Source: a virus
Taxonomy: Duplodnaviria > Heunggongvirae > Uroviricota > Caudoviricetes
Length of the DNA stretch: 22,164 nt
IMG/VR virus record: IMGVR_UViG_2657245091_000012
Reading direction: 5' to 3' (one strand)
In this document: positions 1 to 22,164 of the stretch, piece after piece
How the letters are laid out: the number at the start of each line of letters is the position of its first letter
How positions within the stretch are numbered: position 1 is the stretch's first letter
The notes under the pieces: model-generated
Told to the model about the DNA's origin: nothing
What the model saw: the letters and a program-made list of their open reading frames with translations, nothing else
The model's database searches: none
Position numbers and translations under genes: made by a program

Positions 1-256
1 CGTCGTTTTTAATCGACTCGACGTACTCGATATCTTCTTTTACCGGGTTAGTGTCGTCGAAACGCAGGTTGCACTGGCCTTTATAGTCCTGGGCGATCCC
101 GAAGTTCAGGCAGATAGATTTCGCATGACCAATATGCAGATAGCCATTCGGTTCCGGCGGGAAACGGGTATGTACTGTGGTGTGCTTACCACTGGCCAGA
201 TCTTCATCGATGATCTGACGAATAAAGTTAGTCGGGCGGGCTTCTGCCTCACTCAT
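1..256 (-). CDS. glnS: glutaminyl-tRNA synthetase, 5' portion (about 85 N-terminal codons; gene continues past the left edge)
   Basis: Reverse-complement translation from the ATG at 254-256 reads [85 protein letters not shown], which I recognise as the enterobacterial GlnRS N-terminus including the class I HIGH motif. Not in the ORF track because it runs off the window edge. Confidence 0.9.
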
Positions 257-448
257 TGTGGATTCCTCAAAGCGTAAACAACGTATAACAGCGTATGATC
301 TTATAAGCCGAATAGGCTGACAACCACTAGTTGATTAGAAATTGCTTTCTATCGTTATTTCAATAATGAGCTTTTTCATGAAGCCCACTTTTGCGCATAA
401 GTAAATTAATGACAAATGGTACACAATTGGAACCAAAAAGGATGTAAA

Positions 449-480
449 GGTGCACCAAATTAGTGGTGTATTGGTGCACC
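449..480. other. perfect 10-bp inverted repeat GGTGCACCAA / TTGGTGCACC with 12-nt spacer, inside a longer imperfect palindrome (about 429-489); candidate bidirectional terminator and/or partition-protein binding site
   Basis: Direct reading: 449-458 ggtgcaccaa and 471-480 ttggtgcacc are exact reverse complements; flanked by ggaaccaaa (429-437) and tttggttca (481-489); T-rich runs on both sides; lies about 45 nt downstream of the parG-like stop. Confidence 0.4.
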
Positions 481-524
481 TTTGGTTCAAGACTTTTTAA
501 GTTCTAAAACCAACCTGAAAGACT

Positions 525-812
525 TTATTTTGCTTCCTCAGACTCCGCTAACATGAGGATAGCATGGCGGATCATATTCAATTTGCTGCGATTATGCTTT
601 TTACTTAACGCATCAAGTACTTGGTACTCGTATTCATTGAAACCAACACGAATAGATTTAAAATCACGTGGAGCGTCCTTATCGAGCACTTTGTTGTCTT
701 CTGGTTGCTCACCCGGCACCAAATCAGCCTTACTGGCAAAATCCTCAATTCGGCGTTCAAGATCGGGGTCTTTTACTTCGGGGGCTTTTACCGATTTACG
801 AGGCTTAATCAC
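525..812 (-). CDS. parG: small partition protein, ParG-like (ribbon-helix-helix centromere-binding protein); GTG start
   Basis: 95-aa ORF directly downstream of and overlapping the ParA-like gene by 8 nt; basic N-terminus and C-terminal RHH-like segment (RVGFNEYEYQVLDALSKKHNRSKLNMIRHAI) resembling TP228 ParG; AGGAG about 7 nt upstream of the GTG. Confidence 0.65.
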   Translation of the reverse strand: MIKPRKSVKAPEVKDPDLERRIEDFASKADLVPGEQPEDNKVLDKDAPRDFKSIRVGFNEYEYQVLDALSKKHNRSKLNMIRHAILMLAESEEAK

Positions 813-1446
813 TTAATAACTCCTTAACCAACATCTGGATTTCACCTTTAGCTTTCCCGTTGTCCATCTCAACAACGCCCTTCCCTTCAGCCATGCAATC
901 GCGGTAAACCTTACGATCACGAATGATGGTTTTCAGCAACTTCAGTTGCGGATATTCAGCCAAGTACTCTTTGGCCTCATTGGTTTCATTCACAACCGGA
1001 TTGGATGGGGCCATTGTTAAGACTGCGAACGCCTTAATGCTAGGATTAGGCATCAGGTCCAAAGCCTCTTCAAACACTTCAACAAAGTGTGCCAGCGTGT
1101 CTAAATCTGGTTGAGATGGTCTGAATGGGACCAACACAATATCTGCAGCGGTTATGCCTGTACGCATCTCTTTGCTATCGCGCCCGGCTGTATCAACAAC
1201 TACAAATTCATAACGCTTATCCAGATCGAGAAGTGTTTCTCGAATATTACCAAACTTCTGGACACAATGAATTACAGGAGAAACCTCTGCCGTGTTACGG
1301 TCAGCTGCCCAGCGGGCAGCTGTTCCTTGCTTGTCTGCATCTAGTAACACTACATCCTTATTTGCGCGGGCAAGCTCCGCACAGATGTTTACGCTTGTGG
1401 TTGATTTTCCACAGCCACCTTTTTGGCTGACTACCAATATAATCAT
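805..1446 (-). CDS. parA: ParA/ParF-like small Walker-type partition ATPase (type Ib)
   Basis: Deviant Walker A KGGCGKST near the N-terminus, overall size (about 213 aa) and layout like ParF/Soj. The track's start at 1476 is a TTG; the ATG at 1444-1446 (MIILVVSQKGG...) with GAGGAA upstream is more plausible. Confidence 0.85.
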   Translation of the reverse strand: MIILVVSQKGGCGKSTTSVNICAELARANKDVVLLDADKQGTAARWAADRNTAEVSPVIHCVQKFGNIRETLLDLDKRYEFVVVDTAGRDSKEMRTGITAADIVLVPFRPSQPDLDTLAHFVEVFEEALDLMPNPSIKAFAVLTMAPSNPVVNETNEAKEYLAEYPQLKLLKTIIRDRKVYRDCMAEGKGVVEMDNGKAKGEIQMLVKELLSD

Positions 1447-1690
1447 ATCCGTTCCTCGGTGTGATTTTGGTATCAAAACGGTTCCAGATAAGAGCCTTTT
1501 TGATGCGGGACAGGCTCTATAATGGAGTCATTAATGTTTGGCAAAGTATAACATCAATCAGACCAAATACACCTTATATTGCATCCTATTTAACACGAAA
1601 TCAGCCCAAAATTGGAACCAGATACAAAATAACCCCATAACAGCACCTAAGTGGTACCAAACAAACACTAATTAGACACCATTAAGGCAT

Positions 1691-1713
1691 AAAAAAGGCT
1701 GCAATTTGCAGCC
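1691..1713 (-). terminator. rho-independent terminator downstream of parR (7-bp GC-rich stem ggctgca/tgcagcc, 3-nt loop, followed on the minus strand by a T6 run)
   Basis: Plus strand reads aaaaaa-ggctgca-att-tgcagcc; on the minus strand the hairpin is followed by TTTTTT; sits about 20 nt past the parR stop. Confidence 0.55.
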
Positions 1714-1733
1714 TTAAACCAGCACATCTTCTG

Positions 1734-2072
1734 TCAATCAGGTAGAGAGTCAGCTAGATTGCGCGCCGACGCGCTTTTGGCTACAAATTGCTCCTTCACT
1801 GGCTCAATGGAGGCAGGGCGCTCCTCAACCGCAGCTGGTAGTTCCAGGAAGGATGCCAGCATTTTTCGGATCAGCTCCGGGTTATTGTCTTCGGTCAGCA
1901 GGGAAGCCAGTAATCCTGGAAGCCTGCTATCGACTTCTCCCAGCGCAAGCCCTGCCAACAATGCAGTTCTTGCCATATCGCTATGTTTTTTTATCTTCTC
2001 GCTCGCCGCCTTTTCATTGGCATAAGCCTCTGGGCGAAGATAAATCATCACTTTCTTACGTTCCTGAGACAT
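1734..2072 (-). CDS. parR: ParR-like centromere-binding adaptor of a type II (ParMRC) partition system
   Basis: Segment ALLAGLALGEVDSRLPGLLASLLTEDNNPELIRKMLASFLE parallels R1 ParR as I recall it; immediately downstream of parM; start probably the second ATG (2072), which has GAGG at good spacing. Confidence 0.7.
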   Translation of the reverse strand: MSQERKKVMIYLRPEAYANEKAASEKIKKHSDMARTALLAGLALGEVDSRLPGLLASLLTEDNNPELIRKMLASFLELPAAVEERPASIEPVKEQFVAKSASARNLADSLPD

Positions 2073-2084
2073 GGACATACCTCG

Positions 2085-3041
2085 TTAACCGATTGCTTTC
2101 AGGCCATGAACAAGAGCAAGTTGCGGGTCATCCGCCACGAAGAAACGGTCATCACGAATATTAACTTGCACGCGAATTGCATCTGCCACCAGCGGTGCGC
2201 CACCACCGATCACCATGACATGCGTATATCCTTTAAAGTCGCCAATCACATCAAGAACGCGGGTACGCAGACGGTCAATGCTTGCGGCAATGGCCTTTTT
2301 CACATCACCAATCGCTGATGGGTCATTGATATTGTCGTTCAGATAATCTTCATCGTGGCGGTTAATAATGAGCTGATCCACATTGTAATTTGACGTTTCG
2401 GTATTGGCCCTTGCAAGTGCTTGCCTTACTTCCCTGGTGACCAAGGATACACCAAGATTCGAATCGCCAAAAACACGGGAAACTGCCGTCATTTGTCCAG
2501 CGACCATTGAAACATCAAGGGTAGTTCCACCCAAATCGACGATAAGAACAGAGTGGGCAGGGTTCAGATTGTCGCACAGGCTAATTCCCGCCGGGATAGA
2601 CTCCGGGCGTACCGTAACTTTCTTAATAGTGAATACATTGCCTTTATTCAGCGTGACGGGGCGCATAAGACTGGCTTTCTTGCGCTCGATGTTATCGAGA
2701 TTGTATTGCGCGTCGTCGTCGTAAAACTCTGCCAGAGGCAGCGTGACCACAATTTCTACTTCCTGCGGCTCAATACCGCTTGTCAGCAGGGCATGGTGAA
2801 CAGCCAGGACGTTAAGCGGGCTGTATTGCCATTCCACATTATTCGTCGGCAGAACATCTGGCGATATCAAGTCGTATGAATACTTTTCGTCGTCAATGAC
2901 ATAGTTAAACGGCTTGCCCGCACCAAATGTTGCTGACCATCCGCGCTTAAAGCTGTTAGGGCTGATGTGAGTGCGAGTTTCCCCGTCGTGCTCCCACAGC
3001 ATTTTGATATTGGTTGAACCATCATCGATAAAAATGCGCAT
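2085..3041 (-). CDS. parM: ParM actin-like partition ATPase (StbA/ParM family)
   Basis: N-terminus MRIFIDDGSTNIKMLW, then ISPNSFKRGW, VHHALLTSG, ESIPAG, LIVDLGGTTLDVS, GDSNLGVSLV and YTHVMVIGGGA closely parallel R1 ParM. The track start at 3065 is a GTG; the ATG at 3041 with upstream GGAG matches the ParM N-terminus. Confidence 0.9.
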   Translation of the reverse strand: MRIFIDDGSTNIKMLWEHDGETRTHISPNSFKRGWSATFGAGKPFNYVIDDEKYSYDLISPDVLPTNNVEWQYSPLNVLAVHHALLTSGIEPQEVEIVVTLPLAEFYDDDAQYNLDNIERKKASLMRPVTLNKGNVFTIKKVTVRPESIPAGISLCDNLNPAHSVLIVDLGGTTLDVSMVAGQMTAVSRVFGDSNLGVSLVTREVRQALARANTETSNYNVDQLIINRHDEDYLNDNINDPSAIGDVKKAIAASIDRLRTRVLDVIGDFKGYTHVMVIGGGAPLVADAIRVQVNIRDDRFFVADDPQLALVHGLKAIG

Positions 3042-3065
3042 CTTCTTGCTCCACTTCTGAGACAC

Positions 3066-3232
3066 ATTTGAGAATCAAAATGTAATTTTAAAAGAGAAGC
3101 ACCCAAAAATCCACACCAAACGAGATAAAAAAGAGCGCTTGTTGAGTTTATTTTGAGAATATCTTAATCACCCACTGAATGATGGTCTGATGGTGAGATT
3201 TATTTGAGAATGAATTGAGAATACAAAAATAT
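3066..3232. repeat. candidate parC-like centromere: at least five direct copies of TTGAGAAT-like motif upstream of parM
   Basis: tttgagaat at 3067-3075, 3152-3160 and 3213-3221, ttgagaat again at 3225-3232, and variants gttgagttt (3141-3149) and ggtgagatt (3201-3209), in the AT-rich leader between parM and the next gene. Confidence 0.45.
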
Positions 3233-3307
3233 TCCGAAATTTAACTCTCCGTTTGAATGACGAAATAACAAAGTGATGACAATAGGAGGATAACCAGGAG
3301 GTGAAGA

Positions 3308-3592
3308 ATGAGCGCAATAGCCACCAGCGACACCCTTTGTTCTGGTCACGGAGGATTTCCGCCGCGACTGGTAGCTGAAACCGTTCCCTGGTTCACCGTT
3401 AACGGTAAGCCAGTTGTTGTAGATGGTGCCATGTTTCCCAGTCACACTGACGGTAACAGTGCACATCCAGGGGCAGCTGTATCGACGCGAGTATGGTTTT
3501 CGATAGGTGGAAAGGGAGTTGTCTGTGTAGGCGATCCGCTTTCTTGTGGTTCTGTTATCGCCAACGGCGAGGATATTTTTCAGGTTGCATAA
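3308..3592 (+). CDS. PAAR-like repeat protein (putative tail spike tip)
   Basis: 94 aa with repeated Gly/His/Cys-rich segments typical of PAAR domains (CSGHGGFPP, VNGKPVVVDGAMFPSHTDG, IGGKGVVCVGDPLSCGSVIANG); strong SD aggagg upstream of the ATG. Confidence 0.65.
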   Translation: MSAIATSDTLCSGHGGFPPRLVAETVPWFTVNGKPVVVDGAMFPSHTDGNSAHPGAAVSTRVWFSIGGKGVVCVGDPLSCGSVIANGEDIFQVA

Positions 3593-4398
3593 TGCTTGAT
3601 TCAATAGGTGAAGTTAAAGCCTTCAAAATTCTGTCAGATGCCGGTATCTCTACACCAGAATCTATAACCATAAGCCGGGCAGCTTCTGTAAAAGCCTCAT
3701 CGCTCGCCAGCGCCATACAGGGAATAGTTCACGCCGATAAAACCTATCCTGATTCTGTTTCGGCCTGGACTACTCAATTGCTTGGCTTTTCTGAACAGCT
3801 CAATGAGGCCAGCAAAGCGTCTTCATTACTGGCTGATTCTCTTTCCCCATACACCAAGCCATCAGAGCTGTTACAGATGAAGATTGGCTGGGAATGCTAC
3901 GCAAAAGGTAACGAGCTGACCCCCATACCTGCTTTCGCCCTTGTTGAGGGAATGGGGAATGTTTCCATTCCGCAATCTCTAACGGACGCATTGACGGCGC
4001 TAAAACTTGATGCTCTGAAAACCGCCATGAACGCCATTAACGCAAAAATTGAAGCTGCCGGAAGTGCTGGTGGTGGTGAAAGCGATGGTGGACAGGGTGG
4101 TGCTGGGGGCGCTCAGGCTCCAGTCATTACTCAGGATGAAATTGATGCTTTACGGGAAGCAGTGACAGCCGCCGAAGTTTTACTCTCCGAAATTAACTCA
4201 GCAAGTGAGGGTGTCGTAGCCCTTACAGGTCGCATTAAAACGTCAACCACTCAGGCAACCAAAGGTTTAGAGAACGCTGTCGCCATCACGTTAACTGGTT
4301 CTCTACTGGATAATGCAGTAATGAGTCCGGCAATCAGTTTAATCATGCCACAAGGCGTTATCGATGCGCTCCAAAAGAACACCAAAAAGGAACCATAG
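3592..4398 (+). CDS. hypothetical protein (268 aa), translationally coupled to the PAAR-like gene (TAATG overlap); Ala/Ser-rich with an internal Gly-rich linker
   Basis: ATG at 3592-3594 overlaps the TAA of the PAAR gene in the same frame as track ORF 3493..4398; the longer track start would overlap the PAAR gene. No recognisable catalytic motif. Confidence 0.5.
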   Translation: MLDSIGEVKAFKILSDAGISTPESITISRAASVKASSLASAIQGIVHADKTYPDSVSAWTTQLLGFSEQLNEASKASSLLADSLSPYTKPSELLQMKIGWECYAKGNELTPIPAFALVEGMGNVSIPQSLTDALTALKLDALKTAMNAINAKIEAAGSAGGGESDGGQGGAGGAQAPVITQDEIDALREAVTAAEVLLSEINSASEGVVALTGRIKTSTTQATKGLENAVAITLTGSLLDNAVMSPAISLIMPQGVIDALQKNTKKEP

Positions 4399-4453
4399 AA
4401 ACACCACTTAGGCACACAATAGGATGTAAATTGGTACATGTTTAACACCAAAA

Positions 4454-4927
4454 ATGAACCTGAAGAGGATGGTTTTGAAAAAGATAATTTTGATTGTAAT
4501 TGCGCTTTTAGCCATTTCTGGAATTTACCGAACAACGACGGCAGTTATCGAACACATCAGGTATGTCCGATCGCTTGAAGACTCAAAATCACAACTGGAA
4601 AGCACGAACAACACGCTTTCTACCGCATTACAGTTAAGTGAGAACGCTCGCTCAGCCATGCTGACCGAAAACGAAAGAATTAAAGCACTGGAAAAGGAGT
4701 ACCAGCGCAAAACAGCAGAACTGAATGCCAACCTAATCAAACAACGAGAGGAAAGCCAGAATGAAATCACTCGCCTTGAAAATGCGTTACGCCGTGCTGG
4801 GATTAACGATGTGCGTGTGCCTGATGACGTTATCAGGATGCAGCGGGAACGGGCAAAAGCCATCAACCAGCGTGCCAGTGAAAATTACCGTAGAAGCCAC
4901 CAGCAAGCCGCAGGCAAATCTGATTGA
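4454..4927 (+). CDS. putative i-spanin (Rz-like): N-terminal transmembrane anchor plus coiled-coil periplasmic domain
   Basis: N-terminus MNLKRMVLKKIILIVIALLAISGIY is a signal-anchor-like TM segment; the rest is charged and heptad-like (ENERIKALEKEYQRKTAELNANLIKQREESQNEITRLENALRR). Confidence 0.55.
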   Translation: MNLKRMVLKKIILIVIALLAISGIYRTTTAVIEHIRYVRSLEDSKSQLESTNNTLSTALQLSENARSAMLTENERIKALEKEYQRKTAELNANLIKQREESQNEITRLENALRRAGINDVRVPDDVIRMQRERAKAINQRASENYRRSHQQAAGKSD

Positions 4928-5093
4928 TTACTCCCCTTGTTTAGTGCCAGAGGACACGCCAGTGCTGTTAAACAAGTATCCGACATACGCTGAACAGTTA
5001 TTCAGCACGATCGACGAATGCAACCAACGAAACGCACTGAATAACCAAAGAAACAGGGAGATTTGGGAAGGGAAGGGGGATCAAGGCTCCTGA
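4761..5093 (+). CDS. putative o-spanin (Rz1-like outer-membrane lipoprotein) starting inside the i-spanin gene in another frame
   Basis: Signal peptide with lipobox LSGC (MKSLALKMRYAVLGLTMCVCLMTLSGC); SD gaggaa 7 nt upstream of the ATG; overlaps the 3' end of the Rz-like gene by 167 nt, the classic overlapped spanin architecture. Confidence 0.55.
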   Translation: MKSLALKMRYAVLGLTMCVCLMTLSGCSGNGQKPSTSVPVKITVEATSKPQANLIDYSPCLVPEDTPVLLNKYPTYAEQLFSTIDECNQRNALNNQRNREIWEGKGDQGS

Positions 5094-5539
5094 AGCCAGA
5101 TGTCCTGGCTGTCAGCTTCTTCGAAACCGTGACAGACGTTAAAGTCACTCAAGCGATACTGACGCTGACGGCCTCTATTTCGCTCATGCCAATGCATATA
5201 TCCACCAGCAAATGCCAGCGGACAATCACTATAGTCTATGTAACCAATACCATTCCCCAAACGTGCTTCGCGCGCACCGGCTTTCCAGGACAGTAGAAAA
5301 GAGTCACGATCCGCCAGCATAACAACAAAATCGTCCGGATCTCCGATACAGTGAAGAATACCTGCCTTACATAACTGCTTGAGCGCTTTGGACTGGCTCA
5401 GGATGTCTTCTCCGTAATACTGAAAACAATCATCAACAACAGCGGGATAGCCTGCCGGGGGATTCAGGCTGGTTGGTATAGCTGACGCGATCGACAGCAT
5501 TAAGCGATATTGTGTTTTTGATGGGTTAACGTGGCTCAT
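5081..5539 (-). CDS. hypothetical protein (152 aa), second gene of a minus-strand two-gene unit
   Basis: ORF with ATG at 5537-5539 and AAGGGA SD; no recognisable motif; 3' end overlaps the o-spanin 3' end convergently. Confidence 0.4.
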   Translation of the reverse strand: MSHVNPSKTQYRLMLSIASAIPTSLNPPAGYPAVVDDCFQYYGEDILSQSKALKQLCKAGILHCIGDPDDFVVMLADRDSFLLSWKAGAREARLGNGIGYIDYSDCPLAFAGGYMHWHERNRGRQRQYRLSDFNVCHGFEEADSQDIWLQEP

Positions 5540-5555
5540 TTTGTCCCTTGTTTAC

Positions 5556-5948
5556 TCATTGTCGCCATGCGTTTTTTAACTCAGGAATATCTGCCATTTC
5601 AATTAACTTGCGAAGTCCAGCACTGACTTTCCCATTACCAACCATAGCAAGCCAATCTCTTACTGCTTTCGGCATGTAGAGCGTTGCTGTTACCGGCTCT
5701 TCAACCCTGGCAGGACATCCGCATACAGGCCATTTAATTGATTCCATAACTTCGGAGGCTGGGGTGAGGGCGGGGACATTGAGTATATCTCTACCAGAAA
5801 ACTGGATAACGATCCGTTCAGCTAGCGAGAGTATCTCACTTTCGGCAAGAATTGATGCCAACTGCGCCTCAACAAGAAAGCGACTTGTTGTGTTCAGAGA
5901 GTGGCTCTTAGCGCCATTTTTATACGAAACAAAGATTCGATACGCCAT
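5556..5948 (-). CDS. hypothetical protein (130 aa) with a C-terminal ribbon-helix-helix-like segment (possible DNA-binding regulator)
   Basis: C-terminal TATLYMPKAVRDWLAMVGNGKVSAGLRKLIEMA fits a beta-strand/helix/helix RHH pattern (Arc/MetJ/CopG-like); tightly spaced upstream of the 152-aa ORF. Confidence 0.4.
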   Translation of the reverse strand: MAYRIFVSYKNGAKSHSLNTTSRFLVEAQLASILAESEILSLAERIVIQFSGRDILNVPALTPASEVMESIKWPVCGCPARVEEPVTATLYMPKAVRDWLAMVGNGKVSAGLRKLIEMADIPELKNAWRQ

Positions 5949-6106
5949 AACTCTAATGATTTGTGTTAGAAAACTAAAATTAAATCACATAACAACATGC
6001 GTGTTAATATATTTTATTTTACTAAGCCTATTGACTAAATCACAAAGTATGTATTGTTAGCACGTCAAAAGAACCTTCACGCCGCGCCCGAATTTAGGGC
6101 TTAACC

Positions 6107-7804
6107 GTGAATAAAAACATTCAGCCAGCTCGTGATCGCGAGCGCGAGATTATGAATCGGGCGGCAAGCGTCATGGCTATGACCGTCGATCCGACCACCG
6201 ATGCAGCAGGCAACATGATTGCTGACCAGGCAGTAATGATGGAAAACCTGGATAAAGCAATCCAGAAAGTGCCTATGTTTGAAGGCGTAAATCCAGAGGT
6301 CGCTCGTCAGATCACTGGTGGGTGGGCTATGTCTCTGCATGAGTATAAACGTCAACATGGTCATTACCCGGCAAGTGACATCCTGGCGAACGCACACATG
6401 GCTCTTGAACGCCTGATGACTGAATGTGCCAGTGATACCCATGAAGGCACGGGTAAGGCAATGTTTGAGTCTGTCGCGCAATCAATGCGTAGCTCTGACG
6501 GCGTAATGAAAGTTGCTCAATATGCTGCTCTAATTCTGCCTGCCTCTCTGGGCGCTGCTACCAGTGATGCCTGTACTTTTGTTCCTTGTGATCGTGACGA
6601 GTCAAATATTTATGAACTGGTCAACGTAGCAGGCACAAAATTCGGCACCTTCAAACAAGGTGACGAACTGAATATGCAGTCAGCTGGTGTTTATTCTCAA
6701 ATGAAGCGCCTGTATACCCTTTCCACTAAAGGGGATGGCAGCACCAAAACCTTCCAGTTCGACATCCAAAATTTTGAGGGACAATCCTGCCCGCTTCGCG
6801 CTGGTTATAACAAACTGCTGATCAACCGCAAACCGTCCAAAGTTGACGACGGCGATGGCAACCTTTATTTCAATGCTAAAGACAGCAAAGGTAATGCTTT
6901 CTCAGCGACTGCCAAAGTTGCCTATGACACTGGTGTCATTGACATTACATTTACCCAGGCTCCGCCAGAAGGTACTGAAATTGCTGTTCAGGTCGAAATT
7001 AACATCGAGCGCAATCCAAGCCTGATTCCTGTGATCAACCAGGCTATGCGTAAGTACGAAGTTCGTCCGTCCCAGTACGTAATTGCTTCCGAACACACGG
7101 TAATGTCCGCATCCGATTTAAGCCGTGAGCACGGCCTTGAATTAGCGGCACTTCAGTTCTCCGCGATGCGTAACTGGATCTCCCATGAAACCGACATCAT
7201 GCGTCTGCGCACCCTGGTATTCCATACCGTTTATGGTCGTGAATTTGATGTGGCTCTGCCGGAAGCTCAAAACTATGAGTCCTGGGTCGGCCTCCTGCGT
7301 CACGTAGTAAACGCTCTGTCTCAAGAAATGGCAAATCGTACCCTGACAACGGGTATTCGTGGCGGCTTTGCTGGTGGTGACGCCGCGAACTTCCTGCGCT
7401 CTCTGCCTCCACAGCACTTCCAGATCGCACCAGGTTACGTTCAGTCGCCGTATGTACAGTACATCGGCACCCTGTTTGGCACGATTCGTATTTACGAAGT
7501 GCCGCAACCTGTCTGTGAGCAATTCCAGGCACAGGGATATGACTTCGGGCTGGATGACATCTTCTTCTATGGGCGTGGCGAAGGCATCGGTAAAGCCGGT
7601 CTGATTGCTGGTGATGCAGTCCCAGCAATCCCTTACGTGCACGAAACCAATCCGTCTCTCGTTAACCGTACCACTCTCTGGGGCAGTGCCATCAACGAAG
7701 TACATCCTCGCAACGGTGAAAACTACTTCACCCGCCTGCGTCTGACTCGTGCCAAAGAAGGTGCTATCGACATGCTGACAGGCAAGGTTAACGAAAAAAA
7801 GTGA
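6107..7804 (+). CDS. major virion structural protein, probably the major capsid protein (565 aa); GTG start
   Basis: Large ORF at the head of the structural block, followed by a stem-loop and an Ig-like protein gene and then the sheath gene; the capsid call is inferred from position and size, not from a recognised motif. The start is uncertain (GTG at 6107 or ATG at 6152). Confidence 0.45.
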   Translation: MNKNIQPARDREREIMNRAASVMAMTVDPTTDAAGNMIADQAVMMENLDKAIQKVPMFEGVNPEVARQITGGWAMSLHEYKRQHGHYPASDILANAHMALERLMTECASDTHEGTGKAMFESVAQSMRSSDGVMKVAQYAALILPASLGAATSDACTFVPCDRDESNIYELVNVAGTKFGTFKQGDELNMQSAGVYSQMKRLYTLSTKGDGSTKTFQFDIQNFEGQSCPLRAGYNKLLINRKPSKVDDGDGNLYFNAKDSKGNAFSATAKVAYDTGVIDITFTQAPPEGTEIAVQVEINIERNPSLIPVINQAMRKYEVRPSQYVIASEHTVMSASDLSREHGLELAALQFSAMRNWISHETDIMRLRTLVFHTVYGREFDVALPEAQNYESWVGLLRHVVNALSQEMANRTLTTGIRGGFAGGDAANFLRSLPPQHFQIAPGYVQSPYVQYIGTLFGTIRIYEVPQPVCEQFQAQGYDFGLDDIFFYGRGEGIGKAGLIAGDAVPAIPYVHETNPSLVNRTTLWGSAINEVHPRNGENYFTRLRLTRAKEGAIDMLTGKVNEKK

Positions 7805-7917
7805 TGGTGGCGAACGTGTCGGTATCACCAACGTCACTTGACGTAGATGAAGGTGAAACTATCGCCGCGAACACTTCAAAGGCACAGAAAAAAACAAAGC
7901 AGAAGTAAGGCAAAAAC

Positions 7918-7938
7918 ACGCCCCTGAATAAGGGGCGT
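7918..7938 (+). other. GC-rich stem-loop (acgcccc / ggggcgt, 7-nt loop) between the capsid-like gene and the Big_2 gene, immediately followed by the SD caggag
   Basis: Direct reading of complementary arms; no downstream U-tract, so not a canonical intrinsic terminator. Confidence 0.5.
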
Positions 7939-7951
7939 TCAGGAGAAAAGA

Positions 7952-8230
7952 ATGGCAAACATTCAAGTAACTATCACGCCATCTGACGCAACAGACAAAT
8001 CTTTCACTGTTGAGTCAGATCACCCTGAAATTGTCCAGGTTGATGGCACTACATGTACCGCTCTTAAGGCCGGGCAGGCAGTGCTGACAATCAAAACAAA
8101 TGACGGCAATAAAACCGCACAGTGCACAGTCACTGTTAGGGAGGCACCTAAAAGCGTAAGCGCCGTCAGTGTTGAACCAACTACGAAAGAAGTAACCGTA
8201 GGCGACAACTTCACGGTAAGCGAATCCTGA
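7952..8230 (+). CDS. small Ig-like (Big_2-type) domain protein, possible capsid or tail decoration protein
   Basis: 92 aa; TITPSDATDKSFTVESDHPEIVQVDGTTCTALKAGQAVLTIKTNDGNKTAQCTVTV has the typical bacterial Ig-like group 2 pattern; SD caggag upstream of the ATG. Confidence 0.6.
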   Translation: MANIQVTITPSDATDKSFTVESDHPEIVQVDGTTCTALKAGQAVLTIKTNDGNKTAQCTVTVREAPKSVSAVSVEPTTKEVTVGDNFTVSES

Positions 8231-8235
8231 TCAGA

Positions 8236-8260
8236 GGCTGCCCATTAACCGTGGGTAGCC
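8236..8260 (+). other. stem-loop (ggctgccca / tgggtagcc, one G-U pair) between the Big_2 gene and the sheath gene
   Basis: Direct reading; followed by a T-rich stretch and the SD gagga of the sheath gene. Confidence 0.4.
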
Positions 8261-8297
8261 TTGCCTCGTTCTCTCGCTTTAGAGGATAAGAACCAGC

Positions 8298-9956
8298 ATG
8301 AATAAGATTAGTTTTTCGGTAGGGCAGGCAGCTGGCGTTGCTGTAATGTCAGTAAATGCTGACGCTACCCTCACCAATACCAGCGGTGGCGCATCCGTCT
8401 TTGCTGGGCTTGTAATATCGCGTCGTGGCGCACCGGGTAAGGTACTGAAAGTTGACGATACGACTTATCAAAGCGTATTAGGTTCACCGATTCACCCTCG
8501 CCAGGGCGCGGCATTTGAACCATATCGCCACGTGGAGCGTGCAGTAAAAGGCGGCTCTGGATATGTCGTTCGAGTTTGCGCTAAAGACATGAAGGTGCCT
8601 GGTATTTCTGTTTCCGTTGTGGGCAAAGCAAAAGCGGCAAAGGCGAGCAAAGAACTTTCCGTTGAACCTACTGAAACCACAGTAAATCCAGGTGACACAT
8701 TAAGCGTTGGTGTTGCTTCAACTGCAACGACTCAATCAGTGTCCTTCACACCCAAAGAGACGCCCCAGATTAAAGGTGAAGAGAAGGCATTATTCTTCAT
8801 CAAAGATGGTGATGCATCTCAAAATCGCACGTTATCACTAACTCGCGATGATGAAGAAAGCGAACTCTTTACGCTGACGCTGAAAGAAAAACAAACCGAT
8901 GGGTCCATTGAGGTGCTGGAAAGCCACCAAGTGTCTTTCAATCCAGAAGGCACTAACGACATGGGCCAACCAGCATGGATTCCGACACTGCTTGAAAGCC
9001 AGTCCACTCGCATTGGTGCCGTACTGGCAGATAATGCAGAAGCATCCGCTGCTCAACTCATTTTTGAGGATGTAGCTTTTGAAGGTGGTACTGATGGAGA
9101 TCTGTCCGAAATTGACACTGAAGACTATCTGGAAGCATTAAAGGTTCTCGAAGCTTCAGAGGTTAATTACACCGCATTGCTGTCACTGGGTTGTTATGAC
9201 GCATCCGCCTTAGCCGCAATCAAAAAGCTGGCTGAAGATGTTCGCGTAGACATGTTCTATGACCTGAAGGGCAACCAGACACCTGAAAACGCTATTTCAG
9301 AAGCGAAAAGCCATAGTTTTGGCGGCTCACATCAACCAAGCCGTTACTACTTCCCGCTCTCCTGCCGAGATACCTTCACTGGGATGAATGTCGTCTATGG
9401 CATTAGTTGCGACGCATTCGTAGCAAAAGCAAAAGGGGTAGCGCTGGTACCGGATGTTGGTGGTTGGCATTACGCACCGGCAGGTATATCACGCGCGATT
9501 ATTGATCGACAGAACATTGCCCGAATTCCAAATATCGGTGCAGTTGATCGTGAAGCGTTCGTTCTTGCGCGCATTAATCCGGTTTCAGTTGCTGCTGATG
9601 GGTCCGTTTACATTGACGACTCTTTAACAACTTACAGCAAAAACAACTATCTGCGATTCCAGCATGTGTCTTCCTTGATGAACGCCATCGCCAGAGATTT
9701 CTATGAAGTAGCTCAGGCGATTAAGCACGAACCGGATGGCATTACCAAAGAAACGCTAATGAAAGCAATGACTGAATTGCTTGACCGTTACGTTGCAGCC
9801 GGTGCGCTGGTTACTCCACGTGACAAGTCCCAGGGTGAAGATCCATATGTTGTTCAGGTTGTCCAAAAGGACATCGATCTGTGGGAAGTGTCCTGGTCTG
9901 TTTGTCCGACCGGTACAGCTCGCCGAATCGTCGGTAAGCCAATTCTGATGCGCTGA
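8298..9956 (+). CDS. contractile tail sheath protein
   Basis: 552 aa; the C-terminal region (YLRFQHVSSLMNAIARDFYEVAQAIKHEPDGITKETLMKAMTELLDRYVAAGAL) matches the conserved sheath C-terminal pattern I recall from R-pyocin and P2-type sheaths (...VFEPND...FLRDQWRDGAL...); strong SD. Confidence 0.7.
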   Translation: MNKISFSVGQAAGVAVMSVNADATLTNTSGGASVFAGLVISRRGAPGKVLKVDDTTYQSVLGSPIHPRQGAAFEPYRHVERAVKGGSGYVVRVCAKDMKVPGISVSVVGKAKAAKASKELSVEPTETTVNPGDTLSVGVASTATTQSVSFTPKETPQIKGEEKALFFIKDGDASQNRTLSLTRDDEESELFTLTLKEKQTDGSIEVLESHQVSFNPEGTNDMGQPAWIPTLLESQSTRIGAVLADNAEASAAQLIFEDVAFEGGTDGDLSEIDTEDYLEALKVLEASEVNYTALLSLGCYDASALAAIKKLAEDVRVDMFYDLKGNQTPENAISEAKSHSFGGSHQPSRYYFPLSCRDTFTGMNVVYGISCDAFVAKAKGVALVPDVGGWHYAPAGISRAIIDRQNIARIPNIGAVDREAFVLARINPVSVAADGSVYIDDSLTTYSKNNYLRFQHVSSLMNAIARDFYEVAQAIKHEPDGITKETLMKAMTELLDRYVAAGALVTPRDKSQGEDPYVVQVVQKDIDLWEVSWSVCPTGTARRIVGKPILMR

Positions 9957-9963
9957 TTTATAA

Positions 9964-9985
9964 CCCCCGCTAAATGATGCGGGGG
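9964..9985 (+). other. GC-rich stem-loop (cccccgc / gcggggg, 8-nt loop) right after the sheath gene, immediately followed by SD and the next start
   Basis: Direct reading of complementary arms. Confidence 0.5.
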
Positions 9986-9999
9986 AGAGAGGTTTGAAT

Positions 10000-10734
10000 A
10001 TGAAAAATTATACTGCTGATCCTTTTATGCGTGCGATTTTCGGTTCTGGCTGCTTTGAAAGCGGTGATAAATCCACGCAGGACAATAATGATAACGCCAT
10101 GCTGGAAAGCGCAGGACAGAAAGGAAAGGACACTCAACCAAAGCCCAAAGACGACATTGAAACCGCGATGATGGAAGCGGTTGAATCCCGTGCACAAGGT
10201 GATATGCGCAGCCTGGCAGCTTCCATGCTTGCTGGTTGGGTTGAAGATGGTGATCCGGAGGCTGACTCATTTGATGCATTAGCAATCACTATGGCTGGCC
10301 TGGCTGATATCGATGAAGACACCGATTTCACCGATGAGCAAATCGATGCTTATAACGATGCTCTCGCAGCTCTTGCTGATGCAGCTGTTGCGCTTGGCGC
10401 TGATCAGGATGATGTAACCGAAATGATCGACGATGAAGATGACTCAGCTGCCGAACGTGTTTATGACGCTCTTTCCGAAAGCGACACCGACATGATGGAA
10501 ACAGCTATTGCCATTTACACCGTTGCTGGTGGTGATAGCGCAATGCTGGAAGCGGTACGTAAAAAAGTGGTTCGTGATGGCAAGGTTACCATCATCCGTA
10601 AACGCCCGCGTCCTCGCCGCATGACGTCATTGCAAAAACAGGCGCTGAAAAAAGCACGCCGCAAAGCACATACATCCGTAGCGAATATCAACCGCAAAAA
10701 ATCAATGCGCATTCGCAAAAAACGCGGTTTGTAA
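10000..10734 (+). CDS. hypothetical virion-block protein with a strongly acidic body and a highly basic C-terminal tail (244 aa)
   Basis: Asp/Glu-rich centre (DIDEDTDFTDEQIDAYNDALAALADAAVALGADQDDVTEMIDDEDDSAAE) and Lys/Arg-rich C-terminus (IIRKRPRPRRMTSLQKQALKKARRKAHTSVANINRKKSMRIRKKRGL); ATG at 10000 with SD gagagg (the track start at 9994 is a TTG). Confidence 0.5.
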   Translation: MKNYTADPFMRAIFGSGCFESGDKSTQDNNDNAMLESAGQKGKDTQPKPKDDIETAMMEAVESRAQGDMRSLAASMLAGWVEDGDPEADSFDALAITMAGLADIDEDTDFTDEQIDAYNDALAALADAAVALGADQDDVTEMIDDEDDSAAERVYDALSESDTDMMETAIAIYTVAGGDSAMLEAVRKKVVRDGKVTIIRKRPRPRRMTSLQKQALKKARRKAHTSVANINRKKSMRIRKKRGL

Positions 10735-10741
10735 GTGACAT

Positions 10742-10764
10742 AGGCCGCCTGCAAAGGTGGCCTC
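10742..10764 (+). other. stem-loop (aggccgcc / ggtggcct) downstream of the acidic-protein gene
   Basis: Direct reading; followed by SD gggag. Confidence 0.35.
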
Positions 10765-10783
10765 TACCTGGGAGAAATAGCGT

Positions 10784-11374
10784 TTGATTTGCGGCGCGAT
10801 AATGCCTGACGGAATAAGTCCGTTAATGAAGGTTTATATCCTCTCTTCAGAGGATATGGTCGTCGGTTATATCGGTGAAGGCTCTACCGCAGAACTGTCA
10901 TCAATGTGGCAATCACCATTTGAAAATCAGTCAGTAGGAGGTTTGCTTGGCGGTATTAGCGCTGCGGCTGGCTCTCTTGCAGATACGCTTCAGACCGCAA
11001 CCGGCGTAACAACAAAAACCCTCTTCAACTCAATGCTTGTTTGGGAAGGTCAGCAACCGCCTGAATTTAATCTGGTAATTGATTTCATGGCGACAACGAA
11101 CGCGCAACTTGAAGTGAACGCAGCCATTACAGCATTGCTGAAGATGGAATCGCCGGAACTGAACAATGTAGCGCCATTCGGTCGTCGCCCGGAGACAGTA
11201 ACGTTAAACATAGGTAGGAACATAGCCCTTACCGACGTTGTTATCAAAAGCGTGAGTTACCAACTGGACGCCCCACGCACACCGGAAGGCTATTTCACTC
11301 ATAACACGGTAACCCTGCAATGCAGCGGAAACACCTCGATTAACCGTAGCAACATATCATCTGTTTTTGTGTAG
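10784..11374 (+). CDS. hypothetical tail-associated protein (about 180-196 aa); start ambiguous (TTG at 10784 with GGGAG SD, or ATG at 10802 or 10826)
   Basis: ORF between the sheath and the tube-like gene; no recognisable motif. Confidence 0.4.
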   Translation: MICGAIMPDGISPLMKVYILSSEDMVVGYIGEGSTAELSSMWQSPFENQSVGGLLGGISAAAGSLADTLQTATGVTTKTLFNSMLVWEGQQPPEFNLVIDFMATTNAQLEVNAAITALLKMESPELNNVAPFGRRPETVTLNIGRNIALTDVVIKSVSYQLDAPRTPEGYFTHNTVTLQCSGNTSINRSNISSVFV

Positions 11375-11382
11375 GAGTATTT

Positions 11383-11874
11383 ATGTCCGGTTTTGCAAAT
11401 ACAAAAGCCGATATCGCTTTTCTGAAATCCCGGTTGAACAAAAACCTGGCAGCGGGCGAAAAACTTATTGGTTCAGAATTCTGGATGACTATTAAAGGTT
11501 ACGAAAAACTATCTGTACTTGTTCGTACCACTCAGTTGCCAGAAATGACACGCGAAGACGTGGAAGACTATGGTCCTGGCGGCATGAAGATCAACCAGCA
11601 CGGGCCATTGCGTAACTCAGGTGAATTCCAGGTCACCTGCTCTGAAACCATCGAAGGGGATGTTCTGGCAGCCGTAAAACAAATGGTATATGGCAAAGAA
11701 TATCTGGAAATTACCTTACAGGCAGCGGCTGAATCCAATAGCGGTAACCATAAAGGTCTGATCCGCACATATTATCACTGCAAAGTGTATTCCGACGCAG
11801 TGGACTTCTCCACCGAAGACGTAACAGCAGTCGTTAAGCCTTCCCTGCGTATTGTTTACAACTGGGTAGAGTGA
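11383..11874 (+). CDS. putative tail tube protein (163 aa)
   Basis: Size and position (downstream of the sheath, followed by a stem-loop) and loose resemblance to gp19-type tube proteins, including the C-terminal ...YNWVE; SD aggag 7 nt upstream. Confidence 0.45.
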   Translation: MSGFANTKADIAFLKSRLNKNLAAGEKLIGSEFWMTIKGYEKLSVLVRTTQLPEMTREDVEDYGPGGMKINQHGPLRNSGEFQVTCSETIEGDVLAAVKQMVYGKEYLEITLQAAAESNSGNHKGLIRTYYHCKVYSDAVDFSTEDVTAVVKPSLRIVYNWVE

Positions 11875-11880
11875 TCTCTT

Positions 11881-11899
11881 TCCCGCCCTTGTGGCGGGA
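11881..11899 (+). other. stem-loop (tcccgcc / ggcggga, 5-nt loop) immediately after the tube-like gene
   Basis: Direct reading of complementary arms. Confidence 0.5.
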
Positions 11900-11926
11900 A
11901 CTCCTTGTATTTGAGTTGTAGGTACG

Positions 11927-12478
11927 ATGACACCAACCGAATTATTAGAAAGCGTTAAAGCACGATTTAATCCACTGCTTGTGCGTGAAGAAGAAACGCT
12001 GAAAGCCTTCCTGATCAAAGCTCTGACCACGTATCAGGACAGGGCAGGGGTAGTGAAAACGTTAAAACTTGAAAAAGCTGGTGGTACTGCAATCCCATTA
12101 CCAGAAGATTATCTCTCTCTGGTTCATGTTACCGACAACAATGGCCTGTTGGTCTATTCGGATGAATTATCCGGATTTATTGAATTAGAGCTAACAGGTT
12201 CAGAGCGCTGGCCTTTTCGAATGCTGTATCTGGTTAATCTACGCGACAGAAAGCTGGATGAATGGCAAGTGCCTCCTGCAATCATTGGAATGCTGGAGGA
12301 ATATCTAGAGGCGCTTATCAATGTAAGAAATGTCGCTCGGCAGCGTAGAGCGTCCATCGACGGGAAATTTGACTACTCCGATCTGCCCGATGAAGCCACG
12401 CTATATGCCCGCGTGCAGGAGATTGAGGAAAAAATGTCCTCAAACCGGGCCATTATTCCGGGGGCTACCATTTTTTAA
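11927..12478 (+). CDS. hypothetical protein (183 aa)
   Basis: ORF in the tail block; no motif recognised. Confidence 0.4.
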   Translation: MTPTELLESVKARFNPLLVREEETLKAFLIKALTTYQDRAGVVKTLKLEKAGGTAIPLPEDYLSLVHVTDNNGLLVYSDELSGFIELELTGSERWPFRMLYLVNLRDRKLDEWQVPPAIIGMLEEYLEALINVRNVARQRRASIDGKFDYSDLPDEATLYARVQEIEEKMSSNRAIIPGATIF

Positions 12479-12493
12479 CGCTGGAGGCGCAGA

Positions 12494-13201
12494 GTGAGTA
12501 TTTTCAGCAGCGTTGGTAGAACGTTGACCACCGCATTGTCATTTAACACGAAATCATTCACCAGCAACCTCATTAGCGACATTCTTGATAAAGCCATATC
12601 AGGCGGCGGGGTAAGCGGGAATTACAGTAGCGATATTGCCTACGGGAAAAATATTGTTGCTGCCGCTATGCGTATCCGTTACGCCCAGGGGTGGCAGTGG
12701 ACCGTTGAAGTGGATGGTCTGAACGGCTTCGATATGTTCGTGAAGGATATCACCTACAGCAGTGGGAACATCGAGACAGAAAGCAAGGTGATCGGCAGCG
12801 TAGAATTCAGCAAGCCAACCTATGTTAGCGCCGGACCGGTCACTATGACCGTGAGGGATACCGAAGATGGCAAGATCATGGACTGGTTCAAAGAGCGTCG
12901 TTCTCGTGTAACAAATCCTGATGGAACAATAAACCTTCCTCCTGAATATCTGATGAAAATCCGTGTCTACCGGGTGACTCAGGACGGCGGAAAAGAACTG
13001 GAAGAAGAAATGCGCGTATTTCCTACGCAACTTGGGGAAATCACACGCTCACGTGATCAGGTGTCAGAGTTCTTGTCATACCCAATCACTTTCCAGAAAT
13101 ACACATCCGCAGGCTCAGGTGTTTCTGCTTTGGTCAACGGTGCCGCTGGCATGGCTACAAGTGCGTTAAAGGGGGCTGTGAGTGGAGTGATCAAATTCTG
13201 A
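12494..13201 (+). CDS. hypothetical protein (235 aa), GTG start with GGAGG SD
   Basis: ORF in the tail block; no motif recognised. Confidence 0.4.
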   Translation: MSIFSSVGRTLTTALSFNTKSFTSNLISDILDKAISGGGVSGNYSSDIAYGKNIVAAAMRIRYAQGWQWTVEVDGLNGFDMFVKDITYSSGNIETESKVIGSVEFSKPTYVSAGPVTMTVRDTEDGKIMDWFKERRSRVTNPDGTINLPPEYLMKIRVYRVTQDGGKELEEEMRVFPTQLGEITRSRDQVSEFLSYPITFQKYTSAGSGVSALVNGAAGMATSALKGAVSGVIKF

Positions 13202-13290
13202 ATAGCTTTAATTATGTGTGCTGGAGGGTTGCTCATTTCCCGTCAGCACCCACGCCCTCAACGATAGCGGGTAGGGAAGGTAGCGCAATT

Positions 13291-13585
13291 TTGAGGGCAT
13301 TTTTTACATCATCAATTCATCTGTAATGAAGGCATTCTTTACACATTTCAATAATATCAATCAGTTAACACAGTGAATGATAATAAAAAAGCGCAATAAG
13401 AATGCACGATACGCACGATATTGGTTGAGGGCGATTTTTACATAGTCCTTACATATCAATACGTTATATAAAAACACAACTTGCTAATAACAATATACAT
13501 GCAATTAAGATGTAAAAATTGCCCTCAATTGCCGATCGTTAAGGGCAAATTCTACACCTTGAGAGGGGTGTAAAAATTGCCCTTA
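13291..13585. repeat. iteron array downstream of repA (incC-like copy-control repeats), mixed orientation
   Basis: Copies of the GAGGGCA(A/T)TTTTTACA(T/C)C family at 13291-13310 (+), 13425-13444 (+), 13509-13528 (-), 13540-13558 (+, degenerate) and 13566-13585 (-); the last two form a near-palindrome overlapping the repA stop. Confidence 0.6.
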
Positions 13586-14338
13586 AGACTGCTGATAGGT
13601 AAATTTTATCCTGGTAACTTTGCCGCCTTCCGTCACCTCTGAGAAGACTATTTTCATTTTTGTATTTTTTTCAATCTCTGCTACAGCCTTCGTTAAAAAA
13701 CTTCTCTTAAATTCGGCATACCGCTGATAGCTTTTTGGTAACCCATAACGCTCCCGCATCCATTCGACGCCAAGTATGGCAAAGCCGCTTCCATCATCCT
13801 TCCTGTACTGGCATAAGGACTCATAAAGCCGCATAGAATAAGGATTTGTAAGGCGAGATACTTCGGTAAAATTCAGCCTTGTGAATCTCTTATCAAGCAG
13901 AGTAAAAAACGGCATGAGATATGGATTAAGATGAATAATGTAAGTCCCGCGCCGTGGTGAATAGGCATCCTTAATCATCCAAGGATAAGACTCATAACTG
14001 TCTTCTGATTCGGTCGATTCATCAGGGTTATATATCGTAACTTTCTTCTCGCTAAGCCCTGAAATGGCCTTACGAATATCCTTGCTGGCTTCAGCAGAGG
14101 GCAAATTATACATCTCTGCATATTCGTTGACCGTCAACTCACAGGCACCTGAACCAAGAACGCCATCCTTAGAAGCATAGCGAAGTCTTCCCACCACAAT
14201 AAACAACAGTCGCTTTTGGTCGCGAGTCAGGTGATAAGCAGCCTCCGTGATCTCATTGGCTTGTGCCAAACTACGACTAATAGGTGTCGCTGACTCAATC
14301 AGGCTGACGGCTTTTGCTGTTAATTCCGCTCTGTTCAT
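13583..14338 (-). CDS. repA: iteron-binding replication initiator, Rep_3 family, F RepE-like
   Basis: Strong similarity to F RepE as recalled (LTEAAYHLTRDQKR, SAEASKDIR, NPYSMRLYESLCQYRKDDGSGF, PKSYQRY). The track start (14371) is a TTG inside an iteron; the ATG at 14336-14338 (MNRAELTAK...) gives an N-terminus of RepE-like length. Confidence 0.9.
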   Translation of the reverse strand: MNRAELTAKAVSLIESATPISRSLAQANEITEAAYHLTRDQKRLLFIVVGRLRYASKDGVLGSGACELTVNEYAEMYNLPSAEASKDIRKAISGLSEKKVTIYNPDESTESEDSYESYPWMIKDAYSPRRGTYIIHLNPYLMPFFTLLDKRFTRLNFTEVSRLTNPYSMRLYESLCQYRKDDGSGFAILGVEWMRERYGLPKSYQRYAEFKRSFLTKAVAEIEKNTKMKIVFSEVTEGGKVTRIKFTYQQS

Positions 14339-14361
14339 AACCCTGTGTGATCCTTCAAATG

Positions 14362-14622
14362 GTGAGGGCAATTTTTACATCACTTTGAGGGCAATTACTA
14401 CACCTTTTGAGGGCAAATCTTACACCTTTTGAGGGCAAATCTTACACCGATCGTATTTAATTGAGGGCAAATCTTACACCAGCCTCCTCTACAGCCCGCG
14501 CCACTACTGGCTCCAGCGACGCCTAAAAAGGATCTAAAAAGGATTAAAAATGGAAAAAGGTTTATAAAAATACTCTGTGGATATGTGAGTAGCGTCACTT
14601 AAGGTGTAAAAATCACCCTCAA
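14362..14622. repeat. replication origin region: five direct 22-bp-spaced iterons (TTGAGGGCAAATCTTACACC), an AT-rich tract, a DnaA-box-like site and one inverted iteron
   Basis: Iterons at 14362-14381, 14384-14404, 14405-14426, 14427-14448 and 14461-14480; AT-rich tract 14521-14572 with repeated aaaaagga; tgtggatat at 14576-14584 is 8/9 to the DnaA box TGTGGATAA; inverted iteron variant at 14603-14622. Iteron sequence resembles F oriS iterons as recalled. Confidence 0.7.
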
Positions 14623-14726
14623 TAATCGCTTCTCGACCGGCAAAGATCTTCATTCAATCCCCATCGCAAATCACACACTCCCTATCCTCTGGAAAATGAA
14701 CAGATACCTGCTTTTCGGAGGAATAA

Positions 14727-15548
14727 TTGAACATTCCAAAATTCCCATTGCCTTCCCGTCCTGAGACAGAAATTCAGTTTCACGCCCCTACCGTGAAGGA
14801 TGCGCTGAAATATTCTGACCTGAACCCGGCAGAAGATGAGGCAACTACTACAGAGTACCTTAACTCTATGCAGGATGGTGAAATTAACGACAGTGCTAAC
14901 TGGACAGTTCAGGATCGCAGAACTGCTCTTTGGTGGATATTTGTTAATTCGCGCCCTGATGCAGTAATGACCTACTCCTATGAGTGCAGTCACTGCGGTA
15001 ATACGCATCATGCAGATATTAACCTGAGCGACCTGGCCCAAACAGTAGAAATACTCACTGTGCCTCCTTACGTGAAAACCAACGTACCAGTAAATGGAGT
15101 ACCAACTGACTGGATACTTAAACCATTAACCGGGAAAGGCGCGGAACTCCTTGAACGAATGCGAGCGTCACTTCCTGATATGAAAAGCCCCGAATACAGT
15201 GCTGGCGTGGCACGGATGCGAATTGCTGAACTCGCTTTATGCACGGCGCTTGAAGACGATCCGGAGGACTTCACGCAGGCCGCTAACCGACGCTTTGACA
15301 TCATTGAAAGCATGGCGCTTGAAACCGAATTTACTCCGCTTGTGGCTCGCATACAGCTTATGCAAAAAGACCTACGCCACGGCCTGAAAATGTCTATTGA
15401 GAGAGGCACAAGCCGACTGATCCTGCCTCCGCAACATTGCAAAAACGCTAAGGAGGGTGCAGATGTGACAACCACACTGTACGTCCCCTTTCTCAATAGA
15501 GAGTTTATCCCATCAATTAGATCTGAATGGATGGCTAACCATTATTAA
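14727..15548 (+). CDS. hypothetical protein (273 aa), TTG start with GGAGG SD; contains a Cys/His cluster (CSHCGNTHH)
   Basis: ORF immediately upstream of the tape-measure-like gene; possible tail assembly factor by position only. Confidence 0.35.
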   Translation: MNIPKFPLPSRPETEIQFHAPTVKDALKYSDLNPAEDEATTTEYLNSMQDGEINDSANWTVQDRRTALWWIFVNSRPDAVMTYSYECSHCGNTHHADINLSDLAQTVEILTVPPYVKTNVPVNGVPTDWILKPLTGKGAELLERMRASLPDMKSPEYSAGVARMRIAELALCTALEDDPEDFTQAANRRFDIIESMALETEFTPLVARIQLMQKDLRHGLKMSIERGTSRLILPPQHCKNAKEGADVTTTLYVPFLNREFIPSIRSEWMANHY

Positions 15549-15562
15549 CAACCTGACTCTAT

Positions 15563-18500
15563 ATGGATATCAGCCCGTTAGCGACGTTGAACAATTACCG
15601 CAATGGCGAGCACTCCATATGTCAAAAGCCCTGGAAGAAAAATACAAAGCTCAAGCTGGGAAACGTTGATCGCGCTGGTAAAAGAGAGGTTATTTTGAAA
15701 GAGAATAAAGACCGTATCGCAATAATTGACGCTATTCAGGAGGCGAGCACAAACGAACTTAAAGCTCTTGCTGAGGTAAAAGACGCCATTCTTTCTGGGG
15801 CAAGCACCATAACTCAACAGGACGAAAGGCAAGGCAGAGTTAGCAACAGACTATCACGCAGGCGTAAAGACTACGAGCAAAGTACATCTGATAGCGTTAG
15901 AGATGTCCAAACTAACCCATATAAAAAACGTCTCCCTGCTAAAAAGGAAAGGGCACCGATAAACCAAACCGTGGACCGCTCTATCGTTGCAACGAACACA
16001 CCAGAAAGTGTTCGCTCCGTGCAATCACGTCAGACCATCCGAAAACCGGACGGTTTTATACCGGTAGCTGCTAATTCAGCCCCTCTTGAACCACAATCTC
16101 CCCAAAGTCTAAAAGGCCCGCTGCGGGATAGTAGTGGACGTTTTGTATCCCAAAAAAGCAATGAGGATGTAGCCAGAAAAAAAGAATTGCAGAACGCACG
16201 TAAAGCCGACGCAAAATTACAAGCTGGCTTTCTCAGAAAGCTAGGTTCCATTATGGGGGTAGATGGCAATCAGTCTTCCAGTGAAGAGTCTTTAACAAAT
16301 GCAGCTGGTGTCGGTGCTGGTGGGCCGTTATGGATGGCGGCTCGTGGCATGTACGACATAACTAAAGAGATCACAGGTAAAGCAGAATCTCTTAAAGAAT
16401 GGGTAGAAAAGGGGAAAAAAGAAACATCAACCTCGAAAGCGATATCACCAGTAATTACTTATCCGGCGGCGGTGAATTCTCAAAAAGCAACATCTGCAAA
16501 AGCGTTCAATAACGCTGTTGAGACAAAATCCGCACAAGCAGTAGAAGAGCAAACCAAAATCCTTCAGACCAATGACAACAAAATAATTGATGGTCTGGAA
16601 AATGTTTCTGACGAGATACTTAAGCTTCGGAAATCAGTGTATTCTGGAAATAAGTTCGGCTTAAGTGATCTCTGGAAAAATCGAGCAAGCAGAAGAAATA
16701 AAATCAATATTGGTGATCAGACGGGAAAAAATAAACGGAACAAATCGAAAAGGAAAGGCCGCAATCTTGGAAAAAAAGCACTCTCCGCTGGCGAAAAAGT
16801 TGCTGCCGGTAGCGCTGCGGCTGGCACTGGTGTCGGAGCAGCAAAAGTAGTTAAAAATAAGATCAGCAAACCCAAAGATGTAAGCACTATCAGCGATACA
16901 TCAAAGGGGATTGCAAAGGAAACAAAAAATACTGCTAAGGCCGTGAAGTCAGCTGGTGTTGTGGCTGAAGATGCCACCATTAAAACCGGCGAAGCCATTG
17001 CAAAGAAAAAAACTGAATCTGTAGCCCTCAAAAGTGCTGCAAAAATAGGTGTTAAATCAGCAGCATCCACAGCGGCAAGAGCGGTCCCTATCATCGGTTC
17101 GCTGGCAATGGCTGGATATGACGCCATAGATGGTTACACAGATACAGAGGCGCAAAAGGCAGCCTTTGGTTTAAGTGACGATAATGCTGTATCCGAACAG
17201 CAAAAAACGGCTTACGCAACAGCTAATGTGCTCGATATGGGGGGCTTGGTGTCGGGCGCAACGAACTTGATAGGGAAAGGAATTTCTGCGCTAGGATTTG
17301 AAAGAGCAGGTGAAAAACTTCAGAATTTTGATACCGGAGATATTGCTCGTGGTGTTAACGGCGCGGTAGATATCACCAAATCTGTTTTTGGTAGCCTTAA
17401 GGATACATTTTTATCCACTGACGAAAACACGAAACAAGTAAAAAAAGCTGTTGAAGACGGCACCAAAAAAACTGTCGATGCGATTCATTCTCTAGGTGAA
17501 CAATTACAAGGTGGGCGTAATGGCGAGGATGGAGTTGGTGAGCACGGGTATACTTCTCCAACTGAATTTAGTGCACCTGCCAACAACACCATTGCAGCGG
17601 ATCTGAATATTGGCGGCAGCAACGCTAAAAACCGCAATTACCGAAATAATAATCTCGGCAATCTTGTTTTTGCCAACCAGGAAGGGGCGACGCTGGAATC
17701 GCCAAATGCAAAAGGTGAACAACGTTTTGCTCGATTTAACACGCCTGAAGAAGGGATCAGGGCACTGGCAAACCAGGTTTCCAGCTATTACAACGGCACC
17801 AGTGCCGCAGCGGGATATCAGAAGTTACAGACGGTATCCAGCATCATTTCAAAATGGGCACCGCCAAATGAGAACAATACTAACCAATATATTGATAACG
17901 TCAGTAAATATCTTGGTGTATCGCCTAATGAAAAAATAGATGTCAGCAACCCAGAGGTTATGACGCAATTAGTTCGTGCAATTGCGACGAAAGAAGGCGG
18001 AAATCCGGCAGTTAATAATGAGTTCATTAAGAATGCACTTGGAGCATTTAACACAAACACTGGTCGATGGGAGGGACAATTCTCTGACGAAACATTGGCG
18101 CGGATTAATAAAATTCAGAAAGAAAATGGTGGTCAGCTAATTGCCCGCGATTCGCAATATAGTGTTGGTCGCAAGGTAAAATATGCTAATGGAAAATCTC
18201 CAGCTCATCCAGTTTTGAATGCCGTTCCGACAGCAACACAACAGCCAATTGAGGTTGCACAACATGCCCAGGCAGTCAAAAAGCCACAAAAAACAGGCAA
18301 TCAATCGCAACCGATTAATCCAGAGAATGTTGATGTTAATACTGGCTCGCCATCAAGTCTGCTTGAGAGATTAATCGCTATAAATGAAAGCGGGGTAGGT
18401 AATTTATTTGGAGGTGCGGCTACCAGCCTTGCTGGTACAAGCCTTGGCCTGATTAAGGATTTTGCGTCGGCGACTTCGTTTGGTTCTATATCTTCGCTTT

Positions 18501-19345
18501 CCGAAAAAGCGAAAGGAATGGATCAGGCTCTTACTGAAAAGATATCCAGCTTAACCGGTAAATCTTTTGGATTTCAAAAAGCAAGCCAGGTAACTGATAT
18601 AAGAGACGCTTTACAAAAAAGACCAAAAGCTGAACTCGATATGCCTTCAGTGGATCTTCTCTCCGGTGTTTCTTCGGCAAGTGAGAGTGAAAAAATCTCT
18701 GTAAACTCAAGGGGGATTCCAGTTTATGACAATGGATACAAGGTAATTGATGGTGAAGATAAGGGGGTGCTTGGCTCTTTGTTTGACTCGTCATTAACAG
18801 GTCTGAAACGTATTAGCTCTGCTGTGTTACCTGCAATTGGCGATAACGTTTCACAACTTATTGGTGGGGTAGATGGCACAGGCATTGTTAATGATTTGAT
18901 TTATCAGGCTACTGGGCAGAATTCAACAATTGCCAGGGCTATTAGCCCGCTTACCAGGAGCGCCGGTAGTTGGCTGAATAATGGTATTCAACAAACCGCA
19001 GATAGCATTAGAGGTATATCAAACGAAGCCAATAATGCCATATTTGGCTCTGCGTCAGCCGTGCAAGAACCTTTTCTTGCTTTGCCACCACAGCTTCCTA
19101 CTGTAACAGATCTCGCACGAAGCGGAATAAGACAACCATTAACTACTGACACTATAAATAACGATCCTGCTATGTTGAAGGCGCTGGATAACATCTGCTC
19201 TATCCTGAACGATCTTCTGAATGTGAACAAGAACAATACAAAAGGCGATCCGGATAAGGTTGTCAAAACATCGCAGCCGCAACCGCGACCACGTGCTAGC
19301 ACAACTATTAATGACCCGTCGCTGGATGCTCTGCTTGAGGATTAA
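15563..19345 (+). CDS. large tail protein, putative tape measure protein (1260 aa)
   Basis: Very long ORF with a Lys-rich coiled-coil-like N-terminal third, Ala/Gly-rich hydrophobic segments (AGSAAAGTGVGAAKVV, AVPIIGSLAMAG), and position between tube-like and baseplate-like genes; contains a conserved-looking internal segment (NNNLGNLVFANQEGATLESPNAKGEQRFARFNTPEEGIRALANQV) of unknown function. Confidence 0.5.
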   Translation: MDISPLATLNNYRNGEHSICQKPWKKNTKLKLGNVDRAGKREVILKENKDRIAIIDAIQEASTNELKALAEVKDAILSGASTITQQDERQGRVSNRLSRRRKDYEQSTSDSVRDVQTNPYKKRLPAKKERAPINQTVDRSIVATNTPESVRSVQSRQTIRKPDGFIPVAANSAPLEPQSPQSLKGPLRDSSGRFVSQKSNEDVARKKELQNARKADAKLQAGFLRKLGSIMGVDGNQSSSEESLTNAAGVGAGGPLWMAARGMYDITKEITGKAESLKEWVEKGKKETSTSKAISPVITYPAAVNSQKATSAKAFNNAVETKSAQAVEEQTKILQTNDNKIIDGLENVSDEILKLRKSVYSGNKFGLSDLWKNRASRRNKINIGDQTGKNKRNKSKRKGRNLGKKALSAGEKVAAGSAAAGTGVGAAKVVKNKISKPKDVSTISDTSKGIAKETKNTAKAVKSAGVVAEDATIKTGEAIAKKKTESVALKSAAKIGVKSAASTAARAVPIIGSLAMAGYDAIDGYTDTEAQKAAFGLSDDNAVSEQQKTAYATANVLDMGGLVSGATNLIGKGISALGFERAGEKLQNFDTGDIARGVNGAVDITKSVFGSLKDTFLSTDENTKQVKKAVEDGTKKTVDAIHSLGEQLQGGRNGEDGVGEHGYTSPTEFSAPANNTIAADLNIGGSNAKNRNYRNNNLGNLVFANQEGATLESPNAKGEQRFARFNTPEEGIRALANQVSSYYNGTSAAAGYQKLQTVSSIISKWAPPNENNTNQYIDNVSKYLGVSPNEKIDVSNPEVMTQLVRAIATKEGGNPAVNNEFIKNALGAFNTNTGRWEGQFSDETLARINKIQKENGGQLIARDSQYSVGRKVKYANGKSPAHPVLNAVPTATQQPIEVAQHAQAVKKPQKTGNQSQPINPENVDVNTGSPSSLLERLIAINESGVGNLFGGAATSLAGTSLGLIKDFASATSFGSISSLSEKAKGMDQALTEKISSLTGKSFGFQKASQVTDIRDALQKRPKAELDMPSVDLLSGVSSASESEKISVNSRGIPVYDNGYKVIDGEDKGVLGSLFDSSLTGLKRISSAVLPAIGDNVSQLIGGVDGTGIVNDLIYQATGQNSTIARAISPLTRSAGSWLNNGIQQTADSIRGISNEANNAIFGSASAVQEPFLALPPQLPTVTDLARSGIRQPLTTDTINNDPAMLKALDNICSILNDLLNVNKNNTKGDPDKVVKTSQPQPRPRASTTINDPSLDALLED

Positions 19346-19350
19346 TACAG

Positions 19351-19725
19351 ATGCTTTATGAAATAGACGCAAGACTTCAAACGAATGAGAGCGGTGTCAT
19401 TATTGCAGAAGGAAGTACCGCAGCATGGATGGCCCGACTTGACGAGTGGCTACGAACCCCTGAAGGGAGTGTTTATGGTTTACCCTCTTGGGGGAATCCA
19501 ATGGAAGAATTTAAGCATGAACCATTCGGCTCTGAAACTTCGCACATAGTTGAAGTGGCTATTGAAGGGAGAATGATGAAAAAACTACGACAAGACTTGC
19601 CAGGTTTGGATGTGCAGGGGATTCGTTGCACATCAATTTCTGAAGATTCTTTATTAATTAGTTTTTATGCGAAAGGTGGGAGCATGGATATTGTTATGCA
19701 GAAATCAAGTGGGGTGGGCGCGTGA
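19351..19725 (+). CDS. hypothetical small tail/baseplate protein (124 aa)
   Basis: Directly downstream of the tape-measure-like gene; its stop overlaps the next gene's start (GTGA). Confidence 0.4.
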   Translation: MLYEIDARLQTNESGVIIAEGSTAAWMARLDEWLRTPEGSVYGLPSWGNPMEEFKHEPFGSETSHIVEVAIEGRMMKKLRQDLPGLDVQGIRCTSISEDSLLISFYAKGGSMDIVMQKSSGVGA

Positions 19726-21152
19726 CGATTACAGAATTACTGGACAAATTTAATGCCAAGTTAAATGAAAACACATGGTGGTCACGATTTGTAAATAGTC
19801 AGTTTGTGCAGATGCACGCTATATTCGGATCACAGCTTATTTATATTGCCCGTACATTTGCAAGCCGCGGCCTCACTGAGGGACTTATTTCAACGGCTAC
19901 GCGCCGCTCAAGTATTTTAGCGGTTGCTGAAGACCGTAGCTACGTAGGGAGATTTGTTAGTGCTTCATACGGAACAACGTCTATAACCAATAAAACTGAT
20001 CGGGATATTACGTTACCAGCCGGGGCTGAATTGCTTGCCAATGACCAAACACCTTTGGCAATTATTAACAGTGTTGTAATTCCTGCTGGAGGAACTGTTT
20101 CTGGCGTAGAAACTAAACAGCATGAAGCTGTTAGCGTTACATTTGATATTGAGAAGGAAACTTTATTTCTGACATTGTTGCTTTCCAGAGAGTTAACAAA
20201 AGAAGTCTCTAGCCTGGATGTTTATGTTATTACAGATGGCGTAGAAGAAAAATGGACATATAACCCATTATTTAGAATGTCCAGAGACAAGAGTAAGCAC
20301 TATTCATTGGCATATAAACCTACAGAACAACTAGGAGTCAAGTTTGGTGATGGTTCTATGGGTATGATGCCTCCAGCAGGCTGTCAGGTTCGAATCGATG
20401 TTATGGCTAGCCTTGGCGACTATACTTTGGCTGAAGGACAAAAGTTAGAACCGGCTGGAAATATCGCTCAATATGTGGAGTCACTAGAGTTTAAAACTGA
20501 TTCGATCATTACCGGTGGTAGTGGTATGGAAACTACAGAAGAAACTCGAAATCGTGCTCAGTATTATGTTGCATACGATGAACAAGTGGTATGGGGCGGT
20601 GATTATCGCCAATTCATTCAGAATGTTGTTCATGGAACTTCATGGTTGAACGTTTGGGGCGAAGCGTTACAAGAGAAAATAACTGGGTTTGACGTTCGAA
20701 ACATCAACAAAATCTTCTTTTGCGGACATAAACCGGGTGTAAGCCAGGCTCAGCTAAAATCAGAAATACTGAAAGCTCTAGAGAATGTTCCAAATGAGTT
20801 GAACAAGCGGTTCGAGTATGTAGATACAAATGAACAGCCATTTACTATAAATTTTACAGGTATTGCACGTAAAAATGTTCTGATAGACGACGCTCAAAAT
20901 GCTATTAAAGCAGCGTTGGAAGATAATTTTGGCCGTGATTCGTCATCATTCAGTTTATTACTACAGAGTGATGATGATTCCCAGCAATGTTATGCACAGG
21001 TAAAAGTTAAAGATATTTGGCGAGTAATAGAGTCTCTGGATATGTTTCTGTCTTACGACATAACAATACAAAATATGAAAGATGCTGTTTACTTTAATGA
21101 CTTCATTTATCTTGACGTGAAATCTTCAACGTTCAGCATTTCTTACCCGTAA
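19722..21152 (+). CDS. hypothetical tail/baseplate protein (476 aa), GTG start overlapping the upstream stop
   Basis: Translational coupling (GTGA at 19722-19725); position after the tape-measure-like gene suggests a baseplate or tail-completion role; no motif recognised. Confidence 0.4.
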   Translation: MTITELLDKFNAKLNENTWWSRFVNSQFVQMHAIFGSQLIYIARTFASRGLTEGLISTATRRSSILAVAEDRSYVGRFVSASYGTTSITNKTDRDITLPAGAELLANDQTPLAIINSVVIPAGGTVSGVETKQHEAVSVTFDIEKETLFLTLLLSRELTKEVSSLDVYVITDGVEEKWTYNPLFRMSRDKSKHYSLAYKPTEQLGVKFGDGSMGMMPPAGCQVRIDVMASLGDYTLAEGQKLEPAGNIAQYVESLEFKTDSIITGGSGMETTEETRNRAQYYVAYDEQVVWGGDYRQFIQNVVHGTSWLNVWGEALQEKITGFDVRNINKIFFCGHKPGVSQAQLKSEILKALENVPNELNKRFEYVDTNEQPFTINFTGIARKNVLIDDAQNAIKAALEDNFGRDSSSFSLLLQSDDDSQQCYAQVKVKDIWRVIESLDMFLSYDITIQNMKDAVYFNDFIYLDVKSSTFSISYP

Positions 21153-21162
21153 TGAGGTTGGC

Positions 21163-21827
21163 ATGAAAGATAATTGGCTTAAGGAACGATTAACTAAAGT
21201 AAAACAGGATTCACATCTCTGGAGTGCCTTTATCGACGCTTTACAGGATGTCTGGAATGAGGCAGTAGAACCAATATTAACAAGAATAAGTAACAGAAAA
21301 TCCTTCTTCACTATGGACAGTGAGGATATGGATGCCCGCATTGCTGAATACGGGCGTTTTTTCGTCATCACTGAAAAAGATAAGGCTCGTAGGCCAATGC
21401 TACTGGCACAACGTTTAGATGAAGTGCACTTTAAAGGCACTATCTTGCCTATTGAGCAGACATTCTGGCGTGAATTCGGTTGTATTCCTGTTAGCTGGGA
21501 ACCGCTGTATGCACCTGTAAATATAGAAAAACACCCCTATGGTTCATATTTTGCGACCGAAATAGAAATACCTACGGCACAGGCTCAATTCGGTGAGTTC
21601 TTCCTGACATCAAGGGGGCTGGTCGTTGTTGATCAGAACAAGCTATATCGCTCATATGGAGAGCAGGATAAAGAAGCCGCTGTGCAGAAATTGTTATCTG
21701 ACTTCGAAACAGTAATAGCCCCTTTGTTGCCATTGCATATTGTTTTTGATGGCGTCTCGTTTCGGCTTAGTGCTGTATTCCCTGAAGTGGCAGAAATACT
21801 AAATTGCTTGTCTACGGATGTTTCGGT
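21163..21827 (+). pseudogene. structural-block gene truncated at its 3' end by an IS3-family insertion
   Basis: The ORF (ATG 21163, SD gaggttgg) reads without a stop into the IS terminal repeat; its last 16 codons ([16 protein letters not shown]) are encoded by IS sequence. Confidence 0.5.
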
Positions 21828-22164
21828 TGAACCGCCCCGGAAATCCTGGAGACTAAACTCCCTGAGAAAGAGGTAAACAGGATGACTAAAAATACTCGTT
21901 TTTCCCCCGAAGTCCGTCAGCGGGCGATTCGTATGGTTCTGGAAAGTCAGGATGAATATGACTCACAGTGGGCGGCAATTTGTTCCATTGCCCCAAAGAT
22001 TGGCTGTACGCCGGAGACTCTGCGTGTCTGGGTTCGCCAGCATGAGCGGGATACCGGGAGTGGTGATGGTGGACTCACCACCGCTGAACGTCAGCGTCTG
22101 AAAGAGCTGGAACGTGAAAATCGTGAACTGCGCCGCAGTAACGATATCCTTCGCCAGGCTTCCG
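21828..22164 (+). mobile_element. IS3-family insertion sequence, left end (IS629/IS1203-like by recollection); continues past the right edge
   Basis: Terminal repeat beginning TGAACCGCCCCGG at 21828, followed by SD and the orfA start; OrfA N-terminus is typical of IS3-family IS629-type elements. Confidence 0.8.
21882..22164 (+). CDS. IS3-family transposase OrfA (helix-turn-helix and leucine-zipper part), partial at the right edge
   Basis: Translation [94 protein letters not shown] is recognisable as IS3-family OrfA. Confidence 0.85.

Follow-up and report, generated by a model that had tools for sequence, protein, structure and literature searches.

A complete glnS gene, the 5' end of which lies at the left edge of the window (the whole stretch of DNA analysed, 22,164 nt), was captured long ago from an Escherichia chromosome by an ancestor of the D6 phage lineage; we assign this structural and evolutionary explanation a probability of roughly 0.93. 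The ancestor copied 75-87 bp of the promoter region together with the whole coding sequence to about the stop codon, and the copied piece lies in the short spacer between the parA/orf61 operon and the convergent dam gene. On this low-copy phage-plasmid glnS would probably be transcribed from its own Dam-sensitive promoter, and a lysogen or a replicating phage could gain a second, element-controlled supply of GlnRS. Its function may then be one of dosage or insurance, as for the tRNA genes that these phages carry as well, and would involve no new specificity. The neighbourhood of glnS looks odd, and a sequence-only reading of the window had taken it for non-native, but it is the documented normal architecture of the D6 phage-plasmid family (orf60-orf63 in D6). 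As this order is normal for the family, no follow-up of a misassembly or an integration is needed. The features of the window are collected in Table 1.

Table 1. Features of the window, with strand and supporting evidence (a dot marks features without strand)
Feature	Position	Strand	Evidence
Start of glnS, codons 1-85, with the HIGH motif	1..256	-	translation, Pfam
Native glnS upstream region, captured with the gene	257..344	-	alignment to chromosomes
71 nt between chromosomal homology and backbone-like spacer	345..415	.	no match to fetched chromosomes or empty-site spacer
Phage-plasmid backbone spacer downstream of orf61	416..524	.	similarity to orf61-dam spacer
ParG-like D6 orf61 homologue, 95 aa	525..812	-	phrog_9169 8.5e-62
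ParA-type ATPase, 213 aa, D6 orf60 homologue	805..1446	-	Pfam AAA_31, CbiA, MipZ above cut-off
Candidate operator/centromere upstream of parA, with three copies of TTGGWAYCA	1447..1733	.	motif count
StbB (D6 orf59)	1734..2078	-	Pfam Plasmid_stab_B 3.4e-11
ParM/StbA (D6 orf58)	2085..3041	-	Pfam StbA_N 8.9e-70, ParM_N 1.7e-54
Left end of IS629	~21827..22164	+	98.8% identical to IS629 in Stx phages

Judged by its sequence, the window belongs to a P1-related phage-plasmid of the D6 type. A phage search aligned positions 1-21827 in a single collinear piece, at 98.5% nucleotide identity, with phage D6, a relative of P1 that is maintained as a plasmid in its lysogens. An assignment to the SSU5/pHCM2 type of phage-plasmid was dropped, as the phage search pointed to a D6-like element. 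The same positions matched ~80 plasmids of ~90 kb from E. coli, Salmonella and Shigella at 98-99% identity and pYU39_89 (NZ_CP011430.1) at 98.6%, and the full window matched NZ_CP031917.1, a 95-kb plasmid of E. coli O45:H2 FWSEC0003, at 99.8% identity. Maintenance genes (ParA, ParG-like, StbA/ParM and StbB, recognised with Pfam and PHROGs) and virion genes are combined in one replicon, and the annotations under the window matches include a RepB-family initiator as well as capsid, sheath and baseplate genes. The GenBank record of D6 lists, in this order, orf58 (StbA), orf59 (StbB), orf60 (ParA-like), orf61, orf62 (annotated as "glutaminyl-tRNA synthetase, similar to E. coli GlnS") and orf63 (dam, a convergent gene for a Dam-family methylase). 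The same gene order is found in the RefSeq annotation of the relatives, where glnS encodes 553 aa. The relatives are extrachromosomal: of 5426 complete E. coli genomes, 94 had the par locus (window 345-1700), on a plasmid in every case (chromosomal copies, 0 of 94). Among the matches listed, the carrier plasmids measured ~76-216 kb, mostly 88-98 kb, and the complete circular relatives with the same junction measured 88-96 kb.

An IS at the other end of the window, also part of the sequence-only reading, is real. IS629 contributes its left end as the final 340 bases of the window, and homology to D6 stops at 21827. IS629 truncates a P1 gene-16-like tail/baseplate gene (window 21163-22164), the ORF of which ends in the window at 21876, inside the IS; in D6, orf37 is 846 nt long and extends 181 nt beyond the insertion point. 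Because of this truncation, the prophage copy may be virion-defective. NZ_CP031917.1 alone shared the insertion among the matches listed.

On the other side of the glnS spacer lie the partition genes. The 95-aa ORF at 525-812 had no Pfam match, and its residues 53-94 weakly matched an Arc-like ribbon-helix-helix profile (E = 1.8e-4); this homologue of orf61 is possibly a small ParG-like partner of ParA with a ribbon-helix-helix fold. It is overlapped for 8 nt by the end of parA, which encodes a short ATPase of the Walker type (213 aa) that lacks an N-terminal DNA-binding domain, a feature of type Ib (ParF/ParG-like) partition systems (PHROG ParA-like, 2.3e-56; NCBIfam ParA_partition, 162.6 bits, below the cut-off of 180). 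Of the two Pfam families matched by StbA, ParM_N is described by Pfam as a C-terminal domain. The motif TTGGWAYCA was counted four times in the window (at 427, 1467, 1612 and 1652) against an expected 0.97, with 4 of 100 shuffles reaching the observed count, and all four copies flank the parA-orf61 operon, between 427 and 1660 (the copy at 427-435 reads TTGGAACCA). A perfect 13-bp inverted repeat is located at 446-458 / 471-483 (RNA fold z = -3.8). The motif copies and this repeat are candidates for a centromere or for binding sites of the ParG-like protein. Read on the minus strand, the hairpin at 446-483 lacks the form of a canonical intrinsic terminator, and transcription may for this reason read through from the par operon into glnS.

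The GlnRS N-terminus that the sequence-only reading had placed on the minus strand, as apparently intact, was borne out. Positions 256..1 form a stop-free frame of 85 codons that runs off the window edge, contains the HIGH motif and matches Pfam tRNA-synt_1c (E = 4.4e-28; 98.5 bits with a cut-off of 23.4), and GlnRS residues 1-85 of the window are identical to those of E. coli K-12. The distance of about 270 bp to the ParA/ParG-like module was accurate as well, since the spacer 257-524 is 268 bp long and is followed by the genes at 525-812 and 805-1446. The window itself holds just these 85 codons; for the source contig we infer a full-length glnS from the relatives. In D6, p88_19539-2 and others the same ORF encodes 553 aa (translations were checked), and the GlnRS of D6 scored 1067.9 bits on TIGR00440 (cut-off 425.8), covering profile positions 1-524 of 524. 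Besides D6, the junction with glnS was present in 75 complete E. coli genomes and 97 PLSDB plasmids; beyond it, about 100 sequenced relatives and D6 itself continue into full-length glnS and then dam, so that the gene after glnS in complete relatives is the phage dam and not chiP. The earlier suggestion that the element had captured a fragment of glnS therefore holds for the capture but not for the fragment: the relatives carry the complete gene with what appears to be its own promoter.

Two database records show broken frames in this region. NZ_CP031917.1 (L002 1226-9523), the nearest record, marks glnS, parA, rdgC and several neighbours as frameshifted; these are probably sequencing errors in the assembly rather than decay, because parA is intact in the window. 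In pSa1423-90k (L091 495-4369) we counted 136 gap openings over 4 kb in comparison with D6, and the glnS frame breaks at codon 8. This record is most likely an error-rich sequence, and the reading of its glnS as a pseudogene was set aside.

To map the junctions, the D6 locus and the window were aligned to the nagE-glnS-chiP region of K-12. Homology to K-12 was limited to a piece that starts 87 nt before the ATG and ends 7 nt before the K-12 stop codon (L004 4007-5751). In the window, chromosomal homology covers positions 1-344, which comprise the coding part and 75-87 bp of native promoter sequence. The upstream breakpoint is at 344/345 when compared to K-12 and at ~332 (75 nt before the ATG) when compared to other lineages. 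The captured upstream region is 88.5% identical to K-12 (L004 4007-4092), and its proximal 75 nt are ~91% identical to other E. coli, E. ruysiae and Citrobacter. In the alignment to K-12, neither nagE nor its terminator has a counterpart in the element, and the distal 115 bp of the intergenic DNA and the sequence natively downstream of glnS are missing as well. An alignment to the nagE-glnS intergenic region, which had been proposed as a way to locate the breakpoint, thus did locate it but reached no nagE end. As for the gene order on enterobacterial chromosomes, nagE does lie upstream of glnS in K-12, CV261 and NA3664, but not in CFT073 (L094 1-468), which has a DeoR/GlpR-family regulator there instead and IS200C downstream. 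The site upstream of chromosomal glnS is variable in itself, since the chromosomes resemble one another there only over the ~75 nt that precede the ATG.

The 71 nt at 345-415, which separate the part of chromosomal origin from the backbone-like spacer, matched none of the fetched chromosomes and not the empty-site spacer described below; the E. fergusonii plasmid has a diverged counterpart. No direct or inverted repeat of at least 8 nt flanks the glnS cassette. At the 3' end, GlnRS terminates in ...AKVGE-stop in the chromosome, in ...AKVEG-stop in the E. fergusonii plasmid and in ...AKLG-stop in the D6 clade, and because the E. fergusonii plasmid still has ...AKVEG where the D6 clade has ...AKLG, the capture ended at about the stop codon. 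Downstream of glnS, a hairpin with a T-run lies just past the end of the convergent dam, in the position where a shared terminator would be.

Relatives without glnS show the empty site. The E. coli plasmid pEC361_3 and the E. marmotae plasmid pRHBSTW-00605_3 have the same par locus and replicon cluster without glnS, and the gap between orf61 and dam is 135 bp in both (L006 2454-2588; L007 2455-2589). NZ_LR890273.1 and NZ_CP069647.1 are further glnS-less relatives. The par locus of the glnS-less relatives is 84-98% identical (98% in pEC361_3, 93% in the E. marmotae plasmid), while the dam genes of these two plasmids are only 71-78% identical, with the break exactly at the orf61 stop codon. This difference between the par locus and dam indicates that the backbone is mosaic at the orf61 stop. 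Window 416-524 is locally similar to the 135-bp empty-site spacer, with a score reached by 0 of 500 shuffles; the right-hand junction (the hairpin after dam) taken alone was not significantly similar to the empty site. GGTTCC and GTGTACC-like elements persist in the spacer of the glnS-less relatives. The glnS junction was present in 75 complete E. coli genomes and the par locus in 94, and ~19 of the 94 par-locus plasmids lack glnS. We read glnS as a one-gene insertion into the orf61-dam spacer, probably by illegitimate recombination; no signature of transposition was seen.

Within the captured region lie a Shine-Dalgarno sequence and, at 323->295, the promoter-like site TTGTCA-17-GATCAT, both hexamers of which are unchanged from the chromosome. 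A Dam site (GATC, 297-300) is located inside the -10-like hexamer and is retained as in K-12. According to PMC11741368, which cites Plumbridge and Soll 1987, promoter-located Dam sites account for Dam repression of E. coli glnS. With a GATC in its -10-like hexamer, the element's glnS may well be expressed in a Dam-sensitive manner, and expression could increase whenever methylation lags behind replication. In dam mutants, E. coli glnS is reportedly derepressed, and in D6-like elements a gene for a Dam-family methylase follows glnS (L005 6636-7541). The GATC within the captured hexamer and the adjacent phage dam gene may represent a regulatory link.

We then compared the coding sequences. The phage-plasmid copy is 96.8% identical to chromosomal glnS of K-12, and the encoded GlnRS is ~99% identical to the host enzyme. 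Between D6 and K-12, dS was 0.12, dN 0.0039 and dN/dS 0.033, a divergence of the same order as that between E. coli phylogroups. Among the phage-plasmid copies (D6, p13ZX36-90, pTB423 and the E. fergusonii plasmid), dS reached 0.22-0.23 with dN/dS ~0.02, and the frame was intact in each of the four. The intact frames and the dN/dS of ~0.02-0.03 indicate that the enzyme has been kept functional while the element diverged. Indirectly, the same dN/dS of 0.02-0.03 and the ~99% identity to E. coli GlnRS support the view that the plasmid GlnRS charges tRNA-Gln. Substitutions in GlnRS are few and conservative (2-5 differences from the host enzyme). I112V is present in 5 of 5 phage-plasmid alleles, in 0 of 5 Escherichia chromosomal alleles and not in the Salmonella allele; only the D6 clade has V97I, Q106K and the C-terminal change.

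The glnS of D6 is a mosaic. Over nt 1-363 it follows pTB423 at 20 of 21 informative sites, and over nt 366-1662 it follows K-12 at 63 of 79, with the last five sites, at the 3' junction, following pTB423 (uncorrected Fisher p = 2e-10 for the contrast). In its first 450 nt, D6 is ~5% distant from every E. coli, which equals the distance between E. ruysiae and K-12. The simplest reading is gene conversion with chromosomal glnS in which internal tracts were exchanged. With five alleles the direction is ambiguous: E. coli may have converted D6, or a different donor may have converted pTB423. The chromosomes in the contig scan were those of E. ruysiae, Salmonella, Citrobacter and others, with none of E. 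albertii, E. fergusonii or E. marmotae among the matches listed.

Several other origins of the junction have to be weighed against capture. One is that the phage-plasmid is integrated or co-integrated beside chromosomal glnS, as the sequence-only reading had considered. glnS is normally a chromosomal gene, a stretch of ~1.7 kb with 96-97% identity between its plasmid and chromosomal copies could support homologous co-integration, and the mosaic alleles show that recombination between the two does occur. However, chromosomal homology ends 87 nt before the ATG and again at the stop codon, nagE and chiP are absent (glnS is followed by dam), complete circular relatives contain the junction, and the par locus was on none of the chromosomes of the 5426 E. 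coli genomes; we give integration practically no credence. The chance that the contig is chimeric, with chromosomal glnS and plasmid reads misassembled, is equally negligible in our view. A glnS repeat at 96-97% identity can confuse assemblers, but the junction recurs in independent complete genomes, including D6 and many long-read assemblies, and the promoter and 5' coding part in the window carry phage-plasmid-specific substitutions, by which its glnS allele is not the chromosomal one. It is also extremely unlikely that an IS such as IS629 mobilised glnS as part of a composite transposon. The IS at 21827-22164 and the 71 nt at 345-415 that match nothing at the upstream junction would fit such an event, and an IS-mediated integration had been suspected from the IS at the far end. 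The IS is 21.5 kb away, though, and D6 and most relatives share the junction without IS629 there; the identical junction in D6 leaves IS629 uninvolved. In addition, the cassette consists of exactly one gene, with no flanking repeat of at least 8 nt and no transposase remnant.

The physiological role is less settled than the origin, and the main alternative to a dosage or insurance gene is plasmid addiction, in which the plasmid glnS would take over from the chromosomal copy and plasmid loss would become costly. We consider this unlikely, yet clearly worth retaining. A precedent exists in cysS on pBT1 of Salmonella Typhimurium D23580, where the plasmid gene is essential and its chromosomal counterpart down-regulated (PMC6333337, PMC6785131), and PMC6799933 puts the D6-like glnS forward for the same role. 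Moreover, glnS adjoins two partition systems, purifying selection on it is strong, and an unrelated conjugative plasmid of Citrobacter carries cysS and glnS together. On the other hand, chromosomal glnS is retained in essentially all complete E. coli genomes, carriers of the plasmid copy included (5428 chromosomal places in 5425 genomes), and about one in five of the related plasmids lacks glnS. A role in supporting translation fits with the tRNA genes that D6-like genomes also carry, according to PMC6799933. Taken together, a dosage or insurance role would have a modest edge over addiction. Its benefit is not obvious given the 99% identity to the host enzyme.

A plasmid GlnRS of this kind might also be an inhibitor- or toxin-resistant variant or one of altered specificity. 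Second copies of aminoacyl-tRNA synthetases on plasmids are a classic route to resistance, as with the plasmid-borne mupA/IleRS, and I112V is common to all five phage-plasmid alleles and to none of the chromosomal ones compared. Nevertheless, the 2-5 differences from host GlnRS are conservative, dN is 0.004, and much of the D6 allele seems to have been overwritten by ordinary E. coli sequence, which would be surprising for a special variant that needed to be kept; we judge this reading very unlikely. A broader idea, which we regard as speculative and improbable as a whole, is that the D6-lineage glnS, rather than being a passive passenger, is an essential gene duplicated under Dam-sensitive control of the element, which makes the host dependent on the phage-plasmid or raises translation while it replicates, and which could shuttle alleles among Escherichia and Salmonella chromosomes via repeated gene conversion. 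The junction map, the empty sites, the selection estimates and the mosaic alleles provide handles on dosage versus addiction versus allele exchange.

Finally, we compared the locus with known systems. The window and D6 (MF356679 / NC_050154) are alike in element type, in the gene order stbA-stbB-parA-orf61-glnS-dam and in the junction; they differ in that the window copy has IS629 in the P1 gene-16-like tail gene, which D6 does not, and in that the window spans just the first 85 codons of glnS. The window glnS is the same feature as orf62 of D6 and glnS of pYU39_89 and is already known. PMC6799933 (2019) states that glnS was found in every D6-like genome examined, calls it a moron and credits the D6 genome paper (Gilcrease and Casjens 2018) with the earlier observation. 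The moron is described there for plasmid prophages of the D6 type in Salmonella Typhimurium ST213, pYU39_89 among them. The glnS-less relatives that share the par locus, which go unmentioned in that paper, were found in the present analysis, and because about a fifth of the par-locus plasmids lack glnS, its statement on all D6-like genomes has to be qualified. The passages of it considered here contain no junction map, selection measure or recombination test, whereas the present work supplies all three. What is added to the literature is the junction coordinates, the empty-site relatives, the purifying selection, the evidence for recombination and the retained Dam site near the phage dam.

Beyond the D6 family, cysS of pBT1 is likewise a complete gene for an essential aminoacyl-tRNA synthetase that resides on a plasmid beside a chromosomal copy, and the D6-like plasmids carry a whole synthetase gene too, a glnS of 553 aa. 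The amino acid, the kind of plasmid and the origin differ between the two. Measurements showed pBT1 cysS to be essential and its enzyme to have altered properties, whereas the D6-like glnS is known from sequence and its product is ~99% identical to the host enzyme. In Citrobacter cronae, the conjugative plasmid p.S175-1.4 (MOBP/MPF_I; L008 3331-7155) carries cysS and a full-length, Citrobacter-like glnS ~300 bp apart, beside a higBA pair. As this is an independent capture on a different plasmid type, capture of aminoacyl-tRNA synthetase genes by plasmids recurs. Near-identical essential translation genes are thus a recurrent cargo of mobile elements, with glnS on D6, cysS on pBT1 and the cysS and glnS pair in Citrobacter as the instances compared here.

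Follow-up and report, generated by a model that had tools for sequence, protein, structure and literature searches.

A PAAR spike-tip gene and its coupled upfB orthologue in a D6-like phage-plasmid: a probable helical tripod at the tail tip

Why does a gene for the tip of a phage tail spike lie between a plasmid partition locus and the spanins, and what is encoded by the gene that overlaps its stop codon? Both questions are raised by two consecutive ORFs of 94 and 268 codons in the window (the whole stretch of DNA analysed here, 22,164 nucleotides), which shares 98.8% identity with the P1-like phage-plasmid Escherichia phage D6. The initial annotation had read the first ORF as PAAR-like and had left the second as unknown, with a spike accessory, a cargo or effector and an unrecognised lysis protein as options. 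The features of the pair are the following:

3296..3302, plus strand: Shine-Dalgarno AGGAGGT of the PAAR gene, strong as read from the sequence, with a 5-nt spacer to the ATG at 3308
3308..3592, plus strand: upfC orthologue, 94 aa, ATG start, TAA stop at 3590-3592
3590..3594, plus strand: TAATG stop/start overlap of 1 nt, the A at 3592 being the first base of the second ATG
3592..4398, plus strand: upfB orthologue, 268 aa, identified by hhalign to P1 UpfB; predicted tripod
4066..4119, plus strand: codons of the Gly-rich flexible linker, residues ~159-176 (Gly-rich stretch ~155-176), with pLDDT <50 at residues 160-173

Identity of the two proteins

The 94-aa protein consists of one PAAR domain of the T4 gp5.4 type and has no extensions. 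Its PDB profile match to 9vyi_A, the solved P1 UpfC, covers residues 1-93 (E 1.4e-35), and it also matches T4 gp5.4 (5iv5, E 1.4e-5; 4ku0, E ~1e-5), 4jiv_D (E 0.017) and phrog_281 'PAAR motif' (E 8e-29); the Pfam family PAAR_motif (PF05488) is a borderline pass, scoring 27.2 bits where the cut-off is 27.0. The PAAR reading of this ORF was right. Sequence identity reaches 57% with P1 UpfC and about 30% with gp5.4-type proteins, and the likeness to P1 UpfC and T4 gp5.4 extends to size (94 aa), the single PAAR domain and the same invariant His/Cys set. Across 16 divergent homologues this set consists of C11, H14, H46, H53, C73 and C80, which are candidate positions for metal ligands. The tip metal site of solved PAAR proteins was reportedly described by Shneider et al. 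in 2013 as three His and one Cys. The gene is under purifying selection (dN/dS ~0.04-0.05) and appears in the D6 record as orf57, "similar to P1 gene upfC". Judging from these matches, the 94-aa protein is the counterpart of UpfC, which forms the sharp tip of the P1 tail spike.

The second protein also has its relative in P1. Alignment by hhalign to P1 UpfB is full-length (99.9%, E 4.6e-33, 258 columns, 27% identity), tblastn gives the P1 UpfB match at 27% identity across 98% of the 268-aa query, and phrog_1559 (function unknown) is matched at E 8e-110. P1 UpfB, with 262 aa, has the same all-alpha prediction and an equally placed Gly/Ser-rich linker, and the two proteins have in common the islands MLD/MLE...AF/AY (N-terminal), LLQ..IGW, M..IN and P..V.D.L (C-terminal). 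Their genes are also placed alike in the genome, between the PAAR gene and the spanins. In proteins of the D6 clade the Gly-rich linker is longer than in P1 UpfB and the C-terminal segment is more hydrophobic. On this evidence the 268-aa protein is homologous to P1 UpfB over its full length and is its orthologue. Its initial status as unknown was out of date, since the D6 GenBank record already ties the gene to upfB (orf56, "similar to P1 gene upfB").

Acidic (pI 4.65) and soluble, the protein has both the Ala/Ser-rich make-up and the Gly-rich linker seen in the first reading (Ala 14.6%, Ser 10.8%, Leu 10.4%, Gly 8.6%). Its AlphaFold2 model (pLDDT 82.4, pTM 0.74) has ten helices and zero strands, the linker joining an N-terminal helical domain to a long C-terminal helix (residues 181-238). 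The protein is thus predicted to be all-alpha-helical with a disordered Gly-rich linker, which matches the description of UpfB as alpha-helical (PMC13611949). The linker varies in length within the family and is mostly missing from distant members. Purifying selection acts on this gene as well (dN/dS ~0.16-0.18), and positive selection on UpfB was rejected on this gene-wide estimate.

Searches for other relationships were negative. Pfam returned zero families at E<=0.1, in agreement with the earlier remark that the ORF has no recognisable enzymatic motif, and at E<=10 across 24 UpfB family members it returned noise, with zero adaptor or toxin families. Matches in the PDB sequence search at E 0.003-0.04 were spurious, involving the low-complexity Gly linker or unrelated helical proteins, and the sole fibre chain stood at E 1.6. 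Foldseek of the model against the PDB gave none below E 0.001, and the fold searches revealed no fibre-like fold. The first reading had named confident remote homology to a known tail fibre or assembly chaperone as a finding that would speak against it: remote homology to a known structural protein did emerge in effect, in the form of P1 UpfB, whereas Pfam and PHROGs contain no match to tail fibre or fibre-assembly chaperone families. The weak fold matches of the UpfB model were to DUF7217 proteins of unrelated large myophages; a literature search on DUF7217 found none.

The pair is in fact already known, being annotated in D6 and having its architecture published for P1 in 2026. The P1 cryo-EM study describes a spike complex of trimeric gp5 and monomeric UpfC, the latter at atomic resolution on the spike (PDB 9vyi / 9VZK baseplate), and, 'anchored' to this tip, a 'tripod' made of UpfB (PMC12810830). 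UpfB was placed by fitting an AlphaFold3 model into medium-resolution density, not as a built atomic model, and the study reports that the tripod density accommodates the UpfB trimer so predicted (PMC12810830). Its copy number is discordant between publications, given as 'three trimeric' in PMC12810830 and as 'three copies' in PMC13611949. Among the options first listed for the 268-aa protein, that of a spike accessory is the one supported by its orthology with the protein reported as this tripod on the P1 PAAR tip (PMC12810830).

Coupling, conservation and genomic setting

The ribosome-binding site ahead of the 268-aa gene is a weak AGGT (3582-3585) lying inside the PAAR gene, which fits translational coupling. 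An overlap of 1 nt, as TAATG or TGATG, is found at 38 of the 41 fetched upfC-upfB junctions, the exceptions being a 4-nt overlap in locus L004, a 1-nt gap in L038 and the 8-nt gap by which P1 differs from the D6 type; beyond those 41 loci, L047 has the 1-nt overlap and L045 an 8-nt gap. The coupling proposed from the window alone is plausible, and it is conserved in evolution.

At a larger scale, 44 of 46 related loci, with UpfB identities of 19 to 100% to the window protein, have the PAAR gene directly before the UpfB gene. In two distant ones (L043 and L046) other genes (1.5-5.4 kb) separate the PAAR and UpfB-like genes, so the adjacency is not universal. Conservation of both ORFs in more than 40 loci, together with purifying selection, indicates that they are real genes. 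The UpfB family counts 73 representatives of uniform length among 1.84 billion proteins, and all members examined on long contigs belong to P1/D6-like phage structural backbones; tblastn found no homologues outside P1/D6-type records. Loci of the most distant members were found by exact-protein look-up; single-protein scans of IMG/VR for them gave zero loci. The tripod protein has diverged several-fold faster than the tip. Throughout the P1/D6 phage-plasmid lineage, these loci show the PAAR-tripod pair as a unit that is conserved and translationally coupled.

The neighbouring features of the window are:

1734..2078, minus strand: ParR-like gene, ParMRC locus
2085..3065, minus strand: ParM, ParMRC locus
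4454..4927, plus strand: i-spanin (Rz-like), phrog_214 Rz-like spanin at E 8e-16, N-terminal transmembrane segment
4761..5093, plus strand: o-spanin (Rz1-like), phrog_456 at E 1e-5, lipobox LSGC, overlapping the i-spanin gene in another frame
8298..9956: sheath gene

These coordinates confirm the position of the pair between the ParMRC locus and the overlapped spanin pair (the o-spanin also matches Pfam O_Spanin_T7 at E 0.01, below the family cut-off). From the end of the pair it is 3.9 kb to the start of the sheath gene (5.0 kb when measured from start to start); a similarity between a small Ig-domain ORF and the sheath was dropped as weak (E 0.038). The conserved order in related elements is hub, spike, upfC, upfB, capsid and sheath: in L043 the spike gene is followed directly by the PAAR gene, and in L045 the capsid gene comes directly after upfB. 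In D6 the gp5 and gp6 homologues (orf66/orf67) are outside the window, the gp5 gene lying ~7.3 kb upstream of the pair. By this comparison, the seemingly isolated position of the pair is due to the insertion of plasmid-maintenance and accessory genes into this ancestral order.

A putative tripod and its alternatives

The best explanation, and one that we regard as likely, is that the 268-aa protein is a helical tripod on the PAAR spike tip, the D6 version of P1 UpfC-UpfB. In P1 and T4 one PAAR copy caps the gp5 beta-helix. We infer from P1 that the D6-type proteins assemble likewise, with a presumed stoichiometry; any role in membrane penetration is putative. The upfC and upfB genes would be expressed from one, probably late, transcript, with upfB translated by ribosomes coupled to upfC via the 1-nt overlap. 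A single PAAR cone would then cap the trimeric gp5 beta-helix of the spike at its blunt end, and the all-helical 268-aa protein would bind this cone to form a three-legged tripod beyond the spike tip. Upon sheath contraction, spike, PAAR protein and tripod would be the first to meet the outer membrane. There, the tripod would most likely condition the first contact with the envelope, for example by probing it or seating on it, or by opening and coming off during the passage of the tip. In P1, upfC deletion caused no plaquing defect (PMC9024508), nor did knocking down upfB and upfC by CRISPRi. In the laboratory P1 can form plaques without either gene, and consequently no phenotype ties UpfB or UpfC to infection in P1. 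The D6 version is only 27% identical to P1 UpfB, a point against the tripod reading. It also provides a second system for functional tests, together with a set of conserved residues.

It has to be considered, alternatively, that the 268-aa protein might be an assembly factor or chaperone which folds the PAAR tip or loads it on the spike and leaves, the P1 density belonging to something else. Tight translational coupling to a small client is common in chaperone-client pairs, and the P1 tripod was assigned solely by a predicted model in medium-resolution density (PMC12810830), although the fit of the UpfB trimer model to it is reported as good enough to match. LC-MS/MS of purified P1 virions listed 27 proteins, among which UpfB is not reported and UpfC was not detected; UpfB is unmentioned in the main text (PMC9024508). 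However, this non-detection is weak evidence, as gp5, gp26, PmgA and UpfC were missed by the same analysis (PMC9024508) and yet were later built into the map (PMC12810830). In addition, T4-like PAAR proteins fold and load without an UpfB-like partner, as can be deduced from UpfB homologues having been found only in P1/D6-type records, compared with the 388 phage matches of the PAAR protein search; in T4-like phages, the gp5.4 gene is found in the gene 5 module, where an UpfB-like neighbour is lacking. We therefore find an assembly factor improbable. A lysis accessory acting with the downstream spanins appears exceedingly improbable. The order upfC, upfB, Rz, Rz1 is common to D6-like and P1-like elements, and there is no terminator-like site between upfB and the i-spanin gene (4398 to 4454), but the 268-aa protein has no transmembrane segment, N-terminal signal peptide, lipobox, lysis PHROG or Pfam match, or muralytic domain. 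Moreover, upfB is linked far more tightly to the PAAR gene than to the spanins, and in the distant loci L045, L043 and L046 the capsid gene directly follows the UpfB-like gene and spanins are absent, so the lysis option is not supported. A scan of UpfB for transmembrane or amphipathic membrane segments showed no conserved hydrophobic window, and a conserved membrane anchor was rejected (best 19-residue Kyte-Doolittle window 1.39, at a position that is not conserved).

A different possibility is a type VI-like payload that rides the PAAR tip into the host envelope or cytoplasm, where it would act, for example by membrane insertion that aids DNA passage or by modifying the host. Type VI PAAR systems (PAAR-Rhs, DUF4123, DUF1795/Eag, DUF2169) are similar in that PAAR sharpens a trimeric beta-helical spike and the protein of the next gene binds PAAR. 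Unlike them, the D6 pair lacks a secretion-system context, an adaptor or effector domain and an immunity gene, its neighbours being partition, spanin and virion genes; also unlike the type VI partners, the 268-aa gene belongs to a structural module and is conserved in a lineage of phage-plasmids. The cargo or effector option finds no enzymatic or toxin domain in this protein, and the family members examined on long contigs all sit in phage backbones, not in type VI loci. Such a payload seems to us very improbable. A variant of the tripod reading itself, in which the tripod is a releasable functional module and no passive ornament, is unlikely, though worth stating. On firing, this helical bundle borne by PAAR would unfold or be shed, and it would act in the host envelope: for example, it may seat the tip on lipopolysaccharide, trigger or gate penetration, or insert into the membrane. 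If true, it would represent a phage counterpart of PAAR-carried type VI secretion cargo, and the weak DUF7217 fold matches would hint that tip-borne helical proteins extend beyond the P1 lineage.

To return to the helical tripod on the PAAR tip, additional and partly helical proteins of other phages have been proposed to lengthen or decorate the spike tip past a bare PAAR, such as T4 gp5.1 and the large tips of some Straboviridae that replace gp5.4 (Helios gp203, RB43) (PMC13611949). No sequence relationship of these proteins to UpfB was detected, and their complexes are AlphaFold3 models only (PMC13611949). Furthermore, gp203-type proteins take the place of PAAR instead of binding to it.

Transcription and a motif shared with structural operons

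The i-spanin gene is probably in the same transcript as upfC-upfB. Scanning positions 3000-5600 for consensus promoters and terminators gave nothing above chance. One shared element was found upstream of the pair:

3263..3274, plus strand: AAATAACAAAGT, a shared element and candidate (late?) promoter, 45 nt before the ATG of the PAAR gene

The pattern AAATMACAVAVY has three copies in the window, all on the plus strand and just upstream of plus-strand structural operons, preceding upfC, gene 23 (6037) and pmgB-sit (14668). With a pattern set post hoc, this count compares with 0.22 expected by chance, and 0 of 100 shuffles reached three. Divergent loci of the D6 clade carry related motifs 40-55 nt ahead of upfC. 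This shared upstream motif would tie upfC-upfB to the capsid and tape-measure operons, its role as a promoter being putative. An Lpa-binding 9-bp inverted repeat is mentioned in PMC10695390. The AAATCACAAA-type motif upstream of upfC is a candidate promoter element.

The upfC-upfB pair and its setting

The window shares 98.8% identity with the P1-like phage-plasmid D6 (an Escherichia phage), and a protein pair 100% identical to that of the window was also found on an IMG/VR contig. The two ORFs singled out in the initial annotation, with their TAATG junction, are present exactly as described there, and the neighbours that it named (ParMR-side genes and spanins) are in their reported places. 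The D6 RefSeq record names the counterparts of the pair "PAAR motif..., similar to P1 gene upfC" (orf57) and "similar to P1 gene upfB" (orf56). In the same record, ~7.3 kb separates the homologues of P1 genes 24, 6 (hub), and 5 (spike), which lie upstream and just beyond the window, from the PAAR gene; this gap contains hrdC, two methyltransferase genes, and glutaminyl-tRNA synthetase, ParA-like, and ParMR genes.

Features of the window around the pair and further downstream
805..1476, minus strand: ParA-like ATPase gene, with a small gene (525..812) downstream
1734..3065, minus strand: ParM/ParR actin-type partition system
2085..3065, minus strand: ParM gene, upstream of the pair and divergently transcribed
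upstream of the pair: ParR-like gene, divergently transcribed
3263, plus strand: 12-nt motif AAATMACAVAVY, just upstream of upfC
3296-3302, plus strand: strong Shine-Dalgarno sequence AGGAGGT, preceding the 94-aa ORF
3308..3592, plus strand: 94-aa ORF (upfC), ATG start, TAA stop at 3590-3592
3592..4398, plus strand: 268-aa ORF (upfB), its ATG beginning on the last base of the preceding TAA
4454..4927: i-spanin gene, downstream of the pair, overlapping the o-spanin gene
4761..5093: o-spanin gene, overlapping the i-spanin gene
6037, plus strand: 12-nt motif AAATMACAVAVY, just upstream of gene 23
6107..7804: major capsid gene, beyond the spanins
8298..9956: sheath gene, beyond the spanins
13583..14371, minus strand: RepA-like replication initiator gene (D6 orf42)
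14668, plus strand: 12-nt motif AAATMACAVAVY, just upstream of pmgB-sit

Since the 268-aa ORF is preceded only by a weak AGGT, 8-10 bases 5' of its start and inside the 94-aa gene, it is plausible that its translation is coupled to that of the 94-aa ORF. No terminator-like site was found between upfB and the spanins.

A gp5.4-type tip and its predicted helical partner

The 94-aa protein, initially annotated as PAAR-like, is a genuine spike tip of the gp5.4 type. Its matches include the deposited UpfC chain (9vyi_A; E 1.4e-35 over the whole length of the protein), T4 gp5.4 (E 1.4e-5), and, strongly, PHROG 281, and it shares 57% identity with P1 UpfC; the match to the Pfam PAAR model is marginal (27.2 bits for a cut-off of 27.0). 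Searching the phage collection by tblastn retrieved 388 records, which outside the P1/D6 group are mainly gp5.4 of T4-like phages (~30% identity). Six Cys/His positions are invariant in 16 divergent homologues, a conservation pattern that would fit the metal site of a PAAR cone, and the gene has a dN/dS of ~0.04-0.05.

The Ala/Ser-rich composition and Gly-rich linker ascribed to the 268-aa protein were borne out (Ala 14.6%, Ser 10.8%, Leu 10.4%, Gly 8.6%; Gly-rich stretch at residues ~155-176). It had also been said to lack any recognisable enzymatic motif; it matched no Pfam family, and its PHROG (1559) carries no function assignment. A profile of 24 homologues aligned end to end with P1 UpfB (hhalign 99.9%, E 4.6e-33, 27% identity). 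The protein is acidic (pI 4.65), and neither a conserved hydrophobic segment nor a signal peptide was found in it. AlphaFold2, using the 24-homologue alignment, produced a confident, all-helical model (pLDDT 82.4, pTM 0.74).

Parts of the AlphaFold2 model of UpfB
residues ~5-158: N-terminal helical domain
residues 160-173: Gly-rich linker, disordered (pLDDT <50)
residues 181-238: single long helix
C-terminal: two short helices

Fold searches in the PDB and in predicted viral structures yielded no specific relative of UpfB. With Foldseek, no PDB entry scored below E 0.001, and the top-ranked BFVD matches were weak (E 1e-3 to 5e-2, TM 0.3-0.5) and corresponded to DUF7217 proteins of Pectobacterium phage Wc4, Serratia phage 3M, Salmonella phage 38, and Escherichia phage FEC14. 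These carriers are unrelated, large myophages; we found neither a sequence-level link between UpfB and DUF7217 nor literature on the latter.

The UpfB family is small and uniform in length. When 1.84 billion representatives were searched exhaustively with an HMM, 73 proteins were recovered, with all full-length members of 240-265 aa; shorter matches resemble fragments, the exception being one long, probably spurious match. Conservation is concentrated in islands (residues 1-14, Y52-P53, 90-107, M146..N150, 177-190, 222-230, and 247-260; the 90-107 island reads PSELLQMKIGWECYAKGN in the clade of the window), whereas the long helices and the linker are variable. UpfB, with a gene-wide dN/dS of 0.16-0.18, has diverged at two to six times the rate of the PAAR protein (e.g. 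59% identity for UpfB vs 89% for PAAR, or 28% vs 53%).

Conserved gene order and the probable role of UpfB

We compared 46 loci: the D6 and P1 (L002) records, 36 IMG/VR contigs, one GTDB genome, and a further seven contigs retrieved by looking up exact proteins. In 44, the UpfB gene directly follows the PAAR gene. A 1-nt stop/start overlap (TAATG or TGATG) occurs in 38 of the 41 loci of one subset, the others having a 4-nt overlap (L004), a 1-nt gap (L038), or an 8-nt gap (P1); later look-ups added one locus with a 1-nt overlap (L047) and another with a P1-like 8-nt gap (L045). In two members of the most distant clade, the two genes are 1.5 kb (L043) and 5.4 kb (L046) apart. Because small unknown genes are inserted there in L043 (3461-4820), and ParDE and Phd-type toxin-antitoxin genes and an N6/N4 methyltransferase gene in L046 (614-6008), this junction acts as an insertion hot spot in these most distant carriers of UpfB.

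The backbone order hub (6), spike (5), upfC, upfB, capsid (23), sheath (22), gene 21 is shared by all the elements compared, with variable insertions at three junctions. The PAAR gene comes straight after the spike gene in L043 and upfB straight before the capsid gene in L045; upfB is followed by the spanins in elements of the D6-like and P1-like types, where the remaining gaps are taken up by partition or replication genes. This order accounts for the pair seeming to lie away from the tail block: it belongs to the structural module, from the rest of which insertions of plasmid and accessory genes have cut it off.

For P1, UpfC was predicted to be gp5.4-like by HHpred, its deletion did not impair plaquing, and LC-MS/MS did not detect it; UpfB is absent from the main text of that study (Gonzales et al. 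2022, PMC9024508). A CRISPRi screen found upfB and upfC both non-essential (PMC10695390). In a 2026 cryo-EM study, the gp5 spike, a trimer, was built with monomeric UpfC as its tip, and UpfB was described as a novel "tripod" anchored to this tip; UpfB itself was not resolvable, an AlphaFold3 trimer being fitted to medium-resolution density, and a membrane-piercing apparatus made of gp5, UpfC, and UpfB was the authors' speculation only (PMC12810830). A subsequent paper has three copies of the helical UpfB making up the tripod, whose role it calls unclear (PMC13611949).

We consider it probable that the pair encodes a PAAR tip and an attached helical tripod, which would sit at the end of the D6-type tail spike. 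Spike accessory, one of the roles initially proposed for the 268-aa protein, is the published reading for the P1 orthologue, on a moderate rather than strong evidential basis. It is unlikely that UpfB is instead an assembly factor that the particle itself lacks, and slightly less probable still that it is a delivered payload, the cargo role also proposed initially. The third proposal, a lysis protein, is weakened by the restriction of the spanin adjacency to certain clades (D6-like and P1-like elements), and a lysis accessory is very improbable. The finding on the gene pair is real but was already known as regards gene identity and architecture.

Upstream motifs and other observations

The motif AAATMACAVAVY has three copies in the window for 0.22 expected by chance, with a pattern defined post hoc, and occurs there only upstream of three structural operons; divergent loci of the D6 clade, with otherwise different flanks, retain related motifs 40-55 nt 5' of upfC. 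Such placement and retention suggest, for a pattern chosen post hoc, that upfC is co-regulated with virion genes; in the D6 clade the motif may act as a late-promoter element. The sequence ATTGCTCTAATAAATAT, found 5' of P1 upfC on the other strand (L002, 5601-5617), corresponds to the P1 C1-repressor operator consensus ATTGCTCTAATAAATTT and probably acts for the divergent uhr-hrdC-dmt genes; the window showed no counterpart.

Two partition systems adjoin at 805-3065 (minus strand), ParA-like and ParM/ParR actin-type, the corresponding position in P1 being occupied by ParAB. Within 156 nt (3067-3222) between parM and the PAAR gene, four copies of TTTGAGAAT cluster, one of them carrying a single mismatch; they are candidate parC centromere repeats of the ParMR system. 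Only this clustering is notable, the count across the window not exceeding chance. About five direct repeats of TTGAGGGCAAATCTTACACC (14383-14480) flank the RepA-like gene, placing a plasmid origin within the tail-gene block, between tub and pmgB-sit.

The o-spanin start in the D6 record (orf54) corresponds to position 4872, past the lipobox LSGC, which in the longer ORF (4761-5093) occupies residues 24-27. This longer ORF resembles P1 Rz1 (lipobox context LLTLSGC), and the signal peptide is probably cut off in the public annotation. Between capsid and sheath genes, 7952-8230 encodes a 92-aa Big_2 Ig-domain protein that may be a decoration protein; the weak resemblance of its last 19 residues to sheath residues 120-138 (E 0.038) is probably meaningless. 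Finally, the window opens (1-255, minus strand) within the 3' end of a glutaminyl-tRNA synthetase gene carried by the phage (D6 orf62), which is unusual as phage-plasmid cargo.

What the first reader, a model, noticed from the sequence alone, without database searches (positions are those of the whole stretch)
5081..6106. Minus-strand two-gene unit (RHH-like protein plus unknown protein) divergent from the capsid-like gene
Two tightly linked small genes are transcribed opposite to both the lysis and structural blocks. The first has a C-terminal ribbon-helix-helix-like DNA-binding segment and the second has no recognisable motif. The AT-rich divergent intergenic region 5949-6106 probably holds promoters for both directions. 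Candidates are a late-gene regulator, a toxin-antitoxin-like pair, or an accessory defence/anti-defence cassette.
Basis: inference. Interest (0 to 1): 0.45.

Follow-up and report, generated by a model that had tools for sequence, protein, structure and literature searches.

The report
Repressor-controlled early two-gene operon, phage D6
These are two real but uncharacterised genes of a D6-like (P1-family) plasmid prophage that probably form an early lytic operon shut off by the prophage repressor; they are two independently distributed genes that happen to be neighbours here, not a toxin-antitoxin pair, so the finding is fairly ordinary.

Summary
ORFs 5556-5948 (130 aa) and 5081-5539 (152 aa) are D6 orf52 and orf53. 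Both are under purifying selection and lie divergent from the major capsid gene across an AT-rich 158-bp spacer.

New here:
1. An invariant 10-mer, TTTTCTAACA, sits 15 nt upstream of the orf52 ATG. It occurs 10 times in D6 (0.34 expected), in front of c1, lpa, ref, icd-ant and other early genes. It shares its TCTAA core with the P1 C1 operator, so the operon is most likely C1-repressed and early.
2. The capsid gene has a D6 late-promoter box, AAATCACAnACT. Nine such boxes occur in D6, all upstream of late operons.
3. The pair is not an obligate unit. orf52 relatives always sit divergent from the capsid gene (Citrobacter, Pantoea, Xenorhabdus), with variable genes downstream. orf53 relatives sit near cre or ref, 31 kb from the orf52 relative in one Citrobacter plasmid.
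4. The RHH reading of the orf52 C-terminus is plausible but unproven.
5. orf53 matches no known family, and its structure model is unusable.

Best reading: orf52 is an Arc/Cro-like DNA-binding leader of a C1-controlled early operon, and orf53 is an accessory early protein. The toxin-antitoxin reading is disfavoured.

The parts
5556..5948 (-). orf52 (130 aa), the first gene of the unit. It has an N-terminal alpha/beta domain (residues 1-70), a low-confidence linker, and C-terminal helices.
   Evidence: ORF and translation. D6 orf52. AF2 model pLDDT 79.6. Family alignment with invariant Y3, Y9, G12, S15, H16, T20, G77, P85, P93, L100, G104, G106. dN/dS 0.06-0.16. Local divergence trough.
5592..5693 (-). 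RHH-like segment of orf52 (residues ~86-119): TATLYMP strand candidate, helix KAVRDWLAMV, GNGK turn, helix VSAGLRKLIEMA.
   Evidence: AF2 helices 94-103 and 108-119. hhalign against the RHH reference profile gives the right register, score 18.2, probability 19.8%; shuffles average 7.8 with a maximum of 15.0. No Pfam or PDB sequence hit.
5540..5555 (-). Intercistronic spacer with an AAGGGA Shine-Dalgarno for orf53.
   Evidence: Read from the sequence.
5081..5539 (-). orf53 (152 aa), a member of an uncharacterised family of P1-like phage-plasmids. Invariant residues: Y41, F81, G88, G95, Y100, F110, G113, H116, C136-H137-G138.
   Evidence: dN/dS 0.025-0.04. No Pfam, NCBIfam, PADLOC or PDB match. 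AF2 pLDDT 49, unusable.
5960..5978 (-). C1-operator-like site. Core TTTTCTAACA (5973 to 5964 on the minus strand), 15 nt upstream of the orf52 ATG.
   Evidence: Core invariant in 7 D6-like lineages. 10 exact copies in D6 against 0.34 expected, upstream of c1, lpa, ref, icd-ant, simB, hrdC and the orf117, orf88 and orf98 operons. The P1 operator consensus ATTGCTCTAATAAATTT shares the TCTAA core: PMC8546580.
5977..6007 (-). Candidate sigma-70 promoter of orf52: -35 TTAACA (6007-6002) and an AT-rich -10 region TTTAATTT (5984-5977) abutting the operator.
   Evidence: Inference from the sequence and partial conservation of TTnACA in 5 of 7 lineages. The consensus scan proposed a different site, 6045-6016. 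Not tested.
6017..6026 (+). Degenerate second operator-like element (TTTTACTAAG) in inverted orientation. Related lineages have better copies at this position.
   Evidence: Inverted-repeat search across lineages and alignment A4. Weak in this window.
5982..5993 (+). Degenerate upstream copy of the late-promoter box (AAATCACATAAC), lying inside the candidate orf52 promoter spacer.
   Evidence: The AAAnCACA part is conserved in 6 of 7 lineages. Function unknown.
6037..6057 (+). Late (Lpa-type) promoter of the capsid gene: box AAATCACAAAGT (6037-6048) followed by -10 TATTGT (6052-6057).
   Evidence: Conserved block. In D6 the motif AAATCACAnACT has 9 sites with at most 1 mismatch, all upstream of late operons (2.6 expected).
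6064..6106 (+). Highly conserved 5' leader of the capsid gene.
   Evidence: Near-invariant in 7 D6-like lineages and largely conserved in Citrobacter and Pantoea. The predicted hairpin is not significant (z -1.4).

Best explanation
orf52-orf53 is a bicistronic early operon of a D6-like P1-family plasmid prophage.

Regulation: in the lysogen the C1 repressor most likely binds an operator (core TTTTCTAACA, 5964-5973) that abuts the promoter's -10 region and start site, and keeps the operon off. After infection or induction the operon is transcribed leftward, away from the capsid gene. The capsid gene has its own Lpa-type late promoter 60 bp further right.

Orf52 (inferred): a two-domain protein whose C-terminus dimerises into a ribbon-helix-helix DNA-binding module. 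Like Arc or Cro, it is the first product of an early operon. It probably binds its own divergent control region to tune early transcription, and possibly the neighbouring late promoter.

Orf53 (biochemical function unknown): an accessory early protein of a family that P1-like phage-plasmids carry in repressor-controlled early operons. In the D6 lineage it has landed in the variable slot downstream of orf52. It is not a partner that orf52 requires.
For: Shown:
- Both genes are real, conserved and under purifying selection.
- The 10-mer 15 nt upstream of the ATG is invariant in 7 lineages.
- That 10-mer occurs 10 times exactly in D6, against 0.34 expected and a maximum of 2 in 200 simulations. 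The copies lie in front of c1 (two copies), lpa, ref, icd-ant, simB, hrdC, the cre-proximal orf117 operon and the long orf88 operon. This mirrors the dispersed C1 regulon of P1, which includes lpa, and the motif shares the TCTAA core of the P1 operator (PMC8546580).
- An exact copy of the same 10-mer lies upstream of ref in L008/L009, at the head of the co-directional gene run that contains the orf53 relative.
- The late box AAATCACAnACT has 9 sites with at most 1 mismatch in D6, all upstream of late operons; one of them (1 mismatch) is the capsid gene's.
- orf52 relatives are always divergent from the capsid gene in Citrobacter, Pantoea and Xenorhabdus. In Citrobacter the relative heads a ~10-kb, co-directional, closely packed run of 27 small genes that resembles an early-type operon.
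- orf53 relatives lie between cre and ref in other phage-plasmids. D6 has exactly that slot empty, and it is preceded by a C1-type operator.

Supporting the RHH reading:
- AF2 secondary structure.
- hhalign in the expected register, exceeding 300 of 300 column shuffles.
- The reference profile was validated against Arc, Mnt, CopG, ParG, omega, RelB, NikR, FitA, ParD and MetJ.
Against: - No experiment or transcript data. Repression by C1 is inferred from a motif, and I could not read the D6 genome paper to see whether it defines operators.
- The promoter hexamers are weak and ambiguous (and my own reading).
- The RHH assignment fails every sequence-database test, and the hhalign probability is only 6-20%.
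- The monomer model cannot show the dimeric fold.
- No binding site for Orf52 was identified. The dyad symmetry in the spacer is only 75% and AT-rich.
- orf53 has no usable structure (pLDDT 49) and no family match, so 'accessory early protein' describes context, not mechanism.
Confidence: 0.5

Rival explanations
1. Type II toxin-antitoxin or abortive-infection pair. Orf52 would be a DNA-binding antitoxin with a HicB-like layout (neutralising N-domain plus C-terminal RHH), and Orf53 the toxin.
For: - Gene sizes, order and the 16-nt spacing fit.
- orf52 diverges much faster than orf53, as antitoxins often do.
Against: - The two families are unlinked elsewhere. orf53 relatives occur without orf52 in 16 of the 17 non-D6-annotated loci examined (L008-L024; the exception is the D6-like L014), among varied neighbours.
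- orf52 relatives occur without orf53: alone in Pantoea, and 31 kb away from it in the same Citrobacter plasmid.
- No match to any toxin, antitoxin or defence model.
- A C1-type operator implies silence in the plasmid state, which an addiction module cannot tolerate.
- D6 already carries phd-doc and higBA.
- The fold hits are far below significance.
Confidence: 0.07
2. Orf52 is chiefly a regulator of the adjacent capsid/tail late operon. It would act as a timer, co-activator or repressor at the late promoter, and its conserved position next to that promoter would reflect this cis relationship.
For: - Strict synteny of the orf52 family with the capsid gene across four genera, at a 165-180 bp distance.
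- A degenerate second late box inside the orf52 promoter region.
- A plausible DNA-binding C-terminus.
Against: - The other eight D6 late promoters have no orf52-like neighbour, and the late box alone accounts for them.
- P1 itself runs gene 23 without any orf52 relative.
- No candidate binding site overlaps the late promoter.
Confidence: 0.15
3. Anti-defence or host-takeover cassette. Orf53, and perhaps the N-domain of Orf52, would be early inhibitors of host or competitor functions, and the slot downstream of orf52 would be an accessory-gene hotspot.
For: - Early, repressor-controlled expression.
- Variable cargo downstream of orf52 relatives, including a DUF262 protein, NinX and toxin-antitoxin genes.
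- orf53 relatives travel with ref, dUTPase and other accessory early genes.
- orf52 is a sharp local divergence trough, as expected of genes in an arms race.
- The N-domain resembles many small uncharacterised phage proteins.
Against: - No match to any known defence model; no anti-defence library was available.
- orf53 is highly conserved (dN/dS 0.03), unlike most fast-evolving counter-defence proteins.
- There is no functional data.
Confidence: 0.2
4. Orf52 does not bind DNA. The C-terminal helices would be a protein-interaction or dimerisation tail, and the protein a small early effector of unknown kind.
For: No RHH hit in Pfam, NCBIfam or PDB sequence searches. hhalign probability is at most 20%. 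Helix A is about three residues shorter than in classical RHH proteins (alignment).
Against: The alignment register, the conserved Pro after the strand, the G-x-G turn, and a score above all 300 shuffles all point to RHH.
Confidence: 0.2

Closest known systems
P1 C1-controlled early operons (e.g. lpa, repL; 22 dispersed asymmetric operators)
   Same: A dispersed, asymmetric operator with a TCTAA core lies just upstream of early genes. D6 has a C1 homologue, and the motif precedes lpa, c1 and ref in D6 as well (PMC8546580).
   Different: The operator sequence differs (aTTAnTTTTCTAACAcAaa against ATTGCTCTAATAAATTT). P1 has no orf52 or orf53 relative. Binding was not tested.
P22 Arc / Mnt and lambda Cro (small repressors encoded first in an early operon)
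   Same: A small protein encoded first in a repressor-controlled early operon. The Orf52 C-terminus aligns with Arc in the strand-helix-helix register: TLYMPKAV against NLRWPREV.
   Different: Orf52 carries an extra 70-residue N-terminal domain and places the RHH-like part at the C-terminus. The similarity is below database significance, and no operator for it was identified.
HicB-type and other type II antitoxins with a C-terminal DNA-binding domain
   Same: A two-domain layout, with an N-terminal alpha/beta domain and a C-terminal RHH-like domain, encoded next to a ~150-aa protein.
   Different: No sequence or confident fold match to HicB. The partner is not conserved. The predicted expression pattern is wrong for an addiction module.
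PHROG 7830 and PHROG 8101 (unknown function)
   Same: Full-length matches: 7.4e-79 for orf52 and 1.2e-97 for orf53.
   Different: These families carry no functional annotation.

Membership tests
Ribbon-helix-helix (MetJ/Arc) superfamily - Orf52 C-terminus | Significant match to an RHH sequence family or profile | tested here: inconclusive
   No Pfam or NCBIfam hit, even for the isolated C-terminus at E<=10. No RHH chain in PDB profile searches. hhalign against a validated RHH profile gives probability 5.8-19.8% and score 18.2 in the correct register, above all 300 column shuffles, which average 7.8 with a maximum of 15.0.
Ribbon-helix-helix (MetJ/Arc) superfamily - Orf52 C-terminus | Strand, helix A, short turn, helix B topology | tested here: inconclusive
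   The AF2 monomer shows helices 94-103 and 108-119 joined by GNGK. The preceding TATLYMP is extended and of low confidence, as expected if the strand forms only in a dimer.
Ribbon-helix-helix (MetJ/Arc) superfamily - Orf52 C-terminus | Obligate homodimer that binds DNA through the paired strands | not testable with these tools
Type II toxin-antitoxin module | Toxin or antitoxin homologous to a known family | tested here: not met
   No Pfam, NCBIfam or PADLOC hits for either protein. PDB sequence and profile searches were empty.
Type II toxin-antitoxin module | The two genes co-occur as a conserved pair | tested here: not met
   They are paired only in D6-like lineages. They are unlinked in Citrobacter, Pantoea, Vibrio-type and other elements.
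Type II toxin-antitoxin module | Toxicity of the second gene, neutralised by the first | not testable with these tools
   Needs expression assays.
P1-type C1-repressed (early) operon | Operator matching the element's genome-wide operator motif, placed at the promoter | tested here: met
   Exact core TTTTCTAACA lies 15 nt upstream of the ATG and is invariant in 7 lineages. There are 10 exact genomic copies against 0.34 expected, upstream of c1, lpa, ref and other early genes. Overlap with the -10 region is inferred, not mapped.
P1-type C1-repressed (early) operon | C1 binds the site and represses transcription | not testable with these tools
   Needs EMSA or footprinting and reporter or RNA data.
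P1-type late (Lpa-dependent) promoter - capsid gene side of the spacer | Conserved late box followed by a -10 hexamer, shared by the late operons | tested here: met
   AAATCACAAAGT plus TATTGT at 6037-6057. In D6 there are 9 sites with at most 1 mismatch, all upstream of late genes and correctly oriented (2.6 expected).
Known anti-phage defence systems (PADLOC) | Match to a defence protein model | tested here: not met
   No hits at E<=1.

The most novel reading that the evidence does not exclude
The orf52 family would be a previously unrecognised early regulator of non-P1 members of the P1-like phage-plasmids. It is locked in position divergent from the capsid gene, and it would come in divergent specificity alleles that co-vary with its own control region. 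It would link the C1-controlled early phase to the main late promoter. In addition, or instead, orf53 would be a new early counter-defence or DNA-metabolism factor shared by P1-like phage-plasmids from Escherichia to Vibrio and Acinetobacter.
Probability: 0.2. Interest if true: 0.55.

Novelty: new member of a known kind. Interest (0 to 1): 0.3.

Why it matters
D6-like and other P1-like phage-plasmids are widespread in Escherichia, Salmonella, Citrobacter, Pantoea and Vibrio, and some carry resistance genes. Their regulatory circuitry outside P1 itself is largely unannotated. This analysis places two 'hypothetical' genes in the repressor-controlled early class. It derives working consensus sequences for the D6 operator and late promoter. 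It also shows that the slot downstream of orf52 is a variable cargo site. That gives simple, testable predictions, but nothing here overturns current views.

Tried and rejected
- Pfam, NCBIfam and PADLOC gave nothing for either protein. PHROGs gave only families of unknown function.
- PDB sequence and profile searches gave nothing relevant.
- The AF2 model of orf53, built from a 10-sequence alignment, was unusable (pLDDT 49). With hindsight the job should have waited for the deeper 21-sequence alignment obtained afterwards.
- The afdb50 library was unavailable.
- The D6 genome paper and the P1 genome paper were not held.
- I first read TAAATCACA (5981 and 6036) as a possible operator repeat. 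It turned out to be the core of the late-promoter box.
- I looked for an Orf52 operator as a conserved dyad in the spacer. The inverted repeats found are mostly second copies of the C1-type operator or AT-rich chance matches.
- I tried to define the Citrobacter element's operator by k-mer counting. Chi sites dominated the result and no clear operator emerged.
- The weak BLAST similarity between orf53 and D6 orf116 (E 0.16) was not pursued.

Full report
**What is there.** The window is a D6-like member of the P1 family of plasmid prophages. Positions 4700-6500 are 98.8% identical to Escherichia phage D6. The two minus-strand ORFs, 5556-5948 (130 aa) and 5081-5539 (152 aa), are the D6 genes orf52 and orf53, both annotated as hypothetical. 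A 16-nt spacer with an AAGGGA ribosome-binding site separates them. They are divergent from the major capsid gene (P1 gene 23 homologue, 6107-7804) across a 158-bp spacer with GC 0.345. On the other side lie upfC, upfB and a spanin pair. orf55 matches Rz-like i-spanin families. The overlapping ORF 4761-5093 has an LSGC lipobox, and its 3' end overlaps that of orf53 by 13 nt. Both genes are real: dN/dS against diverged relatives is 0.025-0.04 for orf53 and 0.06-0.16 for orf52.

**Homology.** Neither protein matches Pfam, NCBIfam or PADLOC. Each matches a PHROG of unknown function over its full length. PDB sequence searches are empty. An exhaustive profile search added about 20 distant orf53 relatives. 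The 21-sequence alignment shows invariant Y41, F81, G88, G95, Y100, F110, G113, H116 and a C-H-G motif at 136-138, but no known family emerges. The AF2 model of orf53 is unusable (pLDDT 49).

**Is the C-terminus of Orf52 an RHH?** Sequence databases say no. I validated it against the PDB, where it retrieves Arc, Mnt, ParG, CopG, omega, RelB, NikR, FitA, ParD and MetJ. hhalign places the Orf52 C-terminus on this profile in the expected register: TATLYMP on the strand, KAVRDWL on helix A, a G-x-G turn, and SAGLRKLIE on helix B. With seven close sequences the probability is 5.8%. With nine diverse sequences it is 19.8% (score 18.2). In 300 column shuffles of the query the mean score was 7.8 (sd 1.7) and the maximum 15.0. 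The RHH reading is therefore plausible and better than chance, but it is not established.

**The spacer.**
- *Conserved blocks.* Aligning the spacer from seven D6-like lineages, whose Orf52 identity ranges from 81% down to 44%, shows three conserved blocks.
- *Operator-like site.* The first block is TGTTAGAAAA at 5964-5973. On the coding strand of orf52 this reads TTTTCTAACA, 15 nt upstream of the ATG. The 10-mer occurs 10 times exactly in the 91-kb D6 genome, and six more copies with one mismatch fit the same pattern (16 sites tabulated). A first-order Markov simulation gives a mean of 0.34 and a maximum of 2. The extended consensus is aTTAnTTTTCTAACAcAaa.
- *Where the copies lie.* They flank the c1 start and lie upstream of lpa, icd-antirepressor, hrdC, simB, ref/orf88, a pdcB-like gene and the cre-proximal orf117 operon. 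Several form inverted pairs.
- *Comparison with P1.* P1 C1 binds 22 dispersed asymmetric operators of consensus ATTGCTCTAATAAATTT and controls lpa and repL among others (PMC8546580). The D6 motif shares the TCTAA core and the same kind of distribution, and D6 encodes a C1 homologue. I conclude, by inference, that this is the D6 C1 operator and that orf52-orf53 is a C1-repressed early operon.
- *Candidate promoter.* A candidate has -35 TTAACA at 6007-6002 and an AT-rich -10 region at 5984-5977, abutting the operator. This is my reading only. The consensus scan proposed another site.
- *Late promoter.* The second block, TTGACTAAATCACAAAGT followed by TATTGT (6031-6057), contains the motif AAATCACAnACT. 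In D6 this motif has nine sites with at most one mismatch (2.6 expected). All are correctly oriented upstream of late operons: the orf16 hydrolase, prt, ddrB, lydA, R, pmgB, gene 23, gene 7 and mat. It is therefore the late, presumably Lpa-dependent, promoter of the capsid operon.
- *Capsid leader.* The third block (6064-6106) is the capsid gene leader. It is conserved even in Citrobacter and Pantoea.

**Is it a two-gene unit?** Only in the D6 lineage. Within D6-like elements the pair is always together. Elsewhere the two families have separate distributions.

orf53 relatives:
- They occur in 141 plasmid records, nearly all 80-125 kb and non-mobilisable, from Escherichia to Vibrio, Acinetobacter and Aeromonas.
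- In the 16 more distant loci examined they lack any orf52 or capsid gene nearby.
- They sit between cre and ref in the order cre, orf117-like, orf53-like, orf116-like, dUTPase. Alternatively they sit in the gene run behind ref, or next to a PadR regulator in the Vibrio-type elements.
- D6 has cre-orf117-orf116-dUTPase with exactly the orf53 slot empty, and a C1-type operator in front of orf117.
- In L008/L009 an exact copy of the D6-type operator lies upstream of ref, at the head of the run that contains the orf53 relative.

orf52 relatives:
- tblastn finds them in 140 plasmids, including Citrobacter (35% identity), Pantoea (33%) and Xenorhabdus (26%).
- In the three distant records examined they are divergent from the capsid gene at 165-180 bp, as they are in every D6-like locus.
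- What follows downstream varies: a 27-gene run of small genes in Citrobacter, nothing in Pantoea, and NinX plus toxin-antitoxin genes in Xenorhabdus.
- In one Citrobacter plasmid the two families lie 31 kb apart.
- orf52 is also a sharp local trough of nucleotide identity: 54-66% against L002, where the flanks are 80-90%. This suggests allelic replacement or fast divergence of orf52 alone.

**Interpretation.** The toxin-antitoxin reading fails two of its defining features: no conserved pairing and no family match. It also conflicts with the predicted silence in the lysogen. D6 already has phd-doc and higBA.

The best-supported picture is a C1-controlled early operon. Its leader gene encodes a probable DNA-binding protein, Arc/Cro-like in position and perhaps in fold. 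Its second gene is an accessory early protein that has moved into the variable slot behind orf52. Whether Orf52 also acts on the adjacent late promoter, and whether Orf53 is a counter-defence or DNA-metabolism factor, remains open.

What is shown: the gene models, the selection, the motif statistics and the synteny. What is inferred: repression by C1, the promoter position, the RHH fold and autoregulation.

**Novelty and score.** The genes are already annotated, as hypothetical, in a published phage genome. The kind of feature, a repressor-controlled early operon led by a small regulator, is ordinary for temperate phages. The useful additions are the operator and late-promoter consensus sequences, the early-class assignment, and the evidence that the pair is a lineage-specific juxtaposition. 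The D6 genome paper may already describe the operators and late promoters, but I could not read it. Interest 0.3.

Noticed in passing
window 14668-14679, 6037-6048, 3263-3274; D6 genome (L032/L033): A D6 late-promoter box, AAATCACAnACT, followed 3-5 nt later by a TAnnnT hexamer. D6 has nine sites with at most 1 mismatch, all upstream of late operons. In the window they precede pmgB and gene 23, and a 2-mismatch copy precedes upfC.
   Followed up: yes
D6 genome (L032/L033): 116, 208, 4641, 8917, 9073, 10322, 11365, 21267, 54208, 64125/64136, 72202, 75989, 76637, 80729, 89957: A genome-wide set of C1-operator-like sites (consensus aTTAnTTTTCTAACAcAaa). Several form inverted pairs. Four sites (8917, 9073, 10322, 11365) lie in or near the tRNA-pmgS-pmgM region, where no early gene is annotated.
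   Followed up: partly
window 4454-4927 and 4761-5093 (+): orf55 is an Rz-like i-spanin. The overlapping ORF has an LSGC lipobox and is probably the o-spanin. The D6 annotation starts orf54 at the equivalent of 4872 and so omits the signal peptide. Its 3' end overlaps orf53 convergently by 13 nt, and no terminator is predicted between them.
   Followed up: partly
window 6064-6106 (+): The capsid gene leader is nearly invariant across D6-like lineages and largely conserved in Citrobacter and Pantoea. A hairpin that would pair the GTG start and the AGGG ribosome-binding site is predicted, but it is not significant (z -1.4).
   Followed up: partly
window 5600-5900: orf52 is a local trough of nucleotide identity against three relatives, while orf53 and the capsid gene on either side stay much more similar. 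dS is about 2 for orf52 and 0.9 for orf53 in the same pair.
   Followed up: partly
L018-L024 (e.g. L019 5467-5964): In Vibrio-type P1-like elements the orf53 relative lies directly next to a PadR-family regulator. The regulator is downstream in most loci and upstream in L022.
   Followed up: partly
L040/L041 (Citrobacter freundii NZ_CP114569.1): The most frequent 10-mers of this 85.6-kb phage-plasmid all contain the Chi sequence GCTGGTGG, with dozens of copies.
   Followed up: no
window 3308-3592 (+): upfC matches a PAAR-motif PHROG (8.4e-29), and its relatives are annotated as PAAR-domain proteins. It lies in a late operon with upfB and the spanins.
   Followed up: no

What the first reader, a model, noticed from the sequence alone, without database searches (positions are those of the whole stretch)
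7790..7909. dnaX-type slippery heptamer A AAA AAG at the last codons of the capsid-like gene, with Ig-like fragments downstream
The 565-aa ORF ends ...GAA AAA AAG TGA, so the heptamer A AAA AAG (7795-7801) sits in the zero frame just before the stop. A -1 slip would read through to a TAA at 7906-7908, adding 35 aa (VMVANVSVSPTSLDVDEGETIAANTSKAQKKTKQK). Phage capsid and tail proteins are known to acquire Ig-like C-terminal extensions by programmed frameshifting, and the next gene encodes a Big_2 domain whose own C-terminus begins what looks like another Ig-like repeat. Either a minor frameshifted capsid form is made, or this is the decayed remnant of such an extension.
Basis: partly seen in the sequence, partly recalled or inferred. 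Interest (0 to 1): 0.5.

Follow-up and report, generated by a model that had tools for sequence, protein, structure and literature searches.

The report
Capsid frameshift adds split-Ig strand
In this D6-type phage-plasmid the capsid gene ends on a slippery A AAA AAG, where some ribosomes very probably slip back one base and add a 35-residue tail; that tail carries the first quarter of the Ig-like domain that is missing from the small protein encoded next door, and about nine related lineages keep the same arrangement.

Summary
A AAA AAG (7795-7801) lies in the zero frame of the major capsid gene, directly before UGA, and the -1 frame runs 35 codons to UAA (7906-7908). The heptamer alone is not above chance. 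The comparative evidence is strong:
- Eight diverged lineages of D6-like phage-plasmids keep A AAA AAG in the same phase, 0-2 codons before the stop. The linker in front of it is hypervariable, and the preceding codon changes (GAA/GGA/GCA) but always ends in A.
- Each -1 ORF encodes the N-terminal quarter of a Big_2 Ig domain.
- In the Enterobacter lineage that ORF has no start codon.
- One lineage carries the piece in frame. Another carries a complete, unsplit Big_2 domain in frame.
- Synonymous divergence in the extension is about a third of that in its neighbours.

The "decayed remnant" reading is rejected. The downstream 92-aa Ig gene always starts at Big_2 profile position 22-23 and is under purifying selection.

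My best reading is a programmed -1 frameshift that makes a minor capsid isoform with a beta-strand tag, which docks the incomplete Ig protein. The frameshift is a new member of a known kind. The conserved split Ig domain is a new variant. Nothing here is shown experimentally.

The parts
6107..7804 (+). Major capsid protein gene (P1 gp23 / D6 orf51 type), zero frame, 565 codons plus UGA
   Evidence: ORF list; D6 annotation; 44% identical over its full length to the solved P1 Gp23, PDB 9ukm
7795..7801 (+). Slippery heptamer A AAA AAG in the zero frame (codons 564-565 = Lys-Lys)
   Evidence: Invariant in 23 distinct D6-type sequences. Present in the same phase in the Enterobacter, Klebsiella, Raoultella and metagenome lineages.
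7802..7804 (+). Zero-frame stop UGA directly after the heptamer. Relatives have UAA or UAG, either here or two codons further on.
7801..7908 (+). -1 frame extension of 35 codons plus UAA, annotated in D6 as a separate 'orf50'. Residues 3-24 correspond to Big_2 profile positions 2 to about 21 (strands A, A' and the first half of B), followed by a Lys-rich tail.
   Evidence: Translation; Pfam on spliced sequences; conservation and dN/dS; in-frame homologue in L053
7799..7876 (+). Predicted irregular RNA hairpin. Its core is a 7-bp G+C-rich helix, 7807-7813 with 7862-7868, that starts 5 nt after the heptamer. It is a candidate frameshift stimulator.
   Evidence: MFE -31.1 kcal/mol, z -4.1, 0 of 200 shuffles. 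Alifold consensus. Synonymous divergence is suppressed across the extension. Covariation is not significant, and the shape is not conserved outside the D6 type.
7918..7938 (+). G+C-rich hairpin ACGCCCCU-GAAUA-AGGGGCGU after the stop of the extension. An equivalent hairpin follows the capsid cistron in all relatives, P1 included.
   Evidence: One pair shows a compensatory C-G to A-U change in the L004 clade.
7941..8230 (+). Shine-Dalgarno AGGAG (7941-7945) and the 92-aa Ig-like gene (7952-8230, D6 orf49). Residues 4-60 match Big_2 profile 22-79, so the first strands are missing.
   Evidence: Pfam; purifying selection with omega 0.04-0.14; AF2 model of low confidence, pLDDT 60
8141..8227 (+). 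C-terminal 29 residues of the Ig gene (EAPKSVSAVSVEPTTKEVTVGDNFTVSES), a second copy of the Big_2 N-terminal piece
   Evidence: Omega is 0.05-0.3 between clades (0.81 in one near-identical pair). Conserved in all lineages except the 68-aa paralogue of L276.
8236..8260 (+). Second hairpin, GGCUGCCCA-UUAACCG-UGGGUAGCC, between the Ig gene and the sheath gene
   Evidence: Read from the sequence. Hairpins lie at the same place in relatives.
8625..8714 (+). Loop of the tail sheath protein (gene 8298-9956), residues 110-139: a Lys-rich linker plus ELSVEPTETTVNPGDTLSVGV, a third Big_2 N-terminal-like piece. Whether it belongs to the system is tentative.
   Evidence: Present, in full or in part, only in lineages that have the Ig gene, and absent from P1 and Citrobacter types. 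In-silico splice to the Ig body raises the Big_2 score from 32.9 to 39.9 bits. AF2 gives coil with pLDDT 47-68 in an otherwise confident model of mean 85.

Best explanation
This is a programmed -1 ribosomal frameshift at the last two sense codons of the major capsid gene. With tRNA-Lys on AAA (P site) and AAG (A site), a fraction of ribosomes slip back one base on A AAA AAG. They then read GUG instead of the UGA stop and add 35 residues, giving a 600-aa minor capsid isoform beside the 565-aa major form.

The slippage mechanism follows from established knowledge of this heptamer in E. coli. E. coli has a single tRNA-Lys whose anticodon pairs poorly with AAG (dnaX, IS elements; from memory). A hairpin that starts 5 nt downstream may enhance slipping in the D6 type.

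The extension is not a domain of its own. It carries the first strands (A, A' and half of B) of a Big_2 Ig-like domain. The remainder of that domain is encoded, without those strands, by the next gene.

Inferred, not shown: the tail is exposed on the capsid surface and works as a beta-strand tag that completes and thereby anchors the 92-aa Ig protein, and the frameshift rate sets how many capsid subunits carry one.
For: (1) Heptamer conservation. AACGAAAAAAAG is invariant in 23 distinct D6-type sequences, while the four preceding codons vary and the stop is UGA, UAA or UAG.

(2) Phase conservation. Seven further lineages keep A AAA AAG in the zero frame, 0 or 2 codons before the stop: Enterobacter L033/L052/L188, Klebsiella variicola L269, Raoultella L271, metagenome L273, K. 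michiganensis L274, L275 and L276. It sits behind a hypervariable acidic/Gly linker. The preceding codon is GAA, GGA or GCA, so the amino acid changes but the third base is always A. The A-run is only six long in three of these lineages.

(3) The -1 ORF. It always encodes V-x-V-[TA]-[GN]-V-S-V-x-P...V-G-[DE]-x-I, which is the Big_2 N-terminal piece.

(4) Start codons. In the Enterobacter type this ORF has no ATG, GTG or TTG at all, and the frame opens only 4 codons upstream of the junction. The ATG of D6 'orf50' is lost in the 77-81% identical clades.

(5) In-frame homologues. L053/L054 carry the homologous piece in frame with the capsid protein (599 aa, no heptamer). L278 carries a complete unsplit Big_2 in frame (661 aa, profile 1-78). 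Distant capsid homologues carry in-frame Ig arrays (P0083, P0058).

(6) Selection. Synonymous divergence in the extension is 0.25-0.50, against 1.0-1.5 in the last 100 capsid codons and 0.8-3 in the Ig gene. dN is 0.11-0.18.

(7) RNA structure. The window hairpin has z -4.1 and its L004 homologue z -3.4. The in-frame lineage L053 has none, z 0.06.

(8) A parallel site. A sister lineage (L079) has the lambda G/GT-type heptamer G GGA AAG directly before the capsid stop, then a perfect 11-bp hairpin (z -5.4) and a 72-codon -1 ORF.

(9) Split domain. In every lineage the free Ig gene starts at Big_2 profile position 22-23, and adding the extension in silico extends the match to position 2 with a higher score. 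In unrelated phages the same Big_2 body always has its own first strands in the same ORF.
Against: - There is no experimental evidence for the product. Public annotations do not join the two frames: D6 lists a separate 34-aa orf50, and RefSeq annotates nothing there.
- The heptamer alone is not above chance.
- The downstream RNA structure has no significant covariation. Its shape is not conserved between lineages, with z from -0.9 to -2.5.
- No conserved upstream SD-like stimulator was found, so efficiency may be only a few percent.
- In the D6 type, GTG codons lie at +6 and +15 nt of the -1 ORF, so independent initiation cannot be excluded for this window alone.
- The docking function is inference.
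- The lineages are related by descent, so they are not fully independent samples.
Confidence: 0.8

Rival explanations
1. The -1 ORF is an independent mini-gene (D6 'orf50'). It would be translated by termination-reinitiation at the overlapping UGAUG, or at GUG, to give a free 33-34-aa peptide. There would be no frameshift.
For: In the window the ATG at 7804 overlaps the stop, which is how D6 is annotated. GTG codons at +6 and +15 persist in all D6-type clades.
Against: - The ATG is lost in the diverged D6-type clades.
- No SD precedes any candidate start.
- The Enterobacter-type ORF has no start codon at all.
- The homologous piece is fused in frame to the capsid protein in L053 and L278.
- This reading does not explain why the heptamer, its phase and the third base of the preceding codon are conserved.
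Confidence: 0.06
2. The region is a decayed remnant of a former capsid-Ig fusion. Neither the extension nor the fragmentary parts of the Ig gene would be functional today.
For: The Ig domain is interrupted by a stop, a hairpin and a new start. The Ig gene ends in a truncated second repeat. An unsplit fusion exists in L278.
Against: - The same interrupted architecture is kept in nine lineages whose Ig proteins are only about 40-50% identical.
- Omega is 0.04-0.14 for the Ig body. It is 0.05-0.3 for the C-terminal fragment between clades (0.81 in one near-identical pair).
- The extension has dN well below neighbouring dS.
- No frame-disrupting changes are seen in 23 distinct D6-type sequences, apart from one homopolymer length variant in the Lys tail.
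Confidence: 0.04
3. The frame change is made by RNA polymerase slippage on the A-run, which inserts one A into some transcripts. This yields the same 600-aa protein without ribosomal slippage.
For: The window has seven consecutive A (7794-7800). Insertion of one A gives exactly the same product. The computations here cannot separate the two routes for this window.
Against: - The run is only six A in three lineages (GGA AAA AAG, GCA AAA AAG), which is too short for efficient transcriptional slippage (established knowledge, from memory).
- The run keeps the same codon phase in all eight lineages. Phase matters to the ribosome but not to the polymerase.
- The sister lineage L079 uses G GGA AAG, which is not a homopolymer.
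Confidence: 0.08
4. A gene-60-like translational bypass carries ribosomes from the last codon of the extension, over the stop and the hairpin, into the Ig gene. The result would be a covalent capsid-Ig fusion.
For: In the window, take-off AAG + UAA, a hairpin, an SD-like AGGAG and an in-frame AAA two codons before the Ig ATG resemble the T4 gene 60 layout. The nascent tail is basic.
Against: A cognate landing codon in the Ig frame exists in only 5 of 9 lineages. In those it is an AAA in the RBS spacer, the GAG of the SD, or codon 2-3 of the gene, all of which are expected by chance. L273, L274, L275 and L053 have none.
Confidence: 0.02

Closest known systems
E. coli dnaX tau/gamma -1 frameshift (A AAA AAG)
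   Same: It uses the identical slippery heptamer in an enterobacterial host, and tandem slippage of the single tRNA-Lys. A stem-loop lies a few nucleotides downstream (5 nt here).
   Different: dnaX has a conserved upstream SD-like stimulator, and the shift leads to early termination and a shorter product (from memory). Here no conserved SD was found, the zero-frame stop follows at once, and the shift lengthens the protein by 35 residues.
Minor C-terminally extended capsid proteins made by frameshifting: T7/T3 gene 10A/10B, Lactobacillus phage A2 gp5A/5B, Listeria phage PSA Cps
   Same: Recoding occurs close to the end of the major capsid gene and gives a minority of subunits a surface-exposed C-terminal extension (from memory).
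   Different: The heptamers and capsid families differ. Those extensions are self-contained. Here the extension is one quarter of a domain whose remainder is a separate gene product.
Ig-like domains added to phage structural proteins by programmed frameshifts (Fraser et al. 2006, as summarised in PMC9022992)
   Same: The domain family is the same (Big_2), the host protein class is the same (major capsid protein), and the logic of controlling incorporation through frameshift frequency is the same.
   Different: The described cases add whole Ig domains. Here the frameshift product contains only Big_2 profile positions 2-21. Relatives L278 and P0083 show the ordinary whole-domain state.
Phage lambda G/GT frameshift (G GGA AAG)
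   Same: The sister lineage L079 has exactly this heptamer directly before the capsid stop, followed by an 11-bp hairpin. The capsid C-terminus of this family is therefore a recurrent recoding site.
   Different: Lambda's site lies in tail assembly chaperone genes. The L079 extension is a 72-aa Ala/Gln/Asp/Lys-rich repeat, not Ig-like.
Donor-strand complementation in chaperone-usher pili, and engineered split Ig-like domains (SpyTag/SpyCatcher)
   Same: In both, an Ig-like fold lacking one edge strand is completed by a strand from another polypeptide. That layout is what the sequences here suggest.
   Different: Pilins lack the C-terminal G strand and receive an N-terminal extension. Here the N-terminal strands are missing and the candidate donors are C-terminal or loop segments. 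No structure or binding data exist. This is a resemblance recalled from memory, not a tested membership.

Membership tests
Programmed -1 ribosomal frameshift site | X XXY YYZ heptamer in the zero frame | tested here: met
   A AAA AAG at 7795-7801 with codons AAA AAG in frame
Programmed -1 ribosomal frameshift site | Heptamer and its phase conserved in homologues despite divergence of the flanks | tested here: met
   Found in 23 distinct D6-type sequences and seven further lineages. The preceding codon varies (GAA/GGA/GCA) but always ends in A.
Programmed -1 ribosomal frameshift site | -1 ORF open from the slip site, conserved as coding sequence and not independently initiated | tested here: met
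   The ORF is open in all lineages at 23-45 codons. There is no start codon in the Enterobacter type. L053 has an in-frame homologue. dN is below neighbouring dS.
Programmed -1 ribosomal frameshift site | Stimulatory RNA structure 5-9 nt downstream | tested here: inconclusive
   In the D6 type a 7-bp helix starts 5 nt downstream, with z -4.1 and suppressed synonymous divergence. There is no significant covariation, and the structures differ or are weak in other lineages.
Programmed -1 ribosomal frameshift site | Upstream SD-like stimulator (dnaX subtype) | tested here: not met
   No conserved GGAG/AGGA lies 7-12 nt upstream. The upstream codons vary between clades.
Programmed -1 ribosomal frameshift site | Trans-frame protein detected | not testable with these tools
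   This needs proteomics or reporter assays. Public annotations do not join the frames.
Pfam Big_2 (PF02368) Ig-like domain | Extension alone matches the family above threshold | tested here: not met
   The 35-aa extension alone gives no Pfam hit. It covers only about 21 of 79 profile positions.
Pfam Big_2 (PF02368) Ig-like domain | Extension plus downstream Ig gene together cover the whole profile | tested here: met
   The Ig gene alone covers profile 22-79 (32.9 bits). Spliced with the extension it covers 2-79 (40.0 bits). The Enterobacter and L053 lineages behave the same way. All free Ig genes start at position 22-23.
Whole Ig domain appended to a capsid protein (Fraser 2006 class) | A complete Ig-like domain in the same polypeptide as the capsid protein | tested here: not met
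   This is not met in the window. It is met in relatives L278 (residues 577-654 = profile 1-78) and P0083.
Donor-strand complementation systems | An incomplete Ig fold is physically completed by a strand from another chain | not testable with these tools
   Only sequence complementarity is shown.

The most novel reading that the evidence does not exclude
The phage uses a split Ig domain as a built-in tag-and-catcher system. Under this reading:
- The 92-aa protein is an Ig body that lacks its first strands.
- It is anchored non-covalently by strand complementation to short Big_2 N-terminal tags. One tag sits on a frameshift-controlled fraction of capsid subunits. A second sits in a disordered loop of the tail sheath. 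A third sits on the Ig protein's own C-terminus.
- The Ig protein could therefore decorate both head and tail, and could chain head-to-tail into short fibres.
- In L276, a 68-aa paralogue without the tag would act as a chain terminator.

This would mirror pilus donor-strand exchange, with the missing strand at the other end of the fold. I know of no description of such a mechanism for any virus.
Probability: 0.3. Interest if true: 0.85.

Novelty: new variant of a known kind. Interest (0 to 1): 0.68.

Why it matters
D6-type phage-plasmids are common. This region is on plasmids in 83 of 5,426 complete E. coli genomes and in 121 PLSDB plasmids. Their capsid gene is annotated without recoding, so a virion component is missing from every public record.

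The case also gives a graded natural series in one capsid family:
- a whole Ig domain in frame;
- a split domain with an in-frame tag;
- a split domain with a frameshift-dosed tag;
- a different frameshift with a different extension.

That series makes the old question of why phages put Ig-like domains behind frameshifts directly testable. If the strand-tag docking is real, it is a new way to attach decoration proteins. It would also be a natural split-Ig pair that could be used for phage display.

Tried and rejected
- **Heptamer statistics alone:** not significant.
- **Rfam:** no family matched 7600-8400.
- **Hairpin 7918-7938 as an intrinsic terminator:** it scores only on the minus strand, through a T-run that the relatives lack. 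I treat it as the conserved hairpin that follows the capsid cistron.
- **Covariation for the downstream hairpin:** almost all pairs are invariant, shuffles reach the observed score in 100 of 500 trials, and third-codon positions vary equally in paired and unpaired columns. The exact structure therefore stays a prediction.
- **A stimulatory structure shared by all lineages:** not found.
- **Structure prediction of extension + linker + Ig protein:** AF2 of the Ig protein alone gave pLDDT 60, too low to say where its C-terminal piece goes.
- **Gene-60-like bypass from the extension into the Ig gene:** cognate landing codons exist in only 5 of 9 lineages, and they are of the kind any RBS provides. 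Rejected.
- **An imperfect direct repeat (GCGAACACTTCAA / GCAAACATTCAA) flanking the stop-hairpin-start segment as a target-site duplication:** the similarity fades in relatives. Not pursued.
- **The D6 genome paper (PMC5800970):** could not be read. I cannot exclude that its text mentions the site, but its GenBank record does not join the frames.
- **Genome-collection and metagenome scans:** they added no lineage beyond those found through viral contigs, plasmids and sheath homologues.
Full report
**What the window is.** Positions 6100-10000 are 99.7% identical to Escherichia phage D6, a P1-like myovirus that lives as a plasmid prophage. Positions 7300-8700 are 100% identical to an E. coli plasmid. 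In the D6 records, 6107-7804 is the major capsid protein ('similar to P1 gene 23'). 7804-7908 is a separate 34-codon 'orf50', 7952-8230 is 'orf49, structural protein with Ig domain', and 8298-9956 is the tail sheath. The capsid protein aligns over its full length with the solved P1 Gp23 (PDB 9ukm). According to PMC12810830, P1 Gp23 has an HK97 fold with an insertion domain, and its N-terminal 124 residues were not resolved, consistent with proteolytic removal.

**The observation.** The gene ends AAC GAA AAA AAG TGA. The heptamer A AAA AAG occupies 7795-7801 in the zero frame. The -1 frame read from 7801 gives VMVANVSVSPTSLDVDEGETIAANTSKAQKKTKQK and stops at 7906-7908. On its own it is weak evidence. 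The heptamer occurs 12 times in the window against 8.7 +/- 3 expected. In-frame slippery heptamers are not rare, although nearly all others open -1 ORFs of fewer than 12 codons.

**Conservation within the D6 type.** I collected 23 distinct sequences of this junction from plasmids and viral contigs, down to 75-80% nucleotide identity. The twelve bases AACGAAAAAAAG never change, although the four codons before them do. The stop appears as UGA, UAA and UAG. The ATG that D6 uses to annotate orf50 is replaced by GCA in the diverged clades. The -1 frame nevertheless stays open for exactly 35 codons, with mostly conservative replacements (S/A, T/A, D/E, L/I).

**Conservation beyond the D6 type.** Plasmid, viral-contig and sheath-homologue searches brought in more distant relatives, whose capsid proteins are 60-80% identical and whose Ig proteins are only 40-50% identical. 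Seven further lineages keep A AAA AAG in the same phase, 0 or 2 codons before the capsid stop. They are Enterobacter L033/L052/L188, Klebsiella variicola L269, Raoultella L271, metagenome L273, K. michiganensis L274, L275 and L276. In L274 only the C-terminal 183 codons of the capsid gene are called as an ORF.

The linker in front of the heptamer is hypervariable. Examples are NEKK, NSSASNPGETTDEEEKKSE, NKGSTGNEAGTGEAGSETEKKSK, NGDDTDGDTGNDTGKKSQ and NEPEQTTPGDEGEAKKSE. The codon before AAA AAG encodes Glu, Gly or Ala, yet it always ends in A. Selection therefore acts on the nucleotide heptamer, not on the peptide. The A-run is only six long in three lineages and its phase is fixed in all of them. 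Both points argue for ribosomal rather than transcriptional slippage.

In every lineage the -1 ORF (23-45 codons) begins V-x-V-[TA]-[GN]-V-S-V and continues to V-G-[DE]-x-I. In the Enterobacter type it contains no ATG, GTG or TTG, and the frame opens only four codons upstream. It can be reached only by a frame change.

**Homologues that need no frameshift.** L053/L054 (capsid 74% identical) have no heptamer and carry the homologous piece in frame...LTGQVNGTSGTVVEGVTLSPASITVSAGDEITAGNTKKDS*, 599 residues against the 600 predicted for the D6 trans-frame product. L278 has a 661-residue capsid protein whose residues 577-654 match Big_2 positions 1-78. It has no separate Ig gene. Distant capsid homologues carry in-frame arrays of Big_2 (P0083, 897 aa) or I-set domains (P0058, 919 aa). 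The C-terminus of this capsid family is thus a regular attachment point for Ig-like modules.

**A second, independent recoding site.** In L079 (capsid 60% identical) the capsid gene ends ACG GGA AAG TGA. That is the lambda G/GT heptamer G GGA AAG directly before the stop. A perfect 11-bp hairpin follows after 4-5 nt (z -5.4), together with a 72-codon -1 ORF encoding an Ala/Gln/Asp/Lys-rich repeat. The usual post-capsid hairpin follows that ORF. Frameshifting at the capsid C-terminus has therefore arisen, or been retained, with two different heptamers and two different extensions.

**Selection and RNA structure.** Between D6-type clades, synonymous divergence in the extension is 0.25-0.50. It is 1.0-1.5 in the last 100 capsid codons and 0.8-3 in the Ig gene. 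Non-synonymous divergence in the extension is 0.11-0.18. The extension is thus an island of suppressed synonymous change, as expected where an RNA element overlaps coding sequence.

The RNA from 7795 to 7880 folds to -31.1 kcal/mol (z -4.1, 0 of 200 shuffles). Its core 7-bp helix (7807-7813 with 7862-7868) starts 5 nt after the heptamer. The homologous L004 sequence gives z -3.4, and the in-frame lineage L053 gives z 0.06. I could not confirm the structure by covariation, and other lineages fold differently and less stably. The stimulator is plausible for the D6 type but unproven, and no conserved upstream SD was seen. A AAA AAG is intrinsically shifty in E. coli (established knowledge, from memory), so a low-level shift does not depend on a stimulator.

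**What the extension is.** Alone it matches no Pfam family. The downstream 92-aa protein matches Big_2 only from profile position 22 to 79. Joined in silico, the two match positions 2-79 and the score rises from 32.9 to 40.0 bits. The same holds in the Enterobacter and L053 lineages, and every free-standing Ig gene in all lineages starts at position 22-23. In unrelated phages and bacteria, the closest Big_2 bodies always have their own first strands in the same ORF. One Big_2 domain is therefore split in the middle of strand B by a short tail, a stop, the post-capsid hairpin, an SD and a new start. L278 shows the unsplit state.

The Ig gene also ends with a second copy of the N-terminal piece (VSAVSVEPTTKEVTVGDNFTV). 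That copy is conserved in all lineages, with omega 0.05-0.3 between clades and 0.81 in one near-identical pair. The conservation and purifying selection rule out the 'decayed remnant' reading.

**Mechanism I commit to.**
- Shown by comparative analysis: the extension is part of the capsid cistron and is reached by a -1 shift at A AAA AAG.
- Inferred: the product is a minority isoform, and its tail is on the capsid exterior. The exterior location follows from the in-frame Ig arrays and long flexible tails at the same position in relatives.
- Inferred: the tail supplies the missing strands of the Ig protein and so anchors it, with the frameshift rate setting occupancy.

I put the frameshift at about 0.8-0.85 and the docking function at about 0.55.

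**Further leads, less certain.** The tail sheath of every lineage that has the Ig gene carries, in a variable loop, a Lys-rich linker followed in most lineages by a third Big_2 N-terminal-like piece (ELSVEPTETTVNPGDTLSVGV here). The piece is only partial in the Enterobacter type and in L275. P1, Citrobacter, Pantoea, Leclercia, Xenorhabdus and Yersinia-type sheaths lack both the loop piece and the Ig gene. AF2 models the sheath confidently (mean pLDDT 85) but leaves residues 110-142 as low-confidence coil. L276 has two Ig genes without first strands, one with and one without the C-terminal piece. Together these features suggest a tag-and-catcher or donor-strand-like system that decorates head and tail and may form chains. 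I could not test this and give it a probability of 0.3.

**Comparison with known systems and novelty.** Frameshift-made minor capsid isoforms and frameshift-appended Ig-like domains are known kinds (T7 10B, A2 gp5B and Fraser et al. 2006, from memory; the Fraser work as summarised in PMC9022992). The heptamer is that of dnaX. As a frameshift site this is a new, unannotated member: the D6 record lists orf50 separately, and RefSeq annotates nothing there. I found no description of the conserved split of one Ig domain between a trans-frame capsid tail and a separate gene, nor of the correlated pieces elsewhere, in the searchable literature. I rate it a new variant of a known kind. The D6 genome paper itself could not be read.

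Noticed in passing
L079:4195-4419 (IMG/VR contig 2890906962_000004): In a sister lineage the capsid gene ends on the lambda G/GT-type heptamer G GGA AAG directly before UGA. A perfect 11-bp hairpin follows 4-5 nt downstream (z -5.4), with a 72-codon -1 ORF encoding an Ala/Gln/Asp/Lys-rich repeat. This looks like a second, different programmed frameshift at the same capsid C-terminus.
   Followed up: partly
window 8625-8714 (sheath residues 110-139): The tail sheath has a Lys-rich linker plus a Big_2 N-terminal-like piece in a variable loop. The loop piece, in full or in part, is found only in lineages that also have the incomplete Ig gene. AF2 leaves it as low-confidence coil in an otherwise confident model.
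   Followed up: partly
L276:2305-2939 (Logan SRR11077323 contig): This lineage has two Ig genes that lack the first strands, placed after the frameshift extension. One is 68 aa and has no C-terminal strand piece; the other is 91 aa and has it. Here the extension is in the same frame as the first Ig gene, separated by one UAA and six codons, and the usual hairpin lies after the first Ig gene instead.
   Followed up: no
L278:962-2947 (Logan SRR23005537 contig): The capsid protein is 661 aa and has a complete, unsplit Big_2 domain in frame (residues 577-654). There is no separate Ig gene. This is the likely ancestral state of the split arrangement.
   Followed up: partly
window 7888-7894: A second run of seven A lies inside the Lys-rich tail of the extension. 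One viral contig (L016) has six A, which changes and lengthens the tail. Many plasmid matches are 1 nt shorter than the query, though where they differ was not checked. This is either homopolymer length variation or sequencing error.
   Followed up: no
window 7918-7938 and 8236-8260: G+C-rich hairpins follow the extension and the Ig gene. An equivalent GCCCC...GGGGC hairpin follows the capsid cistron in all relatives, including P1. In the window the first hairpin has a T-run only on the minus strand. Its function (mRNA stability or attenuation) was not examined.
   Followed up: partly
P0083 and P0058 (representative-library hits of the capsid protein): Remote homologues of this capsid family are about 900 aa long and carry in-frame C-terminal arrays of Big_2 domains or I-set Ig domains.
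   Followed up: partly
L003 (Salmonella plasmid pSa1423-90k, NZ_MK356557): This record shows many small indels through the capsid-Ig-sheath region and has only fragmentary CDS calls. It looks like an uncorrected long-read assembly and was left out of the comparisons.
   Followed up: no
window 15563-19345: The 1260-codon ORF contains seven in-frame X XXY YYZ heptamers, five of them in runs of six or seven A. All open very short -1 ORFs of at most 11 codons, so they are most likely just a product of Lys-rich composition.
   Followed up: no

What the first reader, a model, noticed from the sequence alone, without database searches (positions are those of the whole stretch)
10000..10734. Acidic-body, basic-tail 244-aa protein between sheath and tube genes
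The composition is extreme: a long Asp/Glu-rich middle and a Lys/Arg-rich C-terminal 50 aa. Sitting between the sheath and tube genes, it could be a packaged DNA-mimic-type anti-restriction or anti-defence protein, a scaffold or assembly factor, or a nucleic-acid-binding ejection protein. None of these is an obvious expectation at this position.
Basis: partly seen in the sequence, partly recalled or inferred. Interest (0 to 1): 0.55.

Follow-up and report, generated by a model that had tools for sequence, protein, structure and literature searches.

The report
Protease-processed phage head core protein
This gene is annotated as a phage P1-type "baseplate or tail tube" protein, but it carries the same cutting signals as the capsid protein, so it is most likely an internal head protein that the head-maturation protease splits into an acidic domain and a very basic peptide.

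Summary
ORF 10000-10734 (+) encodes 244 aa with an acidic body (residues 60-184, net -32) and a basic tail (185-244, net +24). No shuffle of 20,000 reaches this charge segregation.

The window is 97.7% identical to phage-plasmid D6. The ORF is D6 orf47, the homologue of P1 gene 21 ("baseplate or tail tube"), in family phrog_1053 (unknown function). It has no Pfam, PDB or fold match.

The new result is three conserved motifs: AMLE|S, AMME|A and AMLE|A. They copy the Edman-proven maturation cleavage site of the P1 capsid protein (AMLE|S).

- Across 79 related loci, the residue before the predicted cut (E, D or S) at the site ahead of the basic tail matches the capsid protein's cleavage residue in 79 of 79.
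- At least three of these switches are independent.
- Positive controls co-vary in the same way: DarA, a known protease substrate, and a predicted self-cleavage site in the protease Pro.
- The sheath does not co-vary.
- The gene follows the capsid and sheath genes in 68 of 68 loci fetched by capsid homology.

I conclude that it is a head-internal substrate of the prohead protease, not a tail part. What its fragments do afterwards is inferred. No biochemical data were available.

The parts
10000..10734 (+). Whole ORF (244 aa plus stop). It is D6 orf47, the homologue of P1 gene 21, in family phrog_1053.
   Evidence: phrog_1053, E = 3e-85, full length; 100% identical to D6; 41-44% to P1 gp21.
10000..10107 (+). 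Predicted N-terminal propeptide (residues 1-36). It is disordered apart from a short helix at residues 8-15.
   Evidence: AlphaFold2 pLDDT 40-57 over residues 1-50. It ends at the invariant Glu36.
10096..10110 (+). Site 1: A-M-L-E|S (residues 33-37). The predicted prohead-protease cut is after Glu36.
   Evidence: It is identical to the Edman-proven P1 gp23 site AMLE|S. Apart from Met1, Glu36 is the only invariant residue in the first 79. It matches the capsid protein's state in 71 of 79 loci.
10165..10179 (+). Site 2: A-M-M-E|A (residues 56-60). This is a possible additional cut after Glu59.
   Evidence: Glu59 and Ala60 are at least 90% conserved. The triplets E-E-E (88) and D-D-D (18) dominate. 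The site lies inside a predicted helix, so it is less certain.
10177..10551 (+). Acidic helical domain (residues 60-184; 13.1 kDa, pI 4.1, net charge -32).
   Evidence: AlphaFold2 gives a helical bundle with pLDDT 91-97 over residues 61-170 and 78 over 171-180. Trp80, Ala95, Gly133 and Ala151 are invariant.
10540..10554 (+). Site 3: A-M-L-E|A (residues 181-185). The predicted cut after Glu184 separates the acidic body from the basic tail.
   Evidence: Glu184 is invariant. The site lies in a loop with pLDDT about 60. It matches the residue before the capsid protein's cleavage point in 79 of 79 loci across the E, D and S states.
10552..10731 (+). Basic C-terminal domain (residues 185-244; 7.1 kDa, pI 12, net charge +24). 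It forms a beta-hairpin (187-200) and a long helix (210-241), and is the best conserved part of the family.
   Evidence: The same module occurs in Listeria phage LIS04 and Bacillus phage SP-15.
6458..6472 (+). Comparator: A-M-F-E|S in the major capsid protein (ORF 6107-7804, residues 118-122). This is the predicted maturation cleavage site of this phage's own capsid protein.
   Evidence: It aligns with P1 gp23 AMLE|S, which is cut between E120 and S121 by Edman sequencing (PMC9024508).
9964..9985 (+). G+C stem-loop (7 bp, 8-nt loop) in the 43-nt spacer between the sheath gene and the ORF. It has no U-tract.
   Evidence: dG -17.9 kcal/mol, z = -3.0. The terminator scan did not call it. Its function was not tested.

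Best explanation
The ORF encodes a head-internal ('core') protein of a P1/D6-type myophage. It is not a tail or baseplate part.

Proposed mechanism:
1. It is made from the high-expression late operon, in the order capsid, sheath, this gene, tube initiator, tube.
2. It is built into the prohead.
3. The prohead protease Pro, which trims 120 residues from the capsid protein, cuts it after Glu36 and Glu184, and perhaps after Glu59.
4. This frees three pieces: a short N-terminal propeptide, a 13-16 kDa acidic helical domain, and a 60-residue peptide of net charge +24 (a beta-hairpin plus a helix).

Shown by comparative sequence evidence: the motifs, their identity to the capsid cleavage site, and their co-variation with it.

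Inferred:
- Before cleavage, the acidic domain neutralises and shields the basic domain, so the precursor does not stick to nucleic acid in the cytoplasm. The acidic domain may also act as a scaffold-like filler of the prohead.
- After cleavage, incoming DNA displaces the acidic piece, and the basic peptide stays with the packaged DNA or on the inner capsid surface.
For: 1. Motifs AMLE|S (33-37), AMME|A (56-60) and AMLE|A (181-185) are conservation islands. Glu36 and Glu184 are 2 of only 13 invariant columns in 58 homologues of 37-86% identity.
2. The P1 capsid protein gp23 is cut at NKAMLE|SVAAEM (Edman; PMC9024508; sequence). This window's capsid protein has KAMFE|SV at the aligned place.
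3. Co-variation within the protein, site 1 against site 3, among 189 family members: E/E 125, D/D 37, S/S 4, A/A 2, and only 4 E/D mismatches.
4. Co-variation between proteins. In 79 loci, the residue before the capsid protein's cleavage point equals that at site 3 in 79 of 79, and at site 1 in 71 of 79. Examples: D-type phages have capsid TLD|S or LFD|S with MLD|A or LD|AVYK here; S-type phages have capsid MLLS|S or LLLS|S with ILS|S, LLLS|S or MLLS|A here.
5. The switches are independent. The D-type capsid protein of L092 is 48% identical to an E-type capsid protein but only 24% to the main D clade. The S-type proteins are closest to E-types.
6. Controls. DarA, a known Pro substrate, changes from LLE|A to LD|A, FD|A, MD|A or YD|A in 18 of 18 DarA-like homologues from the D-type relative scan. 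The predicted P1 site E68|A69 fits the cryo-EM model, in which residues 1-69 are missing. Pro Glu170 becomes Asp in 20 of 20, while four other look-alike Glu residues in Pro do not. Three look-alike Glu residues in the sheath do not switch.
7. AlphaFold2 (pLDDT 82.7) puts site 1 in a disordered segment and site 3 in the loop between the two domains.
8. It is a core gene. Of loci fetched by capsid homology alone, 68 of 68 have it downstream of the capsid gene, 66 of them 1.9-2.6 kb away. The order Pro, capsid, sheath, this gene, PmgG, tube is conserved.
9. It is absent from every solved P1 tail, baseplate or capsid chain. The model is helices plus one beta-hairpin, with no tube-type fold, and no fold match exceeds chance.
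Against: - No biochemical data were available. Cleavage and presence in the prohead are inferred from sequence only.
- P1 gene 21 carries the label 'baseplate or tail tube', taken from classical amber mutants. As far as I recall, those mutants made heads but no tails. I could not read Walker & Walker 1983 or Lobocka 2004.
- P1 gp21 was not among the 23 proteins of the P1 virion proteome. This is weak evidence: only one 7-aa fully tryptic peptide would survive the predicted processing.
- The gene sits next to sheath and tube genes, not next to the protease or portal genes.
- In P1 itself, site 3 reads MLTE|A rather than xMLE|A.
- The E/D co-variation is partly inflated by shared ancestry. The number of independent switches is small, at least three.
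- Site 2 lies inside a confident helix.
Confidence: 0.62

Rival explanations
1. It is a true scaffolding protein. It is needed to build a correctly sized capsid shell. The basic C-terminal domain docks on the capsid protein, and the protease cuts this anchor off, as at the herpesvirus maturational site. All fragments then leave the head before DNA enters.
For: - The same cleavage-site evidence as for the best explanation.
- The P1 literature says that no separate scaffold has been identified (PMC9024508; PMC12810830).
- The body is acidic and helical, and the gene lies in the operon of the most abundant virion proteins.
- It was not detected in virions.
Against: - The model is a compact helical bundle, not an elongated coiled coil.
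- P1 already has a 120-residue N-terminal capsid domain, thought to act as a scaffold, and a coiled-coil-like C-terminal part of Pro.
- If the classical gene-21 mutants really map here, they still made heads. This rests on my memory and is unverified.
- The Listeria phage with a related module already has a protease fused to a coiled-coil region.
Confidence: 0.25
2. It is a packaged anti-restriction or anti-defence DNA mimic. The acidic domain is freed inside the head, kept there and injected with the DNA to decoy host nucleases.
For: - The charge density, -32 over 125 residues, is in the range I recall for Ocr (for the value here).
- The protein is head-targeted and processed like the P1 Dar proteins.
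- The published proteome could not have seen the acidic fragment.
Against: - No fold similarity to Ocr, ArdA or any other solved protein.
- It is a universal, fixed-position core gene in 68 of 68 loci across 495 clusters at 50% identity. Accessory anti-defence genes are usually patchy.
- The best conserved part is the basic tail, not the acidic surface.
Confidence: 0.07
3. The current annotation is right. It is a tail or baseplate structural protein, or a tail assembly chaperone.
For: - The label 'baseplate or tail tube' for P1 gene 21 and 'putative baseplate protein' for D6 orf47.
- The conserved position between the sheath gene and the tube-initiator gene.
- P1 CRISPRi scored the gene as essential.
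Against: - It matches no chain of the solved P1 tail and baseplate structures, whereas Gp22 and BplB do. It is not mentioned in the P1 tail-baseplate preprint.
- It was not found in the virion proteome.
- It has no tube or baseplate fold.
- It does not lie next to the tape-measure gene, which is preceded by PmgB.
- A tail protein has no reason to track the capsid protein's cleavage residue through E, D and S states.
- The CRISPRi result is uninformative, because knock-down is polar on pmgG and bplB, as the authors themselves note.
Confidence: 0.08
4. The conserved motifs are not cleavage sites. They are short docking motifs shared with the capsid protein and DarA, for example for binding the protease or the shell, and the protein stays uncut.
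For: Sequence co-variation shows only that one specificity pocket reads all these motifs. It does not prove hydrolysis at each one.
Against: - In the capsid protein the same motif is a proven scissile site.
- In DarA it coincides with the processed end.
- The motifs sit exactly at domain borders, in flexible segments.
Confidence: 0.08

Closest known systems
Phage P1 gp21 (gene 21, 'baseplate or tail tube'; NC_005856 54592-55407) and D6 orf47
   Same: - They are direct homologues. The ORF is 100% identical to D6 orf47 in protein and 41-44% identical to P1 gp21.
- They share the acidic-body, basic-tail layout, the position after the sheath gene and the motif sites.
   Different: - Nothing differs in kind. 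What differs is the interpretation: the database label is a tail function, while the evidence here points to a head-internal protease substrate.
- P1 gp21 is longer (271 aa), with an extra Pro/Gln-rich N-terminal stretch.
T4 prohead core and internal proteins (IPI-III, gp22, gp67, gp68, Alt), cut by the T4 prohead protease after Glu in hydrophobic-x-Glu motifs (from my own knowledge of the T4 literature)
   Same: - They are proteins inside the prohead that are cut after Glu, with hydrophobic residues just upstream, by the same protease that trims the capsid protein.
- Short N-terminal pieces are removed.
- Some fragments stay with the DNA.
   Different: - There is no sequence or fold similarity.
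- I know of no T4 core protein with a single chain built as an acidic domain, a cleavage site and a +24 basic domain.
- P1 Pro has no Pfam match to the T4-type protease family.
P1 DarA (internal head protein, processed by Pro)
   Same: It belongs to the same phage group. It carries the same type of motif (LLE|A), with the same E-to-D co-variation, and it is located in the head.
   Different: DarA is a large accessory protein (639 aa). It stays bound under the capsid vertices and serves anti-restriction. The present family is small, universal in the lineage and bipolar in charge.
Scaffolding proteins with a basic C-terminal coat-binding domain (P22 gp8) or a protease-removed C-terminal anchor (herpesvirus scaffold maturational site) (from my own knowledge)
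   Same: They have an acidic helical body and a basic C-terminal domain. In herpesviruses, a protease site lies exactly between the body and the anchor.
   Different: - The predicted body is a compact bundle, not an elongated rod.
- There is no homology.
- A scaffolding role is untested.
Self-neutralised precursors of very basic proteins: eosinophil major basic protein with its acidic pro-piece, and adenovirus pre-protein VII and pre-mu, which are cut by the viral protease inside the particle (from my own knowledge)
   Same: An acidic piece and a strongly basic piece sit in one chain with a protease site between them. In adenovirus the basic product binds the packaged genome.
   Different: These are unrelated in sequence and come from unrelated biological systems. 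DNA binding by the basic peptide is not shown here.
Ocr / ArdA DNA-mimic anti-restriction proteins
   Same: High density of Asp and Glu on a small helical protein.
   Different: There is no fold match. The gene is core rather than accessory, and it is fused to a conserved basic domain.

Membership tests
P1 gp21 / D6 orf47 family (phrog_1053) | Full-length profile match | tested here: met
   phrog_1053, E = 3.4e-85, residues 1-244 against profile positions 1-230. All 24 distant members tested also fall in phrog_1053.
P1 gp21 / D6 orf47 family (phrog_1053) | Conserved position downstream of the capsid and sheath genes and upstream of the PmgG-like and tube genes | tested here: met
   In one search, 68 of 68 loci have it, 66 of them 1.9-2.6 kb after the capsid gene.
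Substrates of the prohead maturation protease (head core / internal proteins) | Carries the same cleavage motif as the phage's own capsid protein | tested here: met
   AMLE|S and AMLE|A here, against KAMFE|S in this window's capsid protein and the proven AMLE|S in P1 gp23.
Substrates of the prohead maturation protease (head core / internal proteins) | The motif residue changes together with the capsid protein's when the protease specificity differs between lineages | tested here: met
   79 of 79 at site 3 over the E, D and S states. The switches are independent. The positive controls DarA and Pro co-vary, and the negative control (sheath) does not.
Substrates of the prohead maturation protease (head core / internal proteins) | The protein is physically present in proheads and is cut there | not testable with these tools
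   This needs proheads from protease or packaging mutants, western blots or top-down MS, and N-terminal sequencing.
Phage scaffolding proteins | Elongated helical or coiled-coil body | tested here: inconclusive
   AlphaFold2 gives six helices over residues 51-176 packed as a bundle with pLDDT above 90. The pTM is only 0.58, and oligomers were not modelled.
Phage scaffolding proteins | Required for shell assembly and absent from the mature virion | not testable with these tools
   It was not detected in P1 virions, but that method is blind to it. No non-polar knockout is on record.
Ocr / ArdA-type DNA mimics | The fold of a known DNA mimic | tested here: not met
Ocr / ArdA-type DNA mimics | Dense surface of acidic residues | tested here: met
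   Net charge -32 over 125 residues.
Tail assembly chaperones (lambda gpG/gpGT type) | Gene lies between the tube and tape-measure genes; homology to known chaperones | tested here: not met
   The tape-measure gene (15563-19345) is preceded by a PmgB-like gene, not by this one. There is no Pfam or PHROG chaperone match. A frameshift was not examined.
Tail tube / baseplate structural proteins (the current annotation) | Tube-type or baseplate-type fold, or presence in solved P1 tail and baseplate structures | tested here: not met
   No PDB chain matches, although P1 Gp22 and BplB chains are present. The model is helices plus one hairpin. It is not mentioned in the P1 structure papers.

The most novel reading that the evidence does not exclude
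The family is a self-neutralised pro-protein. It delivers a conserved, histone- or protamine-like peptide of net charge +24 into the head of a whole lineage of myophages. The acidic domain keeps the basic domain inert until the maturation protease separates them inside the prohead. The basic peptide then binds and organises the packaged genome, and may enter the cell with it. This would be a phage counterpart of adenovirus protein VII or mu that carries its own acidic chaperone.
Probability: 0.3. Interest if true: 0.72.

Novelty: new variant of a known kind. Interest (0 to 1): 0.6.

Why it matters
- P1 is a classical model phage, and its relatives are among the commonest phage-plasmids of enterobacteria. 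Gene 21 has kept the label 'baseplate or tail tube' for decades, and the label has spread into hundreds of genome records as 'tail tube protein'.
- If the protein is a head-internal substrate of the maturation protease, the label is wrong.
- The open question of what fills and organises the P1 prohead gains a concrete candidate. Two recent papers state that no separate scaffold is known.
- The cleavage rule of the P1-type protease becomes predictable from sequence: two hydrophobic residues, then E, D or S, then a small residue. The co-variation test used here could find other protease substrates in uncharacterised phages.
- The N-terminal propeptide and cleavage sites could also be used to load foreign proteins into P1 capsids, as was done with the DarB signal.

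Tried and rejected
- **Loose motif.** The pattern [MILV][LFMI]E[SAGN] is not specific. It also hits the sheath three times in this window, so I replaced motif counting with alignment-based co-variation and controls.
- **Unreadable papers.** Lobocka 2004 and Walker & Walker 1983 are not held. The classical phenotype and the way gene 21 was assigned to this ORF remain unchecked.
- **Failed locus scans.** The metagenome scan for S-type relatives found nothing. I reached them by exact protein look-up instead. The contigs of the A-type relatives P0140 and P0171 are too short to hold the capsid gene, so the A state is untested against the capsid protein.
- **Ideas considered and dropped.** No shared N-terminal targeting signal is visible among P1 gp21, DarA and DarB. 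The stem-loop at 9964-9985 is not a canonical terminator, as it has no U-tract.

Full report
**Identity of the window and the ORF**

Bases 8000-13500 of the window are 97.7% identical to Escherichia phage D6, a P1-like plasmid prophage. The ORF at 10000-10734 (+) is D6 orf47, annotated 'putative baseplate protein, similar to P1 gene 21'. Its protein is 100% identical to D6 orf47 and 41-44% identical to P1 gp21.

The gene order in the window is as follows:

| Coordinates | Gene |
|---|---|
| 6107-7804 | major capsid protein |
| 7952-8230 | small Ig-like ORF |
| 8298-9956 | sheath |
| 10000-10734 | this ORF |
| 10784-11374 | PmgG-like |
| 11383-11874 | BplB (the true tube protein, PDB 8jan) |
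| 11927-12478 | PmgC-like |
| 12494-13201 | Tub |
| 13583-14371 (minus strand) | RepA-like gene |
| downstream | PmgB, the tape-measure protein Sit and baseplate genes |

- Residues 60-184 have net charge -32 (pI 4.1), and residues 185-244 have net charge +24 (pI 12).
- The spread of net charge between 52-residue windows is 41. Shuffles give 14.3 +/- 3.4, and none of 20,000 reaches 41. No other structural protein of P1 or of this window exceeds 21.
- All 120 close homologues listed and the 150 listed best of 495 distant cluster representatives keep the layout and a length of about 220-260 aa.

**What the databases say**

- There is no Pfam family.
- The PHROG family phrog_1053 has 'unknown function'.
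- No solved structure matches by sequence, although the P1 sheath and tube proteins are in the PDB.
- The AlphaFold2 model is confident (mean pLDDT 82.7). Residues 1-50 are disordered. Residues 51-176 form a helical bundle, with pLDDT 91-97 over 61-170. A loop spans 177-186. A beta-hairpin spans 187-200 and a long helix spans 210-241.
- The protein therefore has no Ocr or ArdA fold, no tube fold, and no chaperone or scaffold homology.

**The literature on P1 gp21 is thin**

- Gene 21 is listed as 'baseplate or tail tube', with an amber mutant reported.
- It is not among the 23 proteins of the P1 virion proteome, in which ORFs 54, 55, 57 and 58 are present and ORF 56 is not.
- The P1 structure papers do not mention it.
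- Two papers state that P1 has no identified separate scaffolding protein.
- The CRISPRi 'essential' call is uninformative. Knock-down is polar on pmgG and bplB, as the authors themselves explain.

**The key finding: shared cleavage motifs**

An alignment of 58 homologues shows three islands of conservation with the same pattern:

- A-M-L-E-S at residues 33-37;
- A-M-x-E-A at residues 56-60;
- A-M-L-E-A at residues 181-185.

Glu36 and Glu184 are two of only 13 invariant columns. Glu36 sits in an otherwise variable, disordered N-terminus.

The P1 capsid protein is cut between E120 and S121 (Edman sequence SVAAEM; PMC9024508). The sequence there is NKAMLE|SVAAEM. The capsid protein in this window reads KAMFE|SV at the aligned position. 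P1 DarA is a known substrate of the protease Pro, and it has a single such motif, DLLE|AISS. Its predicted cut, E68|A69, fits the cryo-EM model, which lacks residues 1-69.

**Co-variation**

Among 189 family members, the residue before the predicted cut is the same at site 1 and site 3: E/E 125, D/D 37, S/S 4, A/A 2, and only four E/D mismatches.

I then fetched genomic loci for D-type relatives (80 IMG/VR loci), for further E-type loci and one more D-type locus, and for S-type relatives.

- In D-type phages, the capsid column aligned to the P1 cleavage site reads TLD|S, LFD|S or ILD|S.
- In S-type phages, it reads MLLS|S or LLLS|S.
- Over 79 loci, site 3 agrees with the capsid protein's state in 79 of 79, and site 1 in 71 of 79.
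- For three of these loci (L034-L036), the capsid alignment at the site was ambiguous, and I assigned the D state by eye from the sequence VYLDD|A.
- The switches are not one event. The D-type capsid protein of L092 is 48% identical to an E-type capsid protein but only 24% to the main D clade, and the S-types are nearest to E-types.

**Controls**

- DarA-like proteins from the D-type relative scan carry LD|A, FD|A, MD|A or YD|A at the aligned site (18 of 18).
- In Pro itself, one site (Glu170, GMFE|S) becomes Asp in 20 of 20. Four other look-alike Glu residues do not, which also predicts a self-cleavage site behind the protease domain.
- Three look-alike Glu residues in the sheath do not switch to Asp.

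The test therefore separates real substrates from chance motif matches. It places this ORF with the capsid protein, DarA and Pro.

**Distribution**

A reverse search fetched loci by capsid homology alone. Of the loci with enough downstream sequence, 68 of 68 carry the gene after the capsid gene, 66 of them 1.9-2.6 kb away. The order Pro, capsid, sheath, this gene, PmgG, tube recurs. This is the distribution of a core morphogenetic gene, not of an accessory anti-defence gene.

**Why virion proteomics does not count against a head location**

After the predicted processing, P1 gp21 yields only one fully tryptic peptide of 7-30 residues. The acidic core is a single 102-residue tryptic peptide, and the basic tail falls into pieces of 1-7 residues.

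**Interpretation**

The comparative evidence supports that the protein is read by the same specificity pocket as the capsid maturation site. The simplest meaning is that it sits in the prohead and is cut by Pro at the borders of its domains.

The rest is inferred:
- The nearly balanced charges (-32 and +24) and the cleavage site between them suggest that the acidic domain shields the basic domain until maturation.
- The strict conservation of the basic hairpin and helix (Arg192, Gly194, Lys201, Gln212, Lys218, Arg239) suggests a specific partner. This could be DNA, the inner capsid surface or the portal.
- A scaffold-type role is a serious variant.
- A DNA-mimic role and the annotated tail role are unlikely.

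**Unresolved conflict**

The classical label implies a tail defect in gene-21 amber mutants. There are two ordinary ways out. The amber mutations may be polar on the tube-initiator and tube genes just downstream. Or the classical cistron may have been placed on this ORF by map order alone. Neither pmgG nor bplB had a classical cistron, although both are essential. I could not read the two papers that would settle this.

Noticed in passing
window 9964-9985: A 7-bp all-G/C stem with an 8-nt loop lies in the 43-nt spacer between the sheath gene and the ORF (dG -17.9 kcal/mol, z = -3.0). It has no U-tract. P1 has only a 9-nt spacer at this place. It may be an mRNA stability element or an element that sets expression level.
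   Followed up: partly
window 7952-8230 (+): A 92-aa ORF between the capsid and sheath genes consists of a bacterial Ig-like domain (Big_2, E = 6e-8; phrog_215 'structural protein with Ig domain'). P1 has no gene in this slot. S-type relatives carry a 120-130-aa ORF there; the one scanned (L105) has a weak Rho_N-like hit. It may be a decoration protein.
   Followed up: partly
window 13583-14371 (-): A RepA-like plasmid replication initiator gene sits on the opposite strand in the middle of the tail gene cluster, between Tub and PmgB. In P1, tub and pmgB are adjacent.
   Followed up: no
L003 19014-20033 (P1 pro), residue Glu170: The P1 prohead protease Pro has a motif GMFE|S at residues 167-171. 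Its Glu becomes Asp in 20 of 20 homologues from D-type phages, while four other look-alike Glu residues do not change. This predicts a self-cleavage site between the protease domain and a coiled-coil-like C-terminal part.
   Followed up: partly
L003 27904-29823 (P1 darA), residues 65-69: The sequence predicts the DarA processing site as DLLE68|A69. This fits the cryo-EM model, which lacks residues 1-69, and co-varies to LD|A, FD|A, MD|A or YD|A in D-type phages. The papers I read gave only an approximate fragment size.
   Followed up: yes
L005 5419-6444 (Listeria phage LIS04 gene 64) and Bacillus phage SP-15 A0A127AVY7: A distant SP-15-like jumbo myophage has a 341-aa protein with an acidic stretch followed by KKVVRGGQVVKIK...RKAHTSKANRNRRKSMIIRKRR, clearly related to the basic tail here, and then an extra C-terminal domain. 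Its gene lies between a neck-protein gene and a tail-protein gene. That phage has a T4-type prohead protease fused to a coiled-coil region.
   Followed up: partly
window 10784-11374 and 11927-12478: PHROG and RefSeq name PmgG and PmgC 'head morphogenesis' proteins. The P1 knockout and proteome study assigns them to the baseplate-tube junction and the head-tail adaptor. Annotation in this gene cluster has drifted in general.
   Followed up: no
L003 17312-19021 (P1 prt), residues 556-560: The P1 portal protein has a motif QILE|SVFKE twelve residues from its C-terminus. Too few portal homologues were in the loci to test co-variation.
   Followed up: no

What the first reader, a model, noticed from the sequence alone, without database searches (positions are those of the whole stretch)
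13291..14622. RepE-like replicon sits inside the tail gene block, with two iteron subclasses
repA and its iteron arrays lie between the tube-like genes and the tape-measure-like gene on the opposite strand, an unusual place for a plasmid origin. The upstream array is five nearly identical 22-bp-spaced TTGAGGGCAAATCTTACACC repeats next to an AT-rich tract and a DnaA-box-like site. The downstream array uses a variant (GAGGGCA-TTTTTACATC type) in mixed orientation, and one copy of that variant sits just upstream of the repA start (14362-14381), consistent with origin, copy-control and autorepression functions being split as in F oriS/incC.
Basis: partly seen in the sequence, partly recalled or inferred. 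Interest (0 to 1): 0.55.

Follow-up and report, generated by a model that had tools for sequence, protein, structure and literature searches.

The report
Phage D6 plasmid replicon in tail operon
This is the already annotated plasmid-maintenance replicon of the P1-like phage-plasmid D6: an F-plasmid RepE-type initiator gene flanked by its repeated binding sites, sitting as a 1.5-kb module between two tail genes that are directly adjacent in phage P1.

Summary
The window is a D6-like phage-plasmid (99.5% identical to Escherichia phage D6). Window 13583-14338 (-) is D6 orf42, a Rep_3 initiator 47-51% identical to F RepE. Twelve matches to the 19-nt iteron consensus lie within 13292-14621 and nowhere else in 22 kb (0.05 expected); a 13th, degenerate copy is at 13326.

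Five tandem iterons, a GC spacer, an AT-rich tract and a DnaA box are collinear with F ori2. Six more iterons lie downstream of rep, as in F incC and P1 incA. Across five D6-like lineages the iterons are 75-100% invariant and the downstream spacers 22%; rep pN/pS is 0.00-0.02.

- Spacing is 23/22/22/32, and only three copies are identical.
- The two subclasses are not a conserved split.
- There is no F-type inverted-repeat operator. The last iteron lies 23 bp from the ATG, so autorepression is probably P1-like, with the promoter inside the iterons.

The location is unusual: tub and pmgB are 14-15 bp apart in P1 and JK004. A candidate late promoter sits upstream of pmgB.

The replicon is already annotated and published as iteron-associated, so this is ordinary, with several incremental side observations.

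The parts
12494..13201 (+). tub (tail tube gene), left neighbour of the replicon insert
   Evidence: D6 annotation orf43, 'similar to P1 gene tub'. In P1 and in Cronobacter phage JK004 this gene is followed after 14-15 bp by pmgB.
13213..13254 (.). Inverted pair of P1-RepA-type (IncY) iteron-like sequences: TATGTGTGCTGGAGGGTTG (13213-13231, +) and CGTGGGTGCTGACGGGAAA (13254-13236, -)
   Evidence: The 15-nt core ATGTGTGCTGGAGGG exactly matches annotated P1 incA/incC iterons. In the D6 genome, hits with up to 4 mismatches are 0.1 expected. The pair is present in L015, L018 and L014, repeated in L007, and deleted in L019/L020. Function unknown.
13291..13310 (-). Downstream iteron d6 (reads GATGTAAAAAATGCCCTCAA on the rep-sense strand)
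   Evidence: 75% invariant columns in 5 lineages. Retained as an orphan in pNCYU-26-73-5.
13326..13345 (-). Downstream iteron d5, degenerate (TGTGTAAAGAATGCCTTCAT)
   Evidence: 85% invariant columns.
13355..13367 (+). Perfect IHF consensus site TATCAATCAGTTA
   Evidence: WATCAANNNNTTR gives 4 hits in 22 kb (1.48 expected), and 2 of them lie within this 112-bp stretch. These are among the few conserved non-iteron columns.
13391..13416 (-). Terminator-like hairpins followed by a T-run, in rep sense; candidate rep terminator
   Evidence: Consensus scan only.
13425..13444 (-). Downstream iteron d4 (TATGTAAAAATCGCCCTCAA)
13454..13466 (+). Second perfect IHF consensus site TATCAATACGTTA
13509..13528 (+). 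Downstream iteron d3, inverted relative to the origin iterons. Its 19-nt core is identical to that of the promoter-proximal iteron
   Evidence: (I7, 19/19). The replicon swap in pNCYU-26-73-5 has its left breakpoint just after this copy.
13539..13558 (-). Downstream iteron d2 (GGTGTAGAATTTGCCCTTAA)
13567..13586 (+). Downstream iteron d1, inverted, overlapping the rep stop codon (TAA at 13583-13585)
   Evidence: The same stop-codon overlap occurs in relatives L010 and L013. In P1 the first incA iteron abuts the repA stop.
13583..14338 (-). rep (D6 orf42): 251-aa RepE-family initiator with two winged-helix domains
   Evidence: Pfam Rep3_N 2.9e-29 and Rep3_C 9e-16. F RepE structures 1rep/7uxy at E ~1e-73. 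NCBIfam RepE equivalog 280.6 bits, below the 342 cut-off. pN/pS 0.00-0.02.
14095..14114 (-). Iteron-like site inside rep (codons EMYNLPS; GAGATGTATAATTTGCCCTC)
   Evidence: All synonymous positions are kept in L010, where gene-wide codon identity among identical residues is 0.39, and this is the longest identical-codon run in the gene. L013 carries a CTG variant that matches its own iterons. The site is lost in L007.
14339..14361 (-). 23-nt leader with the ribosome-binding region; no room for an F-type operator
   Evidence: 96% invariant. Comparably short leaders occur in L007 and L010.
14362..14480 (-). Origin iteron array: five direct 20-nt copies starting at 14362, 14385, 14407, 14429 and 14461. 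The candidate rep promoter (extended -10 TGTAAAAAT) lies inside the first copy
   Evidence: 90-100% invariant against 42% for the spacers between copies. The promoter is only the best weak match. P1's PrepA lies in its iterons in the same way.
14481..14519 (.). GC-rich spacer between the iterons and the AT-rich tract
   Evidence: Same position as in F ori2 and in relatives. 59% invariant.
14520..14575 (.). AT-rich tract with three AAAAAGGWTYTAAAA-like repeats and one GATC; presumed DNA-unwinding element
   Evidence: (family D6). 89% invariant. Aligns with the AT-rich tract of F ori2.
14576..14584 (-). DnaA box ATATCCACA (one mismatch to TTATCCACA)
   Evidence: 100% invariant. Homologous position to the tandem DnaA boxes of F ori2 and of relatives.
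14603..14622 (+). Sixth origin-side iteron, inverted, beyond the DnaA box
   Evidence: 100% invariant in 5 lineages. L010 has three inverted copies in the same place.
14668..14688 (+). Late-promoter-like motif AAATCACACACTCCCTATCCT, 39 nt upstream of the pmgB start
   Evidence: The motif AAATCACA-N7-TANNNT occurs 6 times in the D6 genome against 1.5 expected (0 of 100 simulations reach 6). All six lie 30-52 nt upstream of late-gene starts on the coding strand. It resembles P1 LPsit and LP23. It is retained outside the swapped cassette in pNCYU-26-73-5.
14727..15548 (+). pmgB, right neighbour of the replicon insert
   Evidence: D6 orf41. 39.8% identical to P1 PmgB.
   Evidence: D6 orf40 annotation. 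The P1 sit annotation reads 'putative tail ruler'.

Best explanation
Window 13202-14726 is the low-copy plasmid-prophage replicon of a D6-type phage-plasmid, a class-A theta, iteron-controlled replicon of the F RepE (Rep_3) family.

Inferred mechanism:
- Rep monomers bind the five tandem iterons at 14362-14480.
- Together with host DnaA at the adjacent box, they open the AT-rich tract at 14520-14575 for helicase loading.
- The rep promoter lies within the ATG-proximal iterons, so iteron occupancy also represses rep. This is the P1 oriR logic, not F's inverted-repeat operator.
- The six downstream iterons (13291-13586), with two IHF sites between them, titrate Rep and pair with the origin (handcuffing). 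That would set copy number and determine incompatibility, like F incC and P1 incA.

The module is a mobile cassette. In the D6 lineage it sits between tub and pmgB, which are contiguous in P1. A late-promoter-like motif directly upstream of pmgB probably keeps the downstream tail genes expressed.

Shown: protein family, repeat anatomy, conservation, collinearity with F ori2, and the insert relative to P1. Inferred: binding, promoter position, handcuffing, and the IHF and late-promoter roles.
For: Identity of the element:
- 99.5% identical to phage D6, where the gene is annotated as a replication initiation protein.
- The four D6 annotation tables, which together cover the whole genome, list no other plasmid-type initiator; the only other one is RepL, for lytic replication.

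Protein:
- Rep3_N and Rep3_C domains.
- F RepE is the best solved relative at E ~1e-73, with 47-51% identity.

Repeats:
- 12 consensus hits confined to 13292-14621 against 0.05 expected.
- The same 13 sites, in the same order and orientation, occur in five D6-like lineages at 85-100% DNA identity.

Selection:
- Iterons are 75-100% invariant, the DnaA box 100% and the AT-rich tract 89%. Downstream spacers are 22% invariant.
- rep pN/pS is 0.00-0.02 at pS 0.25-0.44.

Origin and cis-logic:
- The origin is collinear with F ori2 and with relatives whose Rep is 63-78% identical.
- The P1 annotation shows the same logic: promoter inside the iterons, and the second array starting at the stop codon.

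Insert status:
- tub and pmgB are 14-15 bp apart in P1 and JK004.
- Related replicons lie in the canonical P1 slot in L010 and next to ulx/darB in L007.
- One D6-like plasmid carries a p0111-like replicon in the same slot.

Late-promoter motif.

Published statement of a rep gene 'associated with iteron sequences' in the D6-like plasmid pYU39_89: PMC6799933.
Against: - No experiment was available to me showing that this fragment replicates autonomously or that Rep binds the repeats.
- No good sigma-70 promoter match exists upstream of rep. The best is 7.5 on my own lenient scale, and the standard scan finds none, so promoter-in-iteron rests mainly on lack of space.
- The DnaA box alone is not statistically significant.
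- The residue equivalent to RepE R118, whose R118P change makes RepE monomeric (from memory of the RepE54 literature), is Asp here. The dimer/monomer balance may therefore differ from F.
- The downstream array could act only by titration, or be partly vestigial. Four of its copies persist as orphans beside a different replicon.
Confidence: 0.85

Rival explanations
1. Autoregulation works as in F. Rep dimers bind an inverted-repeat operator, and the promoter-proximal variant iteron (14362-14381) is a dedicated operator, distinct in function from the origin iterons.
For: - The Rep is a close RepE relative.
- The ATG-proximal copy is a fixed sequence variant. It is conserved in all five D6-like lineages and is identical in L007, whose Rep is 78% identical.
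- It has weak internal dyad symmetry (GTGATG...CCTCAC, read).
Against: - No inverted repeat of the GGTGTAA/GATGTAA half-site lies between the array and the ATG.
- Only 23 nt separate the last iteron from the ATG, against ~130 bp holding the promoter and the TGTGACAA inverted repeat in F.
- The variant is a complete iteron in tandem register with the others (23-bp spacing).
- Relative L010 has an ordinary GGTGTAAGAT-type copy at that position.
- The RepE R118-equivalent residue is Asp.
Confidence: 0.15
2. The placement is adaptive, not an accident of insertion. Late transcription running out of tub reads antisense through the downstream iterons, rep and the origin. Lytic induction would then shut off or override plasmid-mode replication.
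For: - rep is antisense to the flanking late genes.
- No convincing intrinsic terminator follows tub on the + strand: none was found in the scan, and the hairpin at 13218-13249 is no more stable than shuffles (z = 0.09).
- The arrangement is stable across the >100 plasmid records that hold this replicon, 97 of them covering at least 80% of the 1.5-kb query.
Against: - There are no transcription data.
- The same replicon family works in two other genomic contexts, so the position is not required for function.
- A different replicon occupies the same slot in one plasmid. That fits a permissive recombination site equally well.
Confidence: 0.15
3. The replicon is a non-functional relic, and the prophage is maintained by another replicon.
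For: Relic replication and partition sequences do exist in this element. There is a ParA C-terminal fragment (D6 orf60), there are P1-type iteron-like sequences, and orphan D6-type iterons persist in pNCYU-26-73-5.
Against: - The ORF is intact, with pN/pS 0.00-0.02.
- Iterons, DnaA box and AT-rich tract are conserved far above the neighbouring spacers.
- The D6 annotation lists no other plasmid-type initiator.
- MOB-suite types these plasmids only by this rep cluster, rep_cluster_1704.
Confidence: 0.03

Closest known systems
F plasmid ori2 (oriS)/incB - repE - incC replicon (IncFIA)
   Same: - The initiator is a two-winged-helix Rep_3 protein, 47-51% identical to RepE.
- The origin has the same order of parts: DnaA box, AT-rich tract, GC-richer spacer, then tandem iterons at ~22-bp spacing with one longer gap. 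These parts can be aligned with F.
- The WH1-side half of the iteron is shared (TTGCCCTCA).
- A second iteron array starts at the rep stop codon.
   Different: - There is no inverted-repeat operator or separate promoter region.
- There is one DnaA box rather than two.
- There are five origin iterons plus one inverted copy beyond the DnaA box, rather than four.
- The left half of the iteron is GGTGTAAGAT, not TGTGACAA, and the repeat is 20 nt rather than 19. The binding specificity, and presumably the incompatibility group, therefore differs.
- Downstream copies have mixed orientation, whereas F's five are all inverted.
- The score is below the NCBIfam RepE equivalog cut-off.
- Asp stands at the RepE R118 position.
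P1 oriR (incC) - repA - incA replicon (IncY)
   Same: - Both serve the same biological role, plasmid prophage maintenance in a related phage.
- There are five origin iterons, with the rep promoter embedded in them in P1 and inferred here.
- The second array begins at the stop codon and has mixed orientation.
- A DnaA box lies at the outer edge of the origin.
   Different: - By sequence the initiator groups with F RepE, and P1 RepA was not among its relatives.
- The iteron sequence is different.
- There is one GATC in the AT-rich tract rather than five GATC heptamers.
- The genomic position differs. P1's replicon lies next to parAB and gene 23, whereas this one lies between tub and pmgB.
p0111-type replicon of P1-like phage-plasmids
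   Same: It is an alternative iteron replicon used by the same phage-plasmid supergroup. A p0111-like cassette occupies exactly this tub/pmgB slot in pNCYU-26-73-5.
   Different: - Its Rep is unrelated at BLAST level: 294 aa, E = 3.6 against this Rep.
- Its iterons are ATCGCATATAGTCAACATT.
- Its origin is of the P1 type, rich in GATC.

Membership tests
Iteron-containing theta replicons with a Rep_3 initiator | Initiator with Rep3_N (WH1) and Rep3_C (WH2) domains | tested here: met
   PF01051 at 102.7 bits (cut-off 22.4) and PF21205 at 58.3 bits (cut-off 21.1).
Iteron-containing theta replicons with a Rep_3 initiator | Tandem, helically phased ~20-bp direct repeats next to the rep gene | tested here: met
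   Five copies at 14362-14480 with spacing 23/22/22/32. There are 12 consensus hits against 0.05 expected.
Iteron-containing theta replicons with a Rep_3 initiator | AT-rich unwinding tract and DnaA box adjacent to the iterons | tested here: met
   14520-14575 and 14576-14584. They are conserved (89% and 100% invariant) and align with F ori2. The box alone is not statistically significant.
Iteron-containing theta replicons with a Rep_3 initiator | Autonomous replication of the rep-plus-origin fragment, and Rep binding to the iterons | not testable with these tools
   This needs mini-replicon cloning and EMSA or footprinting.
F RepE / IncFIA replicon (strict) | RepE equivalog-level sequence similarity | tested here: not met
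   NCBIfam NF010305 scores 280.6 bits, below the 342 cut-off. Identity to F RepE is 47-51%.
F RepE / IncFIA replicon (strict) | Iteron TGTGACAAATTGCCCTCAG, which defines specificity and incompatibility | tested here: not met
   Only the TTGCCCTCA half is shared. The other half is GGTGTAAGAT, and the repeat is one base longer.
F RepE / IncFIA replicon (strict) | Inverted-repeat operator of half-iterons overlapping the repE promoter | tested here: not met
   Only 23 nt lie between the last iteron and the ATG, with no inverted half-site repeat. F has AGTGTGACAATCTAAAAACTTGTCACACT.
F RepE / IncFIA replicon (strict) | Second iteron array (incC) downstream of rep | tested here: met
   Six copies at 13291-13586, the first overlapping the stop codon. 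Orientation is mixed, whereas in F all are inverted.
P1 oriR/RepA (IncY) replicon | 19-bp iterons GATGTGTGCTGGAGGGAAA flanking repA, and five GATC heptamers in the origin | tested here: not met
   The functional arrays use a different repeat, and there is one GATC in the AT-rich tract. Only two P1-type iteron-like sequences are present, at 13213-13254, outside the arrays.
P1 oriR/RepA (IncY) replicon | rep promoter embedded in the origin iterons (autorepression by iteron binding) | tested here: inconclusive
   Lack of space forces the promoter into the iterons. The best candidate is only a weak extended -10, TGTAAAAAT, at 14371-14379. The transcription start is unknown.

The most novel reading that the evidence does not exclude
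The replicon cassette carries cross-specific incompatibility determinants as weapons or relics of competition between phage-plasmids.
- The conserved inverted pair of P1-RepA-type iterons at 13213-13254 would bind the initiator of a co-resident IncY P1-like phage-plasmid and destabilise it. The pair also occurs in diverged D6-like lineages and many times in L007.
- Conversely, the orphan D6-type iterons kept in pNCYU-26-73-5 would do the same to D6-type replicons.
- The antisense position inside the late tail operon could additionally couple lytic transcription to shut-off of plasmid-mode replication.
Probability: 0.12. Interest if true: 0.6.

Novelty: already known. Interest (0 to 1): 0.27.

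Why it matters
D6-like phage-plasmids are widespread in E. coli, Shigella and Salmonella: 111 PLSDB plasmid records hold this replicon. A 2025 preprint notes that their replicon is missing from common plasmid-typing databases (10.1101/2025.09.12.675607). A precise map of rep, the iterons, the DnaA box and the cassette boundaries gives a typing marker and a minimal-replicon design.

The comparison with P1 shows that replicon cassettes move between several slots in this phage supergroup, including the middle of a late tail operon. None of this changes the known picture of iteron replicons.

Tried and rejected
- Papers not held: Gilcrease & Casjens 2018 (the D6 genome paper) and Lobocka 2004 (the P1 genome paper) could not be read. 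I cannot say how much of the iteron anatomy is already described there.
- rep promoter: the standard sigma-70 scan found no promoter upstream of rep. My lenient scan gave only weak candidates.
- Terminator after tub: none was found on the + strand, and the hairpin at 13218-13249 is no more stable than shuffles (z = 0.09).
- Rfam: only one sub-threshold chance hit, so there is no evidence for a known antisense or control RNA.
- Left boundary: a BLAST of 13196-13295 against phages found nothing beyond D6 itself, so the P1 similarity there is limited to the iteron-sized motif.
- The idea that two iteron subclasses map to distinct functions was rejected after comparison across lineages.
- The idea that the alternative Rep in pNCYU-26-73-5 is a diverged copy of this Rep was rejected (BLASTP E = 3.6).
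- The DnaA box is not significant from its count alone. I accept it only because of its conservation and its alignment with F.
Full report
**What the window is**

Window 13200-14700 is 99.5% identical to Escherichia phage D6 (NC_050154), a P1-related plasmid prophage. It is 100% identical to an E. coli O45:H2 plasmid. In all, 111 PLSDB plasmids from Escherichia, Salmonella and Shigella hold this segment. Most are ~90 kb and non-mobilizable.

The D6 record annotates these genes:
- the minus-strand ORF at window 13583-14338 as orf42, 'replication initiation protein, pfam01051';
- the gene to its left (12494-13201) as tub;
- the genes to its right as pmgB (14727-15548) and sit (15563-19345).

[quoted passage not shown] The object is therefore known and annotated. 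The D6 genome paper itself was not available to me.

**Checking the observation**

The consensus TGAGGGCAAWTYTTACAYC with up to three mismatches hits 12 times, all between 13292 and 14621. Shuffles give 0.05. A 13th, degenerate copy lies at 13326.

Read in the rep-sense direction, the order of parts is:
- an inverted iteron (14622-14603);
- 18 bp of spacer;
- a DnaA box, ATATCCACA (14584-14576);
- a 56-bp AT-rich tract with three AAAAAGGWT-type repeats and one GATC;
- a 39-bp GC-rich spacer;
- five direct 20-nt iterons (GGTGTAAGATTTGCCCTCAA three times, then GGTGTAGTAATTGCCCTCAA, then GATGTAAAAATTGCCCTCAC), spaced 32/22/22/23;
- a 23-nt leader;
- rep;
- six more iterons, the first overlapping the TAA stop, with orientations inverted, direct, inverted, direct, direct, direct.

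It is off in the count of 'nearly identical' copies and in the spacing. It also missed the inverted copy's position beyond the DnaA box and an iteron-like site inside rep.

**The protein**

Rep carries both Rep_3 winged-helix domains. Its best solved relative is F RepE at E ~1e-73, with 47-51% identity. It falls short of the NCBIfam RepE equivalog cut-off, at 280.6 against 342 bits.

In PLSDB, Rep proteins at least 95% identical to it number 108 records, close to the 111 records that hold the segment at DNA level. The next relatives are IncFIA-type RepE at ~50% identity.

**Evidence of function from comparison**

Five D6-like lineages, including E. fergusonii and E. marmotae plasmids at 85-91% DNA identity, keep all 13 sites in the same order and orientation. 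The share of invariant alignment columns is:

| Region | Invariant columns |
|---|---|
| Individual iterons | 75-100% |
| DnaA box | 100% |
| AT-rich tract | 89% |
| Leader | 96% |
| Spacers between origin iterons | 42% |
| Non-iteron DNA downstream of rep | 22% |

rep itself has pN/pS of 0.00-0.02 at pS 0.25-0.44.

More distant relatives, with Rep 78%, 71% and 63% identical, were recovered from metagenome contigs. They show the same plan. Their DnaA-box, AT-rich-tract and spacer segments can be laid directly over F ori2 (TTATCCACTTATCCAC-gggatatttttata...). That is why I accept the single DnaA box, although its count in the window is not significant.

The D6 annotation lists no other plasmid-type initiator, only RepL for lytic replication.

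**How it most likely works**

The F-like origin and the RepE-like protein support the standard iteron mechanism. This step is inferred from the family and not shown here:
- Rep monomers bind the five iterons.
- With DnaA they open the AT-rich tract.
- The downstream array titrates Rep and pairs with the origin to limit copy number.

F has ~130 bp between its last iteron and repE. That stretch holds the promoter and an inverted repeat of the TGTGACAA half-iteron. Here, as in L007 and L010, the last iteron ends about 23 nt from the ATG, and no half-site inverted repeat exists.

The promoter must therefore overlap the ATG-proximal iterons. The P1 record annotates PrepA in just this way, inside the incC iterons, and it also shows incA abutting the repA stop codon.

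The only candidate promoter I can point to is a weak one: an extended -10, TGTAAAAAT, inside iteron 14362-14381, with TAGTAA 18 bp upstream. This would explain why those two copies are fixed sequence variants. It remains a guess.

The 'two subclasses' do not hold up as functional classes. The central bases of the downstream copies switch between AAGAAT, AAAAAT, AGAAAT and AGGATT among lineages.

**The location**

In P1, tub and pmgB are separated by 14 bp inside the LPsit late operon. Cronobacter phage JK004 has the same junction with a 15-bp gap. The D6 lineage has 1,525 bp there, so the replicon is an insert relative to those phages.

The same replicon family sits elsewhere in other members of the supergroup:
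- In L010 it lies between upfC/upfB homologues and genes 23-22-21, which is the canonical P1 replicon slot.
- In L007 it lies beside ulx and darB homologues.

One D6-like plasmid, pNCYU-26-73-5, has a different cassette in exactly the tub/pmgB slot:
- It encodes a 294-aa Rep unrelated to this one by BLAST.
- Its DNA is 77% identical to the p0111 replicon of P1-like plasmids.
- It has its own ATCGCATATAGTCAACATT iterons and a P1-style, GATC-rich origin.
- It keeps four orphan D6-type iterons and both IHF sites.

The swapped segment corresponds to about window 13529-14665.

Just outside it, at 14668-14688, lies the motif AAATCACACACTCCCTATCCT. The pattern AAATCACA-N7-TANNNT, allowing up to 1 mismatch in the octamer, occurs six times in the D6 genome against 1.5 expected, and 0 of 100 simulations reach six. 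Every copy lies 30-52 nt upstream of a P1-late-gene homologue on its coding strand: 23, pmgB, lydA, ddrB, prt and darB. The motif resembles P1 LPsit (AAATGACTA-N4-TAGAAT) and LP23, and D6 encodes an Lpa homologue.

So in D6 the replicon lies between two late transcription units rather than interrupting one. No convincing terminator follows tub. Whether late transcripts run antisense into the replicon is open.

**Other things seen**

1. Immediately after the tub stop codon there is an inverted pair of sequences matching the P1 RepA iteron. TATGTGTGCTGGAGGGTTG and CGTGGGTGCTGACGGGAAA compare with the P1 consensus GATGTGTGCTGGAGGGAAA, and the 15-nt core is exact. The pair persists in diverged lineages (L015, where both arms have up to 3 mismatches, and L018) and in L014. 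It recurs many times around the rep of L007, and it is deleted in L019/L020. It may be a relic of recombination with a P1-type replicon, or a cross-incompatibility element. I could not decide.
2. Two perfect IHF consensus sites lie between the downstream iterons, and they are conserved.
3. The intragenic iteron-like site keeps all synonymous positions in L010 and tracks L013's own iteron variant, but it is lost in L007.
4. The residue aligned with RepE R118 is Asp or Glu in the five D6-like lineages, Asp in L007, and Arg or Lys in L010 and L013.

**Verdict**

The finding is real and broadly well read, but it describes an already annotated replicon of a known kind. The corrections to the F analogy and the side observations are incremental. 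They would need simple wet-lab tests to become more than annotation.

Noticed in passing
window 13213-13254: An inverted pair of P1-RepA-type (IncY) iteron-like sequences lies directly after the tub stop codon, at the edge of the D6-type replicon. The 15-nt core ATGTGTGCTGGAGGG exactly matches annotated P1 iterons. The pair is present in several D6-like lineages and in many copies around the related rep in L007. It is absent in L019/L020. It could be a relic or a cross-incompatibility element.
   Followed up: partly
window 13355-13367 and 13454-13466: Two perfect IHF consensus sites (WATCAANNNNTTR) lie between the downstream iterons. They are 2 of only 4 in the 22-kb window, and they are among the few conserved non-iteron positions there.
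   Followed up: partly
window 14095-14114 (inside rep): An iteron-like sequence is encoded by codons EMYNLPS. Its synonymous positions are fully conserved in a relative with 72% identical Rep, and this is the longest identical-codon run in the gene. Another relative has lost the site.
   Followed up: partly
L014 (CP042620.1, pNCYU-26-73-5) 3998-5832; corresponds to window 13202-14726: A D6-like plasmid carries a different, p0111-like iteron replicon in the same tub/pmgB slot, with a 294-aa Rep and a GATC-rich P1-type origin. It still keeps four orphan D6-type iterons and both IHF sites.
   Followed up: partly
window 14668-14688 and 6037-6057; D6 record 54144, 45511, 31531, 27747, 25241, 19191 (minus strand): The candidate D6 late-promoter motif AAATCACA-N7-TANNNT occurs six times in the D6 genome (1.5 expected). 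Each copy lies 30-52 nt upstream of a late-gene homologue, including pmgB and gene 23.
   Followed up: yes
L010 6001-6759 and L007 6001-6756: Replicons of the same family (Rep 71% and 78% identical) sit in other positions of distant P1/D6-supergroup elements. One is in the canonical P1 slot between upfB and gene 23, and the other is next to ulx/darB homologues.
   Followed up: partly
window 805-3065 (-): According to the D6 annotation, a fragment similar to the C-terminal third of P1 ParA (orf60) lies next to a StbA-type partition operon (orf58/59). This suggests that a P1-type partition module was replaced at the P1-equivalent position.
   Followed up: no
window 1-254 (-): By the D6 annotation, the window starts inside a phage-encoded glutaminyl-tRNA synthetase gene (orf62).
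   Followed up: no
window rep codon 124 (about 13967-13969): The residue aligned with F RepE R118, the site of the monomerising R118P change, is Asp or Glu in the five D6-like lineages and Asp in L007. It is Arg or Lys in two more distant relatives.
   Followed up: no

What the first reader, a model, noticed from the sequence alone, without database searches (positions are those of the whole stretch)
15563..19345. 1260-aa tape-measure-like protein with an embedded conserved-looking domain
Beyond the usual coiled-coil and hydrophobic segments of tape measure proteins, the centre holds a compact segment (RNYRNNNLGNLVFANQEGATLESPNAKGEQRFARFNTPEEGIRALANQVSSYYNGTSAAAGYQ...) that looks like a discrete domain. 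Tape measure and injection proteins often carry cell-wall-active or host-interacting domains, but I cannot assign this one.
Basis: partly seen in the sequence, partly recalled or inferred. Interest (0 to 1): 0.45.

Follow-up and report, generated by a model that had tools for sequence, protein, structure and literature searches.

The report
Tape measure protein with cell-wall-cutting domain
This is the already-annotated tail tape measure/injection protein (Sit) of a D6-like, P1-related phage-plasmid, and its central segment is a real, known type of peptidoglycan-cutting enzyme domain (the phage Enc34 endolysin type) that most likely opens the cell wall during infection, so the finding is correct but ordinary.

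Summary
The 1260-codon ORF (15563-19345, +) is real. It is 97.5% identical in DNA to the phage D6 gene annotated "tail injection transglycosylase, similar to P1 sit", and at least 94 E. coli/Salmonella/Shigella plasmids carry it. It lies in P1 gene order (pmgB-sit-pmgA-bplA), the position of P1's tape measure protein.

P1 Sit carries an unrelated SLT (GH23) domain instead, so the databases' "transglycosylase" label is inherited and probably wrong in its chemistry. The Enc34-family relative M4Lys behaves as an N-acetylglucosaminidase. The same SLT-for-Enc34 exchange separates T7 gp16 from Kayfunavirus gp16.

Two side results. The first 44 codons are probably not part of the protein; the likely start is TTG 15695. 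The stretch between pmgB and sit is read in the +1 frame, which looks like a recoded extension of the PmgB chaperone and is also conserved in P1.

Verdict: already known, low interest.

The parts
15563..19345 (+). ORF as reported (1260 codons plus stop). D6-type Sit, the tail tape measure/injection protein.
   Evidence: Full-length PHROG 7182 'tail injection transglycosylase'. 97.5% nt identity to D6 H7U15_gp087.
15695..19345 (+). Probable true coding sequence: TTG start, 1216 aa, with GAGG 5 nt upstream.
   Evidence: Homologue N-termini and the PHROG profile start at residue ~45. PGAP starts the gene at the equivalent codon in pEF-4, E. marmotae, Citrobacter and Leclercia plasmids. Synonymous changes appear in this frame only downstream of ~15700.
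17030..17452 (+). Conserved Gly/Ala-rich, mildly hydrophobic core (residues 490-630). It is the only segment clearly shared with P1 Sit.
   Evidence: BLASTP 43% identity, E=2e-29, to P1 Sit residues 382-523. PHROGs 2533, 24683 and 21630 match it. 43-54% identity across Sit-like proteins. No PDB sequence match.
17618..18067 (+). Enc34-type (PHA02564) peptidoglycan hydrolase domain, residues ~686-835.
17642..17662 (+). R694-N-N696-N697-L-G699-N700 loop motif (family consensus RNNNPGN).
   Evidence: Invariant R, N, N, G, N in alignment A1. 140-149 of 150 representatives keep them. Position 698 is Pro in the family at large but F/L/I in all 27 Sit-like proteins.
17855..17857 (+). W765, equivalent to Enc34 Trp79 (substrate positioning).
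   Evidence: Aligned. Aromatic in 146 of 150 representatives. Role taken from PMC8943055.
17888..17890 (+). Y776, equivalent to Enc34 Tyr95.
   Evidence: Aligned. Tyr in 143 of 150 representatives and in 27 of 27 Sit-like proteins.
17993..17995 (+). E811, equivalent to the proposed catalytic Glu131 of Enc34.
   Evidence: Aligned. Glu in 150 of 150 representatives. Role taken from PMC8943055.
18068..18172 (+). C-terminal extension of the domain (residues 836-870), conserved only in Sit-like proteins. Predicted as a small hairpin plus helix.
   Evidence: Alignment to query positions ~150-190 is seen only in the 1100-1450 aa Sit-like hits. The model shows strands E149-151 and E156-158 and helix H163-175 in its own numbering, where position 1 is ORF residue 680.
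19073..19342 (+). Conserved C-terminal ~90 residues (1171-1260), weakly similar to the P1 Sit C-terminus. Presumed anchor to the baseplate hub (inference).
   Evidence: 34-45% identity across Sit-like proteins. BLASTP E=0.003 to P1 Sit residues 1039-1134.
14727..15548 (+). pmgB-like gene directly upstream, the putative tape measure chaperone.
   Evidence: PHROG 1854 E=4e-135. D6 annotation. Chaperone role proposed for P1 PmgB from its position (PMC9024508).
15520..15669 (+). Conserved coding stretch in the +1 frame relative to pmgB, with no start codon of its own before 15619. Putative recoded (+1 or -2) extension of PmgB. It overlaps the first 35 codons of the annotated ORF.
   Evidence: Synonymous/non-synonymous counts are 16/5 and 13/4 in this frame, against 0/16-19 in the other two frames. 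The peptide is conserved in six elements including P1. The 15499-15548 stretch is almost invariant: no change in pEF-4 and one in the E. marmotae plasmid.
19351..21152 (+). pmgA-like and bplA-like baseplate wedge genes directly downstream, in the same order as in P1.
   Evidence: PHROGs 1896 and 1369. D6 and P1 annotations.

Best explanation
The ORF encodes the D6-type version of P1 Sit, the tail tape measure/injection protein of a P1-related contractile-tailed phage that is maintained as a plasmid.

The protein has five parts:
- a long, charged, probably helical N-terminal half;
- a conserved Gly/Ala-rich core shared with P1 Sit;
- a ~150-residue globular enzyme domain of the Enc34-endolysin type (PHA02564);
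- a variable Ser/Gly-rich stretch;
- a conserved C-terminal end.

Proposed mechanism. The protein sits inside the tail tube. When the sheath contracts it is expelled through the tube into the periplasm. There the enzyme domain, using Glu811 with Tyr776 and Trp765, locally cleaves the glycan strands of peptidoglycan so that the tube tip and DNA can reach the inner membrane. The bond cut is most likely the GlcNAc-MurNAc bond (N-acetylglucosaminidase, as reported for the family member M4Lys) rather than a lytic transglycosylase reaction.

What is shown: gene identity, synteny, domain homology, fold and intact catalytic residues. What is inferred from relatives (P1 Sit, T7 gp16, TM4 and T5 tape measure proteins, Enc34, M4Lys): location in the tail, ejection, enzymatic activity and bond specificity.
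For: Identity and context:
- 97.5% nt identity to D6 'tail injection transglycosylase, similar to P1 sit'.
- Gene order pmgC-tub-pmgB-sit-pmgA-bplA, as in P1.
- 43% identity to P1 Sit over 141 residues, plus a weak C-terminal match.
- P1 Sit is a virion protein by LC-MS/MS and is assigned as the tape measure protein (PMC9024508; PMC12810830).
- The upstream pmgB has a conserved out-of-frame extension like those of tail chaperone genes.

Domain:
- phmmer E=6.5e-16 to Enc34 catalytic domain 7Q47, with Trp79, Tyr95 and Glu131 aligned to W765, Y776 and E811.
- Glu is invariant in 150 of 150 relatives.
- The domain is the most conserved part of the protein.
- Enc34 and M4Lys domains are muralytic in vitro (PMC8943055; PMC7143992).

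The same domain occurs in other virion ejection proteins:
- at the N-terminus of Kayfunavirus gp16, in place of T7's SLT domain;
- in internal proteins of epsilon15-like phages;
- in an Aeromonas myophage tape measure protein;
- in about 129 of the best 150 relatives, which are proteins of 300 to more than 1000 aa.
Against: - No experiment exists on this protein or on D6 Sit.
- Sit was not resolved in the P1 cryo-EM maps (PMC12810830), so even for P1 the location inside the tube is inferred.
- The AlphaFold model of the domain is only moderately confident (mean pLDDT 66; the first 42 positions of the modelled segment, ORF residues 680-721, which contain the RNNNxGN loop, are below 50).
- The family's Pro in the RNNNPGN loop is Leu here and F/L/I in all Sit-like proteins. 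The effect on activity is unknown.
- The bond specificity of the family rests on one HPLC-MS study, which also suggested endopeptidase activity (PMC7143992). Catalytic roles of the three residues are by structural analogy, not mutagenesis (PMC8943055).
- The helical, tape-measure-like nature of the N-terminal half rests on a low-confidence model.
Confidence: 0.8

Rival explanations
1. The domain is a lytic transglycosylase like the SLT domain of P1 Sit, as the database names 'transglycosylase' and 'tail injection transglycosylase' say. On this reading only the chemistry differs from the best explanation.
For: - GenBank, PGAP and PHROG names.
- The Enc34 fold is distantly related to the GH23 lytic transglycosylases gp144 and MltC (PMC8943055).
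- There is a short local resemblance around the catalytic Glu: VRAIATKEGGNPA here against LYAIAATESGGNPNA in P1 Sit.
Against: - No SLT match in Pfam at E<=10, while P1 Sit scores E=3.5e-26 in the same search.
- Profile comparison with the P1 SLT domain gives probability 0.1%.
- BLAST finds no similarity between the two proteins in this region.
- The closest structural relative of Enc34 is a GH73 N-acetylglucosaminidase, and M4Lys released GlcNAc from muropeptides (PMC8943055, PMC7143992).
- The name was evidently carried over from P1 sit by gene position.
Confidence: 0.12
2. The domain is catalytically inactive. It serves as a peptidoglycan-binding or structural plug module of the tape measure protein.
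For: - The Pro-to-Leu/Phe change in the RNNNPGN loop is specific to Sit-like proteins.
- The loop region is modelled with low confidence.
- No activity data exist for any tape-measure-embedded copy.
Against: - The catalytic Glu is kept in 27 of 27 Sit-like proteins and Tyr in 27 of 27. The third position is always aromatic.
- The domain is the most strongly conserved part of the protein, as expected for an enzyme under selection.
Confidence: 0.05
3. The protein is not the tail length ruler. It is a separate ejection protein, analogous to T7 gp16, carried in the head or baseplate, and another protein sets tail length.
For: - The same domain heads podovirus ejection proteins.
- P1 gp6 was historically proposed as the ruler (PMC9024508).
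- Sit is unresolved in cryo-EM (PMC12810830).
- Only part of the protein is predicted helical, and with low confidence.
Against: - The gene sits between a chaperone-like gene with a recoded extension and the baseplate wedge genes, the canonical tape measure position.
- P1 gp6 is a baseplate hub and too short to be the ruler (PMC9024508).
- No other long protein gene lies in this part of the tail module within the window.
Confidence: 0.05
4. The segment is only a low-complexity linker with no fold.
For: Pfam-A and NCBIfam give no hit.
Against: - Strong matches to PHROGs and to the PDB.
- A unique fold match.
- 6989 related cluster representatives.
- Invariant motif positions.
Confidence: 0

Closest known systems
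Escherichia phage D6 orf40 (H7U15_gp087, 'tail injection transglycosylase') and its copies on D6-like plasmids
   Same: It is the same gene. DNA identity is 97.5% to D6 and up to 99.9% to E. coli plasmids, with the same length and the same neighbours.
   Different: Nothing of substance differs. The public annotation uses the ATG at the position of 15563 and the name 'transglycosylase'. Both are questioned here.
Phage P1 Sit (structural injection transglycosylase; tape measure protein)
   Same: - Same gene position, pmgB-sit-pmgA-bplA.
- Same overall plan: long N-terminal part, conserved core, muralytic domain, C-terminal end.
- 43% identity in the core and weak C-terminal similarity.
- The upstream pmgB has the same +1-frame extension.
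   Different: P1 Sit carries a Pfam SLT (GH23) domain at residues 748-867. This protein carries an Enc34-type domain at 686-835, with no detectable similarity to the SLT domain. The spacing between core and enzyme domain also differs, about 225 aa in P1 against about 55 aa here.
Phage Enc34 endolysin ORF39 catalytic domain (PDB 7Q47; family PHA02564) and Salmonella phage BSPM4 M4Lys
   Same: A homologous domain with about 30% identity, the same all-helical fold, and the same Glu/Tyr/Trp and RNNNxGN motifs.
   Different: Those are about 230-aa lysis proteins with a C-terminal membrane domain that act from within at the end of infection. Here the domain is embedded in the middle of a ~1200-aa virion protein that presumably acts from outside at the start. 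The Pro of the loop motif is replaced by Leu.
Kayfunavirus gp16-type ejection protein (PDB 9vvp chain L 'Gp29'; phage LS2 gp41) compared with T7 gp16
   Same: An Enc34-type domain fused to a large virion protein that is ejected into the cell envelope. T7 gp16 has an SLT domain where Kayfunavirus gp16 has the Enc34-type domain, and the rest is homologous. This is the same module exchange as between P1 Sit and D6-type Sit.
   Different: That is a podovirus internal core protein with the domain at the extreme N-terminus. It is unrelated to Sit outside the domain.
Tape measure proteins with embedded muralytic modules (mycobacteriophage TM4 Tmp, T5 Pb2, Aeromonas phage 4_D05 tape measure protein)
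   Same: The same concept: a length ruler that also delivers a cell-wall hydrolase (PMC1796659; PMC9024508, references 55 and 56). The 4_D05 tape measure protein carries the very same Enc34-type domain near its C-terminus.
   Different: TM4 and T5 use different enzyme families. 4_D05 is a much shorter protein (544 aa) with no other similarity to this one.

Membership tests
Enc34-type / PHA02564 ('virion protein V') peptidoglycan hydrolase domain | Significant sequence similarity to characterised members (Enc34 ORF39, chi gp38, MP22 V) | tested here: met
   phmmer E=6.5e-16 to 7q47_A. E=1e-20 to 1e-27 to chi gp38, CAjan endolysin and MP22 V in a small database. PHROG 873 E=4.9e-39.
Enc34-type / PHA02564 ('virion protein V') peptidoglycan hydrolase domain | All-helical fold of 7Q47 (alpha-lobe-like, no beta lobe) | tested here: met
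Enc34-type / PHA02564 ('virion protein V') peptidoglycan hydrolase domain | Proposed catalytic Glu131 with Tyr95 and Trp79 | tested here: met
   E811, Y776 and W765 align to them. They are conserved in 150, 143 and 146 (aromatic) of 150 relatives.
Enc34-type / PHA02564 ('virion protein V') peptidoglycan hydrolase domain | N-terminal RxNNPGN loop motif | tested here: met
   R694, N696, N697, G699 and N700 are present. Pro is replaced by Leu, and by F/L/I in all 27 Sit-like proteins.
Enc34-type / PHA02564 ('virion protein V') peptidoglycan hydrolase domain | Muralytic activity and bond specificity | not testable with these tools
   Activity is shown only for Enc34 and M4Lys (PMC8943055, PMC7143992).
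SLT / GH23 lytic transglycosylase (the family implied by the database name and present in P1 Sit) | Match to Pfam SLT (PF01464) or a related SLT model | tested here: not met
   No Pfam hit at E<=1 for the whole protein or E<=10 for the domain. The positive control, P1 Sit, scores E=3.5e-26.
SLT / GH23 lytic transglycosylase (the family implied by the database name and present in P1 Sit) | Profile-level similarity to the SLT domain of P1 Sit | tested here: not met
   hhalign probability 0.1%, E=0.52, with only a 20-column local match around the Glu.
Tail tape measure protein (P1 Sit orthologue) | Gene position between the tail tube/chaperone genes and the baseplate genes | tested here: met
   The order tub-like, pmgB-like, sit, pmgA-like, bplA-like matches P1.
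Tail tape measure protein (P1 Sit orthologue) | Sequence homology to P1 Sit | tested here: inconclusive
   Only residues 490-630 (43% identity, E=2e-29) and a weak C-terminal match (E=0.003) align. The rest is not alignable.
Tail tape measure protein (P1 Sit orthologue) | Upstream chaperone gene with a programmed frameshift extension | tested here: met
   The +1-frame stretch after pmgB is under purifying selection (16/5 and 13/4 synonymous/non-synonymous), lacks a start codon and is conserved in P1. The shift itself is inferred, not demonstrated.
Tail tape measure protein (P1 Sit orthologue) | Long, mostly alpha-helical region | tested here: inconclusive
   A single-sequence AlphaFold model of residues 45-690 shows about 60% long helices, but mean pLDDT is 44.7.
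Tail tape measure protein (P1 Sit orthologue) | Protein length determines tail length, and the protein is present in virions | not testable with these tools
   P1 Sit was detected in virions by LC-MS/MS (PMC9024508). No data exist for D6-type phages.

The most novel reading that the evidence does not exclude
The cell-wall-cutting module of phage ejection proteins is an exchangeable cassette. Non-orthologous SLT (GH23) and Enc34-type modules occupy the same slot in two unrelated protein classes: the myovirus tape measure Sit (P1 against D6-type) and podovirus gp16 (T7 against Kayfunavirus). On this reading the D6-type phages penetrate with an N-acetylglucosaminidase rather than a lytic transglycosylase. 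The exchange might then be adaptive, for example against host peptidoglycan modifications or periplasmic inhibitors, rather than neutral. It would also mean that the 'transglycosylase' label on more than 100 plasmid and phage records is chemically wrong.
Probability: 0.3. Interest if true: 0.4.

Novelty: already known. Interest (0 to 1): 0.2.

Why it matters
The practical value is in annotation.

- A very widespread phage enzyme domain (6989 clusters at 50% identity) has no Pfam or NCBIfam model. Domain searches therefore return nothing, and names are copied from P1 by gene position.
- The D6-type Sit should be described as a tape measure protein with an Enc34-type (probably N-acetylglucosaminidase) domain, starting at the TTG 132 nt downstream of the annotated ATG.
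- The parallel SLT-for-Enc34 exchange in Sit and in gp16 is a clean example of modular evolution of virion-borne lysins.
- D6-like phage-plasmids are common in clinical E. coli and Salmonella, so correct structural annotation is useful.

None of this changes the accepted picture of how such phages penetrate the cell wall.

Tried and rejected
- **Pfam-A and NCBIfam.** Scans of the whole protein and of four sub-segments gave no meaningful hit. The only lines were sub-threshold noise (DHQ_synthase E=0.013, Ecl1 E=1.8).
- **Word-indexed protein search.** Searches with the domain alone and with the conserved core returned almost only fragments of the same gene. The search became useful only when seeded with an alignment of phage homologues.
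- **Conserved core, residues 465-651.** No similarity to any PDB sequence, so its function remains unassigned.
- **N-terminal half.** The single-sequence AlphaFold model was too low in confidence to support more than 'mostly helical'.
- **Papers.** The D6 genome paper (PMC5800970) and the P1 genome paper (tried as PMC523184, an id recalled from memory) are not held in the library. No paper citing PDB 9VVP was found.
- **Frameshift site.** I tried to identify a slippery sequence for the pmgB shift. No canonical heptamer or stop-codon context is shared by the six sequences in the 15513-15525 interval, so the mechanism (+1 or -2) is left open.
- **Linker reading.** The idea that the segment is a low-complexity linker was rejected.
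- **SLT reading.** The idea that the domain is the SLT domain of P1 Sit was rejected.


Full report
**1. The observation.** The + strand carries an uninterrupted ORF from ATG 15563 to the stop ending at 19345, 1260 codons. The ORF is a real gene. It matches PHROG 7182 ("tail injection transglycosylase") at 2420 bits over profile positions 1-1228. It is 97.5% identical in DNA over its whole length to gene H7U15_gp087 of Escherichia phage D6. It is 80-99.9% identical to genes on at least 94 non-mobilizable ~90-kb plasmids of E. coli, Salmonella and Shigella. The window is therefore part of a D6-like, P1-related phage-plasmid.

**2. Genomic context.** The D6 record annotates the gene as "similar to P1 gene sit". 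The neighbours in the window reproduce the P1 order. They are pmgC-like (11927-12478), tub-like (12494-13201), pmgB-like (14727-15548), this gene, pmgA-like (19351-19725), bplA-like (19722-21152) and gene 16-like (21163-21876). In P1, Sit is a virion protein by LC-MS/MS. It is assigned as the tape measure protein because of its size, its helical N-terminal two-thirds and its position. The older candidate, gp6, is a baseplate hub (PMC9024508). The P1 cryo-EM study also treats Sit as the tape measure protein, although it could not resolve it (PMC12810830).

**3. What the central segment is.** Pfam-A and NCBIfam give nothing for the whole protein or for sub-segments. Other evidence assigns the domain:
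- PHROG 873 ("endolysin") matches residues 687-826 at E=4.9e-39.
- A search of PDB sequences finds the catalytic domain of the phage Enc34 endolysin (7Q47, E=6.5e-16, residues 688-817). It also finds the N-terminus of a 1295-aa "Gp29" (9VVP chain L, E=3.9e-14).
- Enc34 ORF39 belongs to the provisional family PHA02564. It lyses outer-membrane-permeabilised E. coli, Pseudomonas and Hafnia. [quoted passage not shown]
- In the alignment these three residues align to E811, Y776 and W765 of the ORF.
- An AlphaFold2 model of residues 680-870, built on 75 homologues, has mean pLDDT 66, a core at 70-95, and the N-terminal loop below 50.

**4. Breadth and conservation of the domain.** An exhaustive HMMER search of 1.84 billion cluster representatives finds 6989 relatives at E<=1e-3 and 1279 at E<=1e-10. 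Among the best 150:
- Glu811 is invariant (150/150).
- N771 and G731 are invariant.
- Tyr776 is kept in 143.
- Position 765 is aromatic in 146.
- The R-x-N-N-x-G-N loop motif is kept in 136-149.

The top 27 hits are 1100-1450-aa proteins with the domain at the same relative position, that is, Sit-like proteins. In their alignment, residues 691-840 are 56-72% identical to the query, against 10-30% for most of the protein. The same pattern holds in pairwise comparisons. This is what an enzyme domain under selection looks like, not a linker. One subfamily peculiarity is that the family's Pro in RNNNPGN is Leu here and F/L/I in all 27 Sit-like proteins.

**5. It is not the domain that P1 Sit has.**
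- P1 Sit scores E=3.5e-26 against Pfam SLT (PF01464) at residues 748-867, in agreement with PMC9024508.
- The two proteins align only in a Gly/Ala-rich core (residues 490-630 here against 382-523 in P1, 43% identity, E=2e-29) and weakly at the C-terminus (E=0.003).
- A profile comparison of the Enc34-type alignment with the P1 SLT domain gives probability 0.1%.
- The only aligned stretch there is around the catalytic Glu: VRAIATKEGGNPA against LYAIAATESGGNPNA. This is compatible with the very distant, circularly permuted relationship to GH23/GH73 proposed from the Enc34 structure, but it is not significant.

Both proteins therefore have the same overall layout and gene position but carry non-orthologous muralytic modules. 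The name "transglycosylase" on D6 and on the plasmid copies appears to have been inherited from P1 sit. For the Enc34 family, the only bond-specificity data are RP-HPLC/MS of muropeptides for M4Lys. These point to N-acetylglucosaminidase activity, plus a possible endopeptidase activity (PMC7143992). The Enc34 authors reach the same glucosaminidase conclusion from the GH73 resemblance.

**6. The same module in other virion proteins.** The domain occurs as:
- a small stand-alone endolysin (CAjan, 145 aa; Pseudomonas phage MP22 protein V, 138 aa);
- an endolysin with a C-terminal membrane domain (chi gp38, Enc34);
- part of internal proteins of epsilon15-like phages (Tyrion gp16, SPN9TCW_016);
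- a module near the end of the 544-aa tape measure protein of Aeromonas myophage 4_D05;
- the N-terminus of Kayfunavirus gp16.

Kayfunavirus LS2 gp16 matches PDB 9VVP chain L end to end (2832 bits over all 1295 residues). It is homologous to T7 gp16 ("peptidoglycan transglycosylase gp16", 7EYB) only from residue 128 onward. T7's N-terminal SLT domain is therefore replaced by the Enc34-type domain. This is the same exchange as between P1 Sit and D6-type Sit, in an unrelated class of ejection protein. Of the best 150 relatives, 96 are 300-1000 aa and 33 are over 1000 aa, with the domain typically in the C-terminal half. Fusion to large virion proteins is thus the common context. The family is also reported in PM2-like tailless phages and in a T6SS effector.

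**7. Most likely mechanism.** By analogy with P1 Sit, T7 gp16, TM4 Tmp and T5 Pb2 (PMC9024508; PMC1796659), the protein lies in the tail tube lumen, anchored at the baseplate hub. It is expelled on sheath contraction. The enzyme domain then cleaves glycan strands locally so that the tube and DNA can cross the murein layer. Domain identity, fold and residues are shown here. Location, ejection, activity and the bond cleaved are inferred. P1 gp5 lacks the lysozyme domain of T4 gp5, and the P1 authors assign that role to Sit. The same logic applies here.

**8. The start of the gene.**
- Homologues begin a few residues before the motif DRIAIIDAIQ, which is residue ~50 of the ORF. The PHROG profile starts at residue 45.
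- In E. fergusonii and E. marmotae plasmids, indels of 3+1 nt break the upstream frame. The marmotae sequence has ACG in place of the ATG.
- PGAP starts the gene there, and in Citrobacter and Leclercia relatives, at the codon equivalent to TTG 15695, which follows GAGG by 5 nt.
- Between 15549 and 15666, substitutions in the ORF's frame are 0 synonymous to 19 and 16 non-synonymous.

The protein therefore most likely starts at 15695 and has 1216 aa.

**9. A side finding: the stretch between pmgB and sit is coding in another frame.** In 15549-15666 the +1 frame relative to pmgB shows 16/5 and 13/4 synonymous/non-synonymous changes. The other two frames show none synonymous. That frame is open from 15388 to the TGA at 15667-15669 and has no ATG, GTG or TTG before 15619. 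Its peptide is ...LNGWLTIINNLTLYGYQPVSDVEQLPQWRALHMSKALEEKYKAQAGKR. It is conserved in the E. fergusonii, E. marmotae, Citrobacter and Leclercia plasmids. It is also recognisable in P1 as LKSYQTLVSNLVLYGGIPIQDAERL...KLEEKLKPKR, again in the +1 frame past the end of pmgB. The 50 nt before the pmgB stop (15499-15548) are almost invariant between 82-85%-identical sequences: no change in pEF-4 and one in the E. marmotae plasmid.

This is the signature of the programmed frameshift found in tail assembly chaperone genes upstream of tape measure genes, which is -1 in lambda G/GT, -2 in Mu and +1 in some phages (PMC5009743). Comparison of the frames places the shift between the FIP codons (15504-15512) and the Leu codon at 15523. 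I could not identify a shared slippery sequence. The P1 structural paper proposes PmgB as the chaperone only from gene position and does not mention a frameshift. This supports the tape measure assignment and explains the false N-terminal extension.

**10. Verdict.** The gene is already in public records with essentially that interpretation, and the domain type has been characterised structurally and biochemically. What this analysis adds is a more precise assignment (Enc34-type, not SLT, and probably a glucosaminidase), a corrected start codon, and the likely recoded PmgB extension. Novelty: already known. Interest: low (0.2).

Noticed in passing
window 15499-15669 (also L002:2200-2340 in P1; L010, L011, L013, L014): After the pmgB-like stop (15546-15548) the +1 frame is under purifying selection: 16/5 and 13/4 synonymous/non-synonymous changes, against none synonymous in the other frames. 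It has no start codon of its own before 15619. It encodes a ~50-aa peptide conserved in five D6-like or related plasmids and in P1. The 50 nt before the stop are almost invariant (one substitution, in the E. marmotae plasmid). This looks like a programmed +1 or -2 frameshift that makes a long form of PmgB, like the G/GT tail chaperone pair. I did not find it described for P1 or D6 in the accessible literature.
   Followed up: partly
window 15563-15694: The annotated ATG start of the sit-like gene, used in the D6 record and in many PGAP plasmid records, adds 44 codons that are not conserved, are out of frame in divergent relatives and show no synonymous bias. TTG 15695 with an upstream GAGG is the likely start.
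   Followed up: yes
window 13291-14623: A repA-like replication initiator gene (13583-14371, minus strand) sits inside the tail gene cluster between the tub-like and pmgB-like genes. It is flanked by ~19-21-nt iterons (GAGGGCAAnTnTTACAyC). Five lie at 22-bp spacing at 14364-14483, upstream of the gene. Further copies in both orientations lie at 13291-13587 and 14596-14623. This is a P1-type plasmid replicon and is annotated in D6.
   Followed up: partly
L004:4411-8298 (Escherichia virus LS2) and PDB 9vvp_L / 7eyb_I: Kayfunavirus gp16 is homologous to T7 gp16 from residue ~128 onward, but its N-terminal domain is Enc34-type where T7 has SLT. This is the same module exchange as between P1 Sit and the D6-type Sit.
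   Followed up: partly
window 15695-17120 compared with 17135-19345 (protein P0131, the E. marmotae-type Sit): The gene is mosaic. One relative is only 32-70% identical in residues 45-520 but 92-100% identical from residue 525 to the end. This implies recombination inside the gene near the start of the conserved core.
   Followed up: partly
window 17618-18067: This very widespread phage domain (6989 clusters at 50% identity, E<=1e-3) has no model in the Pfam-A or NCBIfam copies searched. All 120 related proteins listed, of 761 found, carry no precomputed Pfam domain and are named only 'structural protein' or 'structural protein P5'.
   Followed up: yes
window 17654-17656 (residue 698): The Pro of the family's RNNNPGN loop is Leu here and F/L/I in all 27 Sit-like tape measure proteins, while 114 of 150 relatives overall have Pro. 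This is a subfamily signature of unknown consequence.
   Followed up: no
window 17975-18013 compared with P1 Sit (L002, SLT motif): The sequences around the catalytic Glu of the two otherwise unalignable domains resemble each other locally: VRAIATKEGGNPA against LYAIAATESGGNPNA. The match is not significant (hhalign probability 0.1%). It is in line with the distant, permuted GH23/GH73 relationship proposed from the Enc34 structure.
   Followed up: no
window 14727-15548: The N-terminal ~100 residues of the PmgB-like protein give a weak match to PHROG 150 'baseplate hub' (E=3.7e-4). That is odd for a presumed tape measure chaperone.
   Followed up: no

Follow-up and report, generated by a model that had tools for sequence, protein, structure and literature searches.

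The 22,164-bp stretch of DNA analysed here (hereafter the window), whose carrier is, judged by its sequence, a D6-like, P1-related phage-plasmid, ends inside an insertion sequence (IS) of the IS3 family, IS629 group, that interrupts codon 222 of the homologue of P1 gene 16, a baseplate gene. Both ends of this IS, the target duplication, the collinear flanks and the displaced 3' part of the gene are found in a closed plasmid record, and the part of the protein that has been lost ends in a motif conserved among its homologues. The explanation that best accounts for the whole, to which we assign a probability of roughly 0.8, is that an IS629-group element would have arrived by the normal copy-out/paste-in route of the IS3 family, inserting into codon 222 and duplicating GGT; its donor was most likely one of the ~30 resident copies in the host genome. 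In the resulting arrangement, the first 665 nt of gene 16 would read into the left repeat of the IS and end after 15 foreign codons, leaving the last 59 gene 16 codons about 1.3 kb downstream without a start. On the basis of P1 genetics and structure, the most likely consequence is an element that is defective as a phage and still a plasmid.

Looking up the exact chimeric protein encoded at the junction (WP_077787218.1, identical copies of which occur on just three contigs) identified the window as the entire contig JXVZ01000060.1 of the short-read draft assembly GCA_000948555.1. Its closed counterpart is plasmid "unnamed11" (CP031917.1; NZ_CP031917.1), a circular molecule of 95,228 bp from Escherichia coli O45:H2 FWSEC0003, a Shiga-toxin E. 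coli (STEC) strain; the draft contig and the closed plasmid are likely to come from one isolate. The analysis gives this 95-kb plasmid an identity as a D6-like phage-plasmid. Indeed, positions 1-21827 of the window are 98.5% identical to phage D6 at the nucleotide level, with two gaps in total, and the gene order is that of D6, a P1-related plasmid prophage that belongs to group P1g2 of the phage-plasmids (PMC10879196). The window combines the features by which a D6-like (P1g2) element is recognized, namely collinear P1-type virion genes, a Rep3-type RepA with iterons, and ParM-type partition genes. The repA gene (13586-14338, minus strand), whose recorded domains are Rep3_N and Rep3_C, is followed on the side of the pmgB late operon by five 20-bp iterons (TTGAGGGCAAATCTTACACC and variants; 14362-14480, spaced 22-32 bp apart), presumably the plasmid replication origin. 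Some 190 bp separate the iteron block from the late promoter predicted at 14668. Gene 16 aside, the remaining 24 complete D6 coding sequences (CDSs) of the stretch are all full length and gap-free in the window, including the partition genes, upfC/upfB, 23 (capsid), 22 (sheath), 21, pmgG, bplB, pmgC, tub, repA, pmgB, sit, pmgA, and bplA. The last of these (19722-21152, plus strand), a homologue of baseplate wedge protein 3 (T4 gp6-like), is intact, matching PHROG 1369 with an E-value of 5.7e-196 and D6 with 99.6% amino acid identity across all 476 residues; the role of its product as the gp16 partner in the wedge triplex is taken from P1 cryo-EM. At its other end the contig cuts glnS (glutaminyl-tRNA synthetase, D6 orf62; window 2-256, minus strand) at residue 85, a break that is probably due to similarity with the chromosomal glnS.

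The lesion in gene 16 can be placed to the nucleotide. The native 5' part of the gene (D6 orf37) occupies positions 21163-21827 on the plus strand, amounting to codons 1-221 and 2 nt of codon 222, and identity to the uninterrupted relative pUTAK-19-1 extends exactly 665 nt from the start codon, which sets the breakpoint at 21827/21828. From 21828 onward the sequence reads TGAACCGCCCCGGAAATCC..., followed by an open reading frame (ORF) that begins at 21882 and runs off the window. The same division is apparent in a megablast search with 21163-22164, where phage D6 and ~100 D6-like plasmids align to bases 1-665 only, and IS629 copies from Stx phages and E. coli genomes align from base ~662-665 onward. 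The whole query is covered by one record only, NZ_CP031917.1, out of 72,556 plasmids and, likewise, by one of 5,426 complete E. coli genomes; a 35-mer spanning the left junction had no exact match in the genome-contig and viral-contig collections searched. Read through the junction, the gene becomes a chimeric ORF of 237 aa (21163-21876, plus strand) with its TAA stop at 21874-21876, just as a preliminary description of the window had it in stating that the ORF at 21163 reads into an IS repeat at about 21828 and ends on IS codons. The first 222 residues of this ORF are native, with 100% amino acid identity to D6 gp16, Val222 being retained by chance (GTA to GTT), and the last 15 are IS-coded, foreign, and highly basic; in all, 222 of 281 native residues are kept and 59 are lost.

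Two minor features of the junction may be mentioned here. The chimeric stop lies 5 nt ahead of the ATG of the transposase gene orfA, directly after the GAGG Shine-Dalgarno-like sequence of orfA, and all three frames that enter the left end of the IS are closed before orfA (21828-21884), one by a TGA at once, another by a TAA after 9 codons, and the third by a TAA after 15 codons. The idea that a read-through transcript folds so as to occlude the orfA ribosome-binding site is unsupported, in that an RNA fold of the junction had a minimum free energy of -18.7 kcal/mol (z = 0.10) and no significant structure.

In its uninterrupted form the gene measures 846 bp and encodes 281 aa, corresponding to D6 orf37, which is annotated as "similar to P1 gene 16." The intact protein matches PHROG 2015 (E 2.5e-116) over profile positions 1-273 of 275, compared with 1-220 for the window protein, and it matches the structures of P1 Gp16 in the PDB (9ay5/9vzk) over residues 1-238 (phmmer E 2.3e-59; 38% identity in the alignment). 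Its precomputed family is PF26903 (Phage_P1_Gp16); neither the intact nor the truncated protein had a match in NCBIfam or in a copy of Pfam without the PF26903 model. The supposition of the preliminary description that the gene encodes a baseplate component is borne out by the PHROG 2015 and P1 Gp16 matches, and its concern that an uninterrupted homologue might end at the same site is met by D6 orf37, which runs 59 residues further. Like P1 gene 16, the gene lies after bplA and before R-S-U, shares homology over residues 1-238, and is separated from R by a hairpin and a late promoter. Unlike the P1 gene, the copy described here is without the equivalent of P1 residues ~224-278 and is fused to 15 IS-coded residues, and unlike gene 16 of D6 it is interrupted. 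In P1, gp16 is baseplate wedge protein 2 (BW2), which has a T4 gp7-like fold and builds a conserved wedge triplex with two BplA conformers, and to which two cryo-EM studies have both assigned weak fibre densities (bioRxiv 10.1101/2025.07.21.665459; PMC12810830). Residues 240-278 of P1 gp16 are unmodelled and have been proposed as a docking site for a gpR dimer and/or the long tail fibre (bioRxiv 10.1101/2025.07.21.665459). Amber mutants place P1 gene 16 among the genes listed as essential, and the efficiency of plating was <5.2e-5 when it was knocked down by CRISPRi, although polar effects on R, S, and U confound this score, as its authors themselves warn (PMC10695390).

The insertion divides gp16 where its ordered wedge body gives way to the flexible tail. 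An AF2 monomer model of gp16 (mean pLDDT 68.6, moderate confidence) has an ordered body and a stretch of pLDDT <50 over residues 223-257 that begins at the truncation point, and we match this segment to the unmodelled tail of the P1 protein. Residues 223-260 are variable in alignments of gp16 homologues, but a conserved motif, L.lD..PlDaW.LD, is found at the very end of the protein, with D270 invariant and D265, W272, and D275 each reaching 90% conservation or more (58 clusters, 281-aa numbering). Full length is likewise the rule, in that 58 of 59 homologue clusters reach at least 270 aa, many with C-terminal extensions up to 484 aa, and the D6-type gene 16 is whole in 105 of 106 plasmids, the exception being unnamed11. 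With a native end at residue 222, the window copy has neither the full length nor the C-terminal motif of PF26903, and it is a truncated member of this family, in effect a pseudogene. The longest homologues (350-484 aa), found in phage-plasmid-sized contigs of Pantoea, Enterobacter, Serratia, and Citrobacter, extend beyond the conserved motif, and such extensions seem to fit a gp16 C-terminus that forms an outward-facing adaptor end.

These properties of the lost tail bear directly on whether the element can still complete a lytic cycle. If gp16 functions as it does in P1, the truncated protein would keep its ordered, wedge-forming body and lose the flexible C-terminal tail with the conserved terminal motif. 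Particles produced on induction would then either be without properly attached fibres or not be completed at all through failure of baseplate assembly, and infectivity would be lost in both cases, while replication (repA and iterons), partition, and addiction functions would hold the element as a stable plasmid. We consider it quite probable that gp16 function, and infectivity with it, is lost. The 59 lost residues are in part a variable, probably disordered linker, so some residual gp16 function is possible. At the extreme, the insertion could be real and the truncated gp16 could still work, the 59-residue tail being dispensable and the element fully infective. The poor conservation of residues 223-260 and their low-confidence or disordered prediction would agree with this, as would the invisibility of P1 residues 240-278 in cryo-EM maps and the retention of the whole ordered wedge body (1-222). 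A dispensable tail is nonetheless difficult to reconcile with the conservation of the motif at its very end, with the finding that just one of the 59 homologue clusters falls below 270 aa and that the gene is complete in 105 of 106 plasmids, with the P1 studies that put fibre attachment on gp16 (on residues 240-278 in the case of the preprint), or with the addition of 15 foreign, highly basic residues to the truncated end. We accordingly consider a fully working truncation unlikely, though it is the strongest competitor to a loss of gp16 function.

The IS itself is readily classified. Its left 337 bp (21828-22164, plus strand) are 100% identical to many annotated IS3-family copies in O45, O103, and other strains, which RefSeq labels "IS3 family transposase, programmed frameshift." This portion comprises the left terminal inverted repeat (IRL; 21828-21852, plus strand; TGAACCGCCCCGG...), whose first 13 nt are perfectly complementary to the right end (the inverted repeats of IS629 are annotated as 25 bp in AP000422.1), and the first 94 of 108 codons of orfA (21882-22164, plus strand), which lies in the orientation of gene 16 and is cut by the contig end. 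The translation of 21882-22163 contains a helix-turn-helix (Pfam HTH_Tnp_1, E 1.8e-12). Read in the closed plasmid, orfB matches rve (E 1.5e-26) and HTH_21, and scores 312.5 bits against NCBIfam transpos_IS3, where the cutoff is 160. The end of orfA is ...CTGGAAAAAATAATG, a slippery A-run where orfB begins in the -1 frame; this arrangement appears to be that of a programmed frameshift giving OrfAB, as is characteristic of the IS3 family, and RefSeq annotates identical IS copies with a "programmed frameshift" and an AL1L pseudoknot. The termini are of the TG...CA type (TGAACCGCCCCGG.../...CCGGGGCGGTTCA), and the length is 1,308 bp in the closed, error-prone record and 1,310 bp in clean copies, the family range being about 1.2-1.55 kb. 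The element thus unites a helix-turn-helix orfA, a DDE orfB, TG...CA repeats, and the length of an IS3-family member with a target duplication in the 3-4 bp class.

Within that family, the full copy shares 95.4% identity with IS629 of VT2-Sakai and 98.6-98.9% with the 1,310-bp copies of O103:H2 12009 and of the FWSEC0003 chromosome; these 1,310-bp copies are flanked by 3-bp duplications of TTT and CAC. ISfinder treats elements with at least 95% nucleotide identity to a reference as isoforms. By this standard the 95.4% identity to the IS629 copy annotated in VT2-Sakai, the sequence compared here, is borderline. The element is like the IS629/IS1203/IS3411 group in its length of ~1,310 bp, its TGAACCGCCCCGG... 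repeats, the -1 overlap of orfA and orfB at an A-run, and the 3-bp duplication, as well as in being multi-copy in enterohemorrhagic E. coli (EHEC) and often situated inside prophage genes. It is unlike Sakai IS629 in a 4.6% sequence difference, which is within the 4-5% divergence reported between subtypes of IS629; this IS is known for 3-4 bp target duplications and has 62% of its copies in prophages (PMC3271280). In FWSEC0003, matches to the IS are found at 28 places on the chromosome, four on its other plasmid, and one on unnamed11. The window ends inside the IS because a short-read contig broke at a multi-copy repeat, which accounts for the position of the contig end. In the plasmid copy, 1 nt is missing at each of two places, an A-run and a CCAGG site; these gaps are most likely MinION errors, and unnamed11 most likely carries an intact IS of 1,310 bp.

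Continuation of the sequence beyond the window is provided by CP031917.1, where the other end of the IS and the displaced 3' fragment of gene 16 adjoin one another. In the extract of the closed plasmid that covers this region (L001), the IS spans 6666-7973 and the gene 16 fragment resumes at 7974. Identity to pUTAK-19-1 resumes 1,308 nt on, three bases ahead of the break point; correspondingly, the target site GGT at 21825-21827 of the window has its second copy beyond the window, at 7974-7976 of L001. To the right of the displaced tail, R, S, U, the invertible S'/U' segment, and cin are arranged as they are in D6, and the annotation of the closed plasmid contains no transposase besides that of the IS. 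A complete IS with a GGT repeat and D6-collinear flanks therefore indicates simple transposition without rearrangement. Most of the preliminary description is upheld by these findings: an IS3-family element (HTH_Tnp_1 and transpos_IS3 matches) truncates a structural gene to 222 of 281 residues, the sequence past the window is indeed a complete IS, its second end and the displaced fragment can be located, the target-site duplication exists (GGT, 3 bp), and the plasmid functions are intact, with repA, iterons, and partition genes in the window. It erred in taking the interrupted gene for the last of the structural block, as R, S, and U follow directly in both the closed plasmid and D6, and its suggestion that the IS mediated a rearrangement or integration finds no sign in a circular 95-kb plasmid with a complete IS, a GGT duplication, and collinear flanks.

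Such a larger IS-mediated event (deletion, inversion, cointegration, or chromosomal integration), by which the structural block would have been broken up, would be in keeping with the deletions and rearrangements that IS629 causes in EHEC genomes (PMC3271280), and the contig alone, stopping inside the IS, cannot decide the matter, but it is very improbable given that gene 16 resumes precisely at the right end of the IS, with GGT repeated and R, S, U, S'/U', and cin coming next, and that the IS is present at one place only on a circular 95,228-bp molecule. Just as improbable is a junction that arose as an assembly artefact, with a chimeric contig end and gene 16 intact in the cell; the short-read contig does end in a repeat with ~30 genomic places, and the sole other record with the junction may be from the same strain, but the independent MinION and mate-pair assembly spans the IS with unique flanks and a clean 3-bp duplication, and the artefact is rejected because a chimera would neither make a target duplication nor place the 3' fragment at the other end of the IS.

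The closed record must be read with its error profile in mind. The FWSEC0003 assembly is a MinION-based hybrid with mate-pair reads (PMC6787312), and over the shared 22 kb CP031917.1 has 46 bases missing and none extra relative to the window. Homopolymers account for 28 of its 38 gaps and CCWGG (Dcm) sites for most of the others, and the displaced gene 16 fragment contains a 2-nt gap at CCAGG that follows the same error pattern. RefSeq annotates many "frameshifted" CDSs on the closed plasmid, with sit split into seven ORFs and tail-fibre genes also affected; in light of the homopolymer and Dcm signature, these are therefore MinION artefacts rather than decay. We accordingly rejected the idea that sit and the tail-fibre genes have truly decayed by frameshifts, sit being intact in the window and the gaps bearing MinION signatures. 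Because the closed assembly is error-ridden, it is uncertain how long exactly the IS is (1,308 vs. 1,310 bp) and whether the genes beyond the window are intact.

The lesion is probably confined to gp16, to judge from the late promoters predicted for the element. By aligning the regions upstream of the D6 late operons, we derived a motif, AAAT[C/A]ACA-N7-TAnnnT, that is present upstream of 7-8 of them (lydA, R, pmgB, 23, prt, ddrB, upfC) and looks like a D6-type late-promoter signature; a first guess at the motif, [AG]AAATCAC[AT], was uninformative. In the form AAATMACA-N8-ANNNT it has three copies in the window where 0.15 would be expected, all of them on the plus strand and just upstream of an operon start, at 3263-3283 (upfC), 6037-6057 (gene 23), and 14668-14688 (pmgB-sit). 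The third copy, AAATCACA-N7-TATCCT, is predicted to head the pmgB-sit-pmgA-bplA-16 operon, at whose end the IS is sense-oriented, and a transcript initiated at ~14668 would continue as sense RNA into the IS. One further copy lies in the closed plasmid between the displaced gene 16 tail and R (10191-10211 of the extract L004). Given this predicted promoter ahead of R, transcription of R-S-U should therefore continue despite the insertion. Between gene 16 and R, P1 likewise has an annotated late promoter, LPs (AAGTTACTT-N4-TACAAT), which follows a hairpin; searching the D6-type element for the P1 Lpa box (AAGTTACTT-N3-5-TAnnnT) returned none. Right after the gene 16 stop, the D6-type element has a perfect GC-rich hairpin (5850-5875 of the extract L003; TTCTTCCCCC-GCATTT-GGGGGAAGAA), and at the same place P1 has another perfect GC-rich hairpin, CACCCCG..CGGGGTG, of unrelated sequence. 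That a hairpin and then a late promoter for R occur in P1 as well as in the D6-type element suggests that this operon boundary is conserved.

The position and orientation of the IS also raise the slim possibility that complete contractile particles without fibres are formed, and/or that late read-through delivers a burst of IS629 transposase; we would place this below even the chance that the truncated gp16 still works. Were fibre-less particles to form, the allele would be a natural separation-of-function mutant showing the C-terminal tail of gp16 to be the fibre or gpR adaptor, and were read-through into the transposase to occur on induction, transposition would be coupled to the lytic programme of the phage.

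Nothing described here is new in kind. Insertions of the IS629 type into phage genes of EHEC are well documented, structures of the gp16 family have been solved, the record is public, and the IS is already annotated there by RefSeq. P1-like phage-plasmids with lost phage functions have likewise been described (PMC10879196). The present element resembles defective prophages and degraded phage-plasmids in that a virion gene has been hit by a transposable element while the functions of vertical inheritance persist, but it differs from degraded phage-plasmids in that a single lesion is evident, and it would for this reason represent the very first step of decay rather than a visibly degraded element. 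That lesion, the only one in a clean 22-kb contig, lies in a baseplate gene that is essential in P1, the rest of the element being known from the error-prone assembly only. It is one more hit of the IS629 type on an EHEC phage gene, and possibly the first step from phage-plasmid to plain plasmid. The allele is at the same time a ready-made natural truncation that bears on the proposed role of the gp16 C-terminus in fibre docking. Two comparable cases came to our attention: in the D6-like plasmid NZ_CP122593.1 of ETEC6335, the part that corresponds to the window includes an annotated transposase of the IS66 family, and a gp16 homologue of 212 aa from Xenorhabdus bovienii looks like an independent truncation. 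Lesions of the structural block therefore recur.
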